A DNA stretch of 15,775 nucleotides, from NCBI GenBank assembly GCA_046757025.1, contig JBHHXN010000123.1, forward strand, positions 1 through 15,775, given 5' to 3'. Under the pieces are notes generated by a model. The model ran no database searches. It had not been told where the DNA came from and worked only from the letters and a program-made list of their open reading frames with translations. A program made the translations under genes and the position numbers. Source of the DNA: a bacterium (GTDB lineage: Bacteria; Zhuqueibacterota; Zhuqueibacteria; Oceanimicrobiales; Oceanimicrobiaceae). This document shows positions 1 through 15,775 of this stretch, one piece after another (the first letter of the stretch is position 1; every line of letters starts with the position of its first letter).

Positions 1-2
1 GG

Positions 3-65
3 CAGGAATTCACCCTCGGCCAGGAGGCCTTGGAGAAGAGATGGACGTTTTCGTTAAAACACTAA
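3..65 (+). CDS. Possible 3' end of an upstream gene (...QEFTLGQEALEKRWTFSLKH*)
   Basis: Frame 3 is open from the window edge to TAA at 63-65 and reads protein-like. It is too short to identify, and other frames cannot be excluded. Confidence 0.3.
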   Translation, partial: QEFTLGQEALEKRWTFSLKH

Positions 66-128
66 GTGGAATACCGCAGCTTGGCAACTTTTGTTCCTTT
101 AACGGTGATTTACCGCATGAGCCCCTCC

Positions 129-155
129 ATCTTGTGCATCCAGTAAATCCCGTCA
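129..155. repeat. Degenerate 9-bp tandem repeat (ATCTTGTGC ATCCAGTAA ATCCCGTCA)
   Basis: Three imperfect ATCCTGTNA-like units. Same style as the tandem arms of the other intergenic elements in the window. Confidence 0.35.
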
Positions 156-212
156 GAAAATACCGCTATCGCTGAAAAGGATAGCCAACTAATTCAACAT
201 AGAGCCGATAAA

Positions 213-2087
213 ATGTCATTAAAGGTGAAAAAAGAATTCTTTGAGGAATATGTCCTTCATGTATCTTTTTTCAAAAACTTTTATGTAATCCTTTTTTTGG
301 GTTTCTGCCTCACCGCCCCCAGGGTGCACGGCCAGGACAAAGCTTCTGAATGGCTCAAAATCGGCCTGGAGGCATCGAATTACGAAGTCAGAGTCCAGTC
401 CTATGAAAAAGCCATTCAGATCGATCCCGATTTGATCGAAGCCTACTATCTTTTGGGGCTGGCTCACAAATCCCAGGGTCAGTATGAGCAGGCCGAGCTG
501 ATCCTAAACAAAGCCTACTTCAAAAATCCGTTCGCTTTGAGCAACAAAATCAAATCTAAGATTTTATTTGAGCTGGGCCGCATCTACTATCTGCAAGACA
601 AAGTGCAGAAAGCGCGGGATGCTCTGCAAGGCGCAAAAGAGTTGTCGCAAAAAAAGCTGCGGGGTAAAATCTGCTACGAGCTCGGGCAGTTGTTTTTAAA
701 AGAAGGCGAAATCGATCAGGCGCTGGAGGAGCTGCGCCAGGGCAAACGCCTGGCGCCTCAGGACGCCAGCATGTTCGACACCGCCCTGAATCTTGCGGAG
801 AGCAAAAAAGCCATCAACGAAAAATACAAACAAAGCGTCAGTTTGATGCATTCGGAACGCTTCGAACAGGCCGGCAAACTCCTCGATGAAATCATCGCCG
901 TGGACCCCGATTTTAAAGACGTGCAGCAAAAACGGCAGGAGGTCAATCGCCTCTCCGAACGCAGCAAGGTTCAAAAAGAGCTGGTGATTCTCTACAACCG
1001 TGCCAAACGTCACGTTCAAAAAAAAGAAATCCCGCCGGCAATCAAATTGTACCAGCAGATCGTTCAAACAGACAGCGGTTTCAGGGATGCGGCCATGCGG
1101 CTGAGCGATTTGCAAACTGCCACTGCCGAACAAACTAAATTAGACGAGACCCGAACTTTATACGACCAGGGCGTGGCGGCCTTCAACAACCAGAACTGGC
1201 GTTCGGCTTTAAATGCTTTTAGGCAAGTGCAGGAAATCGACAGCATGTATCGCGATGTGGCCGCTTTAAGTGCGCAGGCCCGCTCGCAGTTAGCGCAACA
1301 GGCCACCGCGGTCAAGAAAAAAGCTCGGCTGCGGGCACAAGCAGAAGCCTTTGTGGAAGCTCAGGACTGGCCGAATGCGATAAACGCTTTTGAGTCGCTA
1401 AAAAAAGCTTACCCGGCGGAAGCCGATCTGGACGCGAAGATTTCGAAAATCAAAAAAGCCCTGTCTGCAGATGCGCAGCTCGAGGTCACCGACATCGAAA
1501 CCCTGTATGAAGAAGGCGTTTTAGCTCTGCAAAACAGCGACTGGCAAAAGGCAGCCGCAGCTTTCGAAAAAGTGGCTTTGCTGGATTCGGCCTATCGGGA
1601 CGTGCAGAACAAACTGGCGGACGCCCGATTCAATTTTAACAAAAAACGTACGCCTGCGCTGCCGCCGGCAGCGCCTAAAGAAGCCAGCCAACTGATTCGT
1701 ATCGGCATCTTGGCGGCCTTGTTACTGATACTGGTGGCCGGCATCTGGGTAGCTTCGCACACCGTACGCGCACGTTTTTATTATTGGCGAAAGCAGTATG
1801 CTAAAAGCACCGCGATTTATGAAAAGAAGCTGGCTAGGAATCCGGGCCTCATAAAATTGTACACGATTTTAGCTGAACTGTATTTGATTCAAGATCGCCG
1901 CGATCACCAAGCTCTGAAGGTGTTCGAAACCATTTTAAAACTCAACATTTTCACCGACCACAAAAAAGAGATCCAATCCATCGTGGCCAATCAATACATG
2001 GAACAGGGTCGCACCGACATCAGCGCCATTCAGATCATGGAGCGCGAGCTGAATCTTAAAATCAACAACCCCAATCCCCAGCCATAA
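213..2087 (+). CDS. Exported single-pass membrane protein with TPR and ~56-aa helical repeats and a cytoplasmic TPR-like tail
   Basis: 624-aa ORF. N-terminal hydrophobic stretch ends in VHG|Q (signal-peptide-like). TPR motifs present (YEKAIQIDPDLIEAYYLLGLAH; ILFELGRIYY; ICYELGQLF). Recurrent D-x-x-[FY]-[RK]-D motif. TM helix LIRIGILAALLLILVAGIWVA followed by basic residues. Start codon uncertain. Confidence 0.85.
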   Translation: MSLKVKKEFFEEYVLHVSFFKNFYVILFLGFCLTAPRVHGQDKASEWLKIGLEASNYEVRVQSYEKAIQIDPDLIEAYYLLGLAHKSQGQYEQAELILNKAYFKNPFALSNKIKSKILFELGRIYYLQDKVQKARDALQGAKELSQKKLRGKICYELGQLFLKEGEIDQALEELRQGKRLAPQDASMFDTALNLAESKKAINEKYKQSVSLMHSERFEQAGKLLDEIIAVDPDFKDVQQKRQEVNRLSERSKVQKELVILYNRAKRHVQKKEIPPAIKLYQQIVQTDSGFRDAAMRLSDLQTATAEQTKLDETRTLYDQGVAAFNNQNWRSALNAFRQVQEIDSMYRDVAALSAQARSQLAQQATAVKKKARLRAQAEAFVEAQDWPNAINAFESLKKAYPAEADLDAKISKIKKALSADAQLEVTDIETLYEEGVLALQNSDWQKAAAAFEKVALLDSAYRDVQNKLADARFNFNKKRTPALPPAAPKEASQLIRIGILAALLLILVAGIWVASHTVRARFYYWRKQYAKSTAIYEKKLARNPGLIKLYTILAELYLIQDRRDHQALKVFETILKLNIFTDHKKEIQSIVANQYMEQGRTDISAIQIMERELNLKINNPNPQP

Positions 2088-4456
2088 TGAGCCGCAATAA
2101 TCCGAGTTACGATCACCAGGTCGTCAATCTGCTAAAAACGTTAGGCAAAGCCTACTTAGACAATGGAGAAAATCACAAGGCGGCGGAAAAATTCCGGCAG
2201 CTTGTAAATCATGGAATTGACGAGCCGGCGGTTGTACTGGATTATGCTCTAGCGTTGGCGCGCTGTGAAGCCACGCACCCGGAAGCGCTGTCCATTTACG
2301 AAAAGGCCATCGCCAGTACGGTCGCCAACGAGACGCTCTATCTCACCCTGGCCACGCTTTTCCTGAAAGAAGATATCATCGAAGCGCCGGCGCTGAAGGT
2401 GTTCCGACGCGCCCTGAAATACGCTCCGCCCTTTCAAGAGGAAATCCGCAACGCCTTAGAAAAAATATTTCACGAAACCACCGAAACCGTGACCACCCCC
2501 GAAATCCGCCGGGCACTGCTGGATAGCATCGACAACCCGGAGCTGCTTTCGCTTTACCTTTCCACCTCCTGGAAAGATGGCAAATTCGACGATACCCTGT
2601 ACATCCTGAAAGATCTCTACCAGCGCTCTAATCAGAACCGCATTTATTTGAAAGCCATCTGCCAGACTTTGCTGGAAAAAAAATCGCGCGCCGAAGAGCT
2701 GGGCATGAAGTTTCTCCTCTCTTCTTCGGATTTGCGGTACTGCTTCAGATACCTGAACATTGAAAAACCGCTCAATAAAATTCGCGAAGTCGAGCTCTAC
2801 CTGGATTTTAAAAATCTATTCATGGGATTTTCCAAAAAGCGGGAACGGGTAAAATCGCTGCAAAGCGAATATAAATTCTTTCTGGTGGACAATTCCACAA
2901 AAAGTTTTCAGCAAAATGCCGACATCGACAACATCTTATTCGACATCGATAGCGATTTCAGTCTCGAAAGGGATTTTTGGCGTAAAAAAAATCTGGAATA
3001 TATCGAACCGGCGCCTCCCTCATCAGCGAACGCTGCTGCCAATAGAAACAAAACAAAATCGCTTTCCGCCACAGAGGTGAAATCCCGCATTCACTCCCTG
3101 GCGATATTTGAAATCAGCAACTACGACGCCGACCCCGAGCAATCCAAGCTGCCGTTCCATACGTTCCTGAATTTGCTGGCAGGCGAAATCGCTCAATCGG
3201 AGGACGTCATTTTATGCGCCGCAGAAGACGGGCTTTTCGTTTTCAGCTCCGATGCGGAAAAATTGTTCAGAGCCGCACTGAACACGCTGTTTAAACTGGA
3301 AAGATACAATCAGGTGGTGGACGAGTGTGAAGTCATTCAGCTCAAAGTCACCCTGCACGCCAGCGAAATCCCGTTCTTATCTCTGGAAAACGAGGGCTTG
3401 CGAGAGCTGAGAAAAAGCATGAAAGTGCACAATCTGCCGAAAAATCCGGCAGATACGAACCAGCCGACTTTTTCTGGAGACTACCAGCTCATCGTCACAG
3501 AGAACATGACGCCCTATTTGAGACGTCAAAAGCTGAATCGGCTCGGTAAATTTCATTTGCCGCATTTGCCAAACTTGCATCCGGCTTTTGAAGTCATCGT
3601 GAACGATACCCGCAAAAATGTCCATCGCAAGTTCCGAAGCTCCTTTGGCAAATACGAGGTCTCGGACACCATCAAAGAGAATTCATTTTATGCCACCTAC
3701 CGCGGATACGACGCCCAATTGGAAAGAGCGGTGATCATAAAAGTGTACAATCCGCAGGCATTTGCCGAGTTCAAAGAGTTTTCACTTCTCAGAAAACAGT
3801 TCTTCGAAGAAATCCGCAAACTCAACAGAATAAACCACCCCAACATTGCGGTGATTTACGACGCCGGTGAAGATGAGAACAAATTGTATTTGGTCCGGGA
3901 ATACAACGAAGGCCAGATTCTCAACCATTATCTTTTGCAGCGGGGATTGCCGGAAATCAAGCGCACTCTGGAAATTTATCTGAAAATTTGCAAAACGCTG
4001 GCGAATTTTCACGCACACCAGATTTGGCACAAAAATCTAAAACCCGACAATATTTTCATCACCACTCAGGAGGAAATCAAATTGACGGACGGCGGGTTGC
4101 TGCAAGTGCGCCACTCCAACAAACTCTGGCACGCGGACATCGACAGCCACGCCTATTCCGCACCCGAGCAAATACAGGGACTGAAACTCACACAAAGCTG
4201 CGATGTGTTTCAATTAGGTGTGATGCTTTATGAAAGTCTGACCGGCTCGCATCCATTCAAAGCCCGCAACGCTTCCAGAGTTCGCATCCGGATCCTTGCA
4301 GACGAACCAGCGTCTATCCGCCCAATCCGACCGGACCTGCCACCGGAGGTGGAAACGGTTCTGATGAAATCCATGGCTAAGGACCCGAACCGGCGTTTTC
4401 AATCCATCGACCAATTGGCGCAAGCGCTGCAAAAAATGCACAAAAACGGCATCTGA
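2087..4456 (+). CDS. TPR-like / degenerate class III cyclase-like / Ser-Thr (pseudo)kinase multidomain protein
   Basis: 789-aa ORF, ATG overlaps the upstream TAA (TAATG). C-terminal Hanks fold: VIIK, HPNIAVIYD, HKNLKPDN, DGG, YSAPEQ, DVFQLGVMLYESLTG, KDPNRRF. Central region matches the cyclase pattern: AIFEI, EDGLFVF, KVTLHASE, QLIVTE, LGKFHL. Confidence 0.85.
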   Translation: MSRNNPSYDHQVVNLLKTLGKAYLDNGENHKAAEKFRQLVNHGIDEPAVVLDYALALARCEATHPEALSIYEKAIASTVANETLYLTLATLFLKEDIIEAPALKVFRRALKYAPPFQEEIRNALEKIFHETTETVTTPEIRRALLDSIDNPELLSLYLSTSWKDGKFDDTLYILKDLYQRSNQNRIYLKAICQTLLEKKSRAEELGMKFLLSSSDLRYCFRYLNIEKPLNKIREVELYLDFKNLFMGFSKKRERVKSLQSEYKFFLVDNSTKSFQQNADIDNILFDIDSDFSLERDFWRKKNLEYIEPAPPSSANAAANRNKTKSLSATEVKSRIHSLAIFEISNYDADPEQSKLPFHTFLNLLAGEIAQSEDVILCAAEDGLFVFSSDAEKLFRAALNTLFKLERYNQVVDECEVIQLKVTLHASEIPFLSLENEGLRELRKSMKVHNLPKNPADTNQPTFSGDYQLIVTENMTPYLRRQKLNRLGKFHLPHLPNLHPAFEVIVNDTRKNVHRKFRSSFGKYEVSDTIKENSFYATYRGYDAQLERAVIIKVYNPQAFAEFKEFSLLRKQFFEEIRKLNRINHPNIAVIYDAGEDENKLYLVREYNEGQILNHYLLQRGLPEIKRTLEIYLKICKTLANFHAHQIWHKNLKPDNIFITTQEEIKLTDGGLLQVRHSNKLWHADIDSHAYSAPEQIQGLKLTQSCDVFQLGVMLYESLTGSHPFKARNASRVRIRILADEPASIRPIRPDLPPEVETVLMKSMAKDPNRRFQSIDQLAQALQKMHKNGI

Positions 4457-4533
4457 ATTTCTTGAATAGCTGACAGGCCAACTCGCGATTTTTGTACAGA
4501 AGAAAGGGGTGAAATGTTACCATTTTCATAAGA

Positions 4534-7263
4534 TCAGTGCGCATCCAGCCAGTTCTCCCCCACTCCCACATCCACTTTGATCGGCACTTTCAGCGCGATG
4601 GCATTTTCCATCTCCGCTTTCACCAGCTCACGCACCTGCGGCAATTCCGATTTCGGCACTTCAAACACCAGCTCGTCGTGCACCTGCATGATCATTTTCG
4701 ATGCCAATTTCTGCTCGTTCAATTTACGCCAGATTTTGATCATGGCCACTTTGATCAAATCCGCCGCGGTGCCCTGTATGGGCGTGTTGATGGCGGTGCG
4801 TTCAGCAAACTCCCGGCGCTGGCGGTTCTCGCTGATGATTTCCGGCAAATATCGGCGACGGTTGAGCAGCGTGGTCACGTACCCGTTTTGCCGGGCCTCG
4901 GCAATGGTTTTGATGATGAAATCGTTTACTTTCGGGTACTGAATGAAATAATTTTGAATAAACTCTTCCGCCTCTTCCCGGGAAATATCCAAACGGGAAG
5001 ACAAACCAAACACCCCCATGCCGTACATGACCCCAAAATTGATCTCTTTGGCCTTACGGCGGTGCTCAGGGGTCACCTCTGCCGGTTTGACGCTAAAAAT
5101 CAAAGAAGCGGTTTTGGCGTGAATATCCTCATCATTTCGAAAGCTCTCCAGAAGCACTTCATCCTCGGAAAGGTGGGCCATGATGCGCAGCTCCACCTGC
5201 GAGTAATCCGCGTCTAAAATCACATGCTCGGAGTCGCCTGGAATGAACGCTTTGCGAATACGGCGCCCCATCTCGGTGCGGATGGGAATATTCTGCAAAT
5301 TCGGATCACTGGAAGACAAACGCCCGGTGGCCGCCACCGTCTGATTGTAAGACGTGTGCACGCGGCCGGTTTTCGGATTGACCAGCTTCGGCAGCGCATC
5401 CACATAGGTAGATTTGAGCTTGGTGAGCTCTCGGTACTCCAGCAGCGTTTTCGGCAGCTCGTGAATTTTCGCCAGCTCTTCCAAAACTTTGGCGTCGGTG
5501 GAATAGCCGGTTTTCGTACGCCGTTTCTTCGGCAAATTCAGCTTTTCAAACAAAATGGCTCCTAGCTGCTGCGTGGAATTGATGTTGAATTCTTCACCGG
5601 CCATATCATAAATGCGGCTCATCAACTGCTCGAGCTGCTGCGCCATATTCTGGGACATCTCCGAAAGAAACGGTGCATCCAGCGCCACGCCGGTTTTTTC
5701 CACATCGGCCAGCACGTAGATTAACGGAATTTCCACCTCCTGGAACAGTTTGTAGATTTCCGAATTTTTAAGCTGCGGTTCGAACAGCTCCTGCAAGCGA
5801 AAAGTGATATCCGCGTCTTCGCAAGCGTATTTCGTCACTTCTTCAACAGAGATCTCCGACATGCTGATTTGCTTTGCACCTTTGCCGATGAGATCGGCGG
5901 TGGGAATTTTGACGTAATTCAAATGCTCCAGGGCCAGAGCGTCGATATTGTGCTGGCGCAGTGTGGGATTGAGCAGGTACGACGCCACCATGGTGTCGAA
6001 ATTCACCCCTTGCAAATCGATGCCATGACGAGAAAACACCAGCATGTCGTATTTGATATTCTGACCGCATTTTTTGAGGGCGGCGTCTTCCAGCAACGGC
6101 TGTAGAATTTGCGTGACCGATACCGAACCGAACAAATCGCCATCTCCGTGCAAGAACATCTCGCGGTGACCAAATTTGGGGGAAGCGGTGTTTTCGATTT
6201 TGACAGGGACGTAAAACGCCGTATACGATTTTACCGCAAAAGCGATGCCCACGATATCCGCGCGCATGGGATCTTTGTGGGTGGTTTCCAGATCCACCAC
6301 AAAACTGCCGGCCTGCTGCAAAAGTTTAACCAGCGACTCCAACTTCTCCCGCGAATCGACCAGGGTGTACTCCACCTCAGACACTTCCTGTTTGATGGTA
6401 AAGCGATTTAGCAGCGTGTTGAATTCCAATTCCTTGAACAAATCCACCACCCGCTCCGAATCCGGGTCCTGCCGTTGTAATGTACGGACATCGATTTCCA
6501 GCGGAACCGCGGTATCGATGACCACCAGTTTTTTGGAAAGCAGAGCCTGGTCACGGTGAGTCTGCAGGTTATCGCGGACATTGGCCCGACTGACTTCTTC
6601 GGCATGCGCCAGCACTTCCTCCAGGCTGCCAAACTCCCGGATCAGTTTCACCGCGGTTTTTTCCCCCACGCCGGGCACGCCCGGCACGTTGTCAGAGGTA
6701 TCCCCCATCAATCCCAAATAATCCACGATCTTCGACGGCGGCAAACCGACTTTTTCCAGGACGCCTTTTTCGTCTAAAATCTCAATTTCATCGCCTGATC
6801 TTTTGGGATTGAACATTTTTATTTTGTCGCTCACCAACTGCATGAAGTCTTTGTCGCCGCTGACCAAAAACGTATCCAGCCCGACCTGCTGCGCCTGCTG
6901 CGCTAATGTGCCGATGACGTCGTCCGCTTCATAGCCCGGATATTCGATGAGCGGGATGTTCAGGGCGTTGACTACCTCGTGGATTTTAGGAATCTGACTG
7001 CGCATGTCGTCCGGCATTTTCTGACGGGTAGCCTTGTACTCTTTGTACTGCTCATGCCGGAAAGTCGGCCCCGGCGCATCGAACACCACCGCCAGGTGAT
7101 CGGGATTTTCATCGTCCAGTATTTTGAACAGAAACCGGCAAAAGCCAAAAATGGCGCTGGTATTTTCGCCTTTGGAATTGATCAGGGGATTTTTGATGAA
7201 CGCGAAAAACGAACGGTAGGCCAGCGCCGAGCCGTCAATTAAAAACAAGGTGTTGTTTGACAT
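4534..7263 (-). CDS. polA: DNA polymerase I (5'-3' exonuclease, 3'-5' exonuclease, polymerase)
   Basis: LIDGSALAYRSFFA, YEADDVIGTL and GDTSDNVPGVPGVGEKTA (5' nuclease). DLETT, NIKYD and YACEDAD (Exo I-III intact). TGRLSSSDPNLQNIP, DYSQVELR, RRKAKEINFG and QVHDEL (polymerase motifs). Confidence 0.99.
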   Translation of the reverse strand: MSNNTLFLIDGSALAYRSFFAFIKNPLINSKGENTSAIFGFCRFLFKILDDENPDHLAVVFDAPGPTFRHEQYKEYKATRQKMPDDMRSQIPKIHEVVNALNIPLIEYPGYEADDVIGTLAQQAQQVGLDTFLVSGDKDFMQLVSDKIKMFNPKRSGDEIEILDEKGVLEKVGLPPSKIVDYLGLMGDTSDNVPGVPGVGEKTAVKLIREFGSLEEVLAHAEEVSRANVRDNLQTHRDQALLSKKLVVIDTAVPLEIDVRTLQRQDPDSERVVDLFKELEFNTLLNRFTIKQEVSEVEYTLVDSREKLESLVKLLQQAGSFVVDLETTHKDPMRADIVGIAFAVKSYTAFYVPVKIENTASPKFGHREMFLHGDGDLFGSVSVTQILQPLLEDAALKKCGQNIKYDMLVFSRHGIDLQGVNFDTMVASYLLNPTLRQHNIDALALEHLNYVKIPTADLIGKGAKQISMSEISVEEVTKYACEDADITFRLQELFEPQLKNSEIYKLFQEVEIPLIYVLADVEKTGVALDAPFLSEMSQNMAQQLEQLMSRIYDMAGEEFNINSTQQLGAILFEKLNLPKKRRTKTGYSTDAKVLEELAKIHELPKTLLEYRELTKLKSTYVDALPKLVNPKTGRVHTSYNQTVAATGRLSSSDPNLQNIPIRTEMGRRIRKAFIPGDSEHVILDADYSQVELRIMAHLSEDEVLLESFRNDEDIHAKTASLIFSVKPAEVTPEHRRKAKEINFGVMYGMGVFGLSSRLDISREEAEEFIQNYFIQYPKVNDFIIKTIAEARQNGYVTTLLNRRRYLPEIISENRQRREFAERTAINTPIQGTAADLIKVAMIKIWRKLNEQKLASKMIMQVHDELVFEVPKSELPQVRELVKAEMENAIALKVPIKVDVGVGENWLDAH

Positions 7264-7322
7264 GTTTAGCCTTTACTGAGATTATCAGCATATTTTGCTA
7301 CCCGCGTAAATTACTCACGAGT

Positions 7323-7813
7323 CCCTCGAATAACACGTAAGTATTCGTCATTAAAAAAGTGGGAGCTTAGATTATCTTCCCGATTACTTTTTATGGCTGG
7401 TGAAAATGAGCTGTTCACATCCAAGCTTAGTGCTCAATTTTAGAAATAGTTCACAACATCTAATAACCGTTACCGATCTTCACCCTGAGCGGAGTCGAAG
7501 GGTGAAGTTCATGGATTCCCGAATTTTATTTTGGGGCACCATGAAGCCAGATACCCGACAAATCATTTTGTAATAGAGCAATTAGGACAACGACTAATAT
7601 TTATCGACAACCGCAATTTGAATCCCGTGTCGTTTTAAATAGTTCAACATTTTAGCACGGGCTCAACGATTAATTTTGAAACAGCTTCAAAAATCCAAAT
7701 CCCATCGAGTTGTAAACATTAAAACACGCTCAAGTGATTTGACAACTTTCATCATGATGAGTCAACGTGGTTATTTTTTGGCCTTTTTTAATTTTATTCG
7801 TGTCATTCGTGGG
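7323..7813. mobile_element. Decayed non-autonomous element bounded by imperfect inverted repeats
   Basis: CCCTCGAATAACACG (7323-7337) vs CGTGTCATTCGTGGG (7799-7813; reverse complement CCCACGAATGACACG), 13/15 match. AT-rich interior with no long ORF. Confidence 0.45.
7478..7507 (+). repeat. REP-like hairpin CTTCACCCT-GAGCGGAGTCGA-AGGGTGAAG
   Basis: Perfect 9-bp stem. The 16-nt core CTGAGCGGAGTCGAAG recurs in reverse complement at 14177-14192. Confidence 0.8.
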
Positions 7814-7842
7814 CGCTAAAAACCGGTTTAACGCTTACCAAA

Positions 7843-7870
7843 AATATACAATAAAAATCCAATTTGTCAA
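7843..7870 (-). promoter_or_regulatory. Putative sigma70 promoter facing polA (TTGACA-16-TATATT)
   Basis: On the minus strand, a perfect -35 TTGACA (7870-7865), a 16-nt spacer and -10 TATATT (7848-7843). Confidence 0.55.
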
Positions 7871-7885
7871 ATTCTTACTTTTGAA

Positions 7886-7914
7886 TTGCTTGTTAAAGAG
7901 AATTTTCATATACT
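7886..7914 (+). promoter_or_regulatory. Putative sigma70 promoter for the DUF3467 gene (TTGCTT-17-TATACT)
   Basis: -35 at 7886-7891, 17-nt spacer, -10 at 7909-7914. SD AAGGAG at 7938-7943 lies downstream. Confidence 0.55.
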
Positions 7915-7951
7915 ACAAATAGAATACATGATCAAGAAAGGAGCAAATCTG

Positions 7952-8290
7952 ATGACTCAAAACAGCCCGCCGCAGCAGATCAATGTCGAGCTTGGTGAAA
8001 AAGAATCCGAAGGTATCTACTCGAATCTGGCGCTGATTTCGCACTCACCTGGTGAGTTTGTTATCGATTTTACCCGCATGCTGCCCGGCGTGCCCAAAAC
8101 CCGGGTTTACGCCCGCATCGTGATGACGCCGCAGCACGCTAAATCGTTTTTGAAAGCCATGGCAGACAACGTCGGTAAATATGAAAAGCAGTTTGGCGAG
8201 ATCAAAATACACGGCACTCCGCCCAACATCCAGCAGCAGATTGGCTTCAAACCAGCAGAGCCAGAAAAGAATACGGAAAAAAAGCAATAA
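7952..8290 (+). CDS. DUF3467 domain-containing protein
   Basis: QINVELGEKESEGIYSNLALISHSPGEFVIDF...VYARIVMTPQHAKSFLKAMADNVGKYEKQFGEI matches the DUF3467 pattern. Start moved to ATG 7952 because of the AAGGAG SD and the upstream promoter (112 aa). Confidence 0.9.
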   Translation: MTQNSPPQQINVELGEKESEGIYSNLALISHSPGEFVIDFTRMLPGVPKTRVYARIVMTPQHAKSFLKAMADNVGKYEKQFGEIKIHGTPPNIQQQIGFKPAEPEKNTEKKQ

Positions 8291-8408
8291 CGCAGAGGTG
8301 TTTTCTTTAGGCGCTTAGTGCCGTACATCGACAAAATTTTGTCGCAAATATTCAAAATAATTTTAGCCCGGATAAACCCACGACAGCGAAGCCGTAACCC
8401 AATATTTT

Positions 8409-8554
8409 AGCCACGGATGAACCCAGATTGACACGGATACAATTTTCGGACTATTTATTGTGCAGAATGATTTTAACACCATGGCAAATAATTGCAAATC
8501 ATAAATGATCAATTATTCTGCCATATCCGTGTTCATCGGTGTTAATCCGTGGCT
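8409..8554. mobile_element. Miniature nested inverted-repeat element (10-bp tandem arms AACACGGAT[GT])
   Basis: 8409-8439 vs reverse complement of 8524-8554 match 26/31, each arm about three tandem units. Inner inverted pair GCAGAATGATT (8462-8472) / AATTATTCTGC (8511-8521). Confidence 0.75.
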
Positions 8555-8575
8555 GAGCTTTACTGCGTCCACCCT

Positions 8576-8624
8576 CTTTTCGCAGCATTGTCTGCGAAAA
8601 GGCTTAGGCGCTTACAACGCCTAA
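8576..8624. other. Two adjacent hairpins at the 3' end of the minus-strand operon (possible terminator or RNA-stabilising structure)
   Basis: CTTTTCGCAG/CTGCGAAAAG 10-bp stem (8576-8601). TTAGGCG/CGCCTAA stem (8604-8624) overlaps the ferredoxin stop codon and is followed on the minus strand by GCCTTTT. Confidence 0.45.
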
Positions 8625-9037
8625 AACAGCGGCTTGCCGATCATTTCGAACAGCATGAAGATGGCGAAGAACAGCGTGCCGCCGCCAAACACCAGCACCG
8701 CCGCGCCCACTTTCAGCGATTCGTGCATCTGTTCGCCGTATTCCAATGCGGGTGCGATGCTCACTTTGGCGTCGTCCAGTAGTTTTGCCTGGCAGGCGAG
8801 ACGAACTTTGCCATCCTGCCCCACGTGCAGCTTTTCTTTCCAGGTGGGCACCGACACACAATCTTTGGGCGCTACGGTGATGCGGTCGCTGCCGCACAGA
8901 CCGAAACCGCGACAGTTCAGATATTTGTTGACGCCGCCATGAACGGGCACTTTATTGGCATGGGCGATTTTGCGGATATCGTCGCCTTCTTTGGCGGTGA
9001 CGGTGACATTGGCTTCTTCGAATTGAATAGCTGGCAT
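8621..9037 (-). CDS. [2Fe-2S] ferredoxin-type protein with C-terminal membrane anchor
   Basis: NCRGFGLCGSD and RLACQ motifs of the Fer2 family. Hydrophobic C-terminus VGAAVLVFGGGTLFFAIFMLF. SD GAGGAG upstream. Confidence 0.85.
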   Translation of the reverse strand: MPAIQFEEANVTVTAKEGDDIRKIAHANKVPVHGGVNKYLNCRGFGLCGSDRITVAPKDCVSVPTWKEKLHVGQDGKVRLACQAKLLDDAKVSIAPALEYGEQMHESLKVGAAVLVFGGGTLFFAIFMLFEMIGKPLF

Positions 9038-9122
9038 GAACTCTCCTCGTAACTATTTTTAAAATAATTTATTTCCTGATGAACACAACTTGAGATTTAT
9101 AACCCCGGCTTTGTTTGCCTTT

Positions 9123-9914
9123 TCATTCCGTGTGCGTCAGCTCATGAATGCGCTGTTCAGCCATTTTTGCCACTTCGGTGTTGGGATAGTGCTGCACGAT
9201 GAGCTGCCAGTTTTTTGAGGCGTCTTCTTTATTACCGGTAGATGCATAAATTTCTCCTAAATAAAACAGCGCAAACGAATACGTAGGATCTTTGACCAGG
9301 ACTTCCTTCATTTGCGCGATGGCTTCATCGGTTCTTTTTAAATTATGATAGGTTAGACCCAGAGCAATTTTCACATCTTTATTGTTCGGCTCAATGGAGA
9401 GGTGCTGCTCGTAATACTGGCTGGAGACCTCATAATTTCCCGCAATGGCATACATGATGGCCAGGCTATCGATGGAAACGAGATCTTTTGGATTGGTTTC
9501 CACATTTTGTTTCAAACGTTCGAGGGTCGCATGCACGTTACCCATATCGGCTTGCGACATGCCGGCGGTTCCGGCGCTGGCCGTGCTGGCGTTGTTTTTC
9601 GGTCCCGGATTTTCATTTTGCCAGAACAGTAAAACGATGATAGCCACAAATATGGGAATAAACAAAAAAGGTCCCACCGTGGTTAGCCAGTTCTTTTGAA
9701 CAGACCCGGCAACACCGGTGCTATTCACCGACCTTGCTCGCGAGCCTTTGCCAGGGGGAGCCGGTTCACCACAACTGTGGCAAAAGCGGGCGTCGGGTTT
9801 GAGTGGCGCGCCGCAGCTCACACAACCGGCGGCCTGGTTTTCGGTTTTGGCGCCGCATTCGGGACAGAATTGCGCACTGGCAGGCATTTTCGCGTTACAT
9901 TGGCTACAGTTCAC
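9123..9914 (-). CDS. Double zinc ribbon - TM - TPR membrane protein
   Basis: CSQC/CPEC and CVSC/CHSC pairs, TM PFLFIPIFVAIIVLLFW, and about three C-terminal TPRs. GTG start overlaps the upstream TGA (GTGA), with SD GAGGAG. Confidence 0.85.
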   Translation of the reverse strand: MNCSQCNAKMPASAQFCPECGAKTENQAAGCVSCGAPLKPDARFCHSCGEPAPPGKGSRARSVNSTGVAGSVQKNWLTTVGPFLFIPIFVAIIVLLFWQNENPGPKNNASTASAGTAGMSQADMGNVHATLERLKQNVETNPKDLVSIDSLAIMYAIAGNYEVSSQYYEQHLSIEPNNKDVKIALGLTYHNLKRTDEAIAQMKEVLVKDPTYSFALFYLGEIYASTGNKEDASKNWQLIVQHYPNTEVAKMAEQRIHELTHTE

Positions 9915-10774
9915 TCGATTCTCCTCTCTTTAAACTTGATGTAGTCACTGAATATTTTTTCAAGGGTGTCAATTTTATTGCGTTGATTGCTCTGATGGTA
10001 GATGAGTACGAGATTCCGGATCATGCGCGCAAGTATCTCTTTCGGCGTCGAAATCGCCAGGTAGGATTCGTGAAACTCGTAACCCATTTTGTTTAAAAAT
10101 CGCTCACAGTCATCCCGGGTAAGTATTTTGCCGCCGTGGAACGCGTCGATGTAAAACAGATCGGTGTCGCGTTTGTATTTGAGCAGAAAATGGCCGGGAA
10201 AACTTACCCCGTAGATGGGCAGGTCTAATCGTTTGGCGATAAAAAGATACAGCGCCGACAAGCTGATGGGAATGCCCAGACAACGATCCAGCACTTTGTT
10301 GATGTAGCTGTTCTCTGGCTCGAAATAAGCATCCACATTGCCGCGAAATCCCTGCTCAGAAAACAGCAGGTGATTGATGTGCTCCACTTGCAAAATTTCT
10401 TCCCGTACGCCCCAGATTCTCTTCTCAGCTTCCACCGCCAGGTTTTCAATTTTAGAGATGTAATGGGCCACATCTAACTGCGGATATTCGATCTGAGCTA
10501 AAATAAAGCAGACATGCTCCAGATCGAAATGGGGCGATTGGATTCTGCACTGAAATTTGTTACGCAAATTTTCCAGACGGATTTCCTCTAACAGCGCCTG
10601 TGTCTCAATTCGGATGCGACCTTCGGAATCGTTAAAGGCCACTTCACGGAGAAACGGTTCCGCCAGCTCACCCAGGCCTCGGAGCTTGTCCCACACCAAA
10701 TTGCGAATGCTCGGATCATCGTCTCCCAGCAAAGTAATCAGTGCACGGATTTGTTTATCGAGTCGGGTACTCAT
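9911..10774 (-). CDS. SirB1-like / transglutaminase-like (Transglut_core2) protein with N-terminal HEAT-like helices
   Basis: GFRGNVDAYFEPENSYINKVLDRCLGIPISLSALY, GVSFPGHFLLK, YIDAFHGG and ILARMIRNL motifs. Confidence 0.9.
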   Translation of the reverse strand: MSTRLDKQIRALITLLGDDDPSIRNLVWDKLRGLGELAEPFLREVAFNDSEGRIRIETQALLEEIRLENLRNKFQCRIQSPHFDLEHVCFILAQIEYPQLDVAHYISKIENLAVEAEKRIWGVREEILQVEHINHLLFSEQGFRGNVDAYFEPENSYINKVLDRCLGIPISLSALYLFIAKRLDLPIYGVSFPGHFLLKYKRDTDLFYIDAFHGGKILTRDDCERFLNKMGYEFHESYLAISTPKEILARMIRNLVLIYHQSNQRNKIDTLEKIFSDYIKFKERRIE

Positions 10775-10806
10775 TATTTGATATTCCGCAAGATGATTTT
10801 AGCCCT

Positions 10807-11451
10807 TTAATATTTGCGTCGGAAATGCAATTTATTAAAACGGTTTTCCGTGCCGTTTATCAGGCGTCGGATATTCGAACGGTGCGTGTAAAAGATCAGT
10901 CCGCTGATCAAAATGCTGAACACGTACAAGCCCCCCGGCACGCTCTTTCCCAACATTCTATCCAGAAGCATGAGCACCAGCGGCAGGGATGAAGCCGCGG
11001 TAATCGAACCCACCGACACATAGCGGGTGGTTAATACTAGAATCGCAAAGATGAAAAAACAAATAAGTGCGGCCCAGGGATAGAGTGCGATGATCATGCC
11101 CGCACCCGTAGCCACCCCTTTGCCGCCTTTAAATTTCGCCAGCACCGTCCAGATGTGACCGACGATTGCCGAGAGACCGGCCAATATTTGCACGTATTCG
11201 TAATTGATGTGCACCGCATCCACGCGGATTTTGGAAACCAGCAGCGTGGCTAACATCCCCTTGCCAATGTCCACCACCGCCACAAACAAGCCGGCCTTCC
11301 AGCCCAGCACGCGAAAGGCGTTGGTGCCGCCGGCGTTTTTACTGCCGTATTCTCGGATATCGATCCGACGCGTCATCCGGCCCACCACGATGCTGGTTGG
11401 GAAAGACCCCACCAGGTAGGACAACAACGCGATTATAATTAATGACCACAT
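10807..11451 (-). CDS. plsY: Glycerol-3-phosphate 1-O-acyltransferase PlsY
   Basis: SYLVGSFP, DIREYGSKNAGGTNAFRVLG, DIGKG, GHIWTVLAKFKGGKGVAT and HRSNIRRLINGTE motifs; multiple TM helices. Confidence 0.97.
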   Translation of the reverse strand: MWSLIIIALLSYLVGSFPTSIVVGRMTRRIDIREYGSKNAGGTNAFRVLGWKAGLFVAVVDIGKGMLATLLVSKIRVDAVHINYEYVQILAGLSAIVGHIWTVLAKFKGGKGVATGAGMIIALYPWAALICFFIFAILVLTTRYVSVGSITAASSLPLVLMLLDRMLGKSVPGGLYVFSILISGLIFYTHRSNIRRLINGTENRFNKLHFRRKY

Positions 11452-11454
11452 AGA

Positions 11455-13248
11455 TTATTCTCCTAAAAATGCCACTCCTGCCGCACCCGGGCCGGCATGC
11501 GCCCCTAAAGCGGGTGAGACGTTTACGATCATGATATTTTGCACTTCAAATTGTTTTTTGATATTTTCAACAAACCAGTCGGCCGTTTCCGGAGCGTTAG
11601 CGTGCGCCACGGCGAATCTCAAATTGCGCTTGCCCCGGGCGTCTTCACAAATTAGCTTCATAGTGGCTTTCAGAGCAGCCTTCCCGCCAAAAGTCTTGGC
11701 CAGGGTTTGAACTTTGCCCTCAATATCCAGAGTGAGAATGGGTTTGAGATTCAAAGCCATGGCCAGCAGACCTCGTGATCTACTCAGCCGGCCGCCGCGG
11801 ATCAGATACTCCACGGTGGCGACCGATACATAAAAACGCACATTTTTTATGGCGCGCTCAACCCGCGATCTCACCTCTTCCAGACGGCATCCTTCTTCGA
11901 TGGCCTGAGCCGCCTCGGCCACAATCAAACCCAGCCCCACGCTGGTGTTGCTGCTATCCATCACCAGAATTTTTTTATCGGCAGCGGACTTTGCGCCGGT
12001 CTGCGCCGCCTGCAGCGTGCCACTCACCGCGCCCGACAGATGAATGGAAATGGCTTCGTCGTAATGCCCCCACAATTCGTTGTAGGTATTTAAAAAATCG
12101 CCCGGTGTCGGCTGGGAAGTTTTAGGATAATGTGGCGATTCCTGTAACAATCGGTAAAATTCTTTGGGTGTGATGGTGATTTTATCAATGTAATTTTCAT
12201 TTCCAAACGACACCTGCACCGGCACCATTTGCACGTTGTGACGAATGATGAATTCCGGCGGCAGGTCACAGGAAGAGTCGGTTACCAAGGCAATTTTGGA
12301 AGTCGAATTTTCACCGTACGCCTGACTGTGCTGATCGCGCATGTCGTCGGTCTTTTGCTTGCTGATTGCGCCGAATTGCCGGGCGATATTGAAAACGGTT
12401 TCCGGCTCGTTGGTATGAATGTGGACCCGCAGCTTCTCCGAAGAGCCCGCCACGATGAGGGAATCGCCCAGCGAAGCGATTTCTTGTCGCAGCTTTATTC
12501 TATCCATCTGTTGGCCTTGGATGAAACACTCGGTGCAAAATTGGTAGGAAATGTCCTGAGGTGCATTTTTCACTATAGCACGCGGAATGAGCTTGCCACC
12601 GCCCAGTCCTACAGATTTATCGTACTTGCCGGATTCCATGAAATGCAGCACACCTTCCAGTAAATGCACAAACCCCTGCGCCCCGGCGTCCACTACTCCG
12701 GCTTTAGAAAGTAGCTTCAATTTTTTGGGGGTCTCTTTTAACGAACGCTGAGCCTCGTTTAGTCCCCTCCGCAGCAAGTCCATATAATCTTGTGAAATGT
12801 GACAATGATTTTTTATGTGGTTGGCCCAGTCGTGAATCACTGTGAGAATGGTGCCTTCTTTGGGCTCGGTGATGGCTTCGTAGGCGCCGTTTTTGGCCCG
12901 TTCGGCCGCTTCGCCAAAATGTTTGAGAGACGCCTGAATCTTGCCCCGAAAGCTGTCGGCCAGTCCCTGAAAAAATTGCGCCAAGATTGCGCCGGAATTA
13001 CCCCTCGCCCCCATGAGCGCGGAGTCCGCCAGACACTGGCTCATGCCGGAAATACTGAATTCCCGACAATTGATGGCGCCTTCGGCCACGCTTTGCATGG
13101 TCAGCGCCATGTTGGTGCCGGTGTCGTTGTCTGGCACGGGAAAAACGTTGATTCGGTTCAAATTCTCCTGCATCATGATAACCCGTCGGGCACCTGCAAT
13201 CACCGCCTGCCTCAGATGTTTACCGTCGATGGAGTCGATTTTCATCAT
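11455..13248 (-). CDS. Fatty acid kinase fusion: DAK2 (FakA-like) + DegV (FakB-like)
   Basis: FakA motifs NVFPVPDNDTGTNM, GARGNSG, EGTILTV, VDAG, FCTE and HIHTNEP. DegV motifs TDSSCDL, KTSQP, LSGAVSGT, GGR and HAGPG. Start placed at ATG 13248 (or 13245) because the ORF-track extension overlaps the promoter. Confidence 0.93.
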   Translation of the reverse strand: MMKIDSIDGKHLRQAVIAGARRVIMMQENLNRINVFPVPDNDTGTNMALTMQSVAEGAINCREFSISGMSQCLADSALMGARGNSGAILAQFFQGLADSFRGKIQASLKHFGEAAERAKNGAYEAITEPKEGTILTVIHDWANHIKNHCHISQDYMDLLRRGLNEAQRSLKETPKKLKLLSKAGVVDAGAQGFVHLLEGVLHFMESGKYDKSVGLGGGKLIPRAIVKNAPQDISYQFCTECFIQGQQMDRIKLRQEIASLGDSLIVAGSSEKLRVHIHTNEPETVFNIARQFGAISKQKTDDMRDQHSQAYGENSTSKIALVTDSSCDLPPEFIIRHNVQMVPVQVSFGNENYIDKITITPKEFYRLLQESPHYPKTSQPTPGDFLNTYNELWGHYDEAISIHLSGAVSGTLQAAQTGAKSAADKKILVMDSSNTSVGLGLIVAEAAQAIEEGCRLEEVRSRVERAIKNVRFYVSVATVEYLIRGGRLSRSRGLLAMALNLKPILTLDIEGKVQTLAKTFGGKAALKATMKLICEDARGKRNLRFAVAHANAPETADWFVENIKKQFEVQNIMIVNVSPALGAHAGPGAAGVAFLGE

Positions 13249-13284
13249 CTTACATTGTCGCCCAGAGTTGTTATTTTTTGTGTT

Positions 13285-13313
13285 AATGTAATTGCATTCC
13301 GGCAAAAAGTCAA
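13285..13313 (-). promoter_or_regulatory. Putative sigma70 promoter of the fak-plsY operon (TTGACT-17-TACATT)
   Basis: On the minus strand, -35 TTGACT (13313-13308), 17-nt spacer, -10 TACATT (13290-13285), about 37 nt upstream of the ATG. Confidence 0.6.
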
Positions 13314-13605
13314 GTGAAATGTCCTGTAATCCGTATTATGGATTGCCTCAGGCTGATTGGATTCACTATTCGTTGGGGCTGTCCAAAACAGCGAATATCT
13401 TTTCCATCACTTTAGGATAAAAATCGCTGTGGGTTATTTTTTTTTGATGAGTGGGAACGAATTCAAAAAAGCTTAGTGGAATAGTCTGGTTCATCGACTC
13501 AAATCAGTTGAAAAAATTGGATTTTCACATTAAGCCAGGTAACTGTTCAGCCGCTTGCTTATGGCAAGAAAAAAATCAAGGCAAAATAAATTACTGGCAA
13601 AATGA

Positions 13606-14142
13606 TTGACGGGGAAAACCCTGTCGACAACTCATGGCGTCGAAGTCAAAGCCATCTCGGATGAAGATTTTCGTTTACTTGATTACGAAGTCATGGGATT
13701 GGCCTTCTCGATTCATCGAGAACTGGGTAGATTTTGGAATGAAACGATCTATCAGAATGAGCTGGCCGCTCATTATCAGAAGGCTGGATTTGAAAAAGTG
13801 GCCACAAAGGTTCTATCAGAGTGGCCCAAGATGACAAATCTTGAAAAAGAATGGGGCGCTTTTCTTGGTACCAGCTTGTTTAATGAGGCAATTTATCATT
13901 TTTGTGACGGCGATGAGAACGCGGCCAGGAAAATTGCAATCAAAAATGACTCAAACATTCCTGGCCGGCAAAAAGTTCATTTGATCAATTCAGAAGTTGT
14001 TTTCACGATCTCATCCATTACGAAAGGCGAAACATTTTACGAGCAAGATCTTCGCCGGTGTATTCGGTTCGCGTCGTTAAAAGCGATGCAATGGAGCAAT
14101 TTTAACCATAATTGAATCATCTTCAAAGCGATTCTTCCTTAG
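13606..14142 (+). pseudogene. GxxExxY family (PD-(D/E)xK-like) protein, internally deleted with a probable premature stop
   Basis: VMGLAFSIHRELGRFWNETIYQNEL aligns to the GxxExxY N-terminus. A second half-repeat EWGAFLGTSLFNEAI follows, but the D...ELK nuclease core is absent. TGA at 14113-14115 is followed in frame by IIFKAILP-TAG. Confidence 0.7.
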
Positions 14143-14274
14143 TGCTTGCGCAAAAATAACTTGGAATTCTATCATGCTTCGACTCCGCTCAGCATGAGGT
14201 GTGTAGCTTCACACTGATTAGTCGAAGTGCGATAATTGCGGCTCAAGAATGGTATTTTATTTTTGCGCAAGCCC
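14142..14274. mobile_element. MITE with 18-bp TIRs and TTA target duplication
   Basis: GTGCTTGCGCAAAAATAA (14142-14159) / TTATTTTTGCGCAAGCCC (14257-14274), 17/18 match. TTA on both flanks (14139-14141, 14275-14277). Two oppositely oriented GTCGAAG hairpins inside. Confidence 0.8.
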
Positions 14275-14357
14275 TTAGCTTAGATTTTAAATGATTTTGC
14301 CTTCATAACTGAATAGTTACTAAACCAGAAGCTGTCAAAATAATTTCGGAGACTTCT

Positions 14358-15566
14358 ATGAAAAAAAAATTGCTCCTGCTTGGTATTTTCTGCACCCTGT
14401 TACTCATGCAACAGCCGGGAATCGCCCAGTCTACCCTGGACGACTTGAACCAGAACGCCATGAAATTGCTCATCGATGGCAAACAAAAAGAAGCCATCGA
14501 AGAATTTCAAAAAATCATCCAGTTAGATTCAACTTACGTCAACGCTTACATCAACCTTGGATTTGTCTATTATACCAACGGCATGCTCGATACCGCCATT
14601 TCGTTGTATTACAAGGCACTGGAAATCGACTCGCAAAATCCCATGGCGCACAACAATTTAGGCTCGGCTTTTCTGGCTAAAAACAAACACCAGGAAGCCA
14701 TCATCGAATATCTGGTGGCCATTAAACTCAATCCGGCTTACGCGGAAGCACATAACAATCTTTCATTTGCCTATTACTCGGTAGGTGCCATCGATAAAGC
14801 TATTGCAGAAGCGCAAAAAGCCATCGAGCTCAAACCCAACTATGCCAAAGCCTACAATTATCTGGGGATTGCCTACCATGCCAAAGGGCAATTCGATGAG
14901 GCCATCACGCAGTTCAAAAAAGCCTTGGAGCTCTCCCCAAATTTCATCTTCGCTTTAAATAATCTTGGGACCACTTACCGAACCAGGGGCCGGATTGAAG
15001 AAAGCATCCAGCAGTACAAGCAGGCCATTGTATTAGATTCATTGAACACCGAATCATTAAACGGCCTGGGGCTGGCGTACTTGAACAAAGGTGAACTGCA
15101 AAAATCCATCGATTCGTTTAAACGGGTGCTCGAAATTTCACCACAAAATCCGGTAGCCCACAACAACATTTCTTTCGCGTATTACGAAGACATGAATTAC
15201 AGCATGGCCATGCAGCACGCCAAAGCCGCCGAAAGACTGGGCATTAAAATCGATACCAAATATATCTCCGATTTAGAAAAAGCCCTAGATGCCAAGTACA
15301 TGCGAGTACGTCATATTCTCGTAGAAAAGCAAGCCGAGGCCGAATCGATATTAAATGAGCTAAAAAATGGCGCTCATTTTTCCGAGCTGGCCTACCAAAA
15401 ATCCATCGATACCAATTCGGCCAGAAACGGCGGCGATCTGGGTTATTTTCAAAAAGGCGATCTGTTAGCTGAATACGAACAGGTGATTGAAGCCCTCAAG
15501 ATCGGGGAAGTCAGTGGCATTTTAAAAACCGAACGTGGGTACCATATCTTCAAACGACTAAAATAG
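14358..15566 (+). CDS. Exported TPR-repeat protein with C-terminal parvulin-type peptidyl-prolyl isomerase domain
   Basis: Signal peptide MKKKLLLLGIFCTLLLMQQPGIA|Q, about 7-8 canonical 34-aa TPRs (AYINLG, AHNNLG, AYNYLG and others), and rotamase motifs VRHILV, FSELA, S.D..S..NGGDLGYF, GEVSGILKTERGYHI. SD GGAG upstream. Confidence 0.93.
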   Translation: MKKKLLLLGIFCTLLLMQQPGIAQSTLDDLNQNAMKLLIDGKQKEAIEEFQKIIQLDSTYVNAYINLGFVYYTNGMLDTAISLYYKALEIDSQNPMAHNNLGSAFLAKNKHQEAIIEYLVAIKLNPAYAEAHNNLSFAYYSVGAIDKAIAEAQKAIELKPNYAKAYNYLGIAYHAKGQFDEAITQFKKALELSPNFIFALNNLGTTYRTRGRIEESIQQYKQAIVLDSLNTESLNGLGLAYLNKGELQKSIDSFKRVLEISPQNPVAHNNISFAYYEDMNYSMAMQHAKAAERLGIKIDTKYISDLEKALDAKYMRVRHILVEKQAEAESILNELKNGAHFSELAYQKSIDTNSARNGGDLGYFQKGDLLAEYEQVIEALKIGEVSGILKTERGYHIFKRLK

Positions 15567-15721
15567 TATCTGAACGAAAACGATCCTATCTTCCCGAAGG
15601 CCTCCTGGCCGAAGGTAAATTCCGGCCTGGCTCGGTTGGGCGTGTCCTGGCTTTGTCGAAGGGACGCCTTCGCGAAGAGGTTGATAAATCGCGCATTTCT
15701 CGAGTTTTCGTACAGACACTA
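15564..15721. mobile_element. MITE-like element with 18-bp imperfect TIRs
   Basis: TAGTATCTGAACGAAAAC (15564-15581) / GTTTTCGTACAGACACTA (15704-15721), 16/18 match. Inner pair TCTTCCCGAAGGC (15589-15601) / GCCTTCGCGAAGA (15666-15678), 12/13 match. Degenerate GTCGAAGGG hairpin inside. Confidence 0.7.
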
Positions 15722-15775
15722 AATAGTTTTTAAGCCAGATTTCGACTTTTCACACAGCTTCTTCAGCGTGTCCCC
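15719..15775 (-). CDS. Possible 3' end of a convergent gene (...GDTLKKLCEKSKSGLKTI*)
   Basis: A minus-strand frame is open from the window edge to TAG at 15721-15719. An alternative frame (...GHAEEAV*) is also possible. Confidence 0.3.
   Translation of the reverse strand, partial: GDTLKKLCEKSKSGLKTI

Follow-up and report, generated by a model that had tools for sequence, protein, structure and literature searches.

A TPR membrane protein and a pseudo-cyclase–pseudokinase as the probable input arm of a bacterial five-gene Ser/Thr phosphorylation cassette

Of two adjoining genes in the window (the whole 15,775-nucleotide stretch of DNA that was analyzed), gene 1 encodes a membrane protein that has no enzyme domain and gene 2 a soluble protein whose cyclase-like and kinase folds have both lost catalytic residues. 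We consider it probable that the pair provides the input to a five-gene Ser/Thr phosphorylation cassette, with gene 2 predicted to dock on the gene 1 tail. Because kinase, phosphatase and phosphate-reader genes accompany receptor and pseudoenzyme, the whole is likely an undescribed relay across the cell envelope; our literature search, most subscription papers being outside it, found no description of the system. A preliminary description of this DNA had proposed a two-gene system, which is too small a unit, as the pair forms the end of the cassette. The coordinates are collected in Table 1.

Table 1. Positions of the genes, domains and motifs within the window
Feature	Residues	Position	Strand	Basis or remark
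Gene 1	624 aa	213..2087	+	no enzyme domain; signal peptide, TPR ectodomain, single TM pass, tail
Probable signal peptide	1-40	213..332	+	hydropathy, homologue N-termini; mature start likely Gln41
TPR/helical solenoid	41-480	333..1652	+	Pfam TPR families; periplasmic location inferred
Transmembrane helix	497-515	1701..1757	+	mean KD 2.64; hydrophobic segment at equivalent place in homologues
Cytoplasmic tail domain	515-624	1755..2084	+	three TPR-like hairpins, RxDxxA motif
Predicted tail docking surface	592-617	1986..2063	+	complex model
TAATG stop/start overlap		2085..2089	+	TAA 2085-2087, ATG 2087-2089, one base in common
Gene 2	789 aa	2087..4456	+	soluble TPR - pseudo-cyclase - pseudokinase
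N-terminal helical repeats, gene 2	9-260	2111..2866	+	AF2 model
Predicted docking helix (first helix, gene 2)	9-26	2111-2164	+	complex model
Class III nucleotidyl-cyclase fold, incomplete catalytic set	333-508	3083..3610	+	Foldseek, VIA, model
Hanks-type pseudokinase	521-786	3647..4444	+	Pkinase match aa 533-776, E 3e-38
Catalytic loop HKNLKPDN		4028-4051	+	sequence

The architecture first read from the letters was confirmed for both proteins. In gene 1, Pfam TPR matches (spanning about aa 53-460) and hydropathy bore out a signal-like N-terminus, a TPR solenoid, one transmembrane helix and a tail of about 110 residues, the only strong hydrophobic segments being aa 17-35 (mean KD 1.68) and the transmembrane helix itself. 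A signal-like stretch ended just before a Gln in most of the 30 N-termini listed, as judged by eye and not by a predictor; the start codon is uncertain, one database gene call starting at residue 29. No FecR match was returned for gene 1 by Pfam or NCBIfam. The solenoid varies in length among paralogues or is missing, tail-bearing proteins ranging from 117 to 740 aa, and the tail is the best-conserved part of gene 1. Hydropathy, models and the Pkinase match likewise upheld gene 2 as a protein without an evident transmembrane segment (none above KD 1.26) that carries TPR-like repeats, a cyclase-like fold and a Hanks fold.

The coupling of the two genes through TAATG was verified, and the neighborhood check found them co-conserved across related genomes. 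A tail gene lies immediately 5' of 70 of 105 distinct pseudoenzyme genes, with a gap of no more than 30 nt in 56 of these 70 pairs; 4 of the remainder are too close to a contig end, and 31 have no upstream tail gene, 25 of them with PP2C upstream instead. Of 69 genomes that have the pseudoenzyme, 60 gave a strong tail match (9 did not), as against 1 of 98 that lack it, although the genomes are related and the tallies therefore overstate independence. Gene 1 orthologues of 37-43% identity occupy the equivalent position in relatives. No receptor-pseudoenzyme fusion was seen among the 105 homologues, the longest of 914 aa, which is weak evidence.

The accessible part of PMC12599244 defines a pseudokinase by loss of at least one of the β3 Lys, the HRD Asp and the DFG Asp, and by this sequence definition the gene 2 kinase domain is a pseudokinase. 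The glycine-rich loop is lost and reads IKENSFY, HRD has become HKN (N650), DFG has become DGG and the gatekeeper has changed from Met to Arg, whereas the β3 Lys (K552), the αC Glu and the DFG Asp (D668) are kept. The same pattern runs through the homologues: GxGxxG is found in 0 of 95 and an HRD-position Asp in none of the 93 genome homologues that could be read there (N in 76, R in 10, K in 5, S in 1 and G in 1), all 94 gatekeepers are Arg, and the β3 Lys (91/95), the catalytic-loop Asn (92/93) and the DFG Asp (91/91) are retained, with the HxN and Arg-gatekeeper signature common to 8 families. Among 74 readable database relatives, two have an Asp at the HRD position (HGD), and one of these is 89% identical to a copy with HGG, which suggests drift. 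Foldseek of the whole gene 2 model returned only kinases among the matches listed, and no family-wide Thr phospho-site stood out in the homologues. On the N-lobe dimer face L545 is kept in 92/95 and D/E592 in 94/94; the positions were aligned with PknA and Stk1, and we take them to correspond to PknB Leu33 and Asp76. Both residues are frequent in active bacterial kinases as well and may be kept for structural reasons.

Altered motifs could in principle mark the window's copy as a decaying kinase-cyclase gene beside an unrelated TPR protein. That reading is scarcely credible, because homologues in 10 other genomes of the family have full-length open frames of 42-54% identity, the kinase signature recurs in 8 families and the gene order is conserved. 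Altered catalytic motifs had been reported for both folds, and their loss proved to be family-wide and not confined to one copy; in full-length frames with conserved gene order it points to a conserved design, not decay.

The cyclase domain was missed by Pfam and NCBIfam and was detected by profile and fold searches alone. Modeled by itself (pLDDT 90), it matched Ma1120 in Foldseek with a TM of 0.67, only class III nucleotidyl cyclases appearing among the matches listed, and VIA aligned it to a class III cyclase with a Z of 16.5 and an rmsd of 3.0 over 151 residues. It thus has a fold in common with Ma1120 and CyaB, and the window's copy keeps the second metal Asp (D381); in contrast, the first is Glu342, the substrate Lys is Cys (C377) and the NxxxR helix is missing, there being no Asn in helix 436-448 (its register is uncertain) and NxxxR in 2 of 105 homologues. 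Both metal Asp residues occur in 0/99 homologues. The stretch from β3 to α4 is some 9 residues shorter than in the three intact cyclases of the genome. Receptor guanylyl cyclases are single chains of ectodomain, TM, kinase homology domain and active cyclase. The parallel drawn with them in the preliminary description survives loosely, for here there are two genes, the order is reversed (cyclase then kinase) and the cyclase residues are lost.

The residues that are kept bear on an alternative, which we regard as unlikely: that gene 2 is itself the transducer, either a nucleotide-binding switch or a weakly active HER3-like kinase under direct control of the receptor, with the cassette kinase secondary and the degenerate cyclase domain sensing nucleotide or metal. 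HER3, as given in Table 2 of PMC13259870 within the accessible part of that source, has HRNxxxxN, DFG and an accessible ATP site, and gene 2 resembles it in its HxN loop, β3 Lys, catalytic-loop Asn and DFG Asp. The gene 2 clade also keeps E342/D381 together with an invariant patch (E440-R442-K443-K446-H448), 3 of 20 distant loci hold tail genes and the pseudoenzyme only, and there are the two HGD relatives. However, the glycine loop is lost throughout the homologues, unlike in HER3, the universal gatekeeper Arg may block ATP, acidic residues are present at both cyclase metal sites in only 11/99 homologues, and the 89% identity between an HGD and an HGG copy again suggests drift.

By description, as far as the accessible part of the atlas goes, the signature of an HxN loop, an Arg gatekeeper and kept Lys and DFG Asp would place this pseudokinase family outside the seven bacterial families ActPs1-3, CP1, DYD, DLHK and GLW. 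The VAIK Lys is there substituted in all members of five families and in 34% of CP1 and 60% of DYD, unlike the gene 2 family; CP1 and DYD are not set apart by motif alone. ActPs2 shares the Asp-to-Asn change but has Lys replaced by Arg and a DFG deletion.

Compared in hhalign, the tail and the N-terminus of gene 2 scored 90, as against 30-55 for the ectodomain repeats of gene 1 itself; judged from sequence, the tail is a portable domain homologous to that N-terminus. The modeling check on the two segments returned a predicted interface with an ipSAE of 0.63 (best of three controls, 0.00), the runs agreeing in at least 93% of contacts with partner pLDDT of at least 88. Of 157 solved complexes 116 come up to the ipSAE mark, as do 2 of 215 mismatched pairs, a rough guide given that the alignments here were custom-made. 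The model predicts head-to-tail docking of the tail on the first gene 2 helix, bringing conserved hydrophobic residues of the tail (Y595, L596, A605, I606, L609 and L613) to a helix in which L19 is present in 104/104 homologues and Y23 in 99/104. The predicted interface is ordinary repeat-on-repeat TPR stacking, and the best solved matches of the tail are consensus TPR proteins; as the controls were unrelated proteins not picked as TPRs, the ipSAE pass may partly reflect TPR likeness. In the ESM Atlas the tail fell in generic TPR clusters alone, under 0.9.

The homology of the two segments would also fit their being copies of one domain that each bind a third protein, such as the cassette kinase or FHA protein, and not each other. 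Coevolution was inconclusive, covariation across the interface being confined to the clade level (with 6 or 10 clades, 18-20 of 60 within-clade shuffles attained the observed value; column permutation, p 0.06), and the 31 pseudoenzyme genes without an upstream tail gene point the same way. We nevertheless hold third-protein binding to be improbable, since hydrophobic residues are kept on both chain ends where the model brings the chains together, and the two paralogous pairs of the window's family differ at matched positions (E612/L613/K616 with V12/L15 versus A612/V613/E616 with L12/M15). Direct docking of tail and gene 2 is thus preferred, and the earlier proposal of a split receptor with a catalytically silent partner gains support from co-conservation, family-wide residue loss and this predicted interface.

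That proposal had allowed for an active partner encoded elsewhere; candidates instead lie in the cassette shared with the pair. Across one class of KSB1-type bacteria its order is intact kinase, FHA-propeller, PP2C, receptor and pseudoenzyme, the first three being cut off from the window by a contig break. The cassette kinase has a TM and PEGA, and the FHA-propeller is a two-FHA membrane protein with a β-propeller, found in 66 of the 69 genomes with the pseudoenzyme and in 5 of the 98 without. G-loop, HxD and DFG are kept in 39/39 cassette kinases, the four PP2C motifs in 48/54 and G-R...S-R-R of the second FHA in 32/36. The host organisms are uncultured, and all parts have known folds. A suggested search of the genome for an active cyclase-kinase paralogue with the N-terminal module of gene 2 found none, the only full-length gene 2 paralogue likewise lacking catalytic residues. 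Among the best 150 profile matches, active kinases with cyclase domains differ in architecture, bar the two HGD family members, and a search for related loci gave unrelated kinases only. The best active match to gene 2 in the genome is a single-chain TPR-TM-active kinase (G000:C25:482-2947); we rejected it as an unsplit ancestor, its ectodomain being no nearer to gene 1 than generic TPRs and its kinase falling apart from the pseudokinases in a quick tree with long branches.

In the family of the window's genome two copies of the cassette, both on one strand, flank a type IV pilus operon (pilus gene names were assigned from sequence features, not a library scan). The arrangement forms a single same-strand cluster in 5 of the 9 relatives covered, with the second half alone in 2 more, and in one relative gene 2 lies directly 3' of minor pilin genes without gene 1. 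YukC offers a precedent in the accessible part of PMC12599244 for the pair being, like EssB/YukC, a pseudokinase of type VIIb secretion, a structural or assembly accessory of the neighboring pilus-like machine and not a signal relay. We give this little credence: 0/20 more distant or extra-copy loci have pilus genes within the stretch fetched, and a PilM-PilN query matched 51/69 pseudoenzyme genomes and 34/98 others while finding nothing in 9 of the 10 genomes of one family whose members all have the cassette. The presence of the pilus gene does not follow that of the cassette, and the idea that the cassette always lies beside pilus genes is ruled out by the same counts.

Tail-bearing receptors occur in arrays, often adjoining outer-membrane barrels that have a common unnamed N-terminal domain without a Pfam match; relatives carry TonB-dependent receptors, N-terminally extended by a long stretch, beside single-pass inner-membrane proteins. 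The domain is found in 1 of 20 members of the window's family, and the window's genome gave no match at E≤1e-25 (genome 95% complete).

Taken together, these data suggest the following mechanism for the pair as an input arm. By sequence and model, gene 1 combines a TPR ectodomain with a single TM and a conserved tail, and the cyclase and kinase folds of gene 2 lack catalytic residues. The final helices of the tail are predicted to stack with the first gene 2 helix into one continuous TPR solenoid that would hold gene 2 at the membrane, so that two chains would make one receptor pseudokinase, and gene context indicates that the pair is inherited with the intact kinase, the FHA-propeller and PP2C. 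An envelope cue may cluster or re-orient the receptor, the docked pseudokinase serving the cassette kinase as a scaffold or an allosteric partner, likely through the conserved N-lobe dimer face, while the second FHA would read phospho-Thr marks and PP2C would erase them. Weakest of the steps, the output in the family of the window's genome is likely the pilus-like machine between the two cassette copies, and in other families the barrels with the common N-terminal domain are likely upstream partners.

Parts of this scheme have counterparts. PppA is the phosphatase of the T6SS threonine-phosphorylation pathway. In the accessible part of PMC13713981, TagQ/TagR-PpkA-Fha1 is an envelope-spanning threonine-phosphorylation relay with a membrane kinase, gating an adjoining surface machine. 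Like the five-gene cassette, it keeps kinase, FHA and PP2C genes together; it has no pseudoenzyme or TPR receptor, and the window's family has neighboring type IV pilus-like genes, not T6SS core genes. In PMC12599244, again as far as accessible, PknB phosphorylates the tail of the MviN pseudokinase and recruits FhaA, and a back-to-back dimer face is described. That circuit, like the cassette, joins an FHA protein to an active Hanks kinase and a pseudokinase. In MviN, however, the pseudokinase belongs to a membrane protein and Lys, Asp and DFG are all gone, whereas gene 2 is a soluble protein with a pseudo-cyclase, retains Lys and the DFG Asp and has a separate membrane partner. The adjoining barrels and single-pass proteins of relatives recall FecA-FecR-FecI, a cell-surface signaling system that ends in a sigma factor; here the membrane protein is a TPR protein and its predicted partner a pseudokinase. 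In cytokine receptor-JAK systems an enzyme-free receptor recruits a cytosolic kinase-fold protein by its membrane-proximal tail. With this prokaryotic operon the likeness is one of analogy, there being no homology beyond the kinase fold, and we put forward only tentatively a JAK-like receptor-adaptor system across both membranes. In it, outer-membrane barrels would engage, through their dedicated N-terminal domain, an expandable set of TPR receptors without enzymes; the cytoplasmic tail common to these would complete a TPR solenoid with the pseudo-cyclase/pseudokinase hub, and the hub would gate the circuit of Hanks kinase, FHA and PP2C, which in the family of the window's genome would have been duplicated and re-wired to the pilus.

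In bacterial Hanks-kinase receptors a single chain mostly serves as both sensor and kinase. A different design appears here, in which many membrane proteins without an enzyme share a single portable tail and a single soluble double pseudoenzyme, a receptor-adaptor arrangement that recalls one familiar from animals. Tail and gene 2 N-terminus would make up a small two-domain interaction, testable in vitro, and TonB-dependent receptors may signal to Ser/Thr phosphorylation besides sigma factors.

The preliminary description had proposed two open reading frames joined by a TAATG overlap, a TPR receptor with one transmembrane (TM) helix (gene 1) followed by a TPR-pseudo-cyclase-pseudokinase protein (gene 2, the pseudoenzyme), and sequence, Pfam and hydropathy bear out both the overlap and this domain layout. 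The middle domain of gene 2 has no Pfam match. A profile of 44 homologues gave the Ma1120 cyclase as its top solved chain, with a weak E value of 0.018, and the AF2 model of the domain (pLDDT 90) retrieved class III cyclases in all matches listed (TM 0.67), superposing on a class III cyclase with Z 16.5 and rmsd 3.0 over 151 aligned positions. Alignment with the three intact cyclases of the genome reveals that the first metal Asp is replaced by Glu342 and the substrate Lys by Cys377, that the second metal Asp is present (D381), and that the NxxxR helix, the register of which is uncertain, contains no Asn. The nearest matches of the kinase domain are Stk1, PknA and PknB; its HRD motif reads HKN and its DFG motif DGG, the glycine loop is absent and the gatekeeper is Arg.

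Features and their coordinates in the window, elsewhere in the same genome (G000) and in loci fetched from relatives
Location	Feature	Remarks
Window 213-2087 (+)	Gene 1, 624 aa	Cytoplasmic tail, aa 515-624
Window 2087-4456 (+)	Gene 2, 789 aa	
Window 8621-9037	138-aa protein resembling a 2Fe-2S ferredoxin, with C-terminal hydrophobic helix	Unmatched in Pfam at E 0.01
Window 11455-13305	616-aa protein, DAK2 (FakA-like) fused to DegV	Upstream of plsY-like gene
Window 13606-14115	Short ORF, partial PD-(D/E)XK (PDDEXK_3) over aa 26-69 only	Lower-GC stretch; possibly degraded
G000:C3:67737-73346	RsbU-like phosphatase, anti-sigma kinase, MlaE/F/D-like genes	Divergent from cassette; same neighbours at L068, L073, L156 (other families)
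G000:C3:83337-94986 (L086, L087)	Type IV pilus-like operon between two cassette copies	Pilin-like genes begin MG..., little or no leader
G000:C3:100104-100423	Dispersed repeat, ~190-250 bp, at contig end	Dozens of diverged copies in genome
G000:C25:482-4634	Single-chain signal peptide-TPR-TM-active RD kinase, then FHA-like protein	Overall layout of genes 1 + 2, yet no specific relationship
L014:817-1489 (G014)	Gene 2 after minor pilin genes; gene 1, kinase and FHA gene all absent	Gap has masked stretch
L211:573-15000; L034:13148-13810; also L214, L066	Outer-membrane receptor bearing the N-terminal domain described below, or 220-aa domain alone, inserted inside cassette	Between PP2C and receptor or pseudoenzyme

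The preliminary description had allowed that this copy might simply be decaying, and we give that explanation almost no credence, as catalytic loss is family-wide. In a set of 105 distinct gene 2 homologues taken from relatives' loci, the HRD-position Asp is found in none of the 93 readable sequences, the glycine loop in 0/95 and both cyclase Asp residues together in 0/99, the gatekeeper is Arg in 94/94, and the β3 Lys (91 of 95) and DFG Asp (91 of 91) are kept. The proposal that gene 2 is a nucleotide-binding or weakly active switch appears unlikely, if worth keeping in mind. We also searched 1.84 billion representatives with a profile and examined the best 150 matches, 79 of which (leaving out one unrelated 1101-aa protein) carry a cyclase-like domain before the kinase domain. 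HGD occurs in two of the 74 readable relatives among them (P0103 and P0156), both without the glycine loop and the αC Glu, and one of the two is 89% identical to an HGG-bearing copy. We interpret HGD in these relatives as drift, although they may be active, and the two are natural comparators for whether the fold can be active.

The pseudoenzyme is present in 69 of 167 genomes of the phylum, all in one class (a count that omits nine weak TPR-only matches), and the genomes in this and the other tallies are not independent samples, being related to one another, and are in many cases incomplete. Strong matches to the gene 1 tail, the most conserved part of that protein, follow nearly the same distribution (best E < 1e-25 in 60/69 pseudoenzyme genomes vs 1/98 others), and 70 of 105 pseudoenzyme genes are immediately preceded by a tail gene, encoding a membrane protein with such a tail. 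The tail occurs on proteins of 117-740 aa and resembles the gene 2 N-terminus with a score of 90, against 30-55 for gene 1's own ectodomain. The modelled complex of tail and gene 2 N-terminus scored 0.63 (best control 0.00). Of solved complexes, 116 of 157 attain that mark, as do 2 of 215 mismatched pairs, figures that are only roughly valid here; the runs share at least 93% of contacts, with partner pLDDT at least 88. Tail residues 592-617 are predicted to receive gene 2 helix 9-26 by TPR repeat-on-repeat packing, making docking as a split solenoid plausible. Conserved hydrophobic residues make the contacts (among them L19 and Y23 of gene 2 and I606 and L613 of the tail), and interface covariation is retained in within-clade shuffles at 4 clades and lost at 6 or 10. 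The docking score could also stem from likeness to solved TPR proteins, the controls not having been chosen as TPRs; we think it improbable that the tail and the gene 2 N-terminus do not bind directly.

In its terminal part, contig C3 encodes a kinase, an FHA-propeller, a PP2C, a 130-aa TM protein bearing the tail, an 828-aa gene 2 paralogue, type IV pilus-like genes (named by us from sequence features), a second kinase and a second FHA-propeller. The window opens contig C123, and C3 breaks off in a dispersed repeat, so that the junction of the two contigs is inferred. The entire run is contiguous and closes with genes 1 and 2 in five of nine relatives examined, and two more have its second half. 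We also examined 20 loci that are either more distant or extra copies: the kinase/FHA/PP2C cassette is present at 17, truncated by a contig end in one case, and the remaining three have only tail genes and the pseudoenzyme. At locus L068 a single cassette lies between the outer neighbours found in the present genome, and therefore duplication of the cassette around an inserted pilus operon is a likely history. That the pair is a pilus accessory, as this operon might suggest, has little to commend it in our estimation: pilus genes appear within the stretch fetched at 0/20 of the more distant or extra-copy loci, and PilM-PilN in 51/69 pseudoenzyme genomes vs 34/98 others. The FHA-propeller is found in 66/69 vs 5/98. 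Glycine loop, HxD and DFG are intact in each of the 39 cassette kinases, and 48 of 54 PP2C proteins keep four motifs; the phospho-Thr motif of the second FHA is kept in 32/36, and the first FHA has the Arg in only 2/29.

Tail genes also occur in arrays, and at L146, L147, L148, L149, L150 and L168 three to five tail-bearing TPR membrane genes surround a TonB-dependent receptor gene. A barrel (TonB-dependent receptor or kin) lies at most two genes away in 17 of 50 loci chosen by tail match, against a background of 27-47 plug genes per genome; nine of the 17 were checked with Pfam. Seventeen neighbours have in common an N-terminal domain that Pfam does not match and the pattern of which suggests a short β-helix. 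In a class-wide search, 24 of 125 genomes gave a strong match to this domain, each of them a pseudoenzyme genome; one further match, an outlier, was weak, and the present genome had no strong match. Eight of 16 matches outside the training set adjoin a tail gene or sit inside the cassette (one seen beforehand); of the others, one is beside a tail-less gene 1 homologue, three are cut by contig ends and four are not adjacent.

The most likely reading, which we favor with some reserve, is that gene 1 would tether gene 2 at the membrane through the predicted binding and that the pair would provide input to the cassette kinase-FHA-PP2C circuit in the role of a scaffold or an allosteric partner, with phosphorylation presumably flowing through that circuit. 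Residues at the N-lobe dimer face of the gene 2 kinase fold (L545, D592), which correspond to those of the PknB face, are conserved, and may be structural. We take FecA-type signalling to be one of the closest known systems. Judging from the accessible portions of the sources, PknB-MviN-FhaA, where MviN likewise conserves N-lobe dimer-face residues (PMC12599244), the T6SS TagQR-PpkA-Fha1 relay (PMC13713981) and HER3 (PMC13259870) are also among the closest. The accessible part of a bacterial kinase atlas (10.1101/2025.01.12.632604) describes seven pseudokinase families, all with the VAIK-Lys substituted in part or whole; "cyclase" and "KSB1" are absent from its main text, and its supplements may bear on family placement. 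Database labels of the homologues read "candidate division KSB1" and, once, "Calditrichaeota"; such a system goes unmentioned in the accessible portion of a KSB1 genome paper (PMC11683472), and we found no description of the receptor-pseudoenzyme system in the literature searched. The arrangement of known folds is real, conserved and apparently undescribed, and it adds to Hanks kinase-FHA-PP2C signalling a form whose receptor pseudokinase would be split over two genes.
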